In this document: piece by piece, positions 1 to 64,000 of the stretch
How positions within the stretch are numbered: position 1 is the first letter of the stretch
How the letters are laid out: each line of letters starts with the position of its first letter
Assembly: GCA_963765205.1 (NCBI GenBank)
Contig: CAVXVB010000004.1
Location: forward strand, 128,001-192,000
Reading direction: 5' to 3'
DNA from: an uncultured Verrucomicrobiae bacterium
Lineage (GTDB): Bacteria > Verrucomicrobiota > Verrucomicrobiia > Opitutales > JABDGR01
Length of the DNA stretch: 64,000 bases
Translations under genes and position numbers: made by a program
Notes under the pieces: model-generated
Seen by the model: the letters and a program-made list of their open reading frames with translations, nothing else
What the model was told of the DNA's origin: nothing
The model's database searches: none

Positions 1-1364
1 GCATTCTTAAATTCCTGGACGCTTTCCGGCAGCCGCCCGACGGCGGCCAGGTTCACGCCCAGATTCTCATGGGCGCGGGCATTTTCGGGTGCGTTTGCCA
101 CCGTCGAAAGACCATTGTCCAATTCCGTTTGGTAATCCTGGTTGCGCTCGAACGTCAGGGTTCCCAAAGCGACGGCCCCGGCCACGACCGCCGTGGCAAA
201 GACCCGTGGCCCCGCGCACCGGCCCAGCGCCACCGCCGCCAGCACCGCCAGCGCCGCCAGGGGCAGATACAGCCGGTGTTCCGCCGCGACTTCGGTCACA
301 ATCGGGATGGCGCCCGAACTCGGCGCGAGTATCACAAAAAACCATGCTCCAAGGAAACCCAGTGCCGGTCGCGCCCACAGCAGGTAGATGGTCCCGGCCG
401 CCAGCACCCCGATCAGCAGCAAAGCAGCCCCATCCGGCCCTCCGCTGACAGCCAAGGTCGGCCCGTAATCCACGAGTTGCGGGTGCGGCCACGCGCTCAG
501 GGCCAAATAGTGTGCGATCACGGAGAACTGCGACCAAGCGTAATGCCACCCGACCCCATCCGGCCCAAAGCCAGCCGTTTGGCCGCGGGTGCCCGTACTC
601 CAGACCAGACCAGCCAGCGGAAACCAAGTGGCGGCCAACGCGGCGTAATACTTTGCACGCCTCCGCCAGGCCTCGGCAAAAGTCCCCGCCACGAACGTTC
701 GGTCAAACAGCAGCGTTATGAGGGGCGCGGTCACCATGACCTCCTTGCAGAACATGCCCAGCAGGCAAGCCACCGCGGAGCCAGCCAGCCAAAATTTTCC
801 GGTCGGTACGGCCACTGCGCGCACGAATAAATATAGCGTCAGCAAATAAAACAGCCCCATCAGCGACTCGACGCGCTGCACGACATACGTCACCGCGTCG
901 GTTTGCAAAGGATGCAACGCCCAGAACAGCGCCACCGCCAGAGCCACGGGCAGCGCCCGCCCCGCTAAGGGCGCGCGCCACCCCGGCAGCTCGAGCGTGC
1001 GTCGCACCAGCCCGAACAGCGTCAGCGCAGCCAGCAAATGAATCAGCACATTGACCACATGGTAACTCCACCCCTGATAACCGCTTAGTTCGTAATTAAA
1101 CGCAAAGGTCAGGTTGGCCAGCGGCCGGCCGGAGACCGTGACCCCGGCACCCGGCGGCTGCAACGCCATCAGCCAGCCATGCTGAATGGTCGGATTGTGC
1201 AAAATGGAAAACCGATCATCGTATACAAAGGCCCCACCTAGGCTGTTCGAGTAGGCCGCGAGGCCCGCGGCGATGATGAGCGCCGCCGCCCAGCCTAGGG
1301 AGGGACGCGCGGGGGCCGCCGGTTGCGCGCAGGGGGAGGGGTCTGGGGCTGCGGATTCCGACAT
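1..1364 (-). CDS. TMTC-like GT-C membrane glycosyltransferase with TPR repeats (runs off left edge, 3' truncated)
   Basis: Hand translation from ATG at 1364 gives ...AYSNSLGGAFVYDD...GRPLANLTFAFNY...HPLQTDAVTYVVQRVESL...AAEHRLYLPL...ARAHENLG. Collinear paralog of 1444..3714. Absent from the ORF track because it has no stop inside the window. Confidence 0.85.
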   Translation of the reverse strand, partial: MSESAAPDPSPCAQPAAPARPSLGWAAALIIAAGLAAYSNSLGGAFVYDDRFSILHNPTIQHGWLMALQPPGAGVTVSGRPLANLTFAFNYELSGYQGWSYHVVNVLIHLLAALTLFGLVRRTLELPGWRAPLAGRALPVALAVALFWALHPLQTDAVTYVVQRVESLMGLFYLLTLYLFVRAVAVPTGKFWLAGSAVACLLGMFCKEVMVTAPLITLLFDRTFVAGTFAEAWRRRAKYYAALAATWFPLAGLVWSTGTRGQTAGFGPDGVGWHYAWSQFSVIAHYLALSAWPHPQLVDYGPTLAVSGGPDGAALLLIGVLAAGTIYLLWARPALGFLGAWFFVILAPSSGAIPIVTEVAAEHRLYLPLAALAVLAAVALGRCAGPRVFATAVVAGAVALGTLTFERNQDYQTELDNGLSTVANAPENARAHENLGVNLAAVGRLPESVQEFKN

Positions 1365-1443
1365 GGGAAGAGCGCCACCATCTTTAGCCGTTCGTGCTGC
1401 ACGGCGCAACCCCACTGTTCAGCGCGATCAAATAGCAGCGTAC

Positions 1444-3714
1444 TCAGGGCGCAGGCGGATTACCGGGCGGCTTGGCCCCGCGGTGGATCACGTCGTCCAG
1501 TTGCTGGCGCACTTGCTGGTTATCCGGCTGGAGATTCAGCGCTTCCTGCAATTCCCGCGCAGCCGCGTCGAGCTGGCCCAGGTTCGCAAGAGCCGCGCCC
1601 AAGCTGTAGTGCGCTTCCGGTGCGTTGGGCGCCAATTGGGCGGCCGCTGTGAATTCGCTCACCGCCGCCTGGTTCTGGCCCAGGCCGCTGAGCGCCAGGC
1701 CAAGGCGGTAATGCGCCAGGGGGTTGTTGGGGGCTTCTTGCAAGGCGCGCTGGTAGTGCTGGATACCCTCGTCCGGGTGGCCGGCGAGCACGTAGGTGTT
1801 CCCGATGTTCACCTCCGCCTGCACGAAGACTGGTTGGACGCGCAGGGCCTGCAAATAATAATTTATCGCATCATCGTAGCGCCCGGCCTGCGACAACACC
1901 GAGGCCATGTTGTGGTAGGCGCCCGCGTAGTCGGGCCGCATCTGGATGGCGCGCGCGTAGTCGTTCAACGCCTCCTGCATATGGGGGTCGTGGACGGGGT
2001 CGGCCGTGCGCTCGGCAATCTCGCGCTCGGCATTGCCCAGATTGTAAAAGGCCACCGCCTTGTCGCTGTCCCGCAGCAGACCCTGGATGGCACGCGCGTA
2101 GTGCGCGGCCGCCTCCTCATCTTCGCCGAGCAGTCCCAGGGCGTTGCCCAGGTTATTTTCGCAATCGGGGTAAAAGGGTCGGAGGCTGATCGCCGTCTCG
2201 TATTCCTGCACGCTCTCGTGCAAACGCCCGGCATCGGCCAGCATGATGCCGTAATTTTCATGCGCACGTGCGATGTCCGGATGCTTGGTGACGGTATCAC
2301 GCCATAGATCGAGCGCAGTATGGTAATCCACATTGCGCGCGTGGGTGACGGCCCCGAGCGCCAGGGCCAGCGCGCCCGTGGCCCAGAGCAACCGCCGCCC
2401 AAACCAGGCCCGCAACCCGAGCGCAACCAGCACGGCCAGCGCCGCCAGCGGTAAATACAGCCGGTGCTCCGCCGCGATCTCCGTCACAATGGGAATGACG
2501 CTGGAACTTGGCGCCAGGATCACAAAAAACCAAGCACCGAGAAAACCGAGAAAGGGCAGCCGCCAAAGCAGCCAAGCCGTGCCCGCCGCTAGCGCCATAA
2601 TCAAAACCAGCGTTGGCAAAATGACCCATGGCGAAGCCACCGGCTTGTCGCCGTAATCCAAAGTCAGCGGATGGGGCCAGACCGTGAGCGCCAGGTAGTG
2701 CGCTATGGCCGGGGGTTGTGACTTCACGTAGTCCAGCCACCCCATCCCCGCGCCGAAGCCGGCGGACAACCCACGCGTGCCGACGCTATACGCCATCCCC
2801 ACCTGCAACACCATAGCCAGCGCGAACACTGCATAGACCAACCCCCGCCGCCAGAATATATCCCGCGGCTTTTCCGCGACAAAAATAAAATCATAGAGCA
2901 GGATCAACACCGGCGCGGTGATCGTCACCTCCTTGCAAAACACCCCGAGGAAACACGCCAGCGCCGCCAGCGTTAGCCACGCCCAGCCCGCGAACCGCGA
3001 GGCCTGCGTGCCGCGCACAAAGCAGTAAAATGTCGTCAGGTAAAACAACCCCATCAGCGACTCCGCGCGCTGGGACACATACGTCACCGATTCAGTCTGC
3101 AACGGGTGCAGCAGCCACAACAACGCCGCCGCCAGCGCCACTGGGACGGCGTCTTCCGCGAATCGCGTGCGCAGCTTGGGCAGTTCCAGCGTCCGCCGCA
3201 CCAACCCGAACAACGCCAGGCCGGCCAGCAAATGAATCAGCAGATTGACCACATGATAGCCCGTCACGCCAAAACCATCGCCTCCGCGGGCCACGTTCCA
3301 CTTGAAATTTGCGGCGAAGGAAAGGTTCACCAAGGGACGACCCGTCACCGTCTGCCCCACGGTGGGCGGGTGGAACGCGTCGGCCCAGGTTTTCTGAATG
3401 GTGGTGTTTTCCTTGATGGCTGGCAAGTCATCGAGCGCAAACGCGCCGCCGAAGCTGTTACTGTAGGCCAGCCAGCCAGCCAGGACGATGATCAGCACAG
3501 ACAGCCATCGTTGCCAGGCGAAAGAACTGGCCCCTTCCGCCTTGGCGGTCGTTGGCGGCGCGGGCGGGGTCGGTGCTTTGACCGGCGCGGGAGGTGGGTT
3601 GGCGGCGGGGCCGGGGGTTGGCGGGGGAGCAACTGCAACCTCGGTGGCCGACGCCGACCCCGGTTTGGATTTCCGTTGCGGCGGCGCGGAGCGGGGTGTT
3701 TTTGCAGCCGGCAT
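1444..3714 (-). CDS. TMTC-like GT-C membrane glycosyltransferase with C-terminal TPR repeats
   Basis: FALDD acidic loop, HPLQTESVTYVSQRAE, AEHRLYLP, multiple TM helices, then TPRs (AHENYG, AFYNLG, AHYRLG, AHYSLG). Start taken as ATG 3714 (MPAAK). Confidence 0.85.
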   Translation of the reverse strand: MPAAKTPRSAPPQRKSKPGSASATEVAVAPPPTPGPAANPPPAPVKAPTPPAPPTTAKAEGASSFAWQRWLSVLIIVLAGWLAYSNSFGGAFALDDLPAIKENTTIQKTWADAFHPPTVGQTVTGRPLVNLSFAANFKWNVARGGDGFGVTGYHVVNLLIHLLAGLALFGLVRRTLELPKLRTRFAEDAVPVALAAALLWLLHPLQTESVTYVSQRAESLMGLFYLTTFYCFVRGTQASRFAGWAWLTLAALACFLGVFCKEVTITAPVLILLYDFIFVAEKPRDIFWRRGLVYAVFALAMVLQVGMAYSVGTRGLSAGFGAGMGWLDYVKSQPPAIAHYLALTVWPHPLTLDYGDKPVASPWVILPTLVLIMALAAGTAWLLWRLPFLGFLGAWFFVILAPSSSVIPIVTEIAAEHRLYLPLAALAVLVALGLRAWFGRRLLWATGALALALGAVTHARNVDYHTALDLWRDTVTKHPDIARAHENYGIMLADAGRLHESVQEYETAISLRPFYPDCENNLGNALGLLGEDEEAAAHYARAIQGLLRDSDKAVAFYNLGNAEREIAERTADPVHDPHMQEALNDYARAIQMRPDYAGAYHNMASVLSQAGRYDDAINYYLQALRVQPVFVQAEVNIGNTYVLAGHPDEGIQHYQRALQEAPNNPLAHYRLGLALSGLGQNQAAVSEFTAAAQLAPNAPEAHYSLGAALANLGQLDAAARELQEALNLQPDNQQVRQQLDDVIHRGAKPPGNPPAP

Positions 3715-3836
3715 GGTGACAAAACTGTCAGAATAGCTTTTAACCCCGGAAACGCAATATATCTTCAAACGGTCGTTTCGCCATGCTCTTTTTTCGCCAA
3801 ACTGGAAAACGCTGGGTGGATTCCCGCCCATCTGGC

Positions 3837-3871
3837 AAAAAAGCCGGGCCGGCCTTGTGGGCCGGCCCGGC
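3837..3871 (-). terminator. Rho-independent terminator after the cytochrome c gene
   Basis: Perfect 12-bp stem GCCGGGCCGGCC/GGCCGGCCCGGC with 5-nt loop, followed by T6 on the minus strand, 35 nt downstream of the stop at 3907. Confidence 0.8.
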
Positions 3872-3906
3872 GGGCGAAATCTTTATCCGTGGCAACTGCC
3901 GCAGAC

Positions 3907-4476
3907 TTATTTCGCGCCTTGGTCAATCCAGGCGCGCACCAAGGCCAGTTGATCCTTTGTCAAAGGCGGGTGGGCCGTGCGCCCGGTGAGCGGCGGCATT
4001 TCTTCCTTCGCAATCGTGTCGCCCGCGTAAAGCACCACCAGGCTCTGGTCGCTGTGGCCCGGGACGATGTCCTTCCCCTTCCGACCGCCCTTGATCAGCG
4101 TGTCATGGCTAGTCACATCCAAGCCCGACCGGGGCGTGGCGCCAGCATGGCAATTTGTGCAGGACGCCTTCAAAATCGGCGCAATATCGGTGTCGAACGT
4201 CAAACCCTGCTTGTCCGACGGGGCGGGCAGCTTCGCCAAATTCGGGTTGGCCGCGGTGCCCGCCGTCGTCGTCGTGCCGCTGGCCGCCGCGGGAGCCATC
4301 ATTGAGCCTGACGTGGCGGCCGGAGGCGCCATGGAACCCAACGTCGCCGCAGGGGCCATCGAACCGGTCGCCGCTGTGCTGGCCGGAGCCGTCGCGTCCG
4401 CCGCGCCCAGGCTGTTGATGAGGATCATCAGGCCAGCCACCGAGCCGGCACCAAGAAGGGATAGTTTTTTGTTCAT
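3907..4476 (-). CDS. Exported planctomycete-type cytochrome c domain protein
   Basis: Signal peptide, Ala/Thr-rich linker, FDTDIAPILKASCTNCHAG (CxxCH), IVPGHSDQSL, EMPP and LVRAWIDQGAK typical of the family. Confidence 0.85.
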   Translation of the reverse strand: MNKKLSLLGAGSVAGLMILINSLGAADATAPASTAATGSMAPAATLGSMAPPAATSGSMMAPAAASGTTTTAGTAANPNLAKLPAPSDKQGLTFDTDIAPILKASCTNCHAGATPRSGLDVTSHDTLIKGGRKGKDIVPGHSDQSLVVLYAGDTIAKEEMPPLTGRTAHPPLTKDQLALVRAWIDQGAK

Positions 4477-4566
4477 GTAGGGATAGACAATAAATCTGCC
4501 TTGTCATTCTGGATGATTCTAGGATGGCTCGACAAGCTTTTTTTGTCCGCGTGATGTGGTGCCCGA

Positions 4567-4905
4567 TTAGCACCGGTTGGAGAGCTGGATGATGTTGCCT
4601 TCCGGATCATAGGCGTCGCAAAGTTTGAGTCCGCTGCCCGCCCCGGGGTCTTTGCCCATCGGCACACCGCGACGGATTAATTCGGCGCGCGTGGCCGAAA
4701 CGTCTTCGGTGTAGAAGCAGATTTTCGTCCGGCCGGGTCGGGCGATGGTGGCCCGATGCAGGGCCAGATGGCACCCGCCGCCGTCGAAGTCCACAAAACC
4801 ATCGCTCCGTTCGAGCACTCGGAGGCCCAGTTGCTCTTGATAAAAATGCGTCATCGCTTTCATGTCCTTGGCGAAAAGGATGACGCGGCGGATTTGTAGC
4901 TTCAT
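4567..4905 (-). CDS. VOC/glyoxalase family protein
   Basis: VILFAKDMKAMTHFY at the N-terminus and CDAYDPEGNIIQL at the C-terminus. Confidence 0.85.
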   Translation of the reverse strand: MKLQIRRVILFAKDMKAMTHFYQEQLGLRVLERSDGFVDFDGGGCHLALHRATIARPGRTKICFYTEDVSATRAELIRRGVPMGKDPGAGSGLKLCDAYDPEGNIIQLSNRC

Positions 4906-4971
4906 GGGCGTGGAAGGCGGGACGGTTTCGAGGGCTTGGATGCTGGTCGCGTTGAAAAAATCCGGTCAAAC

Positions 4972-5399
4972 TCATGGCGCAACCTCGCCGGGAGAATGGC
5001 AACCAGACCCGTTTGGGGCCGCCTGGCGAAGTTGATAAACATTGCCTTCCGGATCATACCCGTCACAGACCGTGGCCCCGTCAAAGGACCACTCCGGCCC
5101 TGCGCCGTTAAGCGCCCCGCCGCACTGCACCGCAACCTCGCGGGCCTGCGCCAGGCGCTCAACCAAGAACACCAGTTTGATGGCTCCGTTCTCCCGGCGC
5201 ACGGGTGGTGACTGGATGGTGATTGTTTTGGCGATGCGCTCCGGTATCTGCAATACCACCAATTGAAACGGCCAAGACTCGAGCATGATATAGTCTGCCT
5301 CGGTGCGGCAAACGCGCAGGCTCGCCACCTGTTCATAGAACGAGGCGACTCGCTTTGGATTCTTCGCATAGATGACGGCGCCGGCTCGGTGCGGTTCAT
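4972..5399 (-). CDS. VOC/glyoxalase family protein (apparent 1-nt deletion near 5389)
   Basis: Frame of 4972..5328 extends upstream as RAGAVIYAKNPKRVASFYEQVASL and ends CDGYDPEGNVYQL. The only nearby ATG (5399) is one base out of frame. Confidence 0.7.
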
Positions 5400-5490
5400 G
5401 ATTGACGATAAAGTGGGTTCGCCTTTTGCTTGTGTCGAGTAATTTAACCCCCCCGGCAGTCTCGTAAAAGGGAATTTCCGGCCATCCGTT

Positions 5491-6072
5491 ATGCCTCGTA
5501 GGAAATTCAACTTTTTCATTTTTGTCGTCCTCGTCGTCCTCGGTCTTTGGTGGTTAATGCGGCCGCAACCATCGCCACCGGTGCCCACCCCGACTCCCGC
5601 ACCTGCCAAGCCCAGCCCCCTCCACTCCCTCCAGAATCAAAATCCTTTCGTCCCGCCGCCCACCAAACCTGCGGCGCCTGCGCCAACGCCGCCGGGGAGC
5701 AGCGCTACTCACATTAATGATGAAACTCAATCCGAGCAAAGCCGCATTGATGCCCTACCGGTCGAATTCCCTCAGTTTAATGGCGAAACGCAATCCTACC
5801 ACTTGGATCCGTCCGAGCTTGCCGTCATCATGGCCGAGGAAAGCGCCGCCTCGGCTGGCAGAACGAGCACAAACCCAAGTAATGCTGATGAAATTCTGAC
5901 GGATGTTTTGTCTCGCGCGGGTGTGAACTTTCCGCCTGGGTCACGGATGGTCTACATCAGCACCCTCGGAGATCTTGAGGTGACGGACACCCCGGAAAAC
6001 CTGGCTAAAATTCCCAACGCGCTGCGGACGCTTTTATACGACCCACCGCCCCCGCCCTCCCCCCAGCCGTAG
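5491..6072 (+). CDS. Membrane-anchored Pro-rich protein with a secretin N-domain-like C-terminus
   Basis: N-terminal TM, Pro-rich linker, then LSRAGVNFPPGSRMVYISTLGDLEVTDTPENLAKI, which resembles NolW-like N-domains of verrucomicrobial secretins. Confidence 0.6.
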   Translation: MPRRKFNFFIFVVLVVLGLWWLMRPQPSPPVPTPTPAPAKPSPLHSLQNQNPFVPPPTKPAAPAPTPPGSSATHINDETQSEQSRIDALPVEFPQFNGETQSYHLDPSELAVIMAEESAASAGRTSTNPSNADEILTDVLSRAGVNFPPGSRMVYISTLGDLEVTDTPENLAKIPNALRTLLYDPPPPPSPQP

Positions 6073-6081
6073 GTTCTGTTG

Positions 6082-6148
6082 TGCTCTGTAGAAAAGATAC
6101 CGAGGGCCCTTCGGCGAAATCGGGCAAAGGCGTCATTTCCACAGTGCA
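6082..6148. mobile_element. 67-bp MITE-like IS5-family derivative with 9-bp target duplication
   Basis: Ends TGCTCTGTAGAAA / TTTCCACAGTGCA form an imperfect inverted repeat. Flanked by direct repeat GTTCTGTTG (6073-6081, 6149-6157). First 18 bp identical to the IS end at 17853-17870. Confidence 0.8.
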
Positions 6149-6236
6149 GTTCTGTTGTGATACTAATTATCAAATAAACTTAAATGCTATCACTATGGAG
6201 ATCATGGGGCGCCCTGGGCGCGCTTCTTCCGTCTCG

Positions 6237-6291
6237 GGGAACGCGACCGTCCCGGTCGCTGCGGTCGGCGCGCGGGACGCCCGCGCTCCCC
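6237..6291. repeat. REP-like palindromic doublet between convergent genes
   Basis: GGGAACGCGACCGTCCCGGTCGC faces an inverted relative GCGCGCGGGACGCCCGCGCTCCC; each unit is itself palindromic. Confidence 0.5.
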
Positions 6292-6343
6292 GGGACGTAA
6301 ATCCTGTATCCTAAAGTCCAAAAAAATTCAGCGTTGGTATAAT

Positions 6344-9001
6344 TCAGTTCTGCCGGCGGCCGCGACGTTGTTGGGCCGGCTGGTGGCGCGGGCCGGGGTT
6401 GGAATCCGAGGCCGGGCGTTGCGCATGGCCGGAGGATTGGCGCGGCGCTTGAGGGGAAGGCTGGCGCGGGCCGGAAGAATGACGCGAGACGTGGCCGGAA
6501 AATTGGCGCGCGTCTTGGCTCGCCGGTGGGCGCGTAGTTTGGCCGGAAGATTGCCGTGGCGCTTGGCTGGCCGAATGGCGCGAGCTTTGGCCGGAAGAAT
6601 GCCGCGGCGCCTGGTGCGCCGAATGCCGCGGGCCGGCGCGCATTTTTTTGTGATGCGCTTGCATCGCGGGGGTGATTTCTGTGCCGCCCGTTTCTTGTGC
6701 TCCGGGCTGGGCCGAGCCGGCGATGCGGAAATCAATCTGGCGCTTGAAACGGTCCACGCGGAAAACCTCGACCGGAACTTCCTGGCCGAGCGTGAATTTG
6801 CGCTTGGTGCGGCGGCCCACGAGTTCGCGGCCTTCGCCGGTCAGCGCATACAGGTCGTCTTGCAGCGACGACAACGGCACAAAGCCGTAGGCGCTGGACT
6901 CGCGCAGTTCGATGAAGAAGCCGTGGTTGCGGATGTCGGTGATGAGGGCGGGAAAAACCTGGCGGGGCGTGCGCTGGGCCTCGCGCTCGAAGAATTCGAG
7001 GAGTTTGAGTTTCACCGTCTCGCGCTCGGCCTCGGTGCTGTTTTGCTCGGTGCTGCTAAGGTGCCGCGCGAGCGCGTCGAGTTCCGCCTGGTTGTAGCGG
7101 GCTGGCGGCGCGCCGCCAGCGGGGTTCAGCCGGGCGAGGTGATTGTCAAAAATGCGATGGACGACGAGGTCGGAATACCGCCGGATGGGCGAGGTGAAGT
7201 GGGTGTAGAATTTTTTGAAGAGGCCGTAGTGCCCGTCCACCGACGCGCGGTAGCACGCCTGCTTGAGGCTGCGCAGAAATTGCGTCTTGAGCGTGTGGCC
7301 CTGCGGATGATGGCGGATTTTTTCGAGCACGCGCACGATTTCCGCGCGGTTGTTCAAATCCCCGGCCTCCACGCCAAAGGTCGCCAGCAGGTCGCGCAGT
7401 TCGATGAGTTTCTCCGGGTCGGGTTGGTCGTGCACGCGCGAGAGGAACGGCAGGCCGGCTTCATGCAGGGAGCGCGCAACAACCTCGTTCGCCAACAGCA
7501 TATATTCCTCGACCAGCTGGTGGCTCTCGTCGTTGGTGATCAATTCGAGGCGGTCGGCATAGCCGTCGGTGTCGGTGAAAATTTTAACCTCGGGAAAATC
7601 GAAATCGAGGCTGCCTTTTTGCATGCGCGCGCGGCGCAGCGGCTCGGCCAGCGACCAGAGCGTGCGCACGGCGTCGCGCAATTCAATCAGTTCCGCGTCG
7701 GTCAACGAAGCCAGCGCACGGCCCGTCGAGCCGGTCGCGAACGCGGGCGGCACGGGCAACCCGCGCAGCACCGCAAGGTCGCTTTCCTTGAGCAGCGCAA
7801 AAGCCTGGCGGTAAGTAAGTCGCTTGCGACTGCGGATCACCGAGTTCGCAAAACGCGTAGCGCGAATTTTTCCGGTCGGCGCAAAAGTGACAAAAATGCT
7901 TTTGACGAGCCGGTCCTGCGCTTCGACGAGGCTGCACAGGCCGTTCGACAGCGCGTGCGGCAGCATCGGGATGACGCAGCCGACCAGATAGGTCGAGTTC
8001 CCGCGCGCGCGCGCCTCGCGGTCGAGCGCCGTGCCGGGGCGCACATAGGCGCTCACGTCCGCGATGTGGATGCCGATGCGCACTTCGCCGCCGGGCAGGC
8101 GCTCGATGGACAGCGCGTCGTCAAAGTCCTTGGCGTCGTCGGGATCAATCGTGATCGTAAAAATATCGCGCGCATCCTCGCGGCCCGCGCGGTCGCGCGG
8201 GCGCACTTCGGGCGGGATGGCATTCGCCTCCGCTTGCACCGCTTCGGGAAATTCCGGCTGAAGATGGAACTTGTAAAGGATGGCCTTGAATTCCGCACCG
8301 GGCGTGTGCGTGCGGCCCAGGTTCTCGATGATTTCGCCCGTCGGGTTGAGGTGCCGCTGCGTCCATTCCTGCAAACGCACCAAAACCTTGTCGCCGGGCT
8401 GCGGCGGCGGGAACACCGACGTTTGCGCCGGGTCGGCGACCAGGACGGTACGCACGAAGCGCGGGTCGTCGGGCGCGACGTTCCAAAACTGGTTGTCGCG
8501 GCGGAGCGTGCCGGAAATGGTTTCGTGTTTGCGTTCGAGCACGCGGATAATGCGGCCGATGGTCGCCGTTGGGCCGGAGCGCGCGCCGGCTTTGACGAAC
8601 CACGGCCGCGCGCTTTTGTTTTCCCGCACCAGCACGCGGTCGCCGTGGAGCGCCGTGCCGGTGTCTTCGGCAAAAATGTGCCATGGCTCGCCCGCGGGGC
8701 CGCCGCTTGGCGGGTCGGGAAAGAAAATCGCCGCGCCGCTTTGGCGGAATTTGACAGTGCCGCATTGCATATCGGCATCGCGCGGGATGACGAGGCGCTC
8801 CTGCTTCACCTGGGCGACGAGGCCCTGGTTGAGCAGTTGGTGGACGAGCGGGCCGAGTTTTTTCTCGTCGCGTTTATCCAGCCCGAGGGCGCGGGCGATT
8901 TCGCCGGCGTGCAGCGGCGTGTAGTCCTTGCGCCGGAGCAGTTCCAGCAGGCGGTTTTCGAGGCTGGCGGAAGTTGCGCCGGGCTGGTCAGAATGATTCA
9001 T
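6344..9001 (-). CDS. rnr: Ribonuclease R
   Basis: RNB motif TIDPDDAKDFDDALS, HIADVS, YTHFTSPIRRYSDL, S1 domain and basic C-terminal tail. Confidence 0.95.
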   Translation of the reverse strand: MNHSDQPGATSASLENRLLELLRRKDYTPLHAGEIARALGLDKRDEKKLGPLVHQLLNQGLVAQVKQERLVIPRDADMQCGTVKFRQSGAAIFFPDPPSGGPAGEPWHIFAEDTGTALHGDRVLVRENKSARPWFVKAGARSGPTATIGRIIRVLERKHETISGTLRRDNQFWNVAPDDPRFVRTVLVADPAQTSVFPPPQPGDKVLVRLQEWTQRHLNPTGEIIENLGRTHTPGAEFKAILYKFHLQPEFPEAVQAEANAIPPEVRPRDRAGREDARDIFTITIDPDDAKDFDDALSIERLPGGEVRIGIHIADVSAYVRPGTALDREARARGNSTYLVGCVIPMLPHALSNGLCSLVEAQDRLVKSIFVTFAPTGKIRATRFANSVIRSRKRLTYRQAFALLKESDLAVLRGLPVPPAFATGSTGRALASLTDAELIELRDAVRTLWSLAEPLRRARMQKGSLDFDFPEVKIFTDTDGYADRLELITNDESHQLVEEYMLLANEVVARSLHEAGLPFLSRVHDQPDPEKLIELRDLLATFGVEAGDLNNRAEIVRVLEKIRHHPQGHTLKTQFLRSLKQACYRASVDGHYGLFKKFYTHFTSPIRRYSDLVVHRIFDNHLARLNPAGGAPPARYNQAELDALARHLSSTEQNSTEAERETVKLKLLEFFEREAQRTPRQVFPALITDIRNHGFFIELRESSAYGFVPLSSLQDDLYALTGEGRELVGRRTKRKFTLGQEVPVEVFRVDRFKRQIDFRIAGSAQPGAQETGGTEITPAMQAHHKKMRAGPRHSAHQAPRHSSGQSSRHSASQAPRQSSGQTTRPPASQDARQFSGHVSRHSSGPRQPSPQAPRQSSGHAQRPASDSNPGPRHQPAQQRRGRRQN

Positions 9002-9029
9002 CAAAGTTTTTTGGCAAAATCTGCATCGG

Positions 9030-9100
9030 GATCACCGCATGCGGCGCCCTACAGTTCGGCTTGGTTGATTGTAGGGGCGTCCCGCAAAGCGGGACGTCCC
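9030..9100. repeat. Pair of GTAG-type REP hairpins
   Basis: Minus-strand GTAGGGCGCCGCATGCGGTGATC and plus-strand GTAGGGGCGTCCCGC-AAA-GCGGGACGTCCC. Confidence 0.55.
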
Positions 9101-9107
9101 ATGTTTG

Positions 9108-9542
9108 TTAGAATTTCGGCAACGCGCGGCCCTCATCCGCTTCAATGAAGTCGAACATGGTGAGGATTTCGTGGGCGCGGTGTTCCATCTTGGCTTCCTT
9201 CAGACGCATCTGGAGCCGCCCGGCGACGGCGTCGCGCCAGCCGCGCTTGACCATGAAGTCGTTCCAGTCGGCGATTTCGTCGTTGGTCAGGCGGCGGCCA
9301 TGCTCGACGCACCATTGCCAAAGCGCGTCGTCGGAGAGGCCGGAGAGGGTTTGTTTTTTCAGCTCGTCGTAGCTGACGCCGAGGAAGGCGCAGCAACGGC
9401 CGTCAAAGCCACCGCCGAGGTTTTCGATGTAGTCCGGGCCTAAATCGCCGGCGGCGTGCAGGCGGATTTTGTCCACCAGGCGGGCGAAATAGACGAGGCC
9501 GCCAGTCTTGTCATAGACGCTGCGAGGAAAGCGGGTTGCCAT
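9108..9542 (-). CDS. DUF5069 family protein
   Basis: PRSVYDKTGGLVYFARLVDKIRLHAAG...GFDGRCCAFLGVSY...FDFIEADEGR matches the family pattern as I recall it. Confidence 0.8.
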   Translation of the reverse strand: MATRFPRSVYDKTGGLVYFARLVDKIRLHAAGDLGPDYIENLGGGFDGRCCAFLGVSYDELKKQTLSGLSDDALWQWCVEHGRRLTNDEIADWNDFMVKRGWRDAVAGRLQMRLKEAKMEHRAHEILTMFDFIEADEGRALPKF

Positions 9543-9627
9543 AAAATAAAGAAGGTGAGGGAACACCTTAGCAGATTTTCAGGCCAGGGGAAGCCTCATG
9601 TGCCGGGCGGATGACCCCGGCAAATCG

Positions 9628-9709
9628 TTCATCGTCAAGGCGCGAAGGGTGCAAAGAATGACTCGTTAGTGTAAATCCGCCTTTGCGCCCTTTGCGTCTT
9701 GGCGGTGAA
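9628..9709. repeat. Intergenic palindrome built from 9-mer units (CGCAAAG-type)
   Basis: 29-nt arms 9628-9656 and 9681-9709 are inverted with 5 mismatches. Same family as 13385-13461. Confidence 0.75.
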
Positions 9710-9713
9710 AAAA

Positions 9714-10980
9714 CTACGGCTCCGCGTGGCCCGCCAGGGAATCCAGCTTCCGCAATTTCGGCGCGCGCCAGGCAGTGACGGAGACGACGACGAGGGTCAT
9801 GCACCCGCCGAAGACGACCGACGCGACGGTGCCCATGAGTTTCGCCATCACGCCGGATTCGAATTCGCCGATTTCATTCGAGGAGCCGACGAAGATCGAG
9901 CTGACGGCCGCGACGCGGCCTTTCATGTGGTCGGGCGTGACGATCTGGAACATCGTCCAGCGCACAAAGACGCTCACCGCATCAAACCCTCCGCTAAGCA
10001 CCAGCCACAAGAAAGAGAGCCAGAAGTTCTTGCTGATGCCAAACAGGATCATCGCGATGCCGAAGCCCACGACGTTGCACATCAGCGCCGTGCCCGCGCG
10101 GCGCGTAATCGGACGATACGAAAGATAAACGCCCACGATGGCCGAGCCGACGGCTGGCGCCGCACGCAGCAGCCCAAGGCCGAGTGGGCCGGTGTGGAGA
10201 ATCTCGCCGGCATAAATCGGCAGGAGCGCGACCGCGCCGCCAAACAGGACGGCAAACAAATCCAGCGACATCGCGCCGAGGATGATCTGGTTGCGGAACA
10301 CAAAGCGCAGCCCTTCATGGATGCTGGCGACGATGGATTGTTCGGCCCGGGGCGCGCGCGTGGGCGGGGCTTCCATGGCGAGCAGGCAAATCCAGCCGAT
10401 GAAGAGCATCGCCGTGGCCAGTCCGTAAGTCATCGCCGCACCGCAATAGCCATAGAGAAAACCCGCCGCCGCCGGCCCGCCAATGCAGGCCGCCTGCCAG
10501 ACGTTGGCGTTCCACACCGAGGCGTTGCCGTAAAGCTCAGGCGGCACAATCTGCCCCAGCAGCCCGAAATGCGCGGGGCTGAGAAAACCGCCGGCACAGG
10601 CCCGTCAGAAAAATCACCGCATAAATCAGCCAGAGATTTCCGACCAGAAAATTATGCAGCGCGGGCAGCGAAATCACCGCGAGCGCGGCGGTGGCGAAGA
10701 CAAAGAGACCATTGGAAATGCGCAGGATCGAGCGGCGGCTCACCACGTCTGCCACATGCCCGGCCAGCAGGGACACCCCGAGCGCGGGCACCGCTTCCGC
10801 CAGGCCAATCAGGCCAAGCTTGAGCGGGTCGTGCGTCAGTTCATAAATCTGCCAGCCAACGGCCACGCTTTGAATCTGGATCGCACTCGACCCGAACAGC
10901 CGGTAAAGCCAGAACGCGCGATACGCCGGCACGCGGAAAGCGGCGTAGGCATCGGGCGGGCCAGCGGAATCATCAGGCAT
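9714..10980 (-). CDS. MFS transporter (EntS/MFS_3-like), frameshifted near 10591
   Basis: AVGWQIYELTHDPLKLGLIGLAEAVP in one frame, SLDLFAVLFGGAVALLP and GSSNEIGEFESG in the next. Removing one base restores CRGFLSPAHFGLLGQIVPPELYGNA. Confidence 0.85.
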
Positions 10981-10994
10981 GGGCGGGAGGATTG

Positions 10995-11037
10995 AGATTT
11001 CAGATTTATGATTTCAGATTTAAGATTTAAGATTTAG
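10995..11037. repeat. Heptamer tandem repeat (GATTTMA)x6
   Basis: GATTTCA GATTTAT GATTTCA GATTTAA GATTTAA GATTTAG. Confidence 0.8.
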
Positions 11038-11206
11038 GAAGGATGATTCAAGGCGGGACGGGACGGCGAGGAGAAATAATCGAAGGTAGTTCCGTGGAAA
11101 GCGCGTGCTTTCGCAATTTTGTGCAGGGGCCGTAACTGGCGACGACCCCCGCGAATGAGAAAATAAGGCTGACGGCACCAGTTGGCCACGTCAGAGTCTA
11201 ATATAT

Positions 11207-12987
11207 ATGCTGTTGCACCGCCAGTGGGGGTTGGCGTGGCGCGCCGCCGCGGTTGGCGTCGCGGGCCTCGTGGCGTGGGCGGCGCCGGTGCAAGGGGCGG
11301 CGACCGGAGCCGTAGTCGCGCCGGGCGCCACTCCGAACGAAGCCGGCAGTCCCTTGCTCCGGGCGTTGGAATCCCCACCCAGCGCACCGAATCCTTCACC
11401 CAGCTCGACCCCGAACCCCGCGCCCAGCCCCGAGCATGTGGTGGTCGTCGCCAATTCGCGGGAGCCGGAGTCGGAGCCGCTGGCGCGCTATTACATGCTG
11501 AAGCGCCACATCCCCGATAAAAACCTCGTCCTGATTGACGCGCCGACGACGCAGGACATACCTGGACGGAATTTGTGGAACAGGTTTTTAATCCGCTGCG
11601 CGCGCGGCTGACCAAGGACGGCTGGTTCTCAGCCTACGTCACAAACCAGCACGACTTCGAAGGACGATTGCAATATGTTTTTTACGGCAACAAAATAGAT
11701 TTCCTCGTCGTGTGCTACGGCGTGCCCGTGCGCATTCTGAACGATCCGGCGCGCCTGACCACCACGCCGCTGACGCTCGAGCACAAGGAGTTGAACACCA
11801 ACGAGGCGGCGGTGGACAGCGAATTATCACTCCTGGGCGCGCTCAACACGCCGACGAGCGGGCTGGTGGCCAACCCGTTGTTTAATAATTTGAATCCGGA
11901 CGAGCACACGCGCGGGCTGGTGGTGAAAGTCGCGCGGCTCGACGGCCCCAGCCCGGAGGCGGTGCGCGGGATGATCGACAGCGCGCTCACGGGCGAGGCG
12001 CACGGCTTGCAGGGGCGCGCCTATATTGACATGGGCGGCCCACACCCGGAGGGCGAGGAATGGCTCAAGAACGCGAGCACGACCTTGCGCCGGCTGGGCT
12101 TCGACATTAGTGAAGATCACGAGCCGACCTTGTTCACTTGGCGGACGCGGTTCGACGCGCCGGCGTTTTATTTCGGCTGGTATGCCAAGCATCCCTCCGG
12201 GCCGATTTCAGATCCAAATTTCAAATTTCCGCCCGGGGCGATCGCCATTCACATCCATAGCTTTTCCGGCGACAATATTCGCAATGCGAACGCACGCTGG
12301 GTCGGGCCGCTGATCGTGCGGGGTGTCGCGGCCACGGTGGGGAATGTCTTTGAGCCGTATCTGAATTTCACGCACCATATTGACCTGTTTATGGACGCGC
12401 TGGCACATGACAAGACGACCGGTGAGGCCGCGTATTACGCGCTGCCCGCACTCAGCTGGCAGGAGATTTTTGTCGGCGACCCACTCTATCGCCCGTTCGC
12501 CGTGGGTTTGACCAAACAACTGGCCGCGGCGATGGACGCGCCGGGGCCGGAGTCGGCGTATGTGGTCATGCGGCAAATGAATTTGCTCCAGGAACAAAAC
12601 CAAACGACGGACGCGCTGGAGCTGGGCCAGGCGCAATTCAACCGGCAGCCGACCCTCGCGCTGGCGTTCGCGCTGGCGCAGCTCGAGCATGGGCTGAATC
12701 AGGACGCCTACGCGCGCGACCTACTCGCCTGGGCCGCGGCGCCCGGGCCGGTGGCGCGCGGCGATGAAGGCGTACTCGCCGAAATGGCGCGCTGGGCGAA
12801 TGGGAACGGCGAACGGGGACTGGCCCTCGAATTGTTCGCCAAGGCCATCACCGAGCCGGGCGTGAACGGGGAATTTTTGACCGCAGTGCTTCCGGAGGCC
12901 GTCGGCCTGGCCAAAGCGGCGGGCAACGACGATTTGCGCGGTCGCTGGCAGAAGCAACTGGACGCGTTCGACCCACCGTCCCAGTAA
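11207..12987 (+). CDS. TIGR03790 family exported protein, frameshifted near 11560
   Basis: Signal peptide, HVVVVANSREPES..LARYY, AAVDSELSLL, VARLDGP, FYFGWY, GAIAIHIHSFS, GNVFEPYL, FVGDPLYRPF. One added base restores DITWTEFVEQVF. Confidence 0.85.
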
Positions 12988-13074
12988 CGTTCTTATATCC
13001 CTGTTATCCGTGCCCTCCGTGGTCAAATTGAATCACCGAAAATAGACTTATCCGCTGTTGCCCCAAAACTCGCC

Positions 13075-13362
13075 ATGCAGCCGCCCCCCAAGAAAAAAGA
13101 GGCCGACTACGCCGCGCTCGCGTCGCCCTTCATGCGCATTCCGCGGCTGACCACGGAGGTCGCGCGCGATTTGCTCGATTTGGGCCTGCGGGAAGTTTAC
13201 GAATTGCAGGGCCGCGCGCCCGAAGTGCTCTTCGCCGAGGTGCGCCGCCTGCGGCCCGCCACGCCGGCCAGCCGCCTGCCCTACTTTCGCCTCGCCGTCT
13301 ATTTCGCCGAGCACCCCGAGCCGGAGCGCGAAAAAATGCACCCGGACGCCTGGCGGGATTAA
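13075..13362 (+). CDS. Cdd1/TfoX-C-like helix-hairpin-helix protein
   Basis: IPRLTTEVARDLLDLGLREVYELQGRAPEVLF...FRLAVYFAE...W pattern. Confidence 0.7.
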   Translation: MQPPPKKKEADYAALASPFMRIPRLTTEVARDLLDLGLREVYELQGRAPEVLFAEVRRLRPATPASRLPYFRLAVYFAEHPEPEREKMHPDAWRD

Positions 13363-13384
13363 CGTCGGCTTTGACACCCGTTTT

Positions 13385-13461
13385 CACCGCAAAGACGCGA
13401 AGGTCGCAAAGAATGGCTTTCAGGCCAAAACCCCCTTTGCGCCCTTCGCGTCTTAGCGGTG
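13385..13461. repeat. Intergenic palindrome built from 9-mer units (CGCAAAG-type)
   Basis: CACCGCAAAGACGCGAAGGTCGCAAAG ... CTTTGCGCCCTTCGCGTCTTAGCGGTG. Confidence 0.8.
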
Positions 13462-13512
13462 CATTGCCTTGGGGTTATAAAACGCGGCCCGGCGCAACGC
13501 CCCCACGCAAGC

Positions 13513-13540
13513 TTGCCTTTGGCCGCCGGGGGTATTTAAT
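13513..13540 (+). promoter_or_regulatory. Putative sigma70 promoter of serA
   Basis: TTGCCT-N16-TTTAAT ending 14 nt before the ATG. Confidence 0.4.
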
Positions 13541-13554
13541 CAATCCTTTCCCAC

Positions 13555-15144
13555 ATGAAAATCCTCGTTGCCGACAAAATCTCGCCCTTGGGCGTCGCCT
13601 ACTTGAAACAGCAGCCGGGCTTCGAAGTCGTCGAAGCCTACGGCTCGAAGCCCGAGCAGATCCTCGCCCTGGTCAAGGACGTGGACGCCATCGCTGTGCG
13701 CAGCGAGACGCAGATCACGCGCGAGGTCATCGCCGCCGCGCCCAAGCTCAAGGCCGTGGGCCGCGCGGGCGTCGGGGTGGATAATATTGATGTCGAGGCG
13801 GCGACCGAGCGGGGCGTCATCGTCATGAACACACCGACGGGCAACACCATCGCCACCGCCGAACTGACCTTCACCCACATGCTCTGCGGCGCGCGCCCCG
13901 TCGTGCAGGCGGGCGCTTCCATGAAGGCCGGCCAGTGGGACCGCAAAAGCTTTTCCGGCAGCGAACTGTTCCAGAAAACGCTCGGCGTCCTCGGCCTCGG
14001 GCGCATCGGCGCGGAAGTCTCGAAACGCGCGCTGGCCTTTGGCATGAAGGTGCTCGCCTACGACCCCTACCTCACCGCCGCCCGCGCCAAGGCCCTCAAC
14101 GTCGAGATGGTCGCGCGCGAGGAGATTTTTACGAAGTCCGACTACATCACCGTCCACATGCCCCTGACCGACGATACGAAATACATGGTGGACGAGGCGG
14201 CGTTTGCGAAGATGAAAAAAGGTGTGCGAATTTTCAACTGCGCGCGCGGCGGCATCATCAAGGAAAGCGCGCTCGTCGCCGCCCTCCAATCCGGCCACGT
14301 CGCCGCCGCGGGGCTGGACGTGTTTGAGGACGAGCCGCTGGCCGCCGACCACCCGCTGCGCAAGCTGCCCAACGTCGTGCTGACGCCGCACCTGGGCGCT
14401 TCGACCAAGGAGGCGCAAGAAAGCGTGGGCATCGAAGTCGCCGAAGCCCTCGCCGAAGTTTTGAAGGGCGGCGTGGTGCGCAACGCCGTCAACATGCCCT
14501 CGGTGGACGCGCACACGCTCTCCGTGCTGCGGCCCTATTTTGTGCTGGGCGAAAAACTCGGCGTCGTGCTGCAACAGGCCGCGCCGAGCAAAATCGAAAA
14601 ACTACGCATTACCTATTTCGGAAAAATTTGCGAGCTGGACTCGAACCCGCTCACGCGCGCCATCCAGCGCGGCTATCTGCGGCGCATCAGCGGCGCGGAC
14701 GTGACGGATGTGAACGCCCCCATGCGCATGCACCAGCTCGGCATCGCGGTCGAGACAGTCCGTTCCTCGACGCCGGCGGATTACACCGAGCTGGTGCAGC
14801 TCGAGGCGACGGACGCAGCGGGGCATACCACGATAGTTTCCGGCACGCTCATCGGCACCGCGCAGAACCCGCGCCTCGTCAATTTGATGGGCCACAGTGT
14901 CGAAGTGACGCCGTCCGGCTTCCTGCTCGTGCTGCGCAACCGCGACGTGCCTGGCATCGTCGGCATGTTGGGCACCATCCTCGGCAAGCACCAGGTCAAC
15001 ATCGCCAACATGTCCCTCAGTCGCAGCAGCTCGAGCCAGGAGGCGCTCGCGATCTACCAGCTCGACAGCCGCCCGACGGAAGAGGCGCTGAAGGAAATTA
15101 GGAACCACCCCGCGATTCTTGGCCTGCAGGTGATTGTGGTGTGA
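13555..15144 (+). CDS. serA: D-3-phosphoglycerate dehydrogenase
   Basis: GRAGVGVDNID, GLGRIG, NCARGG, TPHLGAST, ASB domain and ACT domain (NRDVPGIVG...VNIANM). Confidence 0.97.
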   Translation: MKILVADKISPLGVAYLKQQPGFEVVEAYGSKPEQILALVKDVDAIAVRSETQITREVIAAAPKLKAVGRAGVGVDNIDVEAATERGVIVMNTPTGNTIATAELTFTHMLCGARPVVQAGASMKAGQWDRKSFSGSELFQKTLGVLGLGRIGAEVSKRALAFGMKVLAYDPYLTAARAKALNVEMVAREEIFTKSDYITVHMPLTDDTKYMVDEAAFAKMKKGVRIFNCARGGIIKESALVAALQSGHVAAAGLDVFEDEPLAADHPLRKLPNVVLTPHLGASTKEAQESVGIEVAEALAEVLKGGVVRNAVNMPSVDAHTLSVLRPYFVLGEKLGVVLQQAAPSKIEKLRITYFGKICELDSNPLTRAIQRGYLRRISGADVTDVNAPMRMHQLGIAVETVRSSTPADYTELVQLEATDAAGHTTIVSGTLIGTAQNPRLVNLMGHSVEVTPSGFLLVLRNRDVPGIVGMLGTILGKHQVNIANMSLSRSSSSQEALAIYQLDSRPTEEALKEIRNHPAILGLQVIVV

Positions 15145-15286
15145 GGTGGCTTGCCTTCACGGTGATCAAAGGGTGTGAAGCGTGAACGGGGTTGGTCGGA
15201 GCGGGGTAAGAAGGGAAAACTGCGGGTGGAGTTTGAACTTCCCACGCCACCCTCAACGTCTCACACTTCTGTTGCTGCTTCTTCTC

Positions 15287-15955
15287 ATGGCCCCCGCCTG
15301 GCTTATTATTCTCGCCGCCGTCATCGGCTACTTGCTTGGCTCGATCTCTTTTGCCGTGCTTGTCGCCAAGCGCCGGGGCGTGGACATTTTTCAGGCGGGC
15401 AGCGGCAACCCCGGGGCGACTAACGTGCTGCGCGTGCTGGGCAAGGGGCCGGGCTACGGCGTGTTCTTCCTCGATTTCCTCAAGGGTTTTATCGCGGCGG
15501 ACTGGCCGATGATTGCGCGGAATTGCGGTTGGATCACGGTGGACGAAGGCACGTATTTGTGGATGGGCATCGCTGGGTTGGCCGGCGCGGTGGCAGGGCA
15601 CAGTTTTTCAGTGTTTTTGCGCTTTCGCGGCGGCAAGGGTGTGGCAACAACTATCGGCGGCTTGATGGCGTTGATGCCGTTCGTCACCTTGGGCGGGCTG
15701 TTGGTGTGGAACGCGGTGTTTTTCACGACACGTTATGTATCACTTGCCTCAATTTTGTTTGGCCTGGCGCTGATGCCGCTGGCCGCCATCCTGCGCGAGC
15801 CGCGCGCCTTGGTCGGCTTGAGTTTCATGCTGGCCGTCCTCATCCTCTGGCGCCACCGGGCGAACCTCGGCCGCCTGATGAACGGCACGGAGCCAAAGTT
15901 TGGAAAGAAGAAGGGCACTGAGGCGACGGACGCGCTGAGGGACAAAGGCGATTGA
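15287..15955 (+). CDS. plsY: Glycerol-3-phosphate acyltransferase
   Basis: GYLLGSI, GSGNPGATNVLR, GHSFSVFLRFRGGKGVATT, YVSLAS, RHRANLGRL..GTE. Confidence 0.95.
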   Translation: MAPAWLIILAAVIGYLLGSISFAVLVAKRRGVDIFQAGSGNPGATNVLRVLGKGPGYGVFFLDFLKGFIAADWPMIARNCGWITVDEGTYLWMGIAGLAGAVAGHSFSVFLRFRGGKGVATTIGGLMALMPFVTLGGLLVWNAVFFTTRYVSLASILFGLALMPLAAILREPRALVGLSFMLAVLILWRHRANLGRLMNGTEPKFGKKKGTEATDALRDKGD

Positions 15956-16041
15956 GGCGCGCAGAAATTGGGTGTTTAAAACTGCGGATTTTAGATGCAT
16001 TCCCTTTGTGCCTTTGTGCCTCTGTCCCTTTGTCCCTGTCT
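15912..16041. repeat. 8-mer-unit inverted repeat overlapping the plsY 3' end
   Basis: GGCACTGAGG...GGGACAAAGG faces CCCTTTGTGCCTTTGTGCCTCTGTCCCTTTGTCCC. Confidence 0.6.
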
Positions 16042-16101
16042 TTCCCCCGCCCTTTTATTCTCGTGTTTTTTCGGGAATTGTAAGATGAGCCTCCATTGAC
16101 C

Positions 16102-17436
16102 ATGCCCGACCAACGCACCATCCGCATCGGCCTGCTGGGCTTCGGCACCGTCGGCCAAGGGGTCTGGAAGCACCTGCACAACAACCGCGCGGCGCTCGCA
16201 CGGCGCCTGAGCGTGGACTTGGAGATTACGCGCGTGGGCGTGCGCGACTTGCGGAAGAAACGCGTGGTCAAAATCCCGCGCGCCCGCCTGACCACCGATT
16301 TGGCCTCCATCGTGGACGACCTGCGGATTGACATCGTCTGCGAACTCATCGGCGGCGTGACGACCGCGCGGGAGCTGACCACGCGCGCGCTGGGGCTGGG
16401 CAAGGTCGTCGTCACCGGCAACAAGGCGCTGTTGTGCGAGCACGGGGCGGAATTGTTCCGGCTCGTCCAGCGCGGGCGCGGGCATTATTTTTTCGAGGCC
16501 AGTGTGGCGGGCGGCATTCCCATCATCAAGGTGCTGCGCGAGGGGCTGATTGCGAACCGCTTCCGGCTCATTTACGGCATCCTCAACGGCACCTGTAATT
16601 ATATTTTGACGCGCATGGCGCGCGAGGGACGCCCCTTTGCCGAGGTGCTGGCCGACGCGAAAAGGCTCGGCTACGCGGAGGCGGACGAGGCGCTGGACGT
16701 GGACGGCTGGGACGCCGCGCACAAGGCCGTCATCCTCGCCTACCTCGCGCACGGGCGCTGGATCAAGCCGCGGCAAATGCTCGTGCAGGGCATCCGCGAG
16801 ATCACGCCGCGCGACCTCGCCTACGCGCGCGAACTCGGCTACACGGTCAAGCTGCTGGCCATCATCACCCGGGATTTTTCGACGAACCGCGTGTTTGCCC
16901 GCGTGCATCCGTGCCTGCTGCCGGCAAAAAATTTGCTCTCCTCGGTGGACGACGTGTTCAACGGGATTTGCCTAAATGCGGACGTGGCCGGCTCGACGCT
17001 GCTCGTCGGCCGGGGCGCGGGGCAGGACGCGACGGCGAGCGCGGTGTTGAGCGACATCGCCGACGCCGTGGTCGCGCTGCGCGGCGTGCCCGCGCCGGTG
17101 ATTTGCGAAGAGGACGCCGACACCTACGCGCGCCTCGGCTCGGGCATCGGCATCGCGGCGCTCGCGGAAATCACCGGGCGCTACTATCTGCGGCTGACGG
17201 TGCAGGACCGCCCCGGCGTGCTGGCGGACGTCGCGCGCGCACTGGCCGACCACCAGATTTCAATTGCGACCATGATCCAGCACGAAGACCGCGCGCGGCA
17301 GACGGCGGAAATCATCTTCACCACGCACGCCTCGAACGAGCAAAGCGTCCACCAGGCCTGCCGCCATCTAAAAAAACTCCGCGCCGTCCTCGGCGCGCCC
17401 TTCCTGCTGCGGATTCTGGAGGACGAGGGGTTGTAG
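16102..17436 (+). CDS. hom: Homoserine dehydrogenase with ACT domain
   Basis: GFGTVGQG, FEASVAGGIPIIK, GILNGTCNYIL, GYAEAD, DAAHK, GRGAG..ATASAV, DRPGVL. Confidence 0.95.
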   Translation: MPDQRTIRIGLLGFGTVGQGVWKHLHNNRAALARRLSVDLEITRVGVRDLRKKRVVKIPRARLTTDLASIVDDLRIDIVCELIGGVTTARELTTRALGLGKVVVTGNKALLCEHGAELFRLVQRGRGHYFFEASVAGGIPIIKVLREGLIANRFRLIYGILNGTCNYILTRMAREGRPFAEVLADAKRLGYAEADEALDVDGWDAAHKAVILAYLAHGRWIKPRQMLVQGIREITPRDLAYARELGYTVKLLAIITRDFSTNRVFARVHPCLLPAKNLLSSVDDVFNGICLNADVAGSTLLVGRGAGQDATASAVLSDIADAVVALRGVPAPVICEEDADTYARLGSGIGIAALAEITGRYYLRLTVQDRPGVLADVARALADHQISIATMIQHEDRARQTAEIIFTTHASNEQSVHQACRHLKKLRAVLGAPFLLRILEDEGL

Positions 17437-17441
17437 TTCTA

Positions 17442-17831
17442 TCAACCGTTTTCGATTTTACCGTTTACGGTTACCAAAAACGCTGTGCCACGCTTTGCCT
17501 GCTTGGCTGCCAGCATTATATCCGGAAAGCACTTGCCTAGCTTTTGCACTTGCTGCCAAAAGGCGACATTGGTCCAGCCCGGCTTCAGAAAGAAAATGGT
17601 ATGCCCGGCAGTTTTCCAAGCCTCAATTTCATGCGGATTTCTGCTGATTGCGACATCGCCAGAAATAATTATCCATTCATTTTTATGGGCTAATTCTTGC
17701 ATCCACTTAACGTCGGGAGTACTGGGAGGGAATCGATCGCGTAAATGTATAATTTCATGCTCTCCGGCTACAAACTCATTAAAGCCATGGGCAAGCCTTG
17801 GGGCAAGATTGTTGTCAATGAAGAATCTCAC
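17442..17831 (-). CDS. VapC45-like PIN-domain toxin
   Basis: GTG start; RFFIDNNL, TPDVKW, WIIISGDVAISRNPHEIEAW. AT-rich compared with flanking genes; start overlaps the antitoxin stop remnant (GTGA). Confidence 0.75.
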   Translation of the reverse strand: MRFFIDNNLAPRLAHGFNEFVAGEHEIIHLRDRFPPSTPDVKWMQELAHKNEWIIISGDVAISRNPHEIEAWKTAGHTIFFLKPGWTNVAFWQQVQKLGKCFPDIMLAAKQAKRGTAFLVTVNGKIENG

Positions 17832-17852
17832 GCAGCAATTTTAAGTTTATTC

Positions 17853-18712
17853 TGCTCTGTAGAAAAGATAACTTGACTCCGTAGGGACAAACTGACAAGT
17901 TGTAAGAATGAATAACCTAGCGCGATTTACGGAACTCGCGATGCGGCTGGGGGCGCGCCACCTCGATGCCTACGGCGCGGCCAAGAGCCGCCACGACTTC
18001 ACCCAACGCCAGTTGATGAGTGGCCTGCTCCTGAAGGCCTGCCTCAAGACGACCTACCGCGGGGTGTTGGAGGTGCTGGCCACCAGCGAGGTGTTGCGCC
18101 AGCAGCTGGGCTTCACGGACAAACTGCCGCATTACACCACGCTGCAAAAGTTCAGCGCCCGCGCGCAGGTGCAGGCCATTGCGGCGGCCATCCTGGCCCA
18201 GTTGGGCGGCGCGGCCGAGGCGGCCGCCCGGCGGCAGGGGCGGCGGGTCAGCGCGGCGGTGGACGCCACCGGGCTGGAAAAGACGGTGGCCAGCGCGCAT
18301 GACCTTAGCCGCACTGGCCGAACACGGCACCGGTTCGTGAAAGTTTCCGCCGCCGTGTTGTGCGGCAGCCTGCTGCCCGTGGGGCTGGTGGTGGGCTGGG
18401 GGCCGCGCAACGACAAATGCCACGCGGCGCCATTGCTGGAACAAACCTTTGCGGCCACCGCGCCCGCGCGGCTCTACGCCGACGCCGGCGACGACGCCGA
18501 ATGGGTGCCTGTCCGCGCACACGCCCAAGGCACCGAAAGCCTGATCCGGCCAGTGGTGCATCGGGCGGACGGAACCCTCGGGGGGCAGTGGCGTTCCCGC
18601 ATGACGCCGGAACACCTGCGGGCCCGCGGCTATGGCCGCCGCTGGCAGGTGGAAAGTTTCTTCAGCGCGCTCAAACGCAAGTTCGGCAGCGCCTTAAACA
18701 GCCGCACCGAAA
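17853..18712 (+). mobile_element. Truncated IS5-family element (left end plus partial DDE transposase from 17908)
   Basis: End TGCTCTGTAGAAAAGATA; transposase motifs LPHYTTLQKF, AVDATG, YADAG, YGRRWQVESFFSALKRKFG. After ...SRTETQ the ORF reads into antisense antitoxin DNA; no right inverted repeat present. Confidence 0.85.
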
Positions 18713-19183
18713 CCCAATTCTTTAAGAAATGGACTAACGATTCGGTCAAATTCGTGCTGATTATTCAGGATATTGAAAAGGCATTTATCTCCTGCTGCTT
18801 GGGCCTCGTGCAAAAGGATATCGTGTCCATCCGTTACAAAATCGTTCGTGCAAAAGGGATGATCCGTTTGCAATTTTGCCTTAGCAGCGATATGCGCTTC
18901 CCTCATGGTTTTCCAGCTTACGCCTTCATTCAGAAACGCCTCAACGTATCGAATCTCCATTAAGTCTTTGAATCCAACCGCCATTTTTCCATCACGAATA
19001 ACATGTTGACCGATCCAGACAGGCTTTGAATGATGAAGCGCGTTTTTTTGTGCTAAAATTATAGCCAAGCAGCCATCGCCGAATGCGCCATGGGCTTACT
19101 TGAGTCAGACGGGAAGCGTCCGGAATTGTGTATATGCCGGTACTTAGCAAAGTGGCATGGGGGGCGTTTTTCATAATGAACAT
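18713..19183 (-). pseudogene. VapB45/DUF433-type antitoxin, disrupted (3' tip stranded at 17828-17852)
   Basis: GIYTIPDASRL..VSPWRIRRWLLGY HTH start, frameshift in A7 run (19043-19049), then GFKDLMEIRYVEAFLNEGVSW...HPF...FVTDG...SPFLKEL. Remnant NKLKIAA* lies beyond the IS. Confidence 0.75.
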
Positions 19184-19193
19184 AAAGTCACTA

Positions 19194-20039
19194 GAGGCTG
19201 TCCGAAAAGTCTGATTTGGTCAAGTGATGGGCAGATGGGGTAGTGCGATCATGAGGCAGCCGAGGGTGGCGAAGGCGCAAAAGAGCGAGGCGTGTTTTTC
19301 CCAGCGGGTTAAAAGTCGGCGATGGTAGCCCAGCCAGGCGATGGTGCGTTCGACTTTCCAGCGGCGGCGGTAGCGGCGCAGAGGCCGGCCATCTTGGGTG
19401 ACATTTTCAGGCAGGCGGTTTTGGCGGTGTGGGGCGATCATCTCGATGCCCAGTTCGGCGAGCGTTTCGTCCAGTTCGTCCACGTCGTAGGCTTTGTCGC
19501 CGATGAGCCGTTTGGGTTGGGCCACAGGTTCACCCAGTTCAAGGGTTTGTTGCACCAGGTCGTGCTCGGCCACCCCGGAGGCCTCCACCGACAGCGCCAA
19601 AGGAATCCCTTGTCCATCAACGATTACCTGCAGCTTGGTTCCTTTGCCCTTGGGGCTGAGGCCCACTGCGTCACCCCCACCCTTGGCGGCGGCAAAGGTG
19701 GCGTCCACAAAGCACTCTTCCAAGTCGATGCGCCCCGCTTCCACCCGTTGGCGGATGACCTTGGCCAGCAGGGAGCGGAAGGCCCGCGACTGGCTCCAGC
19801 GTTGCCGGTAGTCATGCACGGTGGACTTGGGCGGAAAACTCCGCGGCAGGTATTCCCACTGAATCCCGGTGTGCAGCACGAACAACAAGGCCTCGAAGAC
19901 CCGCCGGGCGTCGGCCCGCGGCCGCCCATACCGGCTGGTCTTGGGCCGTTCCAACACCGGCTTCAATAACTCCCATTGTGCATCAGTTGTAAACATATTG
20001 TCCTATAAGCACAAACCTTGCCACTTTTCGGATAGACTC
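19194..20039 (-). mobile_element. IS5-family (IS427-like) insertion sequence
   Basis: Terminal inverted repeats GAGGCTGTCCGAAAAGT / GAGTCTATCCGAAAAGT (15/17), TA on both flanks. Confidence 0.9.
19220..19996 (-). CDS. IS5-family transposase
   Basis: TDAQWELL, GRPR, TGIQWEYLP..FPPKSTVH, FVDAT, KGTKL, IGDKAYD, YRRRWKVERTIAWL. Confidence 0.95.
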   Translation of the reverse strand: MFTTDAQWELLKPVLERPKTSRYGRPRADARRVFEALLFVLHTGIQWEYLPRSFPPKSTVHDYRQRWSQSRAFRSLLAKVIRQRVEAGRIDLEECFVDATFAAAKGGGDAVGLSPKGKGTKLQVIVDGQGIPLALSVEASGVAEHDLVQQTLELGEPVAQPKRLIGDKAYDVDELDETLAELGIEMIAPHRQNRLPENVTQDGRPLRRYRRRWKVERTIAWLGYHRRLLTRWEKHASLFCAFATLGCLMIALPHLPIT

Positions 20040-20083
20040 TAATTTCATTGGAAGGCAAGGTAGATTTTCTGCCTTTTCTTTTC

Positions 20084-21355
20084 TTATTCCCTTATCTGCC
20101 CGTCGCCCTTGATCACATACTTATACGTGCATAATTCGCGCAGGCCCATGGGGCCGCGGGCGTGGAGGCGGTCAGTCGAGATGCCGATTTCCGCGCCGAG
20201 GCCGAACTCGAAGCCGTCCGTGAAGCGCGTCGAGGCGTTCCAGTAAACCGTCGCCGAATCCACGCCGGCGAGGAACTGGCGCGCGGCGGCTTCATCGCGC
20301 GTGACAATTGCGTCGGAGTGGCCCGAGCCGTATTGGTTGATGTCCGCAATGGCGGCGGCGAGATCGGGCACGACTTTCACGGCTAGGATCAAATCCAGGT
20401 ATTCGGTCGAGAAGTCCTCGCCACTGGCGGGCGTGAGCTTGAGACCGGCTTCGTTTTGCAACAGGGCCAGCGCGCGCGGGTCGGCGCGCAGTTCGACGTT
20501 TTTCGCGGCGAGGGCGCGGGCGATTCTTGGCAGCAGCGCGGGCGCGGCGTCCTGGTGGATGAAGAGATTTTCCGCGGCATTGCACACGCCGGGGCGCTGG
20601 GTCTTGGCGTTGATCACGATTTTTTCCGCGAGCGCGGGATCGGCGTCGCGATCCACGTAAATCGTGCAGACGCCCTTGAAATGTTTGATGACGGGGACGG
20701 TGGCGTGCTCCGCGACGAAGCGGATGAGCGCCTCGCCGCCGCGCGGGATGACGCAGTGGATGTATTGATCTAGCCGGAGCAGCGGTTCGAGCGCGGCGCG
20801 GTCGGTGGTCGGGACGAGCTGGACGGCGTGCGCGGGCAGGCCGGCCTCGGCCAGCGCCTCGCCGCACAACGCCGCCAGTGCGGTGTTGGACTCAAAAGAC
20901 TCGCTGCCGCCACGCAGGATGCAGGCGTTGCCGGATTTGAGGCAGAGCGCCGCGCACTCGATGGTCACGTTCGGGCGCGATTCGTAAATGATGGCGATGA
21001 CGCCGATGGGCACGCGGATTTTGCGGATTTCCAAGCCATTCGGACGCGTGATGCGCTCGATTTCCTCGCCCACGGGGTCGGGCAGCGCGGCGACCTGGCG
21101 CACGCTCTCCGCCAGGGCGCGCAGGCGTTCGGACGTGAGCGTGAGACGGTCGAGCATGGGCTTGGCCAGGCCGGCCGCCGTGGCCGCGGCCACATCGCGC
21201 GCGTTCGCGGCGAGCAGCGCGGGCGCGCGTTCACCCAGCAACGCCGCCAGGCGCGCGAGCGCGGCGTTTTTGCGCGACGAGTGGGCCGTGGCCAGCGCGA
21301 GCGACGCCGCGCGCGCCTGCCGGCCCAGCGTCTCGATGAGGGCGGAAAGGGACAT
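20084..21355 (-). CDS. proA: Gamma-glutamyl phosphate reductase
   Basis: [61 protein letters not shown]. Confidence 0.97.
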
Positions 21356-21361
21356 GGAATA

Positions 21362-21478
21362 AGAAGTCAGAATACAGGAGACCGGAGACAGAATAAAGGC
21401 GATTTCGGCAGATTTTTCCGCCGTCTTTTTATCTCCTGCGTTCTGACTTCCGAATCCTGAATTCTGTTTCCTGAATCC
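21362..21478. repeat. Heptamer-unit inverted repeat (CAGAATA/TCCTGAA-like)
   Basis: AGAAGTCAGAATACAGGAGA... faces TCTCCTGCGTTCTGACTTCCGAATCCTGAATTCTG... Confidence 0.65.
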
Positions 21479-22438
21479 CTACAATTTCACCATCGCCCGC
21501 AACTCCCACGCGCGTTTTTCGATTTCGGCGATGCCGGCGGATTCGAGGCGGTCGCAGGAAAAGGCTTCGACGGTGAGACTGGCGACGACAGTGGCAAAGA
21601 CCATGGCTTCTTTGATTTGCAAAAACGTTGGCTGCGGCGGGCGGCCGGCACCAGTCTGCACGGCGAGGGCGCCGAGGAGCGCGCCGGCGAAGGAATCGCC
21701 CGCGCCGGTCGGGTCGTGCAACTCGACCACGGGATATGCGGGCAGCGCGAACAGCCCGTCGGGATGAAACAAATACGCGCCGTGCTCGCCCTTCTTGACG
21801 ATGACCAGGCGCGGCCCCAGCGCGCGCAGGGCGTGGCCAGCACGGATGAGGTTGGTTTCGCCGGTAAGGAGTTCCGCCTCAGTGTCGTTGATGACAAACA
21901 GATCCAATTCTCGCAGGAGGGCGCGCAATTCGTCGTGCGTGGTTTTGATCCACAAATCAATCGTGTCGGCGGCGGCGAAAGCATTTTTCCCGAGCGCGGC
22001 GCGCACATGGCGTTGGAGCGCAGGGTGGATGTTCCCGAGCAGAACGTATTCGGATTTTTTGTAATGTTCCGGCAACTGCGGGCGGAAACGCTCGAAGACA
22101 TTGAGGTGGATTTCGAGCGTGTCGCGCCGGTTGAAGTTTTCGTGATAGCGCCCCTTCCAATGGAAAGTCGGGCCGCTCGGGTCCACTTGCAGGCCGGCGA
22201 GGTCAATACCGCGCGCGCGCAGGCGGGCGAGGTCGTGCGGGGCGAAATCGTGGCCGACGACGCCGACGAGGCGCGTGGGCGCGAAGTAGCTGGCGGCGAG
22301 CGCGGCGTAACTGGCCGAGCCGCCGAGGATGCGCTCGCCGCTGGCGCGCGGCGTGATGATGTCGTCATACGCGACCGAGCCAACGACGAGGACGCCGGCG
22401 GGTTCGTGCGCGACATGGGGCAGGGTCAGGCGGTGCAT
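21479..22438 (-). CDS. PfkB-family carbohydrate/nucleoside kinase
   Basis: LVVGSVAYD, LGGSASYAA, INDTEA, VKKGEHGA, DPTGAGDSFAG. Confidence 0.9.
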   Translation of the reverse strand: MHRLTLPHVAHEPAGVLVVGSVAYDDIITPRASGERILGGSASYAALAASYFAPTRLVGVVGHDFAPHDLARLRARGIDLAGLQVDPSGPTFHWKGRYHENFNRRDTLEIHLNVFERFRPQLPEHYKKSEYVLLGNIHPALQRHVRAALGKNAFAAADTIDLWIKTTHDELRALLRELDLFVINDTEAELLTGETNLIRAGHALRALGPRLVIVKKGEHGAYLFHPDGLFALPAYPVVELHDPTGAGDSFAGALLGALAVQTGAGRPPQPTFLQIKEAMVFATVVASLTVEAFSCDRLESAGIAEIEKRAWELRAMVKL

Positions 22439-22451
22439 GGGGTAAAATGAA

Positions 22452-23060
22452 TCAGTGTGGAAACGGGCTGGCGAGATGCATAAACAAAAACTGCAGCGCG
22501 TTGAGCGAGAGGCTGTGGAAAATCTCCCCGCGGCGGATCATCTGTTCGACTTCGACCAGTGGGAAGATGCCGATTTGCAATTCCTCGTGCGGGTCCCAAT
22601 TTGTCGCCGCGTGGAGCGCGCAATTTTCGACGAGGATGAAATGGACTGTGTTGTTTTGAATGGCGGGGTTGGGCGCGGCTTGGCCCAGGAGGCGCGCGGC
22701 CATGCCGGCGTAGCCGGTTTCCTCGAGCAATTCGCGCTGCGCGGCGGCAACAATGTCCTCGCCCGGTTCGATGACTCCGCCGGGCGGCTCCCAGGAAAGT
22801 TTTTCCACCCCGAAGCGCCACTGGCGCACGAGAATCAATTCCTGCCGCGGCGTCAGGGCGAGCGTCTGCGCCCAGTCCGGGGCTTCGATGACGTAGAAAT
22901 CCCCTTCGCGCCCGTCGTCGACGTGGCGCAAACGCCGGCGTTGGACGCGGAACACCCGGCAATCGGCCAAGGTGCTTTGCCCAAGGTTGACCCACGCGGC
23001 CGGGGGTGTGGCGGAGCCGCCGGCGGCCGCAGGCCGGGATACGGGCGGAGTCTCGGCCAT
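22452..23060 (-). CDS. NUDIX hydrolase (ADP-ribose pyrophosphatase-like)
   Basis: Nudix box PGGVIEPGEDIVAAAQRELLEETGY; LVRQWR; PNPA. Confidence 0.9.
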   Translation of the reverse strand: MAETPPVSRPAAAGGSATPPAAWVNLGQSTLADCRVFRVQRRRLRHVDDGREGDFYVIEAPDWAQTLALTPRQELILVRQWRFGVEKLSWEPPGGVIEPGEDIVAAAQRELLEETGYAGMAARLLGQAAPNPAIQNNTVHFILVENCALHAATNWDPHEELQIGIFPLVEVEQMIRRGEIFHSLSLNALQFLFMHLASPFPH

Positions 23061-23067
23061 GAAAAAC

Positions 23068-23721
23068 TTACGACGTGGCGACCGCCGCAGCTGGGGCCGC
23101 CGAACCGCTATCCGCAGGCGCGGCGGTACGCGAGGCCGGGGCGCTCGAACCGGAAGATGCGTGCGAGGCCGGGATCGTGATGACTTGGCCCGGTTTCAAT
23201 TTCGTGGAATCCACCCCCGGATTGGCATCTTCGAGGGCTTTGAGGGTGACGTTATATCTCTTGGCTACGTTACTGAGGGTATCGCCCGAAGCGATGGTGT
23301 GGGTGCCGCCCTGACCGGGCACTACGTTCGAGGCTGCCTGGCCGCCGCTGCCGCGGGTGGCGGGGACGGAACCCTTGCCGATTTTGCCGACGCTATCTGA
23401 CAACTCGGTAATCTTAGTGCGGTCGTCGGTGATGGCTTGGCCGTATTTGGTGAGAACGTCCTGCGCGTTGGCAATAAAAGCATCAAGTTTGCTGGATGTA
23501 GCGTCGAGCTTGGCGGAGAGGCCGCCCGCCGCAGATGCTGCAGTTTTGGCGTCATTGGCGGCCTGGGTGGCGGCGTCGATGTCGGTTCGCTGGGCCGTCA
23601 ACTTGCTGCTGTTGCTGAACGACATGAGCAAGGCGACACCGCCGACCAGCACGCCAAGGATGCCGATGGCAAGAGGCATCATCGAGCTGATGCCGGATTT
23701 GGAGGAAGAATCTACGTCCAT
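23068..23721 (-). CDS. Membrane-anchored LysM domain protein
   Basis: TM (LAIGILGVLVGGVALL), coiled coil, LysM HTIASGDTLSNVAKRYNVTLKALEDANPGV..LKPGQVITIP. Confidence 0.85.
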   Translation of the reverse strand: MDVDSSSKSGISSMMPLAIGILGVLVGGVALLMSFSNSSKLTAQRTDIDAATQAANDAKTAASAAGGLSAKLDATSSKLDAFIANAQDVLTKYGQAITDDRTKITELSDSVGKIGKGSVPATRGSGGQAASNVVPGQGGTHTIASGDTLSNVAKRYNVTLKALEDANPGVDSTKLKPGQVITIPASHASSGSSAPASRTAAPADSGSAAPAAAVATS

Positions 23722-23959
23722 GGGAGGAAAACGATGAGGATAAAAAGCCCCGCCCGGCCAACGCGACCGCGCGAAGCTGCCCCTTAATAAGCCCGCCGCC
23801 CCGCAGAACGCAAGCGGCAAAAATGACCCATTTTTGAGGGGGCCTCTCAGTCTAGCAGTTTCCATACCGAATGAGCACCGGGGCAGGCATAAGAAAGGAA
23901 ATTTTGGGGATCGAGTTTGGACTCCACTCCCCGCTCCCCACCCTCCACACTCTTGCGGC

Positions 23960-26900
23960 ATGCTCTCGGCTCTCCGCATCTCCGACCACCCCGCCGCCAC
24001 CTGGACCTGCGCGGCGGAGCCGTGGCTGCGCACCCACGGGCCCGCCTGGCGTGAACGCCGCACCGTCCTCGCGCCGAACGCCGCCTGGATTGCCGCGCTG
24101 AAGGCCGGCGCGGTCGCGGCGGGGATTCCCGTCCTCGGCATCAATTGGCTCACGCCCGGTTGCTGGCGCGCGCAGGCTTTGTGCGCGTTGCCCGACTCGG
24201 CCCGCCAGGTCGCCTTGCGCGAGGATTTGCATCTGCTGCTCGAACTGGCCGCGGCAGCCCTACCGGATAATTTGCTGGCCCGCGCGTATGGGCCGGACCC
24301 CGCGCCGTTTCAGGAATTGCTCGACGCCCTGGATGGGGCGGGCTGGGACGGCGAGGTATTTGCTGATGCCACCGCGCGCGAACTGGCTGCCAGCGTTGCG
24401 CACGCGCGCGCGCAGGCTGGCTGGCTCACAACCGCCGCCGCCGACCGAGCTTTTCGCGCCGCCGCCGCGAACGGCACGCTGCCCCGGCTCGGCGAAAAAT
24501 TACTCGCGGTCGGTTTCAGCCCGGGCGATTGGGCGCTGCACCCGCTCCTCGAAGCGGCCGCCGCGGCGCATGGCGAGAGCGAACTCGTCCTCGACGTGGT
24601 GGATTACGAGCAGACCATCGCGGCGGCCTGGGTCGGCGCGTGGGAAGAAACTTTGGGCGGCCCGGCGGATTGGCTCGAAGCCGCAGGCACACCCGCGCCA
24701 TTTGCGTCTCTGGCGGCGGAAATTCTCGCGTCGGCGCGACCCACGCCGACGCAAAGTTTTTCCGCGCCCGAAAACGCCTCGCCGGTTTTATGGCTGGCGG
24801 ATAATTTGCAGGCGGAGGCCGACCTCGCCGTCGCACAGGCCCTAGCATTTTTGGGCGAAGCGGGCGACCGACCCGCGCGCGTCGGCGTGGTCGTGGGTTC
24901 GGTAAACAGCCCGCTGGCGCACGAAGTGGCCGCCCGCTTCGCCGCGCTCGACTTGCCGCACCACGACGCGCCCGGCCATTTACCGGGCCGCGTGCCTGCA
25001 CAAGCGTTGTTCGAGGCCTGGCTCGACTGGCAGATGGACGGCCGCCTCGCGGGATTGGTTACATGGGTGCGCACGGCGGGGAATTGTGGATTGGCTAGTG
25101 GGAAAGACGCTGATAAAATAGAAAAATATTTGCAGGAGGCCATGCGCGCGACGCTCACCGACGACCCGGCGGTGCTCGGCACGTGGCTGGCGGGCGCGCG
25201 CGCTGAGGCCACTGAGGCGCGGGTGTTTCTCGCCGCGTGGCCGCCTTTGCCGGAATCCGCGCCGTGGGAGGATTTTTTGAAAAAAGTTCTCGAAGTTTCC
25301 AAAAAGCTTCGCTGGCCGGAGGAGCCGGAATTTCTTCAGCAACGCATGGAAAATTGGCGCGGCGCGGTCACGTCGCCGTTGCCGCGCGCGGCGGTGCTGC
25401 GCTGGGTGCGCGCGGTGACACGGGTGCCGGGGCGCACGCGCGACGCGCGGGGCCGCGAGCCGTGGGCTCCCTTGCAAGTCGTGGACGCCGCCAGCGCCGC
25501 CGCGCAGGAGTGGACGCACCTCGTCCTCGGCGGTTTGCTGCACGGCGAATGGCCGGCGGACGACCATGATTCGCCGCTGCTAAGTGAGGCGCGCGTGCGC
25601 GAGCTTAATCGCGCGGTGTTGCGCCAAGGCGCGCAGGGTGAGGGGCATTGGACAGCCGCGCCGGGGCGCGCGCCGCTCTTGTCCCAAGCCGACCGCCGCC
25701 GGCTGGATCGCGCGGTGTTCGCGCGTCTGCTGGGCTTGCCAACCGCGGGCCTCGCATTGACCGCGCGGCGGACTGATCCCGCTGACGGGCGCCCGGCGCG
25801 GCTCTCGGAATATTTTTGGGCGGCGGCGAAACTTGCGCTCGGCCGGTTGCCGACGGAAGACGATTGGGACGCGCTGGCCGCCGCGAGCCGTGCGCGCCAC
25901 GAAGTTGTGCGGGCCGGGCTGGGCGGGAGTTTGCCGGAAATTGTGCGCGGGGATTTTGGGAAAATTTCCGCGCCCGGCCCGGCGGCCACCGCGCGCGCCC
26001 ACGCCGCGCGGCGCAATCCACAAACCGCGTTCGACGAATTTTCTTTCGGCCTGAAATCGCTGCCGAAAGAGCCGCTGAAGTTATCGTGCAAAAAATGGCA
26101 GGACGCGCTGGCGCGGCCGGGCGCGGCGTGGTTCCAACATATTCTGCGCGCGGAGCCGCGCTGGGAGCCGGCGGAAGACGACCCGGCGCGGCTGAGCCTC
26201 GGCTTGTGGGCGCACGAGATCGCACGGCCCGGCCCGGCAAACTTTGGGGAAGCAGGCGCGCCGGAATCGCTGCAGCGGCCTTCTTTAGAGCTGTGGCGCA
26301 AGCTGGTGGACACAAGCGCGCAAAAGATTCGCGCGGAGACCGCGGCGGCGTTTGCGGCGGCACAGCGTCCGCTGCCGGAAGCGTGGCTGGACACTTGGGC
26401 GCGCGCCGCCCGCGTGGCCGGGCAATGGGTGGACGCGCTGGCGGAAAATCCTGAGTGGACGCACGCGCTCGGCGAAATTTCGCTGCCCTGTGAATTGCGG
26501 GGCGCACTGCCGGGAACCCGCGTGGAGCTTCCGCTCTCGGGCCGGATGGATTTGGTGTTGTTCGGCCAACCAGTCGTGTTCGCTCCGGGCCGGCTTGGCA
26601 GCTCGGCGGCGTGGGTGGTTGACTTCAAAACCGGCGGCGACCCGCCGTTGTCGCTGAAAAAACTCGCCGACGGCGCGGGCTTGCAAGTGGCGCTCTACGC
26701 GCGCGCGTTGCTGGTCCTCGGCGCGGGCACGGTATCGCTGACGGTGTTAAACGCCGGGGGCGACGCGGAGCCGCAACTCACGAGCGTGGATTTGGAAAAT
26801 CCGAAACTTGCCAACCTTTGGAAACTGCTCGCGGACTTCGCGCAAGGCCGCTGGGGCGAGCATTGCGATCTCGATAATGAACAAGAAAATTCCGGGGACT

Positions 26901-26977
26901 ACCCTTCGGCGACGCTGCCCGTCCCCATTGATATTTTGCGCCGGAAGTGGGAAATCACGCATCCCCAATCCGTATGA
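23960..26977 (+). CDS. AddB/RexB-like subunit with C-terminal PD-(D/E)XK nuclease
   Basis: SGRMDL...VVDFKTG...LQVALYARAL; degenerate helicase-like body; stop overlaps the next ATG (ATGA). Confidence 0.75.
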   Translation: MLSALRISDHPAATWTCAAEPWLRTHGPAWRERRTVLAPNAAWIAALKAGAVAAGIPVLGINWLTPGCWRAQALCALPDSARQVALREDLHLLLELAAAALPDNLLARAYGPDPAPFQELLDALDGAGWDGEVFADATARELAASVAHARAQAGWLTTAAADRAFRAAAANGTLPRLGEKLLAVGFSPGDWALHPLLEAAAAAHGESELVLDVVDYEQTIAAAWVGAWEETLGGPADWLEAAGTPAPFASLAAEILASARPTPTQSFSAPENASPVLWLADNLQAEADLAVAQALAFLGEAGDRPARVGVVVGSVNSPLAHEVAARFAALDLPHHDAPGHLPGRVPAQALFEAWLDWQMDGRLAGLVTWVRTAGNCGLASGKDADKIEKYLQEAMRATLTDDPAVLGTWLAGARAEATEARVFLAAWPPLPESAPWEDFLKKVLEVSKKLRWPEEPEFLQQRMENWRGAVTSPLPRAAVLRWVRAVTRVPGRTRDARGREPWAPLQVVDAASAAAQEWTHLVLGGLLHGEWPADDHDSPLLSEARVRELNRAVLRQGAQGEGHWTAAPGRAPLLSQADRRRLDRAVFARLLGLPTAGLALTARRTDPADGRPARLSEYFWAAAKLALGRLPTEDDWDALAAASRARHEVVRAGLGGSLPEIVRGDFGKISAPGPAATARAHAARRNPQTAFDEFSFGLKSLPKEPLKLSCKKWQDALARPGAAWFQHILRAEPRWEPAEDDPARLSLGLWAHEIARPGPANFGEAGAPESLQRPSLELWRKLVDTSAQKIRAETAAAFAAAQRPLPEAWLDTWARAARVAGQWVDALAENPEWTHALGEISLPCELRGALPGTRVELPLSGRMDLVLFGQPVVFAPGRLGSSAAWVVDFKTGGDPPLSLKKLADGAGLQVALYARALLVLGAGTVSLTVLNAGGDAEPQLTSVDLENPKLANLWKLLADFAQGRWGEHCDLDNEQENSGDYPSATLPVPIDILRRKWEITHPQSV

Positions 26978-29900
26978 ACTTGCCCGACCAGGCCGACCGC
27001 GACCGCTTTGCCACCGAGACGGGGCGGAACTTTTCCGTCATCGCGCCGGCTGGCGTGGGCAAGACGCGCGCCATTGCCCAGCGCGTGCGGGCCATCGCCC
27101 TGGCCGATGCGCGAGCGAGAGAACAGGCGCGAGTGAGCGGCGTGGCGGCCCCGCCACCGCGCCTGCCGCGCCTAGTCGTCGTCACCTACACGCGCAAGGC
27201 CGCGGACGAGATGCGCGAGCGGGCGCGCCGGGAACTGGTCGAGGCCGGGCTGCCGCCCGCCATCCTCGGTTGGTTCAACGAGGCGTTCTTCGGCACGATT
27301 CACAGTTTTTGTCTTGAATTACTGCGGCGCTTCGGGCCGCTGGCCGGTTTGCCCACGCGCTTTACCGTCGAGCCGGACGATGCGGAGCTGCGCCTGGCCT
27401 TCCAGCGGGACACGCCGGACGTAGCCGCCTTTTTGCCGGAACCCGCGCGCGCGGCGTGGCGGCGTTACGGCACAGCGGCGGTGGTCTGGCCGCTGGTGTG
27501 GACGTGGCCGGAGGGCGCGGAAATGCCGCCTGCGCCGGGACCGTGCCCGGAAATCAATTTTGCCGCGGTGTTCCATTTTCAGCGCGCCAAAAAGCACCAG
27601 AGTGCGGAGGAACATATCCGCCGCTCACGGCAACGGCTGGGCGCGTGGCAAACGGCGGGCGCGGAGGCACGCGCGCTCGGCCTGCCGGAGGCGTCCGGCG
27701 GCGGTGAAGACTTTCTGCAAATCTGGGCCGCGGCGTTTTTGCCGCTACGCGAGTGGCTGGCCGCGGCGGCGGCCCATGCGGCGGCGGGTTTGGCGGAAAA
27801 ATACGCGCAATTCAAGGAGGAGCGTGGCTGCCTCGGCTACGGCGATTTCACGCGGTTGGCCGCGAAGTTGTTGCGCGACCCGGTATTGGGCGAACGCATT
27901 CGCGAGCAGGAATTTTCCATTTTGCTCGACGAGGCACAGGACACCGACCCGGCGCAATTCGATGTCTTGCTCAGGGTCGCACAAGCGACGGGCACGGCGG
28001 ACCAAGACCTGTCTGCGCAACCCGCGCCGGGACGTTTCTCCATGGTCGGCGACCCGCAACAGTCCATCTACCGCCGCGCGGACGTGCGCTACTACGAGAA
28101 TTTGCGCGCGCGCCTGGTGCAGTCCGGCGCGGCGGAGGAACTCATCTTCTCCGTCACGCTGCGCTGCGACACCGCGATTGTCGCGCAGGTGAACAAAATA
28201 TTTCCCGCGCTGCTGGATGGGCGCGCCGGCCAGGCGAATTTTGTACCACTGCAAACGCGGCCTGGTGCGGGCGCGGGGAGCATGTGGCGCCTGCCTGTCG
28301 CGCGACCGGAAAATTTTCCCACGAAGCCGAAGGTGGATGATTTGATTCGCGCCGAGGCTGAGGCTCTCGCGCACTGGTTGAAAAACGCCGGTCACAAGGG
28401 CGCGGGGGCGGATGGCTGGGAGGAAGTGGCGATACTCGCGCCGCGCAAAAAATGGCTCGGCGCGCTGGCGGCGGCGTTGCGCGCCGTGGATTTGCGCGCG
28501 CAATTGCACGCCGACGATCGCGCGCGGGGCGCGGATCCGGCCCGCGCGTGGCTCGGCGCGCTGCTCGGCGTGCTGGCCGACCCGGGCGACGATTTCGAGA
28601 TCATCGGCGTGTTACGTGAAATTTTCGGCGTTTCCGATGACGACATTTTTCATTGGCGCAACGGCGGCGCGGCGGCGGCGGCGCCAAACGCGCGGGCGGC
28701 GCAGGAATTATTGGCGCAACTGGCGCGCGCCGTTTCCGGGAGGCCCTTGCGCGACGCCGTGGCGCTGGCGGTCAAAGCCGCGCAATTGCGGGAGCGCCTG
28801 GCTGCTATCGGCACGCCACCCGCCGCCCTCGAAACATTGCTCGACCAAACCGCGCCCGCCGAAGCGCGCGGGGACGACCTGGTGGTGTTCGCGCGCGCAC
28901 TGCGCCACGGGCCGGCCGAAGCCGTGGAGCCGGTGGCCCAATCCGGCGAAATTCAACTGCTCACCAACCATAAAGCCAAGGGGCTCGAATGGCCGGTGGT
29001 CGTGCAATTCGGTTTGTTTCTCAAGCCGCGCGTGCCGGCGCCGGAGTATCCCTGCTGGGTTGCGCCCACCGCGCCCGGCGCGCCGCCGACCTGCCGGCTC
29101 GACAAACTCCACGCGCCGACGCAGGTAGGGTGGGGCGAGAAGGAGGCCCAGCGCGCTGAATTCGAGCGCCTGCTCTACGTCGCCGTGACACGCCCGCGCC
29201 ACACACTCTTCCTGGTGGACGCAACCGCGCTGGCCGACCCTGACAAGTCTGCCGATGGGTCACTGGCCAGGCTGCTGGGTGTAACACCCGGAGGGCCGGC
29301 GCGGAGCTGGTGGGAAACGATTCCGCAGGCAGGTGAAAAAATCATAAAAACTAAAAGAATATCCTTCAAGAAAGGCCAGCCCTCCGCGCCGCCCGCGCGC
29401 TGGCTACAGCCGGAATGGGGCGCGGAAATTTTTGCCCCGGCTGTGACGGCAGCGAGAAAATTCGCGCGCCGTGTGCGCCCGAGCACGCTGGCCAAACATC
29501 TGACAGCCTCCGCCGTGCCGGAACGCGCTGAGCCGGATTTGGCCGCGCCGCCGGACTATCCCGAGGAGCAAGCGCCACCGGGCTCCGCAGTGAACTACGG
29601 CAACTGGTGGCACGAAGTCATGGAGCGCACACCCTGGTCCGCCGGCAAAAATGAGTGGGCGGCCTTCTGGGAAAAATCCTGCGCGACCGCGCCGGACGTC
29701 GCGCGCGCGCGCGCGGAGACGGTGCGCTTGCTGGTCTCGCCGCTGACTGCGCGGCTCGCCGAGCCCGGGTTGGAATTTGCCGTCGAGACGCCGTTTTTGT
29801 GGGCCGAGCCGGACGGCGCGCGCGCGTTCGACGGCTGCATGGACCTGGCGGTGTGGGATGGGAAAAATTTGCGCTGGCTCGTGGTGGATTGGAAGACGGA

Positions 29901-30048
29901 TTTCGTGGACGGCGATTACGCGGCGGAATTGCGCCGGCGCTATGCCGCGCAAGTGGCCGTTTACGCGCGCGCATTGACCGAGCTGACGGGTGCGCCGGCC
30001 GAAGCCTTGCTCTACGGCACGCGCACGGGTGTGCTGGCCGCGATTTAG
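26974..30048 (+). CDS. AddA/RexA-like UvrD helicase-nuclease
   Basis: APAGVGKT, GTIHSFC, LLDEAQDT, VGDPQQSIY, HKAKGLEW, RLLYVAVTR, nuclease GCMDL..VVDWKT..QVAVY. Confidence 0.9.
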   Translation: MNLPDQADRDRFATETGRNFSVIAPAGVGKTRAIAQRVRAIALADARAREQARVSGVAAPPPRLPRLVVVTYTRKAADEMRERARRELVEAGLPPAILGWFNEAFFGTIHSFCLELLRRFGPLAGLPTRFTVEPDDAELRLAFQRDTPDVAAFLPEPARAAWRRYGTAAVVWPLVWTWPEGAEMPPAPGPCPEINFAAVFHFQRAKKHQSAEEHIRRSRQRLGAWQTAGAEARALGLPEASGGGEDFLQIWAAAFLPLREWLAAAAAHAAAGLAEKYAQFKEERGCLGYGDFTRLAAKLLRDPVLGERIREQEFSILLDEAQDTDPAQFDVLLRVAQATGTADQDLSAQPAPGRFSMVGDPQQSIYRRADVRYYENLRARLVQSGAAEELIFSVTLRCDTAIVAQVNKIFPALLDGRAGQANFVPLQTRPGAGAGSMWRLPVARPENFPTKPKVDDLIRAEAEALAHWLKNAGHKGAGADGWEEVAILAPRKKWLGALAAALRAVDLRAQLHADDRARGADPARAWLGALLGVLADPGDDFEIIGVLREIFGVSDDDIFHWRNGGAAAAAPNARAAQELLAQLARAVSGRPLRDAVALAVKAAQLRERLAAIGTPPAALETLLDQTAPAEARGDDLVVFARALRHGPAEAVEPVAQSGEIQLLTNHKAKGLEWPVVVQFGLFLKPRVPAPEYPCWVAPTAPGAPPTCRLDKLHAPTQVGWGEKEAQRAEFERLLYVAVTRPRHTLFLVDATALADPDKSADGSLARLLGVTPGGPARSWWETIPQAGEKIIKTKRISFKKGQPSAPPARWLQPEWGAEIFAPAVTAARKFARRVRPSTLAKHLTASAVPERAEPDLAAPPDYPEEQAPPGSAVNYGNWWHEVMERTPWSAGKNEWAAFWEKSCATAPDVARARAETVRLLVSPLTARLAEPGLEFAVETPFLWAEPDGARAFDGCMDLAVWDGKNLRWLVVDWKTDFVDGDYAAELRRRYAAQVAVYARALTELTGAPAEALLYGTRTGVLAAI

Positions 30049-30078
30049 CAAACTTGCCGCGCGGGCAGCAGCACCGCG

Positions 30079-32676
30079 CTACGCTGCATCCTTCGGTTGC
30101 ACGGTGAGGCGCACGCGCGCGGCCGGGCGCAGGTATTTTTCAGCGAAGGCGCGCACGGCGGCGGCATCCGCGGCATCATAGGCGGCCTCGCGGATTTTCG
30201 CGTCGTTGAGCGGCAGGCCGTAGAGGGCGTTCAGCGCGGCCTGCTGCGCGCGGTGGCTGGGCGACTGGCGGCCGACGCGCAACTGCGCCTTGAGCCGCGC
30301 GCGCGCGCGGGCCAATTCCGCGTCGTCAATCTTGCCCGAGTGCAGGCGCGCGACCTCGGCGTCGAACTCCGCCAGCACCGCCGCACGCGAAGCCTGCTGC
30401 GTTCCTGCATACAAATACATCAGCCCCGCGCGCACGCCGGTGACGCGCGCCGCGCCGACGAAATACGCCAGCCCGAGTTCCTCGCGCACGCGCACAAACA
30501 GCCGGCTCGACATCCCGCTGAGCAGTTCGTCCACGATTTCGCCGGTGAGAAAATCCGGCGCGGTCACGCCACCGTCGGGATAGGCGTCGAAGACGACGGT
30601 CTGCGCGCGGTCCAGTTTTTCCACAAATTCGGCGGCGGCTTTGGGGCCGGCATAGTCCGGCGTGCGCGGCGCAAACGCGGTGGCGGGCGCGGCGGCGAGC
30701 ACCGGCCCGAGCAAATCCAGCGCCTGTGCGCGCTCGAATTGCCCCGACACCGCGACGGCTAGATTCGGCCCGACCGCCAGCGCGCGGTGCTGTTGCCGCA
30801 CGTCGTCCACCGTCAGTACGCCGACGGATTCGAGCGTGCCCAGCGCGCCGATGCTGAAGGGATGTTTTTTGAAAAACTTGGCGCGCAGCACGCGCAGGCC
30901 GTAGTCCACGATTTCGTCGTCCTCCTCGCGCAACTCGGCGAGCTGGCTGTCGCGCTCGACGGCAAACGTCCGCGCGGCGAAACCCGGCTGCCAGAGCGCG
31001 GCGCGGAGCGTGCGTGCGCCGAGGGCGAAATCGCCCGCCAGCGCCTCAAAGGCGAGTGCGAAGCTGTTGTTGCCCGTGTGTTCGTGCCAAGACGCGCCCG
31101 CGTTTTCGATCTCCTTCGCCACCGCGAGGGCGCTGCGCCCGCCGGCGTCACGCGTGAGCAGCGTCGAGAGCAGCGCCGTCACGCCGCGTTGCGCTTTGTC
31201 CTCATAGCACGCCCCGCCGTTGAGCGCCGCGCGAATGTGCACCTTCGGCAGCGCGCCGCCGGGCTGGAGGAGCAGCCGCGCGCCGTTGGGCAGGCGGATT
31301 TCCTCGAAATCCGGCCAGCCGCCCGAAGCTTTGGCGACGGCGATGTTTGGCGCGGTTTTTTTCACGGCTGGTTCGAGCGCGATAGCGCTTGATTGCTCCG
31401 CGAGCAAATAGCGCGCGGCGACTTGGGCGAGGTCGCGGGCGCGCACCTGGGCCAGGCGTTGGAAATAAACGCGCGGGTAGTCCAAATCGCCGAGCACGAC
31501 CTCGCCGTGGCCGAGGCGCGACGCCTGCCCGCTGACGGTGCGGCGGCTGTCCACTTCGCTGACGAGAATTTGTCGCCGCGCGCGGGCGACCATTTCCTCG
31601 GGCATGCCTTTTTGCGCGACGCGCGCGAGTTCCGCGGCGACGGCGGCCTCGACTTCGCCGCGTTTGCCTTCGTCGCACAAATACGAAATCCAGGACAGGC
31701 CCGCGTCGCCGGGGTTCCAGTTGCCGGCGTGGATGTGGTGGACGAGCTTTTTCTCCTCGCGCAGTTTTTGCCAGAGAATCGAGGCCTGCCCGCCGCCGAG
31801 CACAAGCGCGAGCAAGTCCAGCGCGGGCGCGTCGGGATGCGCGAGGTGCGGCACGCGATAGGCCGCGACGCCGCGCACGACGTTCACGTCGCCGCGTTCG
31901 GTCTGGTGGCGCGCGGCGAGCTGCGGCGGCTCGGCGGCAATCGTCGGCGACGGCATCCGTCGCGGGATGAGCGCGCCAAAATATTTTTCGACGAGCGCCT
32001 GCGCCTCTTCCGCGGCGAACGCGCCGGCGAGCACGACGGCGGCGTTGTTCGGCGCGTAGCGGGCGGCGTGGTAGGCGGCGAGGTCGTCGCGCGTGAGGCT
32101 CTCGAACAGCGCGCGCACGCCGATGACGGGATAGCGGTAGGGATGCTGGCGGAAGGCGAGCGCGAAGAGGCCCTCCATGAGGCGCGATTGCGGGTCGTCG
32201 CGGCCCATGTCAATCTCGCGCAAAATCACATCGCGTTCGCGGGCGACCTCGGCCGGGTCGAGTTTGGGCGCGAACACCATGTCGGCCAGCACGTCGAGAA
32301 ACAGCGGCGCGGATTCGGCGGGGCCGTCTATGTAATAGACGGTGCGGTCGAACGTCGTGTAGGCGTTGATGCTCCCGCCGGCGGCCTGCACCTCGGCGCT
32401 GATTTGCAGCGGCCCGCGCCGGGCGGTGCCCTTGAACACGAGGTGTTCGAGGTAATGCGACAACCCCGTGCCCAGCCACGCGCCCTCGTGGATGCTCCCG
32501 CTGCGAATCCAAACCTGCGCGCTGACCAGCCCGGCGGCGCGGTCCTCCTTGCTCAGTCCGACGAGGCCATTGGGCAGCGTCCAGCGATGAACCGACTCGG
32601 CCAGCAACGGCTCAAGCACGGCGGCGGGGTTGACGGAATTTCGGGAACGGGCTTGGAGTGGGCGCGATTTCTTCAC
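30079..32676 (-). CDS. M16 (pitrilysin-like) zinc peptidase, two-module
   Basis: GLSHYLEHLVFKGT (HxxEH), INAYTTFDRTVY, ERDVILREI; second module SSRLFVRVREELGLAY. GTG start at 32676 is tentative. Confidence 0.9.
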   Translation of the reverse strand: MKKSRPLQARSRNSVNPAAVLEPLLAESVHRWTLPNGLVGLSKEDRAAGLVSAQVWIRSGSIHEGAWLGTGLSHYLEHLVFKGTARRGPLQISAEVQAAGGSINAYTTFDRTVYYIDGPAESAPLFLDVLADMVFAPKLDPAEVARERDVILREIDMGRDDPQSRLMEGLFALAFRQHPYRYPVIGVRALFESLTRDDLAAYHAARYAPNNAAVVLAGAFAAEEAQALVEKYFGALIPRRMPSPTIAAEPPQLAARHQTERGDVNVVRGVAAYRVPHLAHPDAPALDLLALVLGGGQASILWQKLREEKKLVHHIHAGNWNPGDAGLSWISYLCDEGKRGEVEAAVAAELARVAQKGMPEEMVARARRQILVSEVDSRRTVSGQASRLGHGEVVLGDLDYPRVYFQRLAQVRARDLAQVAARYLLAEQSSAIALEPAVKKTAPNIAVAKASGGWPDFEEIRLPNGARLLLQPGGALPKVHIRAALNGGACYEDKAQRGVTALLSTLLTRDAGGRSALAVAKEIENAGASWHEHTGNNSFALAFEALAGDFALGARTLRAALWQPGFAARTFAVERDSQLAELREEDDEIVDYGLRVLRAKFFKKHPFSIGALGTLESVGVLTVDDVRQQHRALAVGPNLAVAVSGQFERAQALDLLGPVLAAAPATAFAPRTPDYAGPKAAAEFVEKLDRAQTVVFDAYPDGGVTAPDFLTGEIVDELLSGMSSRLFVRVREELGLAYFVGAARVTGVRAGLMYLYAGTQQASRAAVLAEFDAEVARLHSGKIDDAELARARARLKAQLRVGRQSPSHRAQQAALNALYGLPLNDAKIREAAYDAADAAAVRAFAEKYLRPAARVRLTVQPKDAA

Positions 32677-32954
32677 CCAAAAGCGATGGCAGGAACGTCG
32701 CCGCCGGGCAAAACAAAAGGGTGAACCGGTAACGGCGCAAAGCACCCCGGCAGGGTTGCCACACCCGTAGGCGGCATGAGGATTTGAACATACGTTCCAG
32801 TCCGCGCATTTAACCTTTCTGCCACTGAAGCCAACATCCCCAAAAACATCCCCAAGTTTCCTTTCAATCCTGACATAAGCCCCTATTAGCCAAAGCATAA
32901 GGGCATAATAAACATCCCCAAGTTTTTTGCATGGTGAGGCCCAAGGGCGCGATT

Positions 32955-34433
32955 TCACTTTTGACTGCCGCCATCTGAAAAACGTCCAAGTGCCCATTGG
33001 ATTTTTGATTTGTCTCCGGGACGCGACAAAGCCTGGATTCGCGCGAGCAATTCCTTTCGGGGTATCTTCCATTCGACGGAAAGCAGCGCCGACACCGCAA
33101 CTACCCGATTCGGATTGTCAAAATATGGCCGAACTTCGTCAACCTCAAGCGACCCATCTCCTTTAAGCCACGCTAAATTTTCAAAAAATTGAAATTCATT
33201 TGATAAATGGGGATCATCTTCCTTCAGCGTTTCCAAATACGAAAATATTTGTGGAAAATAGGGAGTGGCCAATATGCCGACTCGGCCAATCCCCACCAAT
33301 CCTTTAGTTGGCCACAAAGGCGCAGAAAGCTCAACCAATTGTGCAGTTAAATCGTTTAGCCGCGCCTTGAGGCCTGCGTCCACCGCCTCTTCGGTCTCAG
33401 TCGGGTGATTACTTATGACCACGCGTTGGTAGGCGGAAAACATGTCCCGCGGCAGATTGCCGGCTTTGTCCAAACCCTTGAAAGCTGCACTCCCCCAGAT
33501 TCCCAAAATACTACCCGCCTCATCGAGCAAATCGCCGGTCGAATCATCGTGCAGTGGCTTGGTGCGGATCAATTCGAGTAAATCGGGAACTATTTCAAGT
33601 CGTTCGACGCTCCGTTCAGATATAGTTACCCAGCGCTGGTCTTGCTGGCCCAATCGCACCCGCTCGATATCGCGGTGGGCCATCTCCACGACCCATGGCA
33701 AAACTGGCTGATCCATATTTCGGAGATGAAGCTCAAGATTCGGGTGTTCGCCGGGCATGACATGAGTTTGCGCGGATGCATAGAACCAACCGTCCAATTT
33801 ATTGCTCCATTCCCAAGTAACTAGCGGATAATCTGGGTGTGCTTGCAACGTTTCTTGGCGCATCGGCGGGCCCACAGAGACTGAGCAGTGAGTTCCATCA
33901 TCTGTAATTGTTTCGGCCGACCAATTATCTGACGATGTAAGATATGCATCGGCGGTGCCGTAAAGATCGGTTGTGCTGGTAACGGCAGGGACTGAATTTT
34001 GAAAGCTAAAGAAAGTTGGGCCCTTAAACATTACTTTCACGCCAGCAACAGGCAGCCCTTTTGCATCCAGCACCGTAACCTCCACTTTCTTGCCTGTGGT
34101 TCGCGTTAAAACAAATAAAATGCAAAAAGTGAGCACGGTTCCAGCTATTGCGCCTCTGATATTCAGCGCGGCTCCAACTGGCAGGCGAATGAATGCAATA
34201 ATGAGAAAGAACACTGAGGGAACGGCCAGTATAAGCAGGCCTAAAGACGCAATTATTCCAAATATGGGCACTTGTAGCGCTGCCACAGCGGGCATAAAAA
34301 ATTTGACCGAGCCGATGGCAGCCAACGCCACCGTTGGCAACCAGGGGACCAGCGCCCATTTATGCCGGCGTCCAATCGCCACACAAATAATCAGGCCAAC
34401 ACCCTCAATGACGAGTGGAATCAAAATCTCCAT
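32955..34433 (-). CDS. Hypothetical membrane protein (lower GC)
   Basis: About four N-terminal TM segments, then VEVTVLDAKGLPVAGVKV (carboxypeptidase-regulatory-like strand) and a helical C-terminus; visibly more AT-rich than its neighbours. Confidence 0.7.
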   Translation of the reverse strand: MEILIPLVIEGVGLIICVAIGRRHKWALVPWLPTVALAAIGSVKFFMPAVAALQVPIFGIIASLGLLILAVPSVFFLIIAFIRLPVGAALNIRGAIAGTVLTFCILFVLTRTTGKKVEVTVLDAKGLPVAGVKVMFKGPTFFSFQNSVPAVTSTTDLYGTADAYLTSSDNWSAETITDDGTHCSVSVGPPMRQETLQAHPDYPLVTWEWSNKLDGWFYASAQTHVMPGEHPNLELHLRNMDQPVLPWVVEMAHRDIERVRLGQQDQRWVTISERSVERLEIVPDLLELIRTKPLHDDSTGDLLDEAGSILGIWGSAAFKGLDKAGNLPRDMFSAYQRVVISNHPTETEEAVDAGLKARLNDLTAQLVELSAPLWPTKGLVGIGRVGILATPYFPQIFSYLETLKEDDPHLSNEFQFFENLAWLKGDGSLEVDEVRPYFDNPNRVVAVSALLSVEWKIPRKELLARIQALSRPGDKSKIQWALGRFSDGGSQK

Positions 34434-34537
34434 CAAAAAATAATGGCGCGGCAATGACTTGCCGACAAGTCATTATCACATCCCGAACGTGGACAAAAAT
34501 GTCCGGGCTGGCGACAATAAATGTAGGGTAGCTCCCC

Positions 34538-37066
34538 TCACGCCACCGGCTGGTTTTGCTCGAACTTGAGGGTTTCGCCGCCGGTGCAGGTGATGCGGAT
34601 GGGTTCGCCGACGCGGACTTCGCCGCGCAGGATGGCCTCCGCCAGCGGGTCTTCGAGGAAATTCTCGACGGCGCGGCGCAGCGGACGCGCCCCGTATTTC
34701 TCGTCCCAGCCCTTGGCGAGGAGGAATTCCTTGGCGGGTTCGTCCACTTCGATTTCGATTTTCTGGCCGGCGAGGCGCTTGCGCACCTTGGTCAACTCCA
34801 GCTCGATAATCTGCTTCATGTGCGCCCTGTCGAGCGGGTGGAAAATCACGATCTGGTTGACGCGGTTGAGGAACTCCGGCTTGAAGTGCCGCTTCATCTC
34901 CTCGAGGATGCGCTCCTTGCTCTTCTCGTAGTCCCCATCGCTGGTGCGGCCCACGTCGAAGCCCATCGAGGACGGGCGCTGGAGCAGTTCCGCCCCGATG
35001 TTCGAGGTCATAATGAGGATGGTGTTGCGGAAGTCCACCGTGCGCCCGAGCGAGTCGGTCAGCCGGCCGTCTTCGAGCACCTGCAGGAGCAGCTGGACGA
35101 CGTCGGGGTGGGCCTTTTCGATTTCGTCGAAGAGGACGAGCGAATAGGGCTTGCGGCGGACGGCCTCGGTGAGCTGGCCGCCCTCCTCGTAGCCAATGTA
35201 GCCGGGGGGCGAGCCGACCAGGCGCGAGACGGAGAATTTCTCCATATACTCAGACATGTCAATTTGTAACAGCGCGTCCTGGTTGCCGAAGATGCGCTCG
35301 GCGAGGGTCTTGGCCAGGTGCGTCTTGCCGACGCCGGTGGGGCCGAGGAACATGAACGAGCCGATGGGCCGGCGCGGGTCCTTCAGGTCGGCGCGCGAGC
35401 GGCGGAGGGCCTTGGCGATGACCTCGGTGGCGTGCTCCTGGCCGATGACGTTGGCCTGGAGTTCCTTTTCGAGGTTAAGCAGCTTCTGGCTCTCCTTCTG
35501 CTCCATGCGCGCGAGCGGGATGCCCGTCCAGTCGGACACGACCTGGAGCATGTCGTCCTCGCCGACGGTGATGGTGCGGCGCTCGCGGGTGTGCTTCCAC
35601 GCTTCGATTTGCTGTTCGCGCTTGGCGCGGAGCTGTTTTTCCTGGTCGCGGAATTTGGCGGCCTCCTCGAAATGCTGCTTGGCGATGGCGTCCTCCTTTT
35701 GCGCGCAGACGGTCTCGATCTCCTTGGTCAGCGCCTCGATTTCGGGCGGGCGGTTGAGGCCCTCGATGCGCGCGCGCGCGCCAGCCTCGTCGAGCACGTC
35801 AATGGCCTTGTCGGGCAGGTAGCGGGCGGTGATGTAGCGGTCGGAAAGTTTCGCGGCCAGTTCGAGCGCCCGGTCGGAGAAGATGACCTTGTGGTGCTCC
35901 TCGTATTTCTGGCGCAGGCCCTTGAGGATAAGGATGGTTTCGTCCACGCTCGGGGCCTCGACCTTGATGGATTGGAAGCGGCGGTCAAGCGCGCTGTCCT
36001 TCTCGATATACTTGCGGTATTCGCTGAGGGTGGTTGCGCCGATGCACTGCAATTCGCCGCGCGAGAGGGCGGGCTTGAAGATGTTCGACGCGTCCATCGC
36101 GCCTTCGGCCGCGCCGGCGCCGACGATGGTGTGCAGCTCGTCAATGAAGATGATGATGTTCTTCGAGCGGCGAATTTCGTCCATGACGGCCTTGATGCGT
36201 TCCTCGAACTGGCCGCGGTATTTCGTGCCGGCAACCATGAGGGCGAGGTCGAGCGTGATGACGCGCTTGTCCAACAAAATTTCCGGCACGATGCCGGAGG
36301 CGATTTCCTGGGCGAGGCCCTCGACGATGGCCGTCTTGCCGACGCCGGCTTCGCCGATCAGGACGGGGTTGTTCTTGGTGCGGCGGCAGAGCGTCTGCAC
36401 GACGCGGCGGATTTCCGCGCGGCGGCCGATGACGGGGTCGAGTTCGCCATTGCGGGCCAGCTCGGTCAAGTCGCGGCCAAAGGCCTTGAGGGCGGGCGTC
36501 TTAATTTCCTTCTTCTCCTCGGGGTTGGCGGGCGGCGTGGGCGCGGAGCCGCTGCCGCCGGGCGCGGGCGTGCCGGCCGGTTCCTCGGGCGGGGGCGCGC
36601 CGGTTTCGCCGGAAAAATTCGGGTCCAGCTCCTGCAAAATTTCGTTGCGGCAGCGCTCGATGTCCACGTCGAGGTTCTTGAGCACGCGGGCGGCGACGCC
36701 CTCCCCTTCGCGCAGCAAGCCGAGGAGAATGTGCTCGGTGCCGATGTAGGAATGGTTGAGCATCTTCGCCTCCTTCTGCGCGAGGGCCAGGACTTTTTTC
36801 ACGCGTGGCGTATACGGAATGTTGCCTTGCGGCTTGGTCTCCGGGCCGGCACCGACTTGCTTCTCGACCGCGTTGCGCACCGTTTCCAGATCAAGACCCA
36901 TCTTTTGCAGCACGCTGACGGCCACGCCCTGGTTGAGGTTAATGAGGCCCAGCAACAAGTGCTCGGTGCCCACATAATTGTGATGGAACCGGTCGGCTTC
37001 CTTGCGCGCCAGGGCCAGCACTTGTTGGGCGCGGGGCGTGAAATTGTTTTGTGGTGTGTCGGCCAT
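34538..37066 (-). CDS. clpC: ATP-dependent Clp protease ATP-binding subunit ClpC
   Basis: Double Clp-N domain, GEAGVGKT / IDELH, UVR M-domain, GPTGVGKT / LFDEIEKAH, ClpP loop [11 protein letters not shown]. Confidence 0.97.
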
Positions 37067-37074
37067 GGGAAAAG

Positions 37075-39092
37075 TCAGGTTGGGGGTTGGGCAGCACAGA
37101 GATTGCGCAATGGTTCGTAATCTACACGCAAATTTGTCAAAACGCGAGCCGCGATTCCATCGCCCTCGCGCAAGAGCCCCAGCAGGAGGTGTTCCAATCC
37201 CACGCGGGAGCGTCGGAGGGCGGTCGCTTCTTCCCGCGCGAGGCCCAAGGCCCGGATGACGCCGGGGGTGAAGGGTATGCTTTTGGTTGGCCCAGGCTGC
37301 GTGCCCGCGGTGATCTGCTTTCCAATTTCCGCGCGCACGGCGGCCGGTTCGACCCCCATTTTGGCGAGGAGGCCAACGACGGTGTCCCGGCGGTGGCTGA
37401 GGAGCGCAAGGAGGACATGTTCCGTTGCGATACAATCATAGTGGAACCAGTCGGCCTCGCGCCGGGCGCGGGAAAGGGCTTGAATCACGTCGGGAAGAAT
37501 CACATCGAGATGGAAGGTTTTGCGCTGCTCGCCAAAAGCCGCAGCCAAAGCCTCACCCAGCTTGCCGAGCGAGGTGCGGCCCTCAGGGGTTTGCGCCCAA
37601 CGCTCGGTTCGTTCGTCGCGCATGGCCCGAAGCTTATTTTCCTGATCGCGGCACTTCGCCGCCTCCTCGAAATTCATCTTGGCGATGGCCTCATCCTTCT
37701 GCGCGCTGACTTTATCGATTTCCTTGGACAGTTCCTCGATTTCGGATGGGCGCTTGAGGCCCGCGAGGAAGGCGCGCGTCCAGGCGTCGGCGGGCACAAC
37801 ATAGGTCTTGTCGGGCCGGGTGTGGAAGCTGCGGACGGGTGGTTTCTCGCCGCCATCCGGCGCAGGGGCGGGCCCGAACCGAGACGCCCCGGCCTCGCCG
37901 GAAAAATTCGGCCCCAGTTCCTGCAAAATTTCATTGCGGCAGCGCTCAATATCCACCCCCAGGCTCCTGAGCACTCGGGCGGCGACGCCGTCGCCCTCGC
38001 GCAGTATTCCGAGCAAAATATGTTCGGTGCCAATATTTGAGTGCTGTAGCATTCTGGCCTCCTTCTGTGCCAGAGCCAGTGCCTTTTTGACGCGGGGTGT
38101 GTAGGGGATGTTGCCGGTGGGTGGCTCTTCGGGGCCGAAGCCCACTTGCTTCTCGACGGCGGCGCGCAAAGTCTCGAAATCAAGGCCCAATTTTTGCAGC
38201 ACGCTGACACCCACGCCCTGGTTGAGGCTGATGAGGCCGAGCAGCAAGTGCTCGGTGCCAACGTAATTGTGGTGGAACCGGTCAGCTTCTTTGCGCGCCA
38301 GGGCCAGCACCCGTTGGGCGCGGGGCGTGAAATTATTCAGCGGGAGCCGGCTGGTGTGGCTGCGCGTGGCCTGCGGGTCGGCCAAGCCCGACGGCAGCAG
38401 TTTTATGGAAAAGTTCCAGGTGGATTTCTCTTTGGTCGGCGGAGGTTTGATTCCCAGCCACCGGGCCAAGCCACGCCAGGGAAACTTGGACTTTTCAGTT
38501 TTGGGCCGGGAAGGGCTGCAGCGGCGTGGTGGGGGGAGGCCCGTCATTCTCCGGTGGCGGCTTGGTCTCGCCGGGGTCCGGCGGCGGGGAACCCGGATCT
38601 TCCAGCACGACCAGCGCCGCTTTGGATTTCGGGTCCTCGGAAAAATTCGGGTCTAATTCCCGCAAAATTTCCGCGCGAAACTTCGCCACATCCAACTTGA
38701 ACTCTTGAAAGACCCGCGCGGCGGCACCTTCGCCCTCACTCAAGAGGCCAAGGAGCAGGTGCTCGGTGCCGATGTAGGAATGTTTGAGCGCCTTGGCTTC
38801 CTTTTGCGCGAGGACCCAAAATTTTCTTCACGCGAGGCGTGTAGGGAATGTTGCCTGCCGGCTTGTCGGCAGGGCCACGACCCACTTCCTTTTCCACGGC
38901 GTTGCGCGTCGTCTCCAAATCGAAGCCATGCTTTTGCAGCACGCTGACCGCCACGCCCTGGCCCAGATTGACCAGGCCCAGCAACAAGTGTTCGGCGCCC
39001 ACGTAATTGTGATGGAACCGGTCAGCCTCCTTGCGCGCCAGCGCCAGCACCTGCTGCGCGCGCGGCGTGAAGCGGATCGTAGGGTCGGACAT
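37075..39092 (-). CDS. ATPase-less ClpC paralog: N-domain, N-domain, M-domain coil, N-domain (one frameshift at ~38816, probable second at ~38500-38535)
   Basis: ORF pieces 38736..39092, 38495..38743 and 37075..38547 give three complete double Clp-N domains and a UVR coil similar to ClpC's. No Walker motifs. Could be one ~670-aa gene or two genes. Confidence 0.75.
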
Positions 39093-39177
39093 GATGGAAA
39101 AATAACCGCGCCGCCATCTCCGGTGCAAAGCGAAAAAACCGCCCCACTCCGCCCCGTTGGCGCCCCCGCCGCCAAAT

Positions 39178-40266
39178 TCAATTCTTCTCGAACGCGCGCT
39201 CGAAATTCAACGTGGGCAGCGAGGCGACCTGCTCGCGCAGGAACCGTGCGCGCGCCACGTCGCGTTTTTGCGTCTCGAGCGTGCCGCGGGCGGCGAGCTG
39301 GACGTGGCCGGGCTGGCTTTCGATCAACAGGCGGTCAATCCGCGCGCGCTCCGCTTCCGGCAGCAGAGCGAGGTCGGCGGCCAGGCGCAGGAGCGAGAGG
39401 CAGTTCATCGCCTCGACCGAGGTCATCACATGCGCGTTGCGCACGGTGCCAAACGCGCGCCCAATTTTATCAAGCAGCTTGGCCGAGTCGCTCTCCATGA
39501 GTTTCGCGCGGGCGTTTTGCTCCTGCTCGACGATGGTTTGCAGCACCGAGGTGATGCGCTTGATGATGTCCTCTTCGCTTTCACCGAGGGTCTGCTGGTT
39601 GGAAATCTGAAATATACTGCCGCTGGCCTCCGAGCCTTCGCCATACCAGCCGCGCACCGCGAGGCCCAGTTGGTTCACCGCGCGGATGGCCTGCTCCATC
39701 TGGCTGGCGAGGACGAGGCCGGGCAGGTGCATCATCACCGAAGCGCGCAGACCCGTACCCACGTTGGTCGGGCACGCGGTCAGGTAACCCAGCTCCGCCG
39801 AAAACGCGAGGTCGAGCTTTTCTTCGAGGCCGTTGTCGAGCGCGTCGGCCATCTTCCACACGCGCTTGAATTGGAAGCCTGGGCGCATCACTTGCAGGCG
39901 CAGATGGTCCTCTTCATTGATCATGACCGACATGCTTTGGTCGCGGCTGATAATGACGCCCGCGCCGGGCGAGCCGGCTGACAACTCGCGGCTGATGAGG
40001 TGCCGCTCGACGAGCACTTGCTTTTCCAAATCGTCCAGCGTCGCCAAATCGAGCACATAGGCTTTTTTCATCGATGCAGCGTCCTGCGCGGCCTGTGCGC
40101 ACCGCGCAAAAATTTCCCGCCGCTGGGCCTCTTTGGCCCACCCGGGGAACGGAAAGTCCCGCAAGTTCCGCGCCAGGCGGATGCGCGTGCTGAGCACGAT
40201 CGGCCCCGGCGGCGAGCCGCCCGGCACGACCTTGGCCGGCGTGTCCAAAATAGGGAGGATGTGCAT
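39178..40266 (-). CDS. mcsB: Protein arginine kinase
   Basis: STRIRLARNL, LVERHLIS, MINEEDHLRLQ, GYLTACPTNVGTGLRASVMMHLP, FQISNQQTLG. Confidence 0.95.
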   Translation of the reverse strand: MHILPILDTPAKVVPGGSPPGPIVLSTRIRLARNLRDFPFPGWAKEAQRREIFARCAQAAQDAASMKKAYVLDLATLDDLEKQVLVERHLISRELSAGSPGAGVIISRDQSMSVMINEEDHLRLQVMRPGFQFKRVWKMADALDNGLEEKLDLAFSAELGYLTACPTNVGTGLRASVMMHLPGLVLASQMEQAIRAVNQLGLAVRGWYGEGSEASGSIFQISNQQTLGESEEDIIKRITSVLQTIVEQEQNARAKLMESDSAKLLDKIGRAFGTVRNAHVMTSVEAMNCLSLLRLAADLALLPEAERARIDRLLIESQPGHVQLAARGTLETQKRDVARARFLREQVASLPTLNFERAFEKN

Positions 40267-40286
40267 GGTGGGAGGGGAAGAATTTT

Positions 40287-40370
40287 AACCGTAGATGACG
40301 CATAGGACGCAAAAATGAAGCTATGGGTGAAGGTGCTCCTTTTGTGGCCTTTGTGGTTTTTGTGGTAAAA
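40287..40370. repeat. 9-mer-unit repeat element between mcsA and mcsB
   Basis: ACCGTAGATGACGCATAGGACGCAAA ... TTTGTGGCCTTTGTGGTTTTTGTGGTAAAA. Confidence 0.55.
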
Positions 40371-40406
40371 ATTGGTTGGGAAATTTTTGCTTTGAACTTA
40401 TAATAC

Positions 40407-40922
40407 TCAGGACGCCACGATGGGCGCATCCCGCTTGGCGCGCAGGGTTTCGAGTTGGTCGCGGTAGCACGCGGCCGTTTCGAAGTTTTCGCTTTGGACC
40501 GCTTCGCGAAACTGGCGTTCCAGGGATTCGATTTCGCGGGCCAATTCGAGGCGGCGCCACTGGCGCGTGGGCGTCTTGCCCTGGTGTCGGCCACCTTTGT
40601 GCAGCCCGGCCAGGAGCGGCCCCAGCTCCGCCTTCATGGTGTCGTAACAAGCCGCGCAGCCGAGCCGGCCGGATTTCTTGAAATCGCGCGCCGTGTAGCC
40701 GCATTGCTCGCAGACGAGGCTCACGCCTTCGGTTTCCTCGGCCGGGTCGGCGAAACTCTTGGCCAGCAAGGCCGCCAGCGAAAATGTCTCCGAGTCGGTC
40801 ACCCCTTTCGACTGCGCGCACTCCTCGCACAGGTCCACTTTCTGGAACTGGTTCTTGACGACTTTCGTCAGATGGACGTGGGCGGGTTTGCCGCACAAAT
40901 CGCAATGGAGGGATTCGCCCAT
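40407..40922 (-). CDS. mcsA: McsB activator with CxxC motifs and UVR coil
   Basis: CDLC, LCEECA, CEQCG, GRLGCAACY, HQGKTP, ENFETAACYRD. Confidence 0.93.
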   Translation of the reverse strand: MGESLHCDLCGKPAHVHLTKVVKNQFQKVDLCEECAQSKGVTDSETFSLAALLAKSFADPAEETEGVSLVCEQCGYTARDFKKSGRLGCAACYDTMKAELGPLLAGLHKGGRHQGKTPTRQWRRLELAREIESLERQFREAVQSENFETAACYRDQLETLRAKRDAPIVAS

Positions 40923-40960
40923 GGTTGGTTAAATATCACCTATCGGCACTCAAGTGAAGG

Positions 40961-40976
40961 GCATAATACGTGCCAA
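40961..40976 (-). promoter_or_regulatory. Putative sigma54 (-24/-12) promoter for the mcsA-mcsB-clpC operon
   Basis: Minus strand TTGGCACGTATTATGC: TGGCACG-N4-ATGC with exact GG-N10-GC spacing, 38 nt upstream of the mcsA ATG. Confidence 0.6.
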
Positions 40977-41089
40977 AGCGCGGGAGGTAAATGCCCAAAC
41001 GGCGGGGAAATGAGTGCAAGTGCTATTGCCTTGGAAGCCGGGGCGCGGGCTTCTATCCTGCCTCCCAATCTTGGGGTGGTTGCTCAACG

Positions 41090-42670
41090 ATGTTCAAATT
41101 TTTCAAAAAGACGGCGGCTTCGTCTGCGCCGGCACCCCCGCGTCCGCCGGCGACTTACTGGCTGACGCGCTTCGTGTTATTGCGCCTGCTGGGCGCTGTG
41201 TATGCGGTCGCGTTTCTCGTTGCCGCGAACCAAAACCTCCCACTGATTGGCGCACAGGGGTTGACGCCGCTGGCGCCGTTGGTGGACGCAGCGATTAGCC
41301 AACAGGGCACATGGGCGTTGTTTCTCAAAGTGCCGTCGCTGTTCTGGTTCAACCATTCGGATGCGATGCTGCAGGGCATGGCTTGGGCGGGTTTCGCGCT
41401 GGCCTGCGTGGTGGTGGCGGGCTACGCGAACGCGCTGATCATGCTCGCGCTGTGGGCCATCTACATGTCGTTCGTACATCTCGGTCTCGAGTGGTATGGC
41501 TACGGCTGGGAAATCCAATTGCTCGAAACCGGGTTCCTCGCCGTGTTTTTGTGCCCGTTGTGGGACGCGTGCCCGTTTCCCCGCCGCGCGCCGCCGACGG
41601 TGGTGCTGTGGCTGTTTCGCTGGCTGGCTTTCCGCATCATGCTGGGCGCGGGCCTCATCAAGTTGCGCGGCGACCCGGTGTGGCGCGACTTCACCGCGTT
41701 GTATTACCACTTTGAGACGCAGCCCATTCCGAACGGCCTGAGCCGCTGGTTTCATTTTCTGCCGCCGCTGGTGCTGCGCGTGGGCGTGGGGCTGAACCAT
41801 GTGGCAGAACTGGTCGCACCCTGGTTCGTGTTCTGGCCCCGGCTAGCGCGGCACCTCGCCGGCGCGTTCATCGTGGTGTTTCAATTCACGCTGATTTTGA
41901 GCGGCAACCTTTCCTTCCTCAACTGGCTCACCATCGTTTCCGCGCTCGCGTGTTTCGACGATTCAGTTTGGCGCCGAATTTTGCCGCGAGTGCTAACGCG
42001 CCGGGCCGAGGCCGCTGCGGTATCCGCCGTGCCCTGCGCTTCCATGCAGTGGGTGGCGTGGACGTATGCGGGCATCGTCGCGTTTCTCAGTTATCCGGTG
42101 GTGGTGAATCTGGCCTCGCCACAGCAGCAGATGAATAATTCCTTCGATCCGCTGGGACTCGTCAATACCTACGGCGCGTTCGGCACCGTGGGCAAAGAGC
42201 GCCTCAACGTCGTCTTCGAGGGCACCGACGACCTCGTGCCCGATGAAAACGCGCTCTGGAAGCCGTATCCCTACAAGGGCCTGCCGGTGGATGTGATGAA
42301 GCGCCCGCCGCAAATCGCGCCCTACCAGTTGCGCCTCGATTGGCAGATGTGGTTCGCCGCGATGAGTTCTCCGGGACAATATCCCTTCACCATCAACGTC
42401 GTCTGGAAACTTTTGCACAACGACCTCGGCACCCTCAGCCTGTTTGCGGACAATCCATTTCCCGGCCAGCCCCCGCGTTTTGTGCGCGCGCGGCTTTATA
42501 AATACAGTTTCGCCCCGCCGGGCAACCCCGCAGGGGCGTATTGGACGCGCGAGGATCGCGGCAACTGGCTCCCGCCGCTGGCGGCGGACAACCCCTCGCT
42601 GCAAGCCGAACTGGCCCGCCGGCACTGGCTCGACGCCGCTCCGGCCGCAGCGCAGGCAACGCCGAAGTGA
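41090..42670 (+). CDS. Lipase maturation factor (LMF1) family membrane protein
   Basis: YGYGWEIQLLETGFL, RWLAFRIMLGAGLIK, YHFETQPIP, SGNLSFLNWLT, APYQLRLDWQMWFAAM. Confidence 0.92.
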   Translation: MFKFFKKTAASSAPAPPRPPATYWLTRFVLLRLLGAVYAVAFLVAANQNLPLIGAQGLTPLAPLVDAAISQQGTWALFLKVPSLFWFNHSDAMLQGMAWAGFALACVVVAGYANALIMLALWAIYMSFVHLGLEWYGYGWEIQLLETGFLAVFLCPLWDACPFPRRAPPTVVLWLFRWLAFRIMLGAGLIKLRGDPVWRDFTALYYHFETQPIPNGLSRWFHFLPPLVLRVGVGLNHVAELVAPWFVFWPRLARHLAGAFIVVFQFTLILSGNLSFLNWLTIVSALACFDDSVWRRILPRVLTRRAEAAAVSAVPCASMQWVAWTYAGIVAFLSYPVVVNLASPQQQMNNSFDPLGLVNTYGAFGTVGKERLNVVFEGTDDLVPDENALWKPYPYKGLPVDVMKRPPQIAPYQLRLDWQMWFAAMSSPGQYPFTINVVWKLLHNDLGTLSLFADNPFPGQPPRFVRARLYKYSFAPPGNPAGAYWTREDRGNWLPPLAADNPSLQAELARRHWLDAAPAAAQATPK

Positions 42671-42673
42671 GGC

Positions 42674-43054
42674 TCAGCCCCCGGTGCCCGTGCCGCGCGC
42701 AGCGGTGCCGCGCGGACCGGTGCCGCGTGGGCCACGAGCCGCATCGGCAAATTCTTCGGGATGGGCTTCGGCGTAGTCAATGCCGGCCTGCACGTCTTTA
42801 ATGGCTTGGTCGACGCTCGCGATGGCCTTCTCGCGGTAGCCGCCTTTGTCGGGGCGCGCCAAATCAAGCTGGTTGCGGGCTTCGCGGAGCCGGAGGATGG
42901 ATATATCCATGTGCGGCTGATGGCTGGGGTGGGCGGTGCCGGCGGGCGGCGCGGAAGTCGTTTCCGTCGTTGCGGCTTGGGCAATGACGAAGCTGCCGCC
43001 GACGGCGGAGACGATGGTGAGTGCTGCGAGGATGGGTTTCCAGTGAGTTTTCAT
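42674..43054 (-). CDS. Small secreted helical protein
   Basis: Signal peptide, QPHM..L.EA..L..A..DKGGYREKAI..DQAI..VQAGI pattern, RGT-repeat tail. Confidence 0.75.
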   Translation of the reverse strand: MKTHWKPILAALTIVSAVGGSFVIAQAATTETTSAPPAGTAHPSHQPHMDISILRLREARNQLDLARPDKGGYREKAIASVDQAIKDVQAGIDYAEAHPEEFADAARGPRGTGPRGTAARGTGTGG

Positions 43055-43224
43055 GATGATTTCCTTTTGAGATGAGGGGGTGAGGAGATGAGGGGGTAGG
43101 AAAAATAGCCGGCGGGGGCCACACTAAACTATTTACTTATGATAAACATTAAACCCCGCGCCGCCACTGAAAATTCGTTAAAAAAGGGTTAAAACGAACG
43201 TGGTGTTTTTTTACGCCGGCGGTC

Positions 43225-43650
43225 TTACGTCGGTGGAATTGAAAAAATTTCCACCGCCCCGGCGCGGGCCAGTTGCGCGGGCGTCATGACGTAGACCCAG
43301 GCCTCGCCAAGCGAGGCGGACGCGGCGGAATCATCATCGGCAAAACACGCCGCGCGCACGCGTTGGTAATCGTTTTGTTCGGGCGACCGCGCGGCCTCGA
43401 AGCCTTCGAGCCGGTCGAAATTTTGCAGGACGGCATCGTCCCGCAGCACCAACCGCCAGCCCCGGATCCACCGCAAATCTTCGCCCTCCGTGGCCAGCGC
43501 CAGATAACCATCGTGTAACTGATACGCCCGCCCGCGCACCCGCGCCGGTGTGCTTTCCGCGACCCGGCCCTCGCAGAAGCGCGCCCAGTTCGACCCGCGC
43601 GGCACGAGCGAGCCGTAAACAAAGACCGCGAGATCCACATTGTCTCTCAT
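43225..43650 (-). CDS. Gamma-glutamylcyclotransferase (AIG2-like) family protein
   Basis: VFVYGSL, FDRLEG, YQRV, AWVY. Confidence 0.85.
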   Translation of the reverse strand: MRDNVDLAVFVYGSLVPRGSNWARFCEGRVAESTPARVRGRAYQLHDGYLALATEGEDLRWIRGWRLVLRDDAVLQNFDRLEGFEAARSPEQNDYQRVRAACFADDDSAASASLGEAWVYVMTPAQLARAGAVEIFSIPPT

Positions 43651-43772
43651 GCGCCCATCATGCCACCCTCGCCCGCCCCACCCAAGCCGGATTTTTCCTT
43701 GGCCCGCCGAACCCCCATCTCTATACTTTCCCGTTCCCGTCTTCGGTGCGGCCTCCGAACTCAGCATTCAGC

Positions 43773-45132
43773 ATGAACCGAGTCCACCTCAAAACTTATG
43801 GCTGCCAGATGAACGAACGCGACTCCGAAGCGGTCGCGGCGCTCCTGCGCGCGCGGGGCTATGCGCTGGTCGAGGACGAGGCGCTGGCGGACATCGTGCT
43901 GCTCAACACCTGTTCCGTGCGCGATTTGGCCGAGCAGAAGGCCATGGGCAAAGCCGCCCACCTGGCCAAACGCAAGCGGCGCAACCCGCGCTTCATCGTG
44001 GGCATTCTTGGCTGCATGGCCCAAAACCGCGGCGCGAACTTGCTTGACCGGCTGCCGGATTTGGATCTCGTCGTGGGCACGCAGAAATTCCACCGCGTGC
44101 CGGACCACCTCGATAATTTGCTCGCAACGATCCGCGGCGAAGGCCCGTGCCCCGCTACACTCGTGGGACCTCGACGCCGAGGCGGGTTCGCAAAACGAAA
44201 TCCGTGGGCACATGAGCGTGGACGGCGCACCGCAAGTCTCGGCCTACGTCTCCATCATGCAAGGGTGCAACATGCACTGCACGTTTTGCATTGTGCCGAA
44301 AACCCGCGGGTCGGAACGCTCGCGGCCACTCGACGAAATCGTGCGTGAGGCCGAAGAACTGGTGACGAACGGGACGCGCGAGATCACCTTGCTCGGGCAA
44401 ATCGTCACCAGCTACGGGCGGCGCGAATATCCGATGGTCAGCGGCAAAACACCGTTCGTACAATTGCTCGAACGCTTGCACGCGCTCCCGCAATTGCATC
44501 GCCTTCGCTTCACCTCGCCCCACCCCAGCGGGTTCAAGTCCGATTTGATCGCGGCGTATCGCGATCTTCCCAAACTCGGCGAATACGCGCACCTGCCCGT
44601 GCAAAGCGGTTCTGACCGGATGCTGCGGGCGATGAACCGGCCCTACACGCGCGATTCCTACCGGCGGCTCATTGAACAGCTGCGCGCGGCCCAGCCCAAA
44701 ATGTGGTTCTCAACGGATGTAATCGTCGGCTTCCCCGGCGAGACGGACGAGGATTTTACGGCCACACGTGATTTGTTCCGCGACGTCGGCTTCGAGATGG
44801 CGTATCTGTTCAAATACTCAACCCGCACTGGCACGCCCGCGGCAGAAATGCCCGACCAGGTGCCCGCCGAAGTCGCCGAGGCGCGCCACAGGGAATTGAT
44901 GGCACTACTAGAACAACGCTCACTCGCCCGCCATCAGGAACTCGTCGGTACGACGCAGGAAGTGCTCGCCCAGGAACCGGCGCGGCGTCCTCCAGGCCGC
45001 TTGCTGGGGCGCACGCGCGGCTTTCGCAAGGTGTTCTTTGACGCGCCCAGGCACCGCCTCGGCGAACTTGTCCCCGTGCGCATCACCCGCGCGACGGTTG
45101 CAGCGCTGGAGGGGGAGATTGGGGAATGCTGA
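43773..45132 (+). CDS. miaB: tRNA-2-methylthio-N6-dimethylallyladenosine synthase, frameshifted at 44165-44167
   Basis: KTYGCQMNERDSE, LNTCSVR, GCMAQ, radical SAM GCNMHCTFCIVP, RFTSPHP, TDVIVGFPGET, TRAM domain. Removing one G of GGG joins the frames. Confidence 0.93.
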
Positions 45133-45268
45133 ATTCGGAGTGCTGAATTCGGAATGGAAAATCGCAAGCAGGGTGTCTTGTTTTTGTTTGCGGAATTATT
45201 TTTACAACTTACGATTTTCCTTTCACCCCGCTTTTGATTCAGCATTCCGAACTCAACATTCCGAACTT
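45124..45268. repeat. Heptamer-unit inverted repeat (GAATGCT/GAATTCG)
   Basis: GAATGCTGAATTCGGAGTGCTGAATTCGGAATG faces TTCAGCATTCCGAACTCAACATTCCGAAC. Confidence 0.75.
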
Positions 45269-45273
45269 TTACC

Positions 45274-45828
45274 ATGTCCCTCTTTGCCGTCACCCTCTCC
45301 GCCGCCGCGCTACTGCTGGTTTTTGGTGCGATCCTCCTGTGGAGCGGGCCGTTGGTTGAGCGGGTGGCGAAGGCGTTTCCGCGGTCGCAACTGGCTGCCA
45401 TCGTGTTCTTCGGGGCGGCGGCCTTATGGTTTCTGGATTTGCTGAGCCAGCTTGGCCCCGCCGACTTTGGCGAATACCGGCAACTGCTCGTGATTATTTT
45501 CGCCGCAGTCGGCCTTGGCGCGTTTTTTGTGGCCAAGGATTTTCTCGCGGTACGCGGAGTGGCCATCCTGCTGCTCCTGGCGGCCAGGCCCGCCCTGGAC
45601 GCCTCTCTCGTTTACACCCCGCCGCCGTCATCGCGCGTGTGGCTGAATGCGTTTGTTTATGTGGTGATTGTGCTTTCGATTTATCTCGGCACCACACCCT
45701 ATCAGGCGCGCGATATCATCGCCTGGCTTTACGTGAAGCCGGGCCGGGCGCGGGCGCTGGGGGCGGTATGCGCGGGATACGGTCTTGCCCTTGCCGCGCT
45801 GGCGTCCACCTATCATGGGAAATATTAA
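45274..45828 (+). CDS. Hypothetical integral membrane protein
   Basis: About six hydrophobic segments; ADFGEY, DFLAVRG and PYQARD motifs; GC-rich third codon positions. Confidence 0.75.
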   Translation: MSLFAVTLSAAALLLVFGAILLWSGPLVERVAKAFPRSQLAAIVFFGAAALWFLDLLSQLGPADFGEYRQLLVIIFAAVGLGAFFVAKDFLAVRGVAILLLLAARPALDASLVYTPPPSSRVWLNAFVYVVIVLSIYLGTTPYQARDIIAWLYVKPGRARALGAVCAGYGLALAALASTYHGKY

Positions 45829-45924
45829 AATGGGGTGCGGTGAATTTTCCGCGGGAGGATGCGCCGGCCGCCCGGATTGAAAATTTAAATTTTGTTAAAA
45901 AATTTTCCGCCGCCCGATTCGCCG

Positions 45925-45953
45925 TTGCCTTTCCCGGTTTGGAATCGTAAACT
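45925..45953 (+). promoter_or_regulatory. Putative sigma70 promoter of gmk
   Basis: TTGCCT-N17-TAAACT, 38 nt upstream of the ATG, with an AT-rich tract further upstream. Confidence 0.55.
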
Positions 45954-45991
45954 ACCCATTATTAAGTTTATCAGCCAACCTACTCCTGCTC

Positions 45992-46651
45992 ATGCCGGCA
46001 CTTCCGACATTACCTGATGGCCCCGGGCTGATTTTTGTTTTTTCCGGCCCCTCGGGGAGCGGAAAAACCACGTTGTGCGACGCGCTCATCGCCAATGTGC
46101 CGCGCGCCAAGCGCCTCATCACCTGCACCAGCCGCGCGCCCCGGATTGGTGAGCAGGACAGCGTAGACTACCGGTTTTTGACGCCGGCACAATTCAACAC
46201 GGCCCTGGCTGCGGGGGAGTTTTTCGAGCATGCCCTGGTGCATGGCAACCATTACGGCTCGCGGCGCCGGGATGTCATCATGCTGATTGACCAGCGCCAG
46301 GATGTCGTCTTCAACGTGGATGTGCAGGGTGCCGCGACCATCCGCAAAACCGCCGCCGCCGAGCCGTTGCTGGCCGGCCGGCTGGTCACCATTTTCGTCG
46401 TGCCGCCGTCCATCGCAGAATTGCGCCGGCGTTTGCAAAGCCGCTCGCAGGACCGACCCGAGGAAATTGAGCGGCGCCTGCGGGCCGCCGCGGAGGAGGT
46501 CACGCACTGGCGGGAATTCGACTATGTCCTGCCCAGCGGTACCCGCGAGGAGGACGTGGAGCGCCTGCTCACCATTTACCACGCCGAACGCTTGCGCGTG
46601 CGCCCCGGCTCGAAACTCCCGGCCGACTGGACTTACGCGCTGCCGCAGTGA
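45992..46651 (+). CDS. gmk: Guanylate kinase
   Basis: SGPSGSGKTT, TSRAPRIGEQDSVDYRF, FFEHALVHGNHYGS, DVQGA, IFVVPPS. Confidence 0.95.
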   Translation: MPALPTLPDGPGLIFVFSGPSGSGKTTLCDALIANVPRAKRLITCTSRAPRIGEQDSVDYRFLTPAQFNTALAAGEFFEHALVHGNHYGSRRRDVIMLIDQRQDVVFNVDVQGAATIRKTAAAEPLLAGRLVTIFVVPPSIAELRRRLQSRSQDRPEEIERRLRAAAEEVTHWREFDYVLPSGTREEDVERLLTIYHAERLRVRPGSKLPADWTYALPQ

Positions 46652-46725
46652 GGGGCGACTTGGCAGCATCTTGGGCGCCGCAAAACGGCGCCTCTAAAAT
46701 GAGCCAGCACACGGCGCGCTTGACT

Positions 46726-47619
46726 TCATTGAAAAAGGTTACCCAGGTGTCCGCCCGCGCCCGCGCTCCCGACGAAGGCCATGATCATGCCGAAAAAGAC
46801 GACGATGAACACAATCATCACCACAAACATGATGATGCGATAAATTCCCATCAACTTGAAATAAAACCGCAACTGGTCGAGCACTCCGATCATATCCGCC
46901 TCCGACCCCGTGAAGGCGGCCTCCTGCGCCTTGGCGGCCGCTTTCCATAGCACGACGCCCAGCCAGATCGGCAGCCAGCAGATCACGATCCCCGGGCCAA
47001 ACACCATCCCCGCGCCGGAGATAAATGACAGGATTGCCAGGAACTTCATCCAGCCGCCCGCCTCCGTCAAGATCACCGCCAGGCGTTTAATTAACTGGGT
47101 GGAATCCGTTCCCGCCTGCCCGGAGTTTTGCGCCAGGGTGTGCGCCAGCGACGGCGACACCTGCGGCGAGAGGGTGAAACCCGATACCGACGACGCGCCT
47201 GCAGCATTTAATTCCGGCACCGAGCCGAGTGTTTGATACGACCCGCCTTCGGCCAGGCGCACCTGCGTCTGCGCGTTGGCGCGGCCTTCCCTCGCCCATT
47301 GACGCAATTGCTCCGCGCTCACGGGGCCGTATTCCTTCCCGTCGCCGCCTTGCATAAAATAGTTGGCACCAGGCCCGCTGGGCGCAACCGTCGGCCCGGG
47401 CGATGGCTGGGCAAATGAGGGCGCGTAGCCCGACCCTGACGCCGGCACCGCGACGTTCAATTCGGGCACCACTCCGAGCGCCAAATACGCGCCGCCCTCG
47501 GCCAGGCGCACCTGCGTCTGCCCATTGGCACGGCCCTCCACCATCCACTGCCGCAATTGCTCCGCGCTCACGGGGCCGTATTCTTTGCCGTCCCCGCCTT
47601 GCATGAAATAGTTTGCCAT
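46726..47619 (-). CDS. Tandem GYF_2 (DUF4339) domains plus DUF5362-like membrane domain
   Basis: Two near-identical units YFMQGGDGKEYGPVSAEQLRQW..EGRAN.QTQV (47455-47616, 47206-47367); WMKFLAIL...LRFYFKLMGI. Confidence 0.85.
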   Translation of the reverse strand: MANYFMQGGDGKEYGPVSAEQLRQWMVEGRANGQTQVRLAEGGAYLALGVVPELNVAVPASGSGYAPSFAQPSPGPTVAPSGPGANYFMQGGDGKEYGPVSAEQLRQWAREGRANAQTQVRLAEGGSYQTLGSVPELNAAGASSVSGFTLSPQVSPSLAHTLAQNSGQAGTDSTQLIKRLAVILTEAGGWMKFLAILSFISGAGMVFGPGIVICWLPIWLGVVLWKAAAKAQEAAFTGSEADMIGVLDQLRFYFKLMGIYRIIMFVVMIVFIVVFFGMIMAFVGSAGAGGHLGNLFQ

Positions 47620-47728
47620 GACAAAAATTCGATTAGGGGGTTAGTCCATGCCAATTACCTCAATTTGACTCTTCAATACCCCCGCTGGCAAGGCCAAAGC
47701 GGGAGTGGAGCGGTCCAGGGCGCGGCCA

Positions 47729-47810
47729 TTTCTGAATCCTGAATGCTGATTTCCAAATTCTCAATTCTTAATTCTGTACTTTGCTTTTTTAATTCAGAAT
47801 TCAGAAATCA
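47729..47810. repeat. Degenerate heptamer tandem repeat
   Basis: TTCTGAA TCCTGAA TGCTGAT TTCCAAA TTCTCAA TTCTTAA TTCTGTA ... TTCAGAA TTCAGAA ATCAGCA. Confidence 0.7.
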
Positions 47811-47817
47811 GCAATAA

Positions 47818-50800
47818 TTACACGCCCGCAGCTTTGAGGACCCGCGCCGCAATATCCGCCACCGGCAGCGCGGCCAGCGCGCGAGGGGAGACGCGGTTCT
47901 CATACATCCACGGCAGGCTGCGCAGCGGTTCGCTGAGCACCAGCGCGCGGTGCGCCGCGACATCGTCCACCCGGTCCACCGGCGTGAAATAGGGCGCGCC
48001 CTTGAGCACCGCGGGCCGCTCGCGCACGAGGCGCAAAATCGCCAGCACCGCGTCGGCAAAGCGGTCTAGCTCGGCCTGGGTGTAGCTCTCGGTCGGCTCG
48101 ATCATCAGGCCGAAAGCCTCCGGCCACGCCACCGTCGGCGCGTGGAACCCGAAATCCAAAAACAATTTGCCGATGCGCGGGATCACCGCCGCCGGCGCGA
48201 GGCCCGTCTGCGTCACCCGCATGAAATCCTCCGGCGAAAGGGTCAAAATGAATTCGTGCATCCGCGGCTGTTCTGTGGCCGCCGCGCCCGCCGGCAGGCT
48301 GCCGTAGGGTGGACTGAGTTTTGCATACAGGTAGCGCGACGACAACACGGCCACGGCGGACATCCGCCGCACGCCCGCGCGGCCCAGCCGCAGCAGATAC
48401 GCATACGCGCGCACCTTGTGCGCGAAATTCCCCCAGTGCCGGTGGAACGAGCCGATGCTGCGCGCCGCCTTGACCGCGACAAATTTGCCGCCGCGTTTTT
48501 CGATTTGCTGGCCTGGCAGAAAATCCCGGAGGCGTTCGCTCACCGCGACAATCGCGTCGCCCGGCCCGCCGCCGCCGTGGGGAATCGTCCAGGTCTTGTG
48601 CAAATTGTTGTGCAGCGCGTCCACGCCCAGCGCGGCGAGATTCACCCAGCCGGCAATGGCGTTCATGTTCGCGCCATCCATATAGACGAGGCCGCCCGCG
48701 GCGTGCACGTTGTCGGCGATGCGCTTGAATTCGGTTTCAAAAATTCCGCAGGTGTTCGGGTTGGTGATCATCACGCCAGCGAGGCGCGGGCCGAAGCGCG
48801 CGATTTTCGCCTCGCAATCGGCGAGGTCAATGCGCCCGTCCGGCGCGGCCTCGAGCAGCACGATCCCCGCCGGCTCGCCGTTTTCCTCGCGCGCCACAAA
48901 GCCCGCCATCGCCGCAGTCGCGAAATTCGTGCCGTGCGCGCTTTTCGGAATGAGCAAGACATTGCGGTGGCCCTCGCCCCGCGCGCGATGATAGGCCTGC
49001 ATCATCTTCAGCCCGGCCAGTTCACCTTGCGCGCCCGCCAGCGGCTGCGTGGTGACGGCGGCCAGCCCCGTGATGCCCTTGAACCATTCCTGGATTTCAA
49101 ACAAAACCTCGAGGCAGCCCTGCGTATCCTCCGCTGGTGCCTGCGGATGCGCGTTCACGAAGCCGGGCAAGTTCGCCGCCCAATCGTTCACGCACGGGTT
49201 GTATTTCATCGTGCAGGAACCCAGCGGGTAGCACGCGTCGTCAGGGCTGACATTCAATTCGCCGAGCTTTTGATAATACGCGACCAGCACGTCATGCGAA
49301 AAATGCGGCAGGCCCGCCGGCGCGGCGCGCCAGGCCCGTGCGGGAATTTCCGGAATCGAAACCGCGGGCTCGTTCGCCGGGCACACGCCGAATTCCACGT
49401 CAAAAAAGTTTTCCAGTTTGGCCAAGTCCGCTTCGCTTTGCGCGTCGGTGAACGCCAGCTTGAGCAAATTCCGTCCGCCCTGCAGCCGCGCCGAGACATC
49501 CACGCCCAAGTGCAAGCCCGCGCGGCGCGCGCGCTCGAGCAACAGCGCGACTGGCCGGTCCAGCGCCAGCGCCGGCTCGTTGAAAAATGGCGCGGCAAAC
49601 GCCAGTGCCACGCCCGGCCGCAAAAGTTTTTCCACCGCCGCCACCGCGCGCCGCCGCCCCTGATTCACCGCCTTCGCCAAGCCCTCGTCCCCGCGCTCGA
49701 GCAGCGCCGCGCCGACCAGCGTCGCCAAAAACGCCTGGTTCGAGCAGATGTTCGAGGTCGCCTTGTCCTTGCGGATATGCTGCTCGCGCGTCGAGAGCAC
49801 CATCACGCAGCAATCACGCCCCGCCAAGTCGTGCGCCTTGCCGACAAACCGCCCGGGCGTCGCGCGCACGTCGTTTTTCACGTTCCGATTGTGCCGCACG
49901 GCAAACACGCCCAGGCCCGGCCCGCCGAAATTCGGGCCAATCGCGAGGTGCTGCCCCTCGCCGACCAAAATATCAGCGCCCCGTCCACCCGTGCCCCAAT
50001 GCGCCGGCGGCTTCAATCCACCCGTTGCAAACAAAATCGGGTCCACGACCGCAATCGCCCGCGCGCCGAGTTCGCCCGCCAAATCCGTCAGCGCGTCCAC
50101 GTCTTCGAGCAAGCCGAGGCTGTTGATTTGCGGAAACGCCAGCGCCGCCAGCCGCGGCCCAAGCTCCTGCGCACGTGCCCGCATCACCGTGGGATCAACG
50201 AGGCCTGTCACGGGGTTCGGCGCGACGATTTCGAGCCGCAGGCTCGTCTCCGCCGCGTGCGTGTGGAGCACCTCGAGGTCGCTCGGAAACAACGTGCCCG
50301 CCAACAACACCGTGTCCGCCTCGGGTTTCTCCGCCAGGCGCAGCGCGCAGCAGCACGCCTCGAATAGCGCGCTCGCGCGATCATAAAGCGAGGAATTGAC
50401 CGCCTCGAAGCCCGTCAACTGCGCCATCAAACATTGGTAAATCCAATGCGTCAGCAAGGTGCCCTGGCTGCGCTCCGGCTGGTAGGGCGTGTAGGCCGTA
50501 GTCAAATTGCGGATGCCCGCGACTTTGGCGACGATGGCCGACACGCGGTAAACCGGCAGCCCGTCGCCTAGGAACGCCGCCGCGCTGCGGTTGTTCGCCG
50601 CGAGGGCGGCCATGCGTTCCTGCACGGCCTCGTAGGCCAGCTCATCCGGCAGCGCCAAGGGTGGGTGCGCGCGGATTTCGGCCGGCAGGTGCGCGAACAA
50701 ATCCTCGAGCTTCGCCAGGCCGAGCGCGCGCAACATCGCAGCCAAATCCTCCCCGCTCGCGGGGATGTAGTGGCGCGCCAGTTCCCGCGGCCAGGCGGAG

Positions 50801-50883
50801 GGATCAAAGTCCAGGGGCGGGCGCAAGCCAGCGGCAGCGGCGCGAGCGGCGAGCGACGGGTCAAGAGCAGGCGAAGACGGCAT
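47818..50883 (-). CDS. gcvP: Glycine dehydrogenase (decarboxylating), single-chain GcvPA+GcvPB-type fusion
   Basis: TAYTPYQPERSQG, TREQHIRKDKATSNICSNQ, YPLGSCTMKYNP, SAHGTN, YMDGANMNA, PLP lysine NLHKT..PHGGGGPG, LMIEPTES. Confidence 0.93.
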   Translation of the reverse strand: MPSSPALDPSLAARAAAAGLRPPLDFDPSAWPRELARHYIPASGEDLAAMLRALGLAKLEDLFAHLPAEIRAHPPLALPDELAYEAVQERMAALAANNRSAAAFLGDGLPVYRVSAIVAKVAGIRNLTTAYTPYQPERSQGTLLTHWIYQCLMAQLTGFEAVNSSLYDRASALFEACCCALRLAEKPEADTVLLAGTLFPSDLEVLHTHAAETSLRLEIVAPNPVTGLVDPTVMRARAQELGPRLAALAFPQINSLGLLEDVDALTDLAGELGARAIAVVDPILFATGGLKPPAHWGTGGRGADILVGEGQHLAIGPNFGGPGLGVFAVRHNRNVKNDVRATPGRFVGKAHDLAGRDCCVMVLSTREQHIRKDKATSNICSNQAFLATLVGAALLERGDEGLAKAVNQGRRRAVAAVEKLLRPGVALAFAAPFFNEPALALDRPVALLLERARRAGLHLGVDVSARLQGGRNLLKLAFTDAQSEADLAKLENFFDVEFGVCPANEPAVSIPEIPARAWRAAPAGLPHFSHDVLVAYYQKLGELNVSPDDACYPLGSCTMKYNPCVNDWAANLPGFVNAHPQAPAEDTQGCLEVLFEIQEWFKGITGLAAVTTQPLAGAQGELAGLKMMQAYHRARGEGHRNVLLIPKSAHGTNFATAAMAGFVAREENGEPAGIVLLEAAPDGRIDLADCEAKIARFGPRLAGVMITNPNTCGIFETEFKRIADNVHAAGGLVYMDGANMNAIAGWVNLAALGVDALHNNLHKTWTIPHGGGGPGDAIVAVSERLRDFLPGQQIEKRGGKFVAVKAARSIGSFHRHWGNFAHKVRAYAYLLRLGRAGVRRMSAVAVLSSRYLYAKLSPPYGSLPAGAAATEQPRMHEFILTLSPEDFMRVTQTGLAPAAVIPRIGKLFLDFGFHAPTVAWPEAFGLMIEPTESYTQAELDRFADAVLAILRLVRERPAVLKGAPYFTPVDRVDDVAAHRALVLSEPLRSLPWMYENRVSPRALAALPVADIAARVLKAAGV

Positions 50884-50935
50884 CGGGAATGGTTGAACGA
50901 AAACGGGGCGGGTTGCAAGTAAGCAGCAACCGGAA

Positions 50936-51097
50936 AAGTGTGGAGTGTGGAATGTGAAGTGTGTAGTTAAAGCCGTTATTCGACCAATGGGAAAAATTCC
51001 CCGCCTCCACTTTTCGCTTCTGGCCTCCGGCCGCCCGTCTCCTGAATTTACCCTCTGAATTCTGAACTCCACGCTCCACACTCCACCCTTCACGCTT
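50936..51097. repeat. Heptamer-unit inverted repeat in the gcvP/nth divergent spacer
   Basis: AAGTGTG GAGTGTG GAATGTG AAGTGTG faces CTCCACG CTCCACA CTCCACC CTTCACG. Confidence 0.7.
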
Positions 51098-51101
51098 CGC
51101 C

Positions 51102-51722
51102 ATGTCCCGTTCCGCCCGCGCCGCCTTCGTCGCCCGCCGCTTGGCCGCGCTCTACCCGCACCCGGCCATCCCACTCCTGCACCGCGACCCCTTCACCCTC
51201 CTCGTGGCCGTCATCCTCTCCGCCCAATGCACCGATGTGCGCGTCAACCAAGTCACGCCCAAGTTATTCGCACTGGCCGACACCCCGGCGAAAATGGCCG
51301 CGCTGACCGTCGCGCAGATTGACGCGATAGTGCGCCCCTGCGGCCTCTCGCCGATGAAGGCGAAAAACCTGCGTGAAATGTCGCGCCTGCTCCTCGAACG
51401 CCACGGCGGCGAAGTTCCGCGGACGTTCGAGGAACTGGAGGCCCTCCCCGGCGTCGGCCACAAAACCGCCTCCGTGCTCATGGTCCAGGCCTTCGATCAC
51501 CCCGCGTTTCCGGTAGACACGCACATCCACCGCCTGGCAATGCGCTGGAAACTCTCGCGTGGCCCCGGCGTCGTCCAAGTCGAGCGCGACCTGAAAAAAT
51601 TATACCCGCCCGAAACCTGGCACGATCTCCACCTGCGCATCATCTATTACGGCCGCGAACATTGCACCGCCCGCGGCTGCGACGGCCACACCTGCGAAAT
51701 CTGCCGCGCGCTGAATGGGTGA
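51102..51722 (+). CDS. nth: Endonuclease III
   Basis: LLVAVILSAQCTDVRVN, HhH LPGVGHKTA, FPVDTHIHR, four C-terminal Cys. Confidence 0.93.
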   Translation: MSRSARAAFVARRLAALYPHPAIPLLHRDPFTLLVAVILSAQCTDVRVNQVTPKLFALADTPAKMAALTVAQIDAIVRPCGLSPMKAKNLREMSRLLLERHGGEVPRTFEELEALPGVGHKTASVLMVQAFDHPAFPVDTHIHRLAMRWKLSRGPGVVQVERDLKKLYPPETWHDLHLRIIYYGREHCTARGCDGHTCEICRALNG

Positions 51723-51769
51723 GGTCTTGCCGTCGTGGGAGCGTTTGTTATCACTGGCGGTCTACCCAC

Positions 51770-52495
51770 ATGGACAAGGCATTCATCCTCAGCGAGATTA
51801 AGCGCACGGCTGCCGAAAATGACGGCAAGGCTTTAGGCTTTCGGGGATTCGCTAAGGATACAGGCATCAAACCTTACAACTGGGGAACGTATTGGGATAA
51901 TTGGAGCGATGCTCTGCAAGAGGCGGGATTTGAACCAAACCTCTTTTTCCGCACCCATAGCTACGAAACATTGATCGAAAAGCTAATTGAATTGATCCGC
52001 GAACGCGGCCAATTCCCGTTGCAGCGTCAAATAGTCAGAAAGTCAAAGGCGGATTCATCATTTCCAGGCGAGCGATCCTTTCGAGAAAAACTCGGCAATA
52101 AAGTACAAATGGCCTCCCATGTGCTTGCCTATTGCCAAAATCGAACGGGATTTGACGATGTGATAAAGATATGTTCGCCGATTGTGTCTGAAGAAAAGCC
52201 CGAGGTTAAAAAAGAATGACAAGAGGCCGGGCAAGCCGGATATGTATATCTCTGGAAGTCCCACCGCCGGTATAAAATTGGCAATACTCTCGATCTTGAG
52301 CGCCGCAAAAGCGAACTTGCCGCGCAATCACCGTACGAATGGCAGCGCATCCATGAGATCAAGACTGACGATCCCTCGGGCGTCGAAGCCTATTGGCACC
52401 GGCGCTTCGCCTCCAAAATGACCGACCGCAACGAGTGGTTTGAATTAAGCAGTGAGGATGTGAAGGCATTTAAGCGTTGGCGGAATATTTATTAA
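51770..52495 (+). pseudogene. HNH-repeat-like N-terminus plus GIY-YIG (MUG113/T5orf172-like) nuclease, interrupted by in-frame TGA at 52217-52219
   Basis: MDKAFILSEIKR...YWDNWSDALQEAGFEPN...EVKKE*QEAGQAGYVYLWKSHRRYKIGNT...DDPSGVEAYWHRRFASK...NEWFELSSEDV; both halves are in the same frame. Confidence 0.75.
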
Positions 52496-52574
52496 ACCAT
52501 ACATATGACGTTATGCCTATCTGGATTTCTTCCGTGGCGCGGTGCTTTAGCCCGCCTGCATCCCCCCCCCCACC

Positions 52575-53942
52575 ATGAAACGCGGCCTGGCCATTGTCTC
52601 CGTGGGGTATTTCCTCTCCCGCCTCGTCTTTCATTTCATCGGCATCCGGTTCGATGGTATGACGAACTTAAACTCCTACCTGCAATTCCTGGACCCGCCG
52701 CTGCTCAAGCACGACCTGCTTGCCAGCCTTTATTATTCGAGCTTTCCGCCTTTGTATAACCTCATCGTCGGGGTGATGCTGAAGCTTTTCGGCGATTCAC
52801 GCAGGGCCTTCGCGGTGCTGCATCTCTGCGTCGGCTGGGCCATTGGGCTGAGTTTGTTCGCGCTGCTGGCCGACCTCGGCATCGGCCGGCGCCTCGCGAC
52901 CGGCGCCACGCTGCTCTTTCTGATCATGCCGCCGGTGATTCTTTATGAGAATTGGCTGTTCTACACGTATTTCGAGACGCTCTTCTTCATCCTCGCCGTT
53001 TGGGGCTTCCATCGCTTCATCCGGCAGCCCCGCCTGGTTTGGGGGTTGTTGCTCTTTGCCAGCGCCACGGCCCTCGCGCTGCTCAACGCGCGGATGATGT
53101 TTTACTTCTTTCTCATCGCGCTGTTCCTGGGCTGGGCCTGGCGGCGCGGTCGCCGCGCGCCGGGCTTGGCTCGCACCGCCGCGCTTTCCGCCACGCCGTT
53201 TTTGCTCGTGGTTGCGGTGATGGCCAAGAACGCGTGGCTCTTTGGCACGTTTACGGTGGACCCGCATTTCGGCTTTCACATGGGCAACGGCTTCATTTAC
53301 GCCGCATGGCGCGACCCGGACATCCGCGCCCTCTGCCGCGAGGACTACCCGCTGCTCCTCATCCCGCCCACCAAGTTCCCCTCCGCCGAGAAAGTCGGCC
53401 TCGACCCGCTCCCGCCCACCGGCGTGCCCCTCTGGGACCAGCCCTTTCGCTCGACCGGCTACTCTAATTATAATAGCCGCTATTATTTGGAGGTCTCCCA
53501 GATGTATTCCCACGACCTCGCCGATTTCATCTCCCACCACCCGCTCTATTATGCGAGGTTTGTCCGCCGCGCCTTCGCCAACTACTGGGAACCGGCGAAC
53601 CAATACACCTTCTTTACCGAAAAAAACCGCGCCCCCCTCGGCGTTTATGATTATTTGTATGGCGCGGCGTATCCGCTGCTGCTGGTGCTCTATTTCGTCG
53701 GCGCGGTTTATGTGATTTATGCCGGCTGGACGCGCCGCTGGGCAGACGGGCCCGCGCTCACCCTCGGTTTCGCGCTGGTCACCATCGCGTATAACATGCT
53801 CGCCATCTTCGCCACCCTCAACGAAAACGACCGCTATAAATTCACCATCGAACCGCTGCTTTGGGTTATGGTCGTGTACTCCCTGCAACAAATTATAGAC
53901 TCACGAAAACGCCCCGCGCCTGCCGATGGTGACACTTTTTGA
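52575..53942 (+). CDS. Polytopic membrane protein, GT-C (ArnT/PMT-like) glycosyltransferase-like
   Basis: Many TM helices, PPLYNL, YENWLFYTY, large extracytoplasmic loop, ENDRYKFTIEP. Confidence 0.6.
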   Translation: MKRGLAIVSVGYFLSRLVFHFIGIRFDGMTNLNSYLQFLDPPLLKHDLLASLYYSSFPPLYNLIVGVMLKLFGDSRRAFAVLHLCVGWAIGLSLFALLADLGIGRRLATGATLLFLIMPPVILYENWLFYTYFETLFFILAVWGFHRFIRQPRLVWGLLLFASATALALLNARMMFYFFLIALFLGWAWRRGRRAPGLARTAALSATPFLLVVAVMAKNAWLFGTFTVDPHFGFHMGNGFIYAAWRDPDIRALCREDYPLLLIPPTKFPSAEKVGLDPLPPTGVPLWDQPFRSTGYSNYNSRYYLEVSQMYSHDLADFISHHPLYYARFVRRAFANYWEPANQYTFFTEKNRAPLGVYDYLYGAAYPLLLVLYFVGAVYVIYAGWTRRWADGPALTLGFALVTIAYNMLAIFATLNENDRYKFTIEPLLWVMVVYSLQQIIDSRKRPAPADGDTF

Positions 53943-53956
53943 AACTTGGCATCGCG

Positions 53957-54019
53957 GGTAGGGACGGCTCTCCGAGCCATCCACGGATCCCGCTAAAGCG
54001 GGAGAGAGGCGTCCCTACC
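53957..54019. repeat. GTAG-type REP doublet
   Basis: GGTAGGGACG...CGTCCCTACC inverted ends, with internal hairpin TCCCGCTAAAGCGGGA. Confidence 0.65.
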
Positions 54020-54095
54020 GAAGGATCGCATTGCCGGATGCAGATTTTTGTGGGATTTTACCGTCGGCGCGCGGTTACCTTGGGAAAGCGCCCCT

Positions 54096-56339
54096 ATGAC
54101 CCCCGACTCCGAATTGTTGCGCCGGTACGCCAGCGATGGTGACGAGGCCGCCTTTGCGGAGCTGGTCGGCCGCCATGTGGACCTGGTGTATGCGGCGGCC
54201 TTGCGCCTCGCCTACGGCAACGCGACGCTGGCCGAGGACGCGACACAAACTGTCTTCACCGATCTGGCGCGGAAAGCCGGCGCGCTGCGCGGCCACCCGA
54301 CCCTCACTGGCTGGCTGCACACGAGCGCCCGCTACGCCGCCCTGACGGCCCTGCGCAGCGAACAAGCCCGGCGCGCCCACGAACAGGAAGCCTGCGCCAT
54401 GCACGACCAACCCACTGTCCCGGCGGAAATTTCCTGGGCGCAACTGCGCCCGGTGCTCGACGAAGCCCTCGGCCGCCTCTGCGAGCGCGACCGCGACGCC
54501 GTGCTCCTGCGTTTCTTTCAGAACAAAAGCTACCGCGAAGTCGGTAGCATCCTCGGCGTGAGTGAAGACGCCGCGCAAATGCGCGTCGAGCGCGCGCTCG
54601 ATAAATTGCGCGGGCAATTTTCGCGCCGCGGCGTCGCCACCACCGCCGCGTTGCTGGCCTCGGCCCTTGGTGCGTATGGCGCAACCCCGCCTGCCCCCGC
54701 GGGTTTGGCCGCCGCCGTCGCCGGAAAGACTTTGGCGGCCGCGCCGGGTCTAGGCGCAGTTGGCTCGCATTCCCTGTTCGCGAAGCAATTTTTGTCCGCC
54801 TGGGTGGGTGCGGGCACCTTGGCCATCGTCGCCTTGATTTTAATTTTCCACCAACCCACCCCACCCCCGGCGAAAATTACCGCGCCGGTTACGCAAAATT
54901 CCCCGTCCCCACCCACGCCCATGAATGTCTCCCCAATCCTTAATCGCGGCGTGGTCGCTGCCGCCATCATCGCCGCCACGTCTGCCGCCTCCGGCCAAAA
55001 TACGAGTCCCGCTGCGCCGTCACCAGCGCCACCACCGATTTACGTCCCATCACCGACCCCGCCCGAGGCCGTCGTCCTGACCATCACTCCCACCCAGTCC
55101 GCACCCGCTGCCGAACTGCCTCCCGCGCCCGACCCCAATTCCTACTCTGCGCTGGTAACGGCGAACAACCGCTTTGCGCTCGACCTCTTCCGCCAATTCA
55201 ACCCCAAGCCCAATGAGAATGTTTTTTTCTCGCCCTACAGCATTTCAACCGCCCTCGCCATGACTTGGGCAGGAGCAAATGGTGACACGGAGGCCCAGAT
55301 AGCTAAGGTTCTGCATTTTTCGGAAATGTCGGATAACACGGTGCTGGCAAACTACTCTGCGTTGCAGCGCGCCACGACTCGGGCGCAAGCTCTGAGCGGC
55401 GCGCAACTGGCCATCGCCAATTCGCTCTGGGCCGAGCAGAACCCCGAACATCCCCTACTGCCGCATTACCTGAATCTAGTGCAGGCCTATTTTACTTCCG
55501 AGGTCATGCCAGTGGATTTCATCAAGCAGGGCCCCGTTGCAGCCCAGCAGATCAACGCCTGGGTCGCGGACAAAACCAACGGCAAAATAAAGGACCTCGT
55601 GCAGCCCGATGACGTGAACACTCTCACGCGACTCATCCTGGAAAACGTCATTTATTTCAAGGGTGCGTGGACGAGCCCGTTTTCACAGCAAGCCGACACC
55701 AACACGGAATTTCACGAAGTGGACGGCAGCGCCATCCCCGTCGTGCTAATGAATCAACAGGTATTCACCAAGTATGCGGATATCACCGACGCTCCCGTGC
55801 CCTGCCAGATTCTTTCGTTGTCCTACTCGAACAATCCGCAAGGCACCGCGCAAGGCCTGTCGTTTGTCGCCATCTTGCCCCACGCTGGCGATGATTTGAA
55901 CCCACTGGTCAAGGCACTGACCGCCGAGCAACTTGCCGGCTGGTTGAGAAAGCTCACGGAAATCGAGGTGAACGTTTATCTGCCCAAGTTCAAACTCGAA
56001 GAACAATACCAACTGGCCGATGCCCTGTCGGCCATGGGCATTAAAAACGCCTTTGACCGAGGACGGGCCGACTTCTCGAGCATAAACGGCGTCCGCGCTG
56101 ACGACCTTGATAGCCTATACATTTCCAAAGTCATCCACGAAGCAATCGTGGAAGTGGACGAACGGGGCACCGTGGCGGTCGCCTCGTCCAGCGTATCGTA
56201 TGCGGTGACCGGAATGGTTGTGTCGCAGCCGCCGGTCTTCCGCGCGGACCATCCATTTCTATTTTTGATCCGCGACGACGTGTCCGGCAGCATCCTCTTC
56301 CTCGGCCAACTGGCCAGCCCGGCGCCGTTGCAGCCTTGA
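54096..56339 (+). CDS. ECF sigma-70 factor fused via hydrophobic and Pro-rich segments to a serpin domain
   Basis: Sigma2 (AAFAELVGRHVDLVY..AEDATQTVF..GWL), sigma4 (DRDAVLLRFF..SYREVG..LGVSEDAAQMRVERAL). Serpin motifs NNRFALDLF, NVFFSPYSI, INAWVADKTNGKI, NVIYFKGAW, LPKFK, FRADHPFLFLIRD..ILFLG. One uninterrupted frame. Confidence 0.9.
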   Translation: MTPDSELLRRYASDGDEAAFAELVGRHVDLVYAAALRLAYGNATLAEDATQTVFTDLARKAGALRGHPTLTGWLHTSARYAALTALRSEQARRAHEQEACAMHDQPTVPAEISWAQLRPVLDEALGRLCERDRDAVLLRFFQNKSYREVGSILGVSEDAAQMRVERALDKLRGQFSRRGVATTAALLASALGAYGATPPAPAGLAAAVAGKTLAAAPGLGAVGSHSLFAKQFLSAWVGAGTLAIVALILIFHQPTPPPAKITAPVTQNSPSPPTPMNVSPILNRGVVAAAIIAATSAASGQNTSPAAPSPAPPPIYVPSPTPPEAVVLTITPTQSAPAAELPPAPDPNSYSALVTANNRFALDLFRQFNPKPNENVFFSPYSISTALAMTWAGANGDTEAQIAKVLHFSEMSDNTVLANYSALQRATTRAQALSGAQLAIANSLWAEQNPEHPLLPHYLNLVQAYFTSEVMPVDFIKQGPVAAQQINAWVADKTNGKIKDLVQPDDVNTLTRLILENVIYFKGAWTSPFSQQADTNTEFHEVDGSAIPVVLMNQQVFTKYADITDAPVPCQILSLSYSNNPQGTAQGLSFVAILPHAGDDLNPLVKALTAEQLAGWLRKLTEIEVNVYLPKFKLEEQYQLADALSAMGIKNAFDRGRADFSSINGVRADDLDSLYISKVIHEAIVEVDERGTVAVASSSVSYAVTGMVVSQPPVFRADHPFLFLIRDDVSGSILFLGQLASPAPLQP

Positions 56340-56371
56340 CGCCGGTGATTGAGTTGCTATTTTCGCAACAC

Positions 56372-56680
56372 ATGAAAATTCTGGGCCGAACCAAGTTGGC
56401 CGAATTCTCCGCCCAATACCCCACGGCGGAAAGCTGGCTGGCCAAGTTCGAAAAGACGGCCCAAGCGGCCACTTGGCGGAATTTTGCCGACTTGCGCCGG
56501 CAGTCCTTCAATCATGCGGACCAGGTTCAGGCCAAGAGCGGAAGAACGCTGCACATCCTGGACAAGGGAAATACCCACCGCCTCATCGTTGCCATCAACT
56601 ACCAAGCCGGCGTCGTGACGATTTTGGAGTTTTTGACCCATGCCGATTACGAAAGACAGAAATGGCTCGACCGTCATTAA
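56372..56680 (+). CDS. higB: HigB-family type II toxin
   Basis: MKILGRTKLAEF..W..A.WRNFADL..F..AD.V..KGNTHRLIVAINY..FLTHADY. Confidence 0.8.
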   Translation: MKILGRTKLAEFSAQYPTAESWLAKFEKTAQAATWRNFADLRRQSFNHADQVQAKSGRTLHILDKGNTHRLIVAINYQAGVVTILEFLTHADYERQKWLDRH

Positions 56681-56747
56681 TAAAACAATTGCGAATAACG
56701 CAATTTTTCCGTTGCTTTTTTCCTCAACCTACTTTACCGTTTAAGCC

Positions 56748-57182
56748 GTGAAATCCGCCCCGTCCCTGGCCCGCCTGCCGATTTCGAGCATCCCCACCGC
56801 CTACGAGGAGCTGGTGCGGTTTTATCCGCCGCGGCCCCTGCATGACAAAACGGACCTGGCCGGCGCGATGGAAATTGCCGAATGGCTGACCGGCGCCGAG
56901 TTGAATGAAGACCAGTCGGATTACTTGAACGCCGTCGGAACTTTTATCGAACAATACGAAGGCGAGCAGGTGCCGCCGATTCACATCACCGGCCTGCAGG
57001 CGCTGGAGTTTTTGCTCGAAAACAACGACCTGAGCCGGAAGGACCTGGCCGCGCTGCTCAAGGTTCATCCTTCCGTGATCACCCGGATTTTCGCCGGCAA
57101 GCGCCAATGGAAACCGGTGGAACTGAAAGTCCTCAGCGAGCGCTTTGGCGTTTCCGCCGATCTTTTCCTGCCAACGGCCTAA
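56748..57182 (+). CDS. higA: HigA-family HTH antitoxin
   Basis: PPRPLHD, DYLNAVGTFIEQYE, LEFLLENNDLSRKDLA..SVITRIFAGKR..LSERFGVSADLF; directly after the toxin. Confidence 0.8.
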   Translation: MKSAPSLARLPISSIPTAYEELVRFYPPRPLHDKTDLAGAMEIAEWLTGAELNEDQSDYLNAVGTFIEQYEGEQVPPIHITGLQALEFLLENNDLSRKDLAALLKVHPSVITRIFAGKRQWKPVELKVLSERFGVSADLFLPTA

Positions 57183-57206
57183 AGGATTTTTCGCAGCCTG
57201 TTCCTC

Positions 57207-58085
57207 TTATTGCTGCTGGGCCTGCTGTTCCTTCTGCGTCTGCTCGCGCTGGGCCAGGCGGGCGAGGGCCGCGCGGGCGGCCTGCTCTTCCGCCTCTTTT
57301 TTCGAGCGGCCGGCGCCTTCGCCGTGGACTTCGTCCTGCACGGTCAGCTCGACGTGGAAAACTTTCGCGTGGTCGGGGCCGGTCGTTTCCCGCAGCCGGT
57401 AATGCAGCGCCGCGCCGAGGCCGCGCTGCGCCAGCCACTCCTGCAGGCGGCCCTTCGGATTGTCGCCACTGAGCAATTCGGCGCGCAAGTCATCCAGGTC
57501 GCCAAACCAGCGCAGCACGGCGGCGCGCGCGCCCGCGTAATCGCTGTCCAGATACACCGCGCCCACCAGCGCCTCGAACGCGTCCTCCTGCGACGACGAC
57601 CACTCGCGCCCGCCCGCCGCCACGTCCCCGCGCGCCAAGCGCAAACACGCAGGCAGCCCGAGCTTGCGCGCGAGGGCCGCGAGCAACTCGCCCTTGCCCA
57701 GCGCCGAGCGCGCGCGCGCCAGTTCGCCCTCGCGCTCGCCGGGCAAATCCTGGAACAACCGTTCGGCCAAAATCAAACCCAGCACGGCGTCGCCCAAAAA
57801 TTCGAGGCGCTGGTTGTTCGGCATCCGATGCCGTTCCTGCTGCGCGTAGGACGGGTGCGTCAGCGCCTCCTCGAGCAGGGCGCGGTTGCGAAAGCGGTAG
57901 CCGATGCGCTCCTGCAAGGCCTCGAGCGAGGGGTCGCGCGGTTCCGCGCCGCTAAAGCGCCGCGCCATGAAGCGCCGCAGCCGCGCCAGCAGCGTGTCCA
58001 TTGGGCGCTCGACCGTCGGGTGCTCCACTGCCGCGCGCGTCGTCGTTGGCTGTTTGGCCCGGCTCCTGGATTTTTTGGCCGACAT
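57207..58085 (-). CDS. rnc: Ribonuclease III
   Basis: ALTHPSY, NNQRLEFLGDAVL, EDAFEALVGAVYLD, dsRBD NPKGRLQE..GPDH..GRSKKEAEEQAA. Start uncertain (58085 or ~58001). Confidence 0.95.
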   Translation of the reverse strand: MSAKKSRSRAKQPTTTRAAVEHPTVERPMDTLLARLRRFMARRFSGAEPRDPSLEALQERIGYRFRNRALLEEALTHPSYAQQERHRMPNNQRLEFLGDAVLGLILAERLFQDLPGEREGELARARSALGKGELLAALARKLGLPACLRLARGDVAAGGREWSSSQEDAFEALVGAVYLDSDYAGARAAVLRWFGDLDDLRAELLSGDNPKGRLQEWLAQRGLGAALHYRLRETTGPDHAKVFHVELTVQDEVHGEGAGRSKKEAEEQAARAALARLAQREQTQKEQQAQQQ

Positions 58086-58113
58086 GAGAATAAACCTAAA
58101 AACCGCGGTTGAA

Positions 58114-58245
58114 ACCACGGATGGCACGGATAGCACAGATACGCATGAGGAAGAAGAATTTTGGCGCTCACCCGCTGGGTGAATAGATTTTTACCGCAAT
58201 CGTCGTTCAAGTTCTTGCATCCGTGTTATCCGTGCGATCCGTGGT
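58114..58245. repeat. Intergenic palindrome built from 9-mer units (CACGGAT-type)
   Basis: ACCACGGATGGCACGGATAGCACAGAT ... ATCCGTGTTATCCGTGCGATCCGTGGT. A solo right arm also occurs at 12997-13027. Confidence 0.8.
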
Positions 58246-58283
58246 CAAATGGATATGCGGAAAAGGGTATAAAGATGGCCGCG

Positions 58284-59075
58284 CTACGCCGTTTTCTCCG
58301 GCAGCAAAAACCGCTTGCACACTTCCGCCGCGAGCTTGCCGTAAGCCTGCGAGCCGGAGCAGAGCGCGTCGTATTCGAAAATGGACTGGCCGAAGCTCGG
58401 CGCCTCGCTCAGGCGCACCGAGCGCGGGATGATCGTGTCGAACACAAAGGTCGGGAAATGCCCGCGCACCTCCTCCGCCACCTGCCGCGAAAGATTCGTG
58501 CGCACGTCATACATCGTGAGCAAAATGCCGCCGACGTTCAGCCCCTCGTTCACGCCCGCCTGCTTGAGCTGCTCGACCACGTTCAGAATCTGGCTCAGCC
58601 CCTCCATGGCCAGGTATTCGCACTGGAGCGCGATGAGCAGATAATTCGCCGCCGCGAGGCTGTTCATCGAAATTAGGCCCAGCGCGGGCGGGCAGTCGAG
58701 GATGACCGCGCCAAACCGTTCGCCGGCCACCAACGGCTTGAGCACCTCGCGCAATTGCACGAGATAATCGTCCTTCTGGCCCAGCTCGATCTCGATGGCC
58801 GCCATGTCCACCTCGGACGGAATCAGAAAGAGATTTTCCTGGCGCGTGGCCAAAACCTTTTCCTCCGCCCCACCCTCGCCGTGCAACGGTCCGTAAAGGC
58901 TCCGTCCGGCTTCCTTTTCAAAACCCAGGCCGCTGGTCGCATTGGCCTGCGGGTCGAGGTCCACGAGCAGCGTCGGCACGCCGCGGCGCGCCAGGCCGAA
59001 GGCCAGGTTGATGGCTGTGGTGGTCTTGCCCACGCCGCCTTTTTGGTTCGCAATGCTAAATACAGTCGCCGGCAT
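58284..59075 (-). CDS. parA: ParA/Soj family ATPase
   Basis: ANQKGGVGKTTT, DLDPQANATSGLG, DCPPALG, QCEYLAMEG, IPRSVRLSEAPSFG. Confidence 0.92.
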   Translation of the reverse strand: MPATVFSIANQKGGVGKTTTAINLAFGLARRGVPTLLVDLDPQANATSGLGFEKEAGRSLYGPLHGEGGAEEKVLATRQENLFLIPSEVDMAAIEIELGQKDDYLVQLREVLKPLVAGERFGAVILDCPPALGLISMNSLAAANYLLIALQCEYLAMEGLSQILNVVEQLKQAGVNEGLNVGGILLTMYDVRTNLSRQVAEEVRGHFPTFVFDTIIPRSVRLSEAPSFGQSIFEYDALCSGSQAYGKLAAEVCKRFLLPEKTA

Positions 59076-59159
59076 ATCCCTGTGGATACTGCCCGGCGAC
59101 GGGCGGGAGTCGAGACTGGTTTTGCACCGCCAAAGCCCGCCGGCCTTGATCTATCGCCG

Positions 59160-60215
59160 CTACGGCGACGGCGTTGCGTCTCCATTCACCGGCGGCGGGC
59201 TGAGGAGCCTTTGCGCCAGGGCGATTTTTTTGTCGTCGTTGCTTTTCATCACGTAGGCCAGGAGCTTCGCTTTGATCGCTGCGGAAATATTTGGCAAATA
59301 GGCATACTTATATCCGGTTAGCCATCGCGCCGCACCTTCCATCTGCGCATCGGTCAGCGGACCCTGCAATGCCGCCGCCACATCCTCGGCGGAATAATCC
59401 AGCAGCAAATTTACCGCCTGCACTTCATAACCGCCAAACGCGTTCCACGCGCCCCCGCCCGCCCCATAATACCCCAGCAGCGCCCGTATTCTCGACGACG
59501 TATCGGGAATCTCGGCGGCCAATGCGGCGCGCGCTGCGGGCACTCCCGGCCAGTTATAGTTATTCTTCACCCACAGGTCGCCGAGCGACTTCGGCATTTG
59601 CGCCTCAAACTTCGCTTTGATGTCCGAGGCCTGTTTATCCTGGGCCTCAATTTGCGCCTCACTCGGTCCCGATATCGGCACTTTCGCCGCGCTCAACAAA
59701 TCATTCAACACCTTCGGCGCGCCCACTGCGTTCATCGCGGCGATCTGCTGGTCATCTTCATAGATGTTGAGCCGGGAGCATTCATAGCAGAGCACAAAAT
59801 CATAGGTGTGCCCGTTCACCGCCACCCGCAGCCCGTGCCGCGGATTAAAACACAGGGCGACGCCCTCCATTTTTTCGCCTGCGACCGCCGCCGCTTGAAA
59901 CGCCCCCACCACGGCGGGCAATTGCTTCGCGTCGAGATCCACCTTTCCGAGGATCTGAAAATTGTGGAAGGCATCCGCCGCGGTGATCGGTCCATCGCTT
60001 TGCGACCTAAACATGGCTGGATTCAGCGAATACAGTGTGCCCGTGGTCGCCGCGGCCAACACCGCGGTAACACTTGCCGGAAACGGGCTGGGTGCTGCGG
60101 TCGCGGGGCTCGCTCCGGTCGCAGCCGCGGGCGGCGCAGTAACATCCGCCGCCCCCACGGGCAGCGCGAGCAAAAGGGAAATCACCCAAACATTCAGGAG
60201 GGGCATCGTTTTCAT
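59160..60215 (-). CDS. Hypothetical secreted protein
   Basis: Signal peptide, Ala/Pro linker, CFNPRHG...VLCYEC motif. Confidence 0.75.
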   Translation of the reverse strand: MKTMPLLNVWVISLLLALPVGAADVTAPPAAATGASPATAAPSPFPASVTAVLAAATTGTLYSLNPAMFRSQSDGPITAADAFHNFQILGKVDLDAKQLPAVVGAFQAAAVAGEKMEGVALCFNPRHGLRVAVNGHTYDFVLCYECSRLNIYEDDQQIAAMNAVGAPKVLNDLLSAAKVPISGPSEAQIEAQDKQASDIKAKFEAQMPKSLGDLWVKNNYNWPGVPAARAALAAEIPDTSSRIRALLGYYGAGGGAWNAFGGYEVQAVNLLLDYSAEDVAAALQGPLTDAQMEGAARWLTGYKYAYLPNISAAIKAKLLAYVMKSNDDKKIALAQRLLSPPPVNGDATPSP

Positions 60216-60282
60216 GGGGGGTAATAAGGAGGCCAACTGGCGCCTTTACGGTAATGATGACGCACAACCCATGCGTTTATTA

Positions 60283-60423
60283 GAACCTATCTCAAATTCG
60301 ACGAACAAGCAAAAATCTACCCATTTTCTACCAACCTCGGATAACGCGCTAGAGGGAAGCCGCTTTCCAGGATCCATAAAAATGGGTCAAATTTCTGCAT
60401 ATAATCGAATTTGAGATAGGTTC
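60283..60423. mobile_element. 141-bp MITE-like element
   Basis: Perfect inverted repeat TAGAACCTATCTCAAATTCGA (60281-60301) / TCGAATTTGAGATAGGTTCTA (60405-60425) including terminal TA; AT-rich non-coding interior. Confidence 0.8.
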
Positions 60424-60536
60424 TAGCTATTTGTTTAACCCTGTTTTCCGCTCGTCGTTTCATCCTTCGTCCTCATCTTTGCTAAATCCTCTCGTCCCAC
60501 CCTCTCTCTACTCCCCTCCACACCTTTACTTCTGAC

Positions 60537-60568
60537 TTCATAATTCATCATTCATCATTCATCATTCG
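60537..60568. repeat. Heptamer tandem repeat (TTCATCA)x4
   Basis: TTCATAA TTCATCA TTCATCA TTCATCA TTC just upstream of nadC. Confidence 0.75.
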
Positions 60569-60574
60569 CCCCCA

Positions 60575-61480
60575 ATGCCTTTCGCCAGCCGCCTCACCTG
60601 GGCCGAACTCGACCCCGCCTACCTGCGCCAGCTCATCACCCTCGCGCGCGAAGAAGACCTCGCCGGCGCGGGCCTCGCCCGCGCCGTCACGCCCGGCGAT
60701 GTCACCACCGCCGCCCTGGTCGGCAATGCGCCCGCCTGCGCCGACTTCACCGCGCGCCAGCCCCTCACTGTCTGCGGGCTGCCGCTGCTCCCGCTCATCT
60801 TCGAAGGCTTCGGCCCCGGTTGCGTCGTTAAAAACGCGCCTGGCGTGCGCGACGGCCATGTTGCGGCGAAGGACGCAGTGCTCGCAACCGTGACTGGCCC
60901 CGCCGCCACGCTGCTGCAAGCCGAGCGCACGGCCCTCAACTTTTTCCAAAAACTCTCCGGTGTCGCCACGCAAACTGCGCGCCACGTTGCCGCCCTCGGC
61001 ACGAGCGCGACCAAGCTGCTCGACACGCGCAAGACCACGCCCGGCTTCCGCATGTTGGAAAAATACGCCGTCGCCACCGGTGGCGGCTGGAACCACCGGC
61101 TCGGCCTCTTCGACCGCGTGCTCATTAAGGACAACCACCTCGCCGCCGCCCACGCCACCGCTGGCGAGCGCCTCGCCGCCGCCGTCCGCCAGGCCCGCGT
61201 GCGCCACCCGAAACTCCTCATCGAATGCGAAGTGGACGCCCTCGCGCAAATCCCCCCCGTGCTCGAAGCCGGCGCGCACGTCGTGCTGCTCGACAACTTC
61301 GCGCCCGCCGATCTCGTCAAAGCCCTTGCCCTCATCGGCCGCCGCGCCGGCACCGAGGCGAGCGGCGGTGTGACCCTCGAATCCCTCCCCGAACTCGGCC
61401 GCCTCGGCCTCGATTTCATCTCCTGCGGCGCGCTCGTTCATCACGCGCCCTGGGCGGATATCGGGCTGGATTGGCGGTGA
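60575..61480 (+). CDS. nadC: Nicotinate-nucleotide pyrophosphorylase (carboxylating)
   Basis: GDVTT, AERTALNF..LSGVAT, LLDTRKTTPG, NHRLGL..LIKDNH, LLDNF, EASGG. Confidence 0.95.
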   Translation: MPFASRLTWAELDPAYLRQLITLAREEDLAGAGLARAVTPGDVTTAALVGNAPACADFTARQPLTVCGLPLLPLIFEGFGPGCVVKNAPGVRDGHVAAKDAVLATVTGPAATLLQAERTALNFFQKLSGVATQTARHVAALGTSATKLLDTRKTTPGFRMLEKYAVATGGGWNHRLGLFDRVLIKDNHLAAAHATAGERLAAAVRQARVRHPKLLIECEVDALAQIPPVLEAGAHVVLLDNFAPADLVKALALIGRRAGTEASGGVTLESLPELGRLGLDFISCGALVHHAPWADIGLDWR

Positions 61481-61490
61481 GAGCGTCCAC

Positions 61491-62522
61491 TCAACTTGTC
61501 GGAAACGGGTTCCGTTCCGCGAACTGGGCCTGGTGCCAGTAGGGGTAGATGCGCTGTTTCGCGCTCGCGGCTTCGAGCGTGGCCATTTGCGCCGGGGTCA
61601 ATTTCCAGTCCGCCGCGGCGAGGTTTTGGCGCAACTGCTCTTCGGTGCGCGCGCCGATGATGACCGTGGCGACCGTGGGCCGCTGCAAAACCCAGTTGAT
61701 CGCGATTTGCGCCACGCTTTTGCCCGTTTCTTTCGCAACGGCGTCAAGCGCGTCCACCACGCCATAGACAAATTCATCTTCCGCCGGCGGCGCGATGCGC
61801 ACGGTCGTGGCGTCGTGCAAACGGCTGATTTTCGGCAGCGCCTGCCCGCGCCGCACCTTGCCGCCCAGCCGCCCGAAGCCGAGCGGACTCCACACCACCG
61901 CGCCGACGCCCTGGTCCAGCCCGAGGGGCAGCAACTCCCATTCGTATTCGCGCCCAATCAGCGAATAATATGCCTGGTGCGCGACGTAACGCGCCCACCC
62001 ATGCCGTTCCGAGGCCGCGAGCGACTTCATCAAGTGCCAGCCGGAAAAGTTCGAGCAGCCGATGTAGCGGATTTTCCCCGCGCGCACCAAATCGTCCAGC
62101 GCGCGGAGCACCTCCTCGACGGGCGTCAGCGCGTCAAAGCCGTGCAGTTGAAACAAGTCAATGTAGTCCGTGCCCAGACGGCGCAGCGCGGTGTCGCAGG
62201 CCTCGATCAGGTGGCTGCGGGACGAACCCACGTCGTTCGGGCCGCTCCCGCTGCGGAAGGTTGCCTTCGTGGAAATGATCACGCGATTGCGCCGGCCCTT
62301 GATGGCCCCGCCGAGCACCTCCTCCGCCGCGCCCGCGGAATAAATGTCCGCCGAATCGAACATGTTCACGCCCGCCTCGAGGCACAAATCCACAAACCGC
62401 GTGGCCTCCGGAATATCGGTGGTGCCCCATTGGTCGAACACCACTCCGCCGCCGAACGTCGCGGTGCCCAGGCACAACGACGGCACTTTTAATCCTGATT
62501 TTCCTAGTTGGCGGTATTCCAT
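61491..62522 (-). CDS. Aldo/keto reductase
   Basis: LGKSGLKV..LCLGT, FDSADIYS, ISTK, LGTDYIDLFQLH, GKIRYIGCSNF, WSPL. Confidence 0.93.
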   Translation of the reverse strand: MEYRQLGKSGLKVPSLCLGTATFGGGVVFDQWGTTDIPEATRFVDLCLEAGVNMFDSADIYSAGAAEEVLGGAIKGRRNRVIISTKATFRSGSGPNDVGSSRSHLIEACDTALRRLGTDYIDLFQLHGFDALTPVEEVLRALDDLVRAGKIRYIGCSNFSGWHLMKSLAASERHGWARYVAHQAYYSLIGREYEWELLPLGLDQGVGAVVWSPLGFGRLGGKVRRGQALPKISRLHDATTVRIAPPAEDEFVYGVVDALDAVAKETGKSVAQIAINWVLQRPTVATVIIGARTEEQLRQNLAAADWKLTPAQMATLEAASAKQRIYPYWHQAQFAERNPFPTS

Positions 62523-62560
62523 GGAGATAGGGAGTTAGGGTGAACTGGTTGGGCGCAACC

Positions 62561-64000
<1,440 letters not shown>

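Follow-up and report, generated by a model that had tools for sequence, protein, structure and literature searches.

An ATPase-less tandem Clp-N gene between mcsB and clpC in an Opitutales bacterium and its possible role in reading phosphoarginine

Protein tagging with phosphoarginine (pArg) has been described mainly in Firmicutes. In the characterized systems, McsB writes pArg and the N-domain of ClpC reads it, and occupancy of the ClpC pockets destabilizes a resting state that is held by N-M and M-M contacts (excerpts of PMC12583610 and PMC13657355). Only two kinds of ATPase-less regulators built from ClpC N-domains were found in the literature searched, the single-domain actinobacterial ClpC2/ClpC3 and plant ClpT. 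ClpC2 (PDB 8B9O and 8AD9) joins an N-terminal dimerization domain to a single Clp-N domain; according to the accessible part of one report, it keeps one pocket, binds pArg at ~5 µM, and has been proposed to act by sequestering pArg-bearing proteins (bioRxiv 10.64898/2026.06.30.735635). ClpC2 and ClpC3 compete for degrons, and ClpC3 lacks a pArg receptor (both from portions of PMC12678426). The plastid proteins ClpT1 and ClpT2 (PDB 4Y0B and 4Y0C) are stand-alone double Clp-N proteins, described in extracts of PMC8889267 as single-domain proteins that are specific to plants and accessory to the protease core.

Here we analyzed a 64,000-nucleotide stretch of DNA (the window) from an uncultured Opitutales bacterium, in which a gene encoding three tandem double Clp-N domains (N1, N2, and N3) and a helical coil, hereafter the insert, lies between mcsB and clpC. 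Compared with ClpC of B. subtilis and S. aureus (PDB 5HBN, 3PXG, and 9QCL), the N-domain is closely copied in N1 and N2, the M-domain is copied in the coil, including the conserved tip Phe, and the operon is the same; however, ClpC has two AAA+ modules, whereas the insert has neither AAA1 nor AAA2. Without an AAA+ ring, its product cannot unfold substrates or dock ClpP as ClpC does. Like ClpC2 and ClpC3, the insert is a ClpC N-domain homolog without AAA+ modules, ClpC2 is among its sequence and fold matches, and the pArg pocket residues conserved in ClpC2 appear, by motif, intact at pArg1 in N1 and at both sites in N2. Unlike ClpC2, it begins its first Clp-N domain at residue 6, has three such domains and no extra domain, and belongs to orthologs with three or four tandem domains between mcsB and clpC that can carry an M coil. 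N1 and N2 are 78 to 86% identical to their own ClpC, versus about 40% in the ClpC2 comparison, and the cyclomarin contacts F80 and E89 (ClpC1 numbering) are not kept, being Y and A in N2 and in the host ClpC. The operator CGTCAAC-n5-GTTGACG, through which ClpC2 represses itself (part of PMC10030653), had no match in the window even when 2 mismatches were tolerated. In contrast to ClpC3, the insert keeps three pockets, N3 alone being without one. ClpT1 and ClpT2 show 23 to 25% identity to the insert and are single-domain proteins on the plastid ClpPR core, whereas the insert has three domains, sits in a bacterial operon, and nests among Opitutales ClpC N-domains; for the ClpT proteins, no connection with McsB came to light.

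Locus and reading frame of the insert

The minus strand carries, in order, mcsA, mcsB, the insert, and clpC. The first is a 171-aa open reading frame (ORF; 40407..40922) with a C-terminal UVR coil (Pfam UVR), which we take to be mcsA from its position ahead of the kinase gene and the architecture of McsA. It is followed by a protein-arginine kinase homolog (39178..40266; 362 aa; Pfam ATP-gua_Ptrans, E 6e-71), whose synteny with mcsA and clpC identifies it as probable McsB, then by the insert (37075..39092; a 671-aa ORF when two assembly insertions are discounted), and then by clpC (34538..37066; 842 aa), which comprises N, AAA1, M, and AAA2, has both pArg motifs intact, and is the source of the domains copied into the insert. 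The insert starts 85 nt past the mcsB stop and, as the initial annotation had noted, stops 8 nt ahead of the clpC ATG. Its ortholog in genome G008 lies 20 nt after mcsB and 9 nt before clpC, and that in G003 ends 16 nt before clpC. The insert is probably transcribed together with mcsA, mcsB, and clpC, and a sigma-70-like match upstream of mcsA (40963..40991, minus strand; a consensus match at 9/12) is a candidate operon promoter. Terminator-like sites in the promoter/terminator scan were no commoner than in shuffles (8 vs 10.0), one of them falling inside N1, and a scan with the CIRCE consensus gave no match. A 499-aa ORF with hydrophobic N-terminal segments lies directly downstream of clpC (window 32955-34454, minus strand), and the genome holds two clpP-family genes, neither adjoining the operon (G000:C9:1421211-1421738 and C4:245886-246410).

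As assembled, the insert is spread over three frames. The first apparent frameshift corresponds to an extra assembled base at 38815, missing in contigs of short-read runs X1 and X2, and the second to one at 38511, missing in contigs of X2 and X3. Four of the six listed runs were compared with the window, and each base was missing in two of the four; the assembled letter at either position occurred in none of the short-read contigs compared, and the contigs without it showed no other difference from the window. Short-read depth was 2.4 to 5.7, and run X5 yielded only short, dissimilar pieces. Since X1 to X3 come from one study, possibly the source of the window, the comparison is a check by other reads and not by a second population. 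A close ortholog with an intact ORF of 581 aa, P0002, runs without a break across both positions. Assembly error seems to account for the two frameshifts; the corrected gene has 671 codons, in agreement with the single ~670-aa ORF that had been suggested.

The initial annotation had raised the possibility of a decaying duplicate with real frameshifts, absence from relatives, and a dN/dS near 1. This is ruled out by the short-read contigs, from which the breaks are missing, by intact orthologs, with an insert between mcsB and clpC in relatives, and by dN/dS values of 0.11 to 0.38 for the N-domains. An arrangement of two genes, one for N1 by itself and the other the annotated 490-aa ORF, was likewise rejected for this genome, given that the breaks are absent from the short-read contigs and P0002 is continuous. 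A misassembly of clpC repeats, the other doubt raised at the outset, was rejected as well: the copies are 72 to 81% identical in DNA, and single contigs cross both outer junctions, from mcsB to N1 and from N3 to clpC. In the short-read contigs, no more than 24 letters bridge N2 and the coil, and the N2-coil-N3 order was seen independently in P0012. The insert is one real, maintained gene.

Two other genes seem to change frame in this assembly. A second long Clp ATPase gene (ClpB-like; G000:C7:357933-360478) shifts frame near 359000, probably through another assembly indel, which fits an indel-prone assembly. A radical-SAM methylthiotransferase-like gene (window 43548-45132, plus strand), which we take to be MiaB-like from its motifs, appears to fall into two frames near 44000, possibly through a further assembly indel.

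Domains, pockets, and copying history

Pfam and reading of the ORF bore out the initial description of three double Clp-N domains and an M-type coil with both AAA+ modules absent. Within 671 aa, the order is N1 (residues 6-150), N2 (252-396), coil (427-493), and N3 (531-669); only Clp_N and UVR passed the cut-offs (coil UVR E 2e-9), and no AAA family matched any of the three pieces of the insert. All features lie on the minus strand. N1 (38642..39077) is 78% identical to its own ClpC N-domain, with pArg1 intact and T31 of pArg2 changed to A, and N2 (37903..38337) is 86% identical, with both motifs intact. N3 (37084..37500), a degenerate, family-specific terminal Clp-N domain, has 47% identity to ClpC and neither motif intact, a degeneracy that the initial annotation had not noted. 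The AlphaFold model, which covers the 490-aa part and not N1 (mean pLDDT 67, pTM 0.40), has N2 and N3 folded, the coil as a helical hairpin, and the linkers disordered, and its closest fold matches are ClpC N-domains. The gene encodes independently folded Clp-N domains on flexible linkers in one ORF. Within the Pro-rich disordered N1-N2 linker, a basic-aromatic amphipathic segment (residues 202-212; 38455..38487) has a hydrophobic moment of 0.62 and is modeled as a helix at low confidence.

The coil lies within a ClpC-derived insertion (37564..37818, minus strand) composed of the end of the AAA1 lid helix and the M-domain (UVR) helical hairpin. As initially claimed, it is close to the M-domain of the neighboring ClpC, with 34/55 residues identical. 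Because of this identity and the AAA1 lid helix that precedes it, the coil derives from ClpC and not from McsA; the UVR-type coil is common to the insert, McsA, and other UVR-coil proteins, but the insert has no zinc domains. The McsA coil aids reassembly of McsAB oligomers (excerpt of PMC11046695). The coil is a clean ~83-aa insertion relative to P0002 and is present in two of six orthologs. It keeps the F436-equivalent tip residue, and at the E435 equivalent the insert has N and the host ClpC has H. When 572 candidates were searched with the coil region, E 1e-12 was reached by only 2 proteins, of which one was the query. A complex prediction of ClpC 1-500 with coil and N3 gave a score of 0.11 and a mark of 0.32.

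Pocket residues were mapped by alignment to B. subtilis ClpC, and T105, T31, T81, and R83 were counted in on our own assumption, on the basis of the two-fold symmetry of the domain. The accessible part of PMC12583610 assigns T7, R9, and E106 to pArg1 and E32 to pArg2. By motif, three of the six pockets of the insert are intact (pArg1 in N1 and N2 and pArg2 in N2), and it is plausible that these three are functional; in ClpC2, a Thr-to-Ala change abolishes pArg binding (bioRxiv 10.64898/2026.06.30.735635, in the part available). Across the four full-length orthologs, pArg1 is intact in 8/8 ClpC-like domains and pArg2 in 5/8, being altered in the first domain of 3/4, and the terminal domain keeps neither motif in 5/5 orthologs scored. 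The eight ClpC-like domains were changed at 3/64 pocket positions versus 116/760 other ClpC-invariant positions (Fisher P = 0.016; without P0002, 2/48 versus 96/570, P = 0.021), a test that overstates the difference since the domains compared are related, whereas the terminal domains showed no sparing of pockets (19/40 versus 249/475, P = 0.62, some changes being alignment gaps). The pocket Thr and Glu belong to the GTEH motifs at helix starts, and it may be folding that conserves them. Both pockets are kept in all 40 ClpC N-domains examined, and at least one in 117 of 119 homologs among the best 120 of 1066 proteins from a search with N3. N1 and N2 also carry two ClpC-like hydrophobic grooves, with the F6, L14, Y80, and I88 equivalents the same as in the host ClpC in 8/8 ClpC-like domains.

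NG86 dN/dS against clpC was 0.18 for N1 (CI, 0.08 to 0.32) and 0.11 for N2 (CI, 0.06 to 0.19). N3, whose dS against clpC is undefined by this method, was compared between genomes and gave 0.38 (0.22 to 0.62), 0.20, and 0.32, a range that spans two genera; the clpC and mcsB controls gave 0.02 to 0.19. The N-domains are under purifying selection, and because clpC evolves slowly, pairwise comparison with it gives too low a dN/dS for the branch of the insert itself, the true value perhaps being about double if dS splits evenly. Pairwise dN/dS gave no sign of positive selection. For the coil, dN/dS against clpC was 0.56 (CI, 0.29 to 1.31), an interval that includes 1, and its lower dS (0.47 versus 0.9) indicates that it is the youngest piece. 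On the other hand, the coil is identical at 47/55 residues between the window's genome (G000) and P0012, with only 11 matches in the preceding 25 residues, which favors constraint on the coil.

In a quick protein tree (92 rows, few columns), the five terminal domains known at that point formed one long-branched clade (SH 97), and N1 and N2 nested among ClpC N-domains of the genus; N3 also carries family-specific invariant residues. In a DNA tree of 21 rows, N2 of G000 was sister to its own clpC (96/91), both G008 domains grouped with G008 clpC (91/89), and N1 of G000 grouped with the penultimate domain of G003 (100/99). A single clade for all six insert domains was rejected (p-AU 0.035), as was position-wise orthology (p-AU 0.008 and 0.018), values that are optimistic since the groups were named after the trees had been seen and base composition varies. 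We read these data to mean that the ClpC-like domains have been copied anew from the neighboring clpC on more than one occasion, that the terminal domain N3 is old and family specific, and that the M coil came later, as an import of ~83 residues.

Distribution in the family and beyond

The gene lies between mcsB and clpC in three of ten family genomes, with three domains in G000 and G003 and four in G008 (668 aa, the second degenerate). In six others mcsB directly precedes clpC, and G001 (88% complete) gave no Clp_N match; the absence from the interval in six genomes, with no Clp_N in a seventh, indicates that the gene is dispensable. A profile of the terminal domain, run over 401 genomes of the order, matched at 1e-36 in 244 and gave no match in 157; only G000, G003, and G008 scored below 1e-70 or showed more than one match, the rest being at the level of clpC, and no ortholog in other families was found among the 401. 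Intact orthologs are L031, L032, and P0002; L039 and L040 carry the same genes and were not counted again. Protein searches added P0002, P0012, and P0144, the latter two partial and without gene context. The six orthologs scored 217 to 262 bits on the terminal-domain profile, which was built from five of them, versus at most 153 for anything else (250 proteins plus the own ClpC). A metagenome scan with the terminal domain gave at least one ortholog locus, L119, among the 63 matches listed, with the gene layout of L032. The initial view of an extra layer "in this lineage" was therefore too wide for the family, with three of ten genomes, and too narrow for a class that recurs elsewhere.

Searching with N3 returned 1066 proteins, under a ranking that sums over domains and so favors arrays, from which no frequency can be derived. 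Among the best 120, 72 proteins have two full Clp-N domains, 31 have three, and 8 have four, and none carries an AAA family annotation. A further 130 proteins (50% library) include 129 without an AAA match, 8 with five to nine full domains, and 3 with an M-like coil; proteins combining N-domain and coil elsewhere are P0085, P0140, P0213, and P0216. ATPase-less Clp-N arrays of 2 to 9 domains are common. In the quick protein tree, arrays of other lineages branch with the ClpC of those lineages, which points to separate origins. The literature searched, which covered little subscription literature, yielded no paper that deals with tandem Clp-N proteins; part of PMC7159879 mentions, for another system, fusions of ClpN repeats to vWA domains.

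Several architectures stood out among the homologs. P0121 (1762 aa) and P0137 (1375 aa) hold nine full double Clp-N domains with no AAA match, and P0161 (799 aa), which matches AAA in addition to having three Clp-N domains, is an array fused to an ATPase. P0003, P0004, P0007, and P0008 share an unannotated ~80-aa C-terminal domain. Eight proteins of 716 to 726 aa (P0030, P0032, P0037, P0038, P0040, P0058, P0061, and P0072), most of them named predicted dehydrogenase, join an oxidoreductase-type module (PF01408 and PF22725) to two C-terminal Clp-N domains and appear from their domain content to be a recurring enzyme-reader fusion. In 4/4 full-length orthologs, an amphipathic stretch with a Trp lies ahead of the penultimate domain (moments 0.62, 0.72, 0.54, and 0.53; best in the ClpC linker, 0.22), and of the 48 multi-Clp-N homologs that have an N-terminal extension, 24 open with an amphipathic helix that is basic and contains Trp (P0003, P0004, P0008, P0013, P0031, and others).

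For Planctomycetota, 151 genomes were searched with P0009, and the 20 best-scoring loci were viewed, a sample biased toward the query. Three of these 20 have an N-only gene right after mcsB (L193:1-1824, L195:2236-2691, and L205:691-1359). L193, the query locus, has four domains and reaches the end of its contig, and clpC starts ~220 nt from the end of another contig; L195 and L205 have one Clp-N domain each, followed by clpC. An N-only gene thus lies between mcsB and clpC in 2 of the 16 loci of this query-biased sample that show both. Despite their four domains versus one, the genes of L193 and L195 are closely related. At the T31 position, the first domains of L193, L195, and L205 have V, V, and P, which echoes the pArg2 loss in first domains of the Opitutales family.

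Possible role and alternatives

There is, in our assessment, about an even chance that the insert encodes a multivalent buffer of pArg substrates coexpressed with McsAB-ClpC, working like ClpC2 without being ClpC2, from which it differs in phylum and by a separate origin. McsB would mark damaged proteins with pArg; N1 and N2 would bind the tagged proteins with avidity, hold them, and compete with the ClpC N-domain. This competition would lift the threshold for ClpC activation and regulate the flow of substrates to ClpCP, an effect reported for ClpC2. N3 would serve as a scaffold or oligomerization unit and not as a reader, and the M coil would be an optional late addition. No demonstration of arginine phosphorylation in Verrucomicrobia was found in the literature searched; mcsA, mcsB, and the ClpC pockets suggest that such tagging occurs there. 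The multivalent pArg reader acting as buffer or decoy that was first proposed fits in that the pockets are spared; its valency has to be reduced, since three pockets seem intact and not six, with none in N3.

The same domains could instead act in a biological conflict, as imitations of the host's ClpC N-domain that sequester ClpC-hijacking peptides or phage proteins and that are recopied so as to remain a close likeness. We consider such a decoy unlikely. It would account for the patchy presence in three of ten family genomes, the varying domain number (3, 3, and 4 in the family and 1 versus 4 in the two related planctomycete genes), the recopying from the own clpC, and the unchanged groove residues, and ClpC2 is described as an antibiotic sponge, with phage proteins raised as ligands, in part of PMC10030653. 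Yet tandem duplication alone also yields patchy presence and recopying, it is the pocket residues that are preferentially conserved, pairwise dN/dS bears no mark of positive selection, and the Y and A of the host ClpC at the cyclomarin contacts reported in the same partial source indicate no known ligand. Less probable again is docking on ClpC by way of coil-M or N-M contacts, with the protein serving as an adaptor that hands over pArg substrates or as an allosteric regulator that alters the resting state. The S. aureus ClpC resting state does rely on M-M and N-M contacts (portions of PMC12583610 and PMC13657355), and the retained tip residue, the predicted hairpin, the conservation of the coil in P0012, and the existence of N-plus-coil proteins elsewhere speak for docking. 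However, this explanation is weakened because four of six orthologs have no coil, and the near-empty coil search, the dN/dS interval of the coil, and the substitutions at the E435 equivalent also count against it. Docking through the M-domain had been put forward as a general feature; being late and present in two of six orthologs, the coil cannot provide the core function.

A tolerated, weakly constrained duplication product with no dedicated role, kept open by folding constraint and recombination with clpC, is also very improbable. Most family genomes lack the gene, the number and order of domains vary among orthologs, and dN/dS exceeds that of clpC and mcsB, all as such a product would have it, but the divergence of N3 is too great for upkeep through clpC recombination, N3 forms its own clade, its dN/dS over two genera and its invariant residues indicate constraint, and three full-length orthologs keep long ORFs intact. 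We give the least credence to a membrane-tethered receptor, in which the amphipathic segment would anchor the readers at the inner membrane to collect tagged proteins or ClpC. Amphipathic stretches do recur in all four full-length orthologs and as N-terminal helices in half of the extended homologs; nonetheless, the segments do not align residue by residue, one has a net charge of 0, model confidence at the segment is under 50, and the cut-offs were our own choice.

Beyond the buffer reading for the insert itself, we tentatively raise the broader and rather doubtful proposal that polyvalent pArg readers make up a class, so far undescribed, that has evolved repeatedly, with up to nine ClpC N-domains copied from the own clpC and acting as avidity filters. 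Its arrays would be placed between arginine kinase and unfoldase, some of them equipped with an M coil or with a helix that seeks the membrane. Such filters for ClpCP would resemble the shuttle receptors of the ubiquitin system. The narrow, patchy distribution of the Opitutales family limits its significance. Nonetheless, the tandem form occurs in the mcsA-mcsB-clpC operon separately in Opitutales and Planctomycetota, which suggests a recurring need for a reader between kinase and protease, and the insert is a gene whose reader domains renew from a neighbor while one domain diverges. It opens, with soluble proteins, the question of whether valency sets the degradation threshold, and also that of whether pArg proteolysis operates in Verrucomicrobiota and Planctomycetota. 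If the avidity-filter proposal is true, these arrays would decide which tagged proteins reach ClpCP in phyla in which pArg proteolysis has been little studied.

Follow-up and report, generated by a model that had tools for sequence, protein, structure and literature searches.

One gene of the window (the whole 64,000-nucleotide stretch of DNA analysed here) encodes an ECF sigma factor joined through a single transmembrane (TM) helix to a complete serpin, and it is practically certain that this sigma2-sigma4-TM-serpin fusion is real. The reading that we prefer, and to which we give about an even chance, is that the gene acts as an autoregulated protease-defence switch with two products, a tethered, self-inhibited sigma-serpin and a free serpin. 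Membrane-fused ECFs and bacterial serpins are already known; the sigma-serpin fusion and the internal start that would yield the free serpin appear to be new.

The gene occupies positions 54096..56339 (+), and its translation is uninterrupted over 747 aa, with zero internal stops, giving the long product with the order sigma-TM-serpin. The N-terminus contains sigma2 (residues 23-90; 54162..54365, +; Pfam PF04542 Sigma70_r2, E 5e-9) and sigma4 (residues 121-172; 54456..54611, +; PF08281, Sigma70_r4_2, over 121-171 with E 3.4e-11, and PF04545) without sigma3, which is the layout of ECF (group 4) sigma factors, and scores 74.9 bits with NCBIfam TIGR02937 (sigma70-ECF; cut-off 42.9); the single 747-codon frame with both sigma regions, described in a first-pass annotation of the same DNA, is confirmed by these matches. 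The Ala-rich stretch mentioned there corresponds to two conserved Ala-rich helices following sigma4 (184-195 and 204-215; 54645..54740, +; AlphaFold, 86 sequences), and the hydrophobic segment, AWVGAGTLAIVALILIF, is a clear TM helix (235-251; 54798..54848, +), predicted N-in/C-out from hydropathy and the model, for which the Kyte-Doolittle mean is 2.4 and the Hessa-type values add up to -1.7 on a crude scale. The region designated as a Pro-rich linker does include a disordered Pro/Ala/Ser/Thr-rich linker (301-349; 54996..55142, +; pLDDT <50), but it also holds a signal-peptide-like segment that had been overlooked, namely a probable internal start, Met276, with a cleavable-type signal peptide (54921..54995, +; start model and sequence comparison). 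The serpin fold, expected from about 55150, is complete and lies at 55161..56321 (+), where residues 356-742 match positions 2-370 of the 370 positions of the Pfam Serpin profile (E 5.7e-107). A bipartite promoter-like motif (TTTGTGGGATT, 14 nt, CGGTTACCT) is found at 54047..54080 (+).

The junction between the sigma and serpin parts, where a hidden stop or frameshift had been feared, was compared with contigs from public runs, which span it with 0 differences and 0 gaps. The covering contigs are X1 record 5 (54674-55145), X3 record 18 (54658-54882) and X2 record 11 (54455-54672), which overlap to cover 54455-55145; X1 may be the source sample itself, and X1-X3 all belong to one study. Full-length fused orthologues exist in four of the nine other genomes of the host family (5/10 counting the present genome); together with the clean junction contigs, they rule out an assembly artefact.

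Hydropathy analysis indicates that the serpin most likely faces outward, as the first-pass annotation had proposed. The second hydrophobic stretch of the long product, segment 278-294, averages 1.65 in Kyte-Doolittle terms, with Hessa-type values that sum to +5.7 (versus -1.7 for the TM on the same crude scale), and is therefore too weak to stop transfer; a second TM that would leave the serpin in the cytoplasm is unlikely. AlphaFold modelling predicts pLDDT <50 for nearly all of residues 249-345, i.e., a linker of about 100 residues between the TM and the serpin. The model of residues 1-257, built with 86 sequences, has a pLDDT of 89.6 and a pTM score of 0.79, and the post-sigma4 helices reach pLDDT values of about 88-97. 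The modelled arrangement of the sigma regions deviates by 6.6-9.4 Å rmsd from CnrH-CnrY, SigW-RsiW and Bartonella RpoE-NepR and by 22-29 Å rmsd from polymerase-bound ECFs, these structural matches taking in residues 1-195 only; the compact predicted sigma resembles the anti-sigma-bound ECFs more than the polymerase-bound ones. We infer from the model that the sigma may be self-inhibited and held by the two post-sigma4 helices, a candidate built-in anti-sigma segment; the remaining deviation of 6.6-9.4 Å from the anti-sigma-bound ECFs counts against this part of the preferred reading. A search of the ESM Atlas with residues 172-305 gave no named match, the single match being unnamed (0.76).

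The predicted serpin part matches solved serpins (TM-score 0.88 over the target 4zk0) and has the complete fold of the serpin superfamily. Counting from Glu689, the scissile bond is predicted to be Thr705-Gly706, and the reactive loop, P17-P1' ERGTVAVASSSVSYAVT|G, lies at 56160..56213 (+). The hinge P17-P9, ERGTVAVAS, fits the consensus ExGTEAAAA (PMC10090351) at P17, P15, P14, P12 and P10 and departs from it by Val at P13, Val at P11 and Ser at P9; small residues are kept at P14, P12, P10 and P8. A loosened inhibitory-hinge pattern is passed by 64 of the 70 collected fusions, and the hinge is lost in the Opitutales-type fusions P0012 and P0016. The predicted scissile bond is about 450 residues away from the TM, beyond the floppy linker, so cleavage of the loop cannot simply pull the sigma free. 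After cleavage of the reactive loop, moreover, the serpin chain stays non-covalently held together by the established mechanism, which makes a direct mechanical release of sigma unlikely. The conservation of the hinge is explicable in another way, since a free serpin made from an internal start would suffice alone. The present genome also encodes a stand-alone secreted serpin with a canonical hinge (G000:C5:589525-590886), 45% identical to the fused domain.

Sigma-serpin fusions are not confined to this genome. Both domains were found in 33 of the best 120 homologues and, in a profile search against 50%-identity representatives, in 42 of the best 150 rows; at least 70 distinct fusions, including the present protein, were collected, forming 38 single-linkage clusters at 50% identity; recurrence of the architecture was what the first-pass annotation had looked to for support. 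All 70 collected fusions contain a TM, and 55 have a Met before it. In a serpin-domain tree (111 rows, a quick method, three likely eukaryotic matches left out), the label "fused" takes 13 changes, at least seven of them forced by well-supported branches, while shuffled labels need 29 on average; serpins were thus recruited, or lost, several times. Genome G009 has five intact sigma-serpin copies, three of them in tandem, and one frameshifted copy, and the reactive loops differ between the copies, including the tandem paralogues. When seven sigma-serpin loci from genomes G009, G005, G007 and G003 were compared together with the present gene and the locus G009:C3, a frameshift was found only in the latter. 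A search of 400 sampled Verrucomicrobiota genomes returned nine serpin-only matches and no full-length fusion, a result to be read as a floor given a strict first look and two candidates scored per genome. A fused serpin was found in one of 80 titled serpin loci, from an uncultured Opitutales (L067); the fused match P0061 is named Planctomycetota by its source, and other fusions appear planctomycete-like by sequence. Inspection of 11 loci by eye alone revealed no protease and no other conserved neighbour beside the fusions, which counts against the preferred reading.

Serpins are a frequent fusion cargo in PVC bacteria. Other arrangements, labelled by eye, include a frameshifted sigma-serpin followed by a secreted repeat-domain-serpin fusion (L033:6456-11061, G009), a serpin with a LysM-like domain in the same genome (L034:1255-2952) and serpins that follow ankyrin-like repeats or a long protein resembling a propeller (L051, L064 and L078).

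The sigma-TM part of the protein belongs to a family with many cargoes. The present genome encodes 17 ECFs with the same sigma core; in most of them the same Ala-rich helices follow, then a TM and an outer domain of unrelated type. Two planctomycete genomes have 30 and 38 matches, mostly ECFs. Any Pfam match was found for 11 of 68 cargoes from relatives (RCC1-like, WG repeat, PDZ, GspG-like, C-type lectin and weak ones), and 57 had none. One family ECF of the present genome (G000:C5:476291-478390) has a GspG-pseudopilin-like cargo by eye, its relative L123 matches PF08334, and the gene adjoins an opposite-strand gene of the M50 site-2-protease family. Two other family ECFs (G000:C7:55286-56281 and C7:124341-125120) end early and look out of frame, as a result of frameshifts or assembly errors.

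The family genes share an upstream motif, TTTGT(C/G)(C/A/G)G(A/G)TT followed after 10-14 nt by a weaker block, approximately (C/G)GTGnTATA, situated mostly 8-23 nt ahead of the start codon. The score of the present gene is 17.7 (10th-90th percentile of the family 13-26). Scores of at least 13 occur upstream of 23 of the 2842 predicted genes, and 13 of these 23 are family ECFs, a ranking that is partly circular because upstream regions of the family itself served as the training set of the promoter model; the stand-alone serpin of the present genome is not among the 23 best-scoring genes. Motifs of this sort usually mean autoregulation. We infer that the upstream motif may represent an autoregulatory ECF promoter; since it stands mainly before family genes, the predicted regulon of such an ECF would consist mostly of its own gene.

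Comparison of the family genes makes it very likely that they use a second, internal start. A Met ahead of the TM, in the context M-(S/T/N)-T-K-T-K, occurs in 83 of the 101 Opitutales family members (86 by a looser rule). In a start model trained on 500 of the 742 unambiguous starts of the present genome, with 11,286 internal ATGs as the background, 93% of the 83 genes have this Met above the 95th percentile of the background. The genes' own first Met is above this mark in 79% of the 101, and the controls in 4% of 80 (of 108) matched internal Met+K/R+TM sites, 4% of 26 Met162 sites and 6% of 80 cargo Mets; the paralogues in these counts are not independent samples. The start score peaks at the pre-TM Met codon and has a median percentile of 0.995 relative to synonymous resampling, and folding of the start window is 3 kcal/mol weaker than that of its own synonymous versions. 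After the pre-TM Met, Lys codons are split AAA:AAG 123:9, compared with 306:89 at true starts and 120:96 ahead of internal TMs. Four-fold sites between the family members are near saturation (0.46 vs 0.42), which argues that the start signature has been selected rather than inherited.

The planctomycete relatives show a signature of another kind at the same place. The matching Met is ATG in 51 of 66 planctomycete ECFs (four genomes), and the Gly five codons upstream is encoded by GGA in 31 of 37 cases, versus 275 of 1643 (17%) in the background and at most one third at the other 14 conserved planctomycete Gly columns; this GGA spells AAGGAG about 8-9 nt ahead of the internal ATG. A motif resembling Shine-Dalgarno (SD) precedes the planctomycete internal Met in 35 of 66 cases and other Mets in 24 of 223; likely planctomycete starts have it in 9 of 22 cases, the starts of the present genome in 33 of 742 and the internal Mets of Opitutales in 1 of 83. 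As judged from these codon and motif counts, the internal Met is marked in each lineage by the start signature usual there, without SD in Opitutales and with Shine-Dalgarno in planctomycetes. Ribosome pausing for membrane targeting, considered as a cause of the internal SD, is disfavoured, since the same Met in the lineage that lacks SD bears that lineage's own kind of start signature, likewise without SD. A separate promoter of the family type for the short product was not found before the pre-TM Met (83 genes) or before Met276: within 150 nt upstream of the pre-TM Met no family-motif score exceeds 9, and the best one ahead of Met276 is 8.1, versus 13-26 for the genes' own upstream regions, which suggests that both products come from one mRNA. 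A conserved Met with an intermediate start score, Met102 in the sigma2-sigma4 linker (window 54399-54401), and its equivalents exceed the 95th percentile in 44% of 78 cases and form a local peak; this could reflect a sigma4-only form or an effect of amino-acid composition.

In the present gene the candidate start lies behind the TM. Met276 (ATG at 54921) opens MNVSPILNR / GVVAAAIIAATSA / ASG|Q301, that is, a positive n-region, a hydrophobic stretch and a cleavage-type site, and the short product of 472 aa, or 447 aa once cleaved, would probably be an ordinary secreted serpin. A second Met with (A/V)-x-A|Q is also found in P0002, P0003, P0006, P0007, P0008, P0010 and P0011, and the start score of Met276 is 9.9, the 99.8th percentile of internal ATGs. 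None of the 101 family members has both Mets: 83 have the pre-TM Met only, eight the downstream Met with a signal peptide only and ten neither. The downstream type is confined to one weakly supported group, so the mutual exclusion may reflect few events. By the same kind of rule, ten serpin fusions with available DNA have the second Met in six cases, the first in one and neither in three. The evidence for the Met276 copy is weaker than for the family, because three non-Met positions in the C-rich linker of the present gene score equally high, the synonymous signal in the Met276 subclade is raised across the whole linker (z 1.2-2.8) and not only at Met276, and the homologue L021 has GTT at the Met276 position with the highest score. 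Use of Met276 as an internal start in the present copy is nevertheless probable.

The preferred reading combines these elements as follows. The long product, as seen in the sequence, is an ECF sigma tethered by one TM to an outward serpin, and the two post-sigma4 helices of the predicted structure, together with the membrane tether, would hold the sigma inactive. Translation of this mRNA would in addition begin at Met276, a step strongly suggested for the family and moderately for the present copy, producing a signal-peptide serpin that would serve as a free periplasmic or secreted inhibitor. Outside protease in excess of what the serpin can trap might then cleave the long product, either in the disordered linker or at AxG|Q, after which an RseP-type protease might complete the cleavage and free the sigma, by analogy with IutY and RsiV; M50 proteases are encoded in the present genome. 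The freed sigma would transcribe mainly its own gene, giving more serpin in both forms and closing the loop, with the serpin acting chiefly as an effector and as a guard of the linker that sets the threshold, not as a lever. By the same analogy, it is likely that the sigma is released by proteolysis; that protease load is the trigger falls slightly short of an even chance, and the trigger may be generic, as the same sigma-TM module carries many unrelated cargoes.

How much of the sensing falls to the serpin is where the alternatives diverge. The tethered serpin might be a specific receptor similar to RsiV, altered by bait-loop cleavage or by covalent trapping of a particular protease so that a site-1 cut, possibly the internal AxG|Q, is exposed and the sigma freed. 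The hinge kept in most collected fusions (64/70), the repeated recruitment or loss of serpins (at least seven events), the tandem copies with differing loops and the ligand-gated signal-peptidase cuts known from RsiV and RsiP (PMC4183432, PMC8844934) are consistent with such a receptor, but a disordered linker of about 100 residues separates the TM and the serpin, some 50 residues lie between the TM and the AxG|Q site, P0012 and P0016 have lost the hinge and the free serpin explains hinge conservation equally well; we regard it as unlikely. In another alternative, the sigma might respond to a generic envelope signal through the TM or the helices after sigma4, with the serpin being just the product switched on and one of many interchangeable exported cargoes. 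This would leave unexplained why every cargo is fused in frame to a sigma instead of sharing one operon with it, and why serpin fusion was repeated in two phyla; the module and promoter motif common to 17 paralogues here and 101 in the family, with unrelated cargoes, and a Met276-type signal peptide ahead of an RCC1-like cargo speak in its favour, and it seems rather doubtful overall.

Fortuitous capture, in which a duplicated sigma was read into a downstream secreted-serpin gene and the internal Met and signal peptide are relics, with no regulatory meaning to the fusion, follows a published model for planctomycete extensions (scenario d of PMC7671368), and it would account for the stand-alone secreted serpins that nest among the fused ones (P0013) and for the loss of the second Met in some copies. 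It is very improbable: the start signature, part of which falls on the sigma side, follows the sigma module whatever the cargo and outlives near-saturated synonymous sites, the TM is kept in every collected fusion (70/70), and only G009:C3 is frameshifted among the sigma-serpin loci compared. The earlier idea of a protease-sensing regulator set off by cleavage of the reactive loop has survived in part: the recurrent fusion, the universal TM, the probable outward position of the serpin, the conserved hinge and the compact predicted sigma support it, the serpin is at most a candidate sensor, and direct mechanical release of the sigma is unlikely. As a tentative extension of the two-product reading, PVC membrane-anchored ECFs may be self-contained sense-and-respond genes, each with a tethered sigma-sensor, a free exported cargo made from a selected internal start and its own promoter; the serpin members would be sensors of protease load whose output is their own inhibitor, and the bait loops of tandem copies would sample different proteases.

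Among described systems, ECF57 (formerly ECF01-Gob) shares the ECF core, a membrane-spanning C-terminal extension, a variable outer domain and many paralogues, and release from the membrane has likewise been proposed for it (PMC7826278). ECF57 is 100% planctomycete, with about two TMs, a conserved cysteine pair, no conserved promoter and WD40/homeodomain-like cargo (PMC7826278), whereas the present protein most likely comes from Opitutales, not from a planctomycete, and has one clear TM in its C-terminal extension, no conserved cysteines, a conserved upstream motif and a serpin cargo; the cysteine pair of ECF57 (sigma2 and sigma4) is absent from the invariant and near-invariant columns of the 86-sequence alignment. 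The passage on this group in the supplement of PMC7826278 makes no mention of an internal start. Duplications of planctomycete ECFs with varied extensions (PMC7671368) give the same picture as the present family. IutY of Pseudomonas putida (ECF243) also combines a cytosolic ECF, a TM and a periplasmic domain in one polypeptide (PMC5411451, PMC8999054), and its sigma is released by Prc and RseP proteolysis (PMC5411451); it differs in its cell-surface-signalling anti-sigma ectodomain, its need for a siderophore receptor and the absence of a serpin, and a second product is undescribed in the available portions of PMC5411451 and PMC8999054. In SigV/RsiV and SigP/RsiP, cleavage by signal peptidase and activation of the ECF are controlled by an ectodomain that binds an enzyme (PMC4183432, PMC8844934). 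In these Firmicutes systems, however, sigma and anti-sigma are separate, and the ligand is lysozyme or that of a beta-lactam sensor, not a protease. RsiV is itself also an inhibitor of lysozyme. The secreted prokaryotic serpin chloropin (PDB 8GXV; PMC10090351) has the full fold, a signal peptide and a small-residue hinge, and the short product would be a protein of this type; the known secreted prokaryotic serpins differ in being stand-alone inhibitors without a link to transcription, and the present hinge is off ExGTEAAAA at three positions.

A literature search based on listings found no paper on a sigma-serpin fusion, in agreement with the first-pass annotation, which knew of none, or on an internal start in such ECFs; Jogler 2012, Wiegand 2020 and a 2019 review on ECFs with regulatory extensions lie outside its scope and might list a serpin extension. 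The word "serpin" has 0 matches in PMC7826278 and in PMC7671368, articles and supplements included (the first supplement being incomplete and the second perhaps so), and "sigma" and "fusion" have 0 matches in PMC8233489. The physiological targets of bacterial serpins are largely unknown (PMC10090351), and the preferred reading, if true, would tie a serpin to transcriptional control and reveal a bacterial route to answer outside proteases. It is a stated open question whether planctomycete ECFs gain any function from their large, variable extensions (PMC7671368), and the internal start bears on it; if the cargo is made as a separate exported protein, many PVC ECF genes would each hide an unannotated second product, on the scale of the 17 ECFs here and of the 30 and 38 matches, mostly ECFs, in the two planctomycete genomes.

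Several features near the fusion deserve mention. A REP-like inverted repeat with 16-nt arms and a 31-nt loop (53957..54019) lies upstream of the promoter motif and is probably not part of the sigma-serpin system; public-run contigs with loose ends at this position suggest that it is copied elsewhere. A HigB-like toxin and HTH antitoxin pair (window 56372-57182, +) begins 33 nt past the stop of the fusion and was not seen beside the fusion in the relatives whose loci were read. Further upstream, the gene at 43548-45132 (+), which we take to be a MiaB-like radical-SAM gene, is apparently split across two overlapping frames, probably by an indel, and tandem GYF_2 domains are joined to DUF5362 at 46726-47619 (-).
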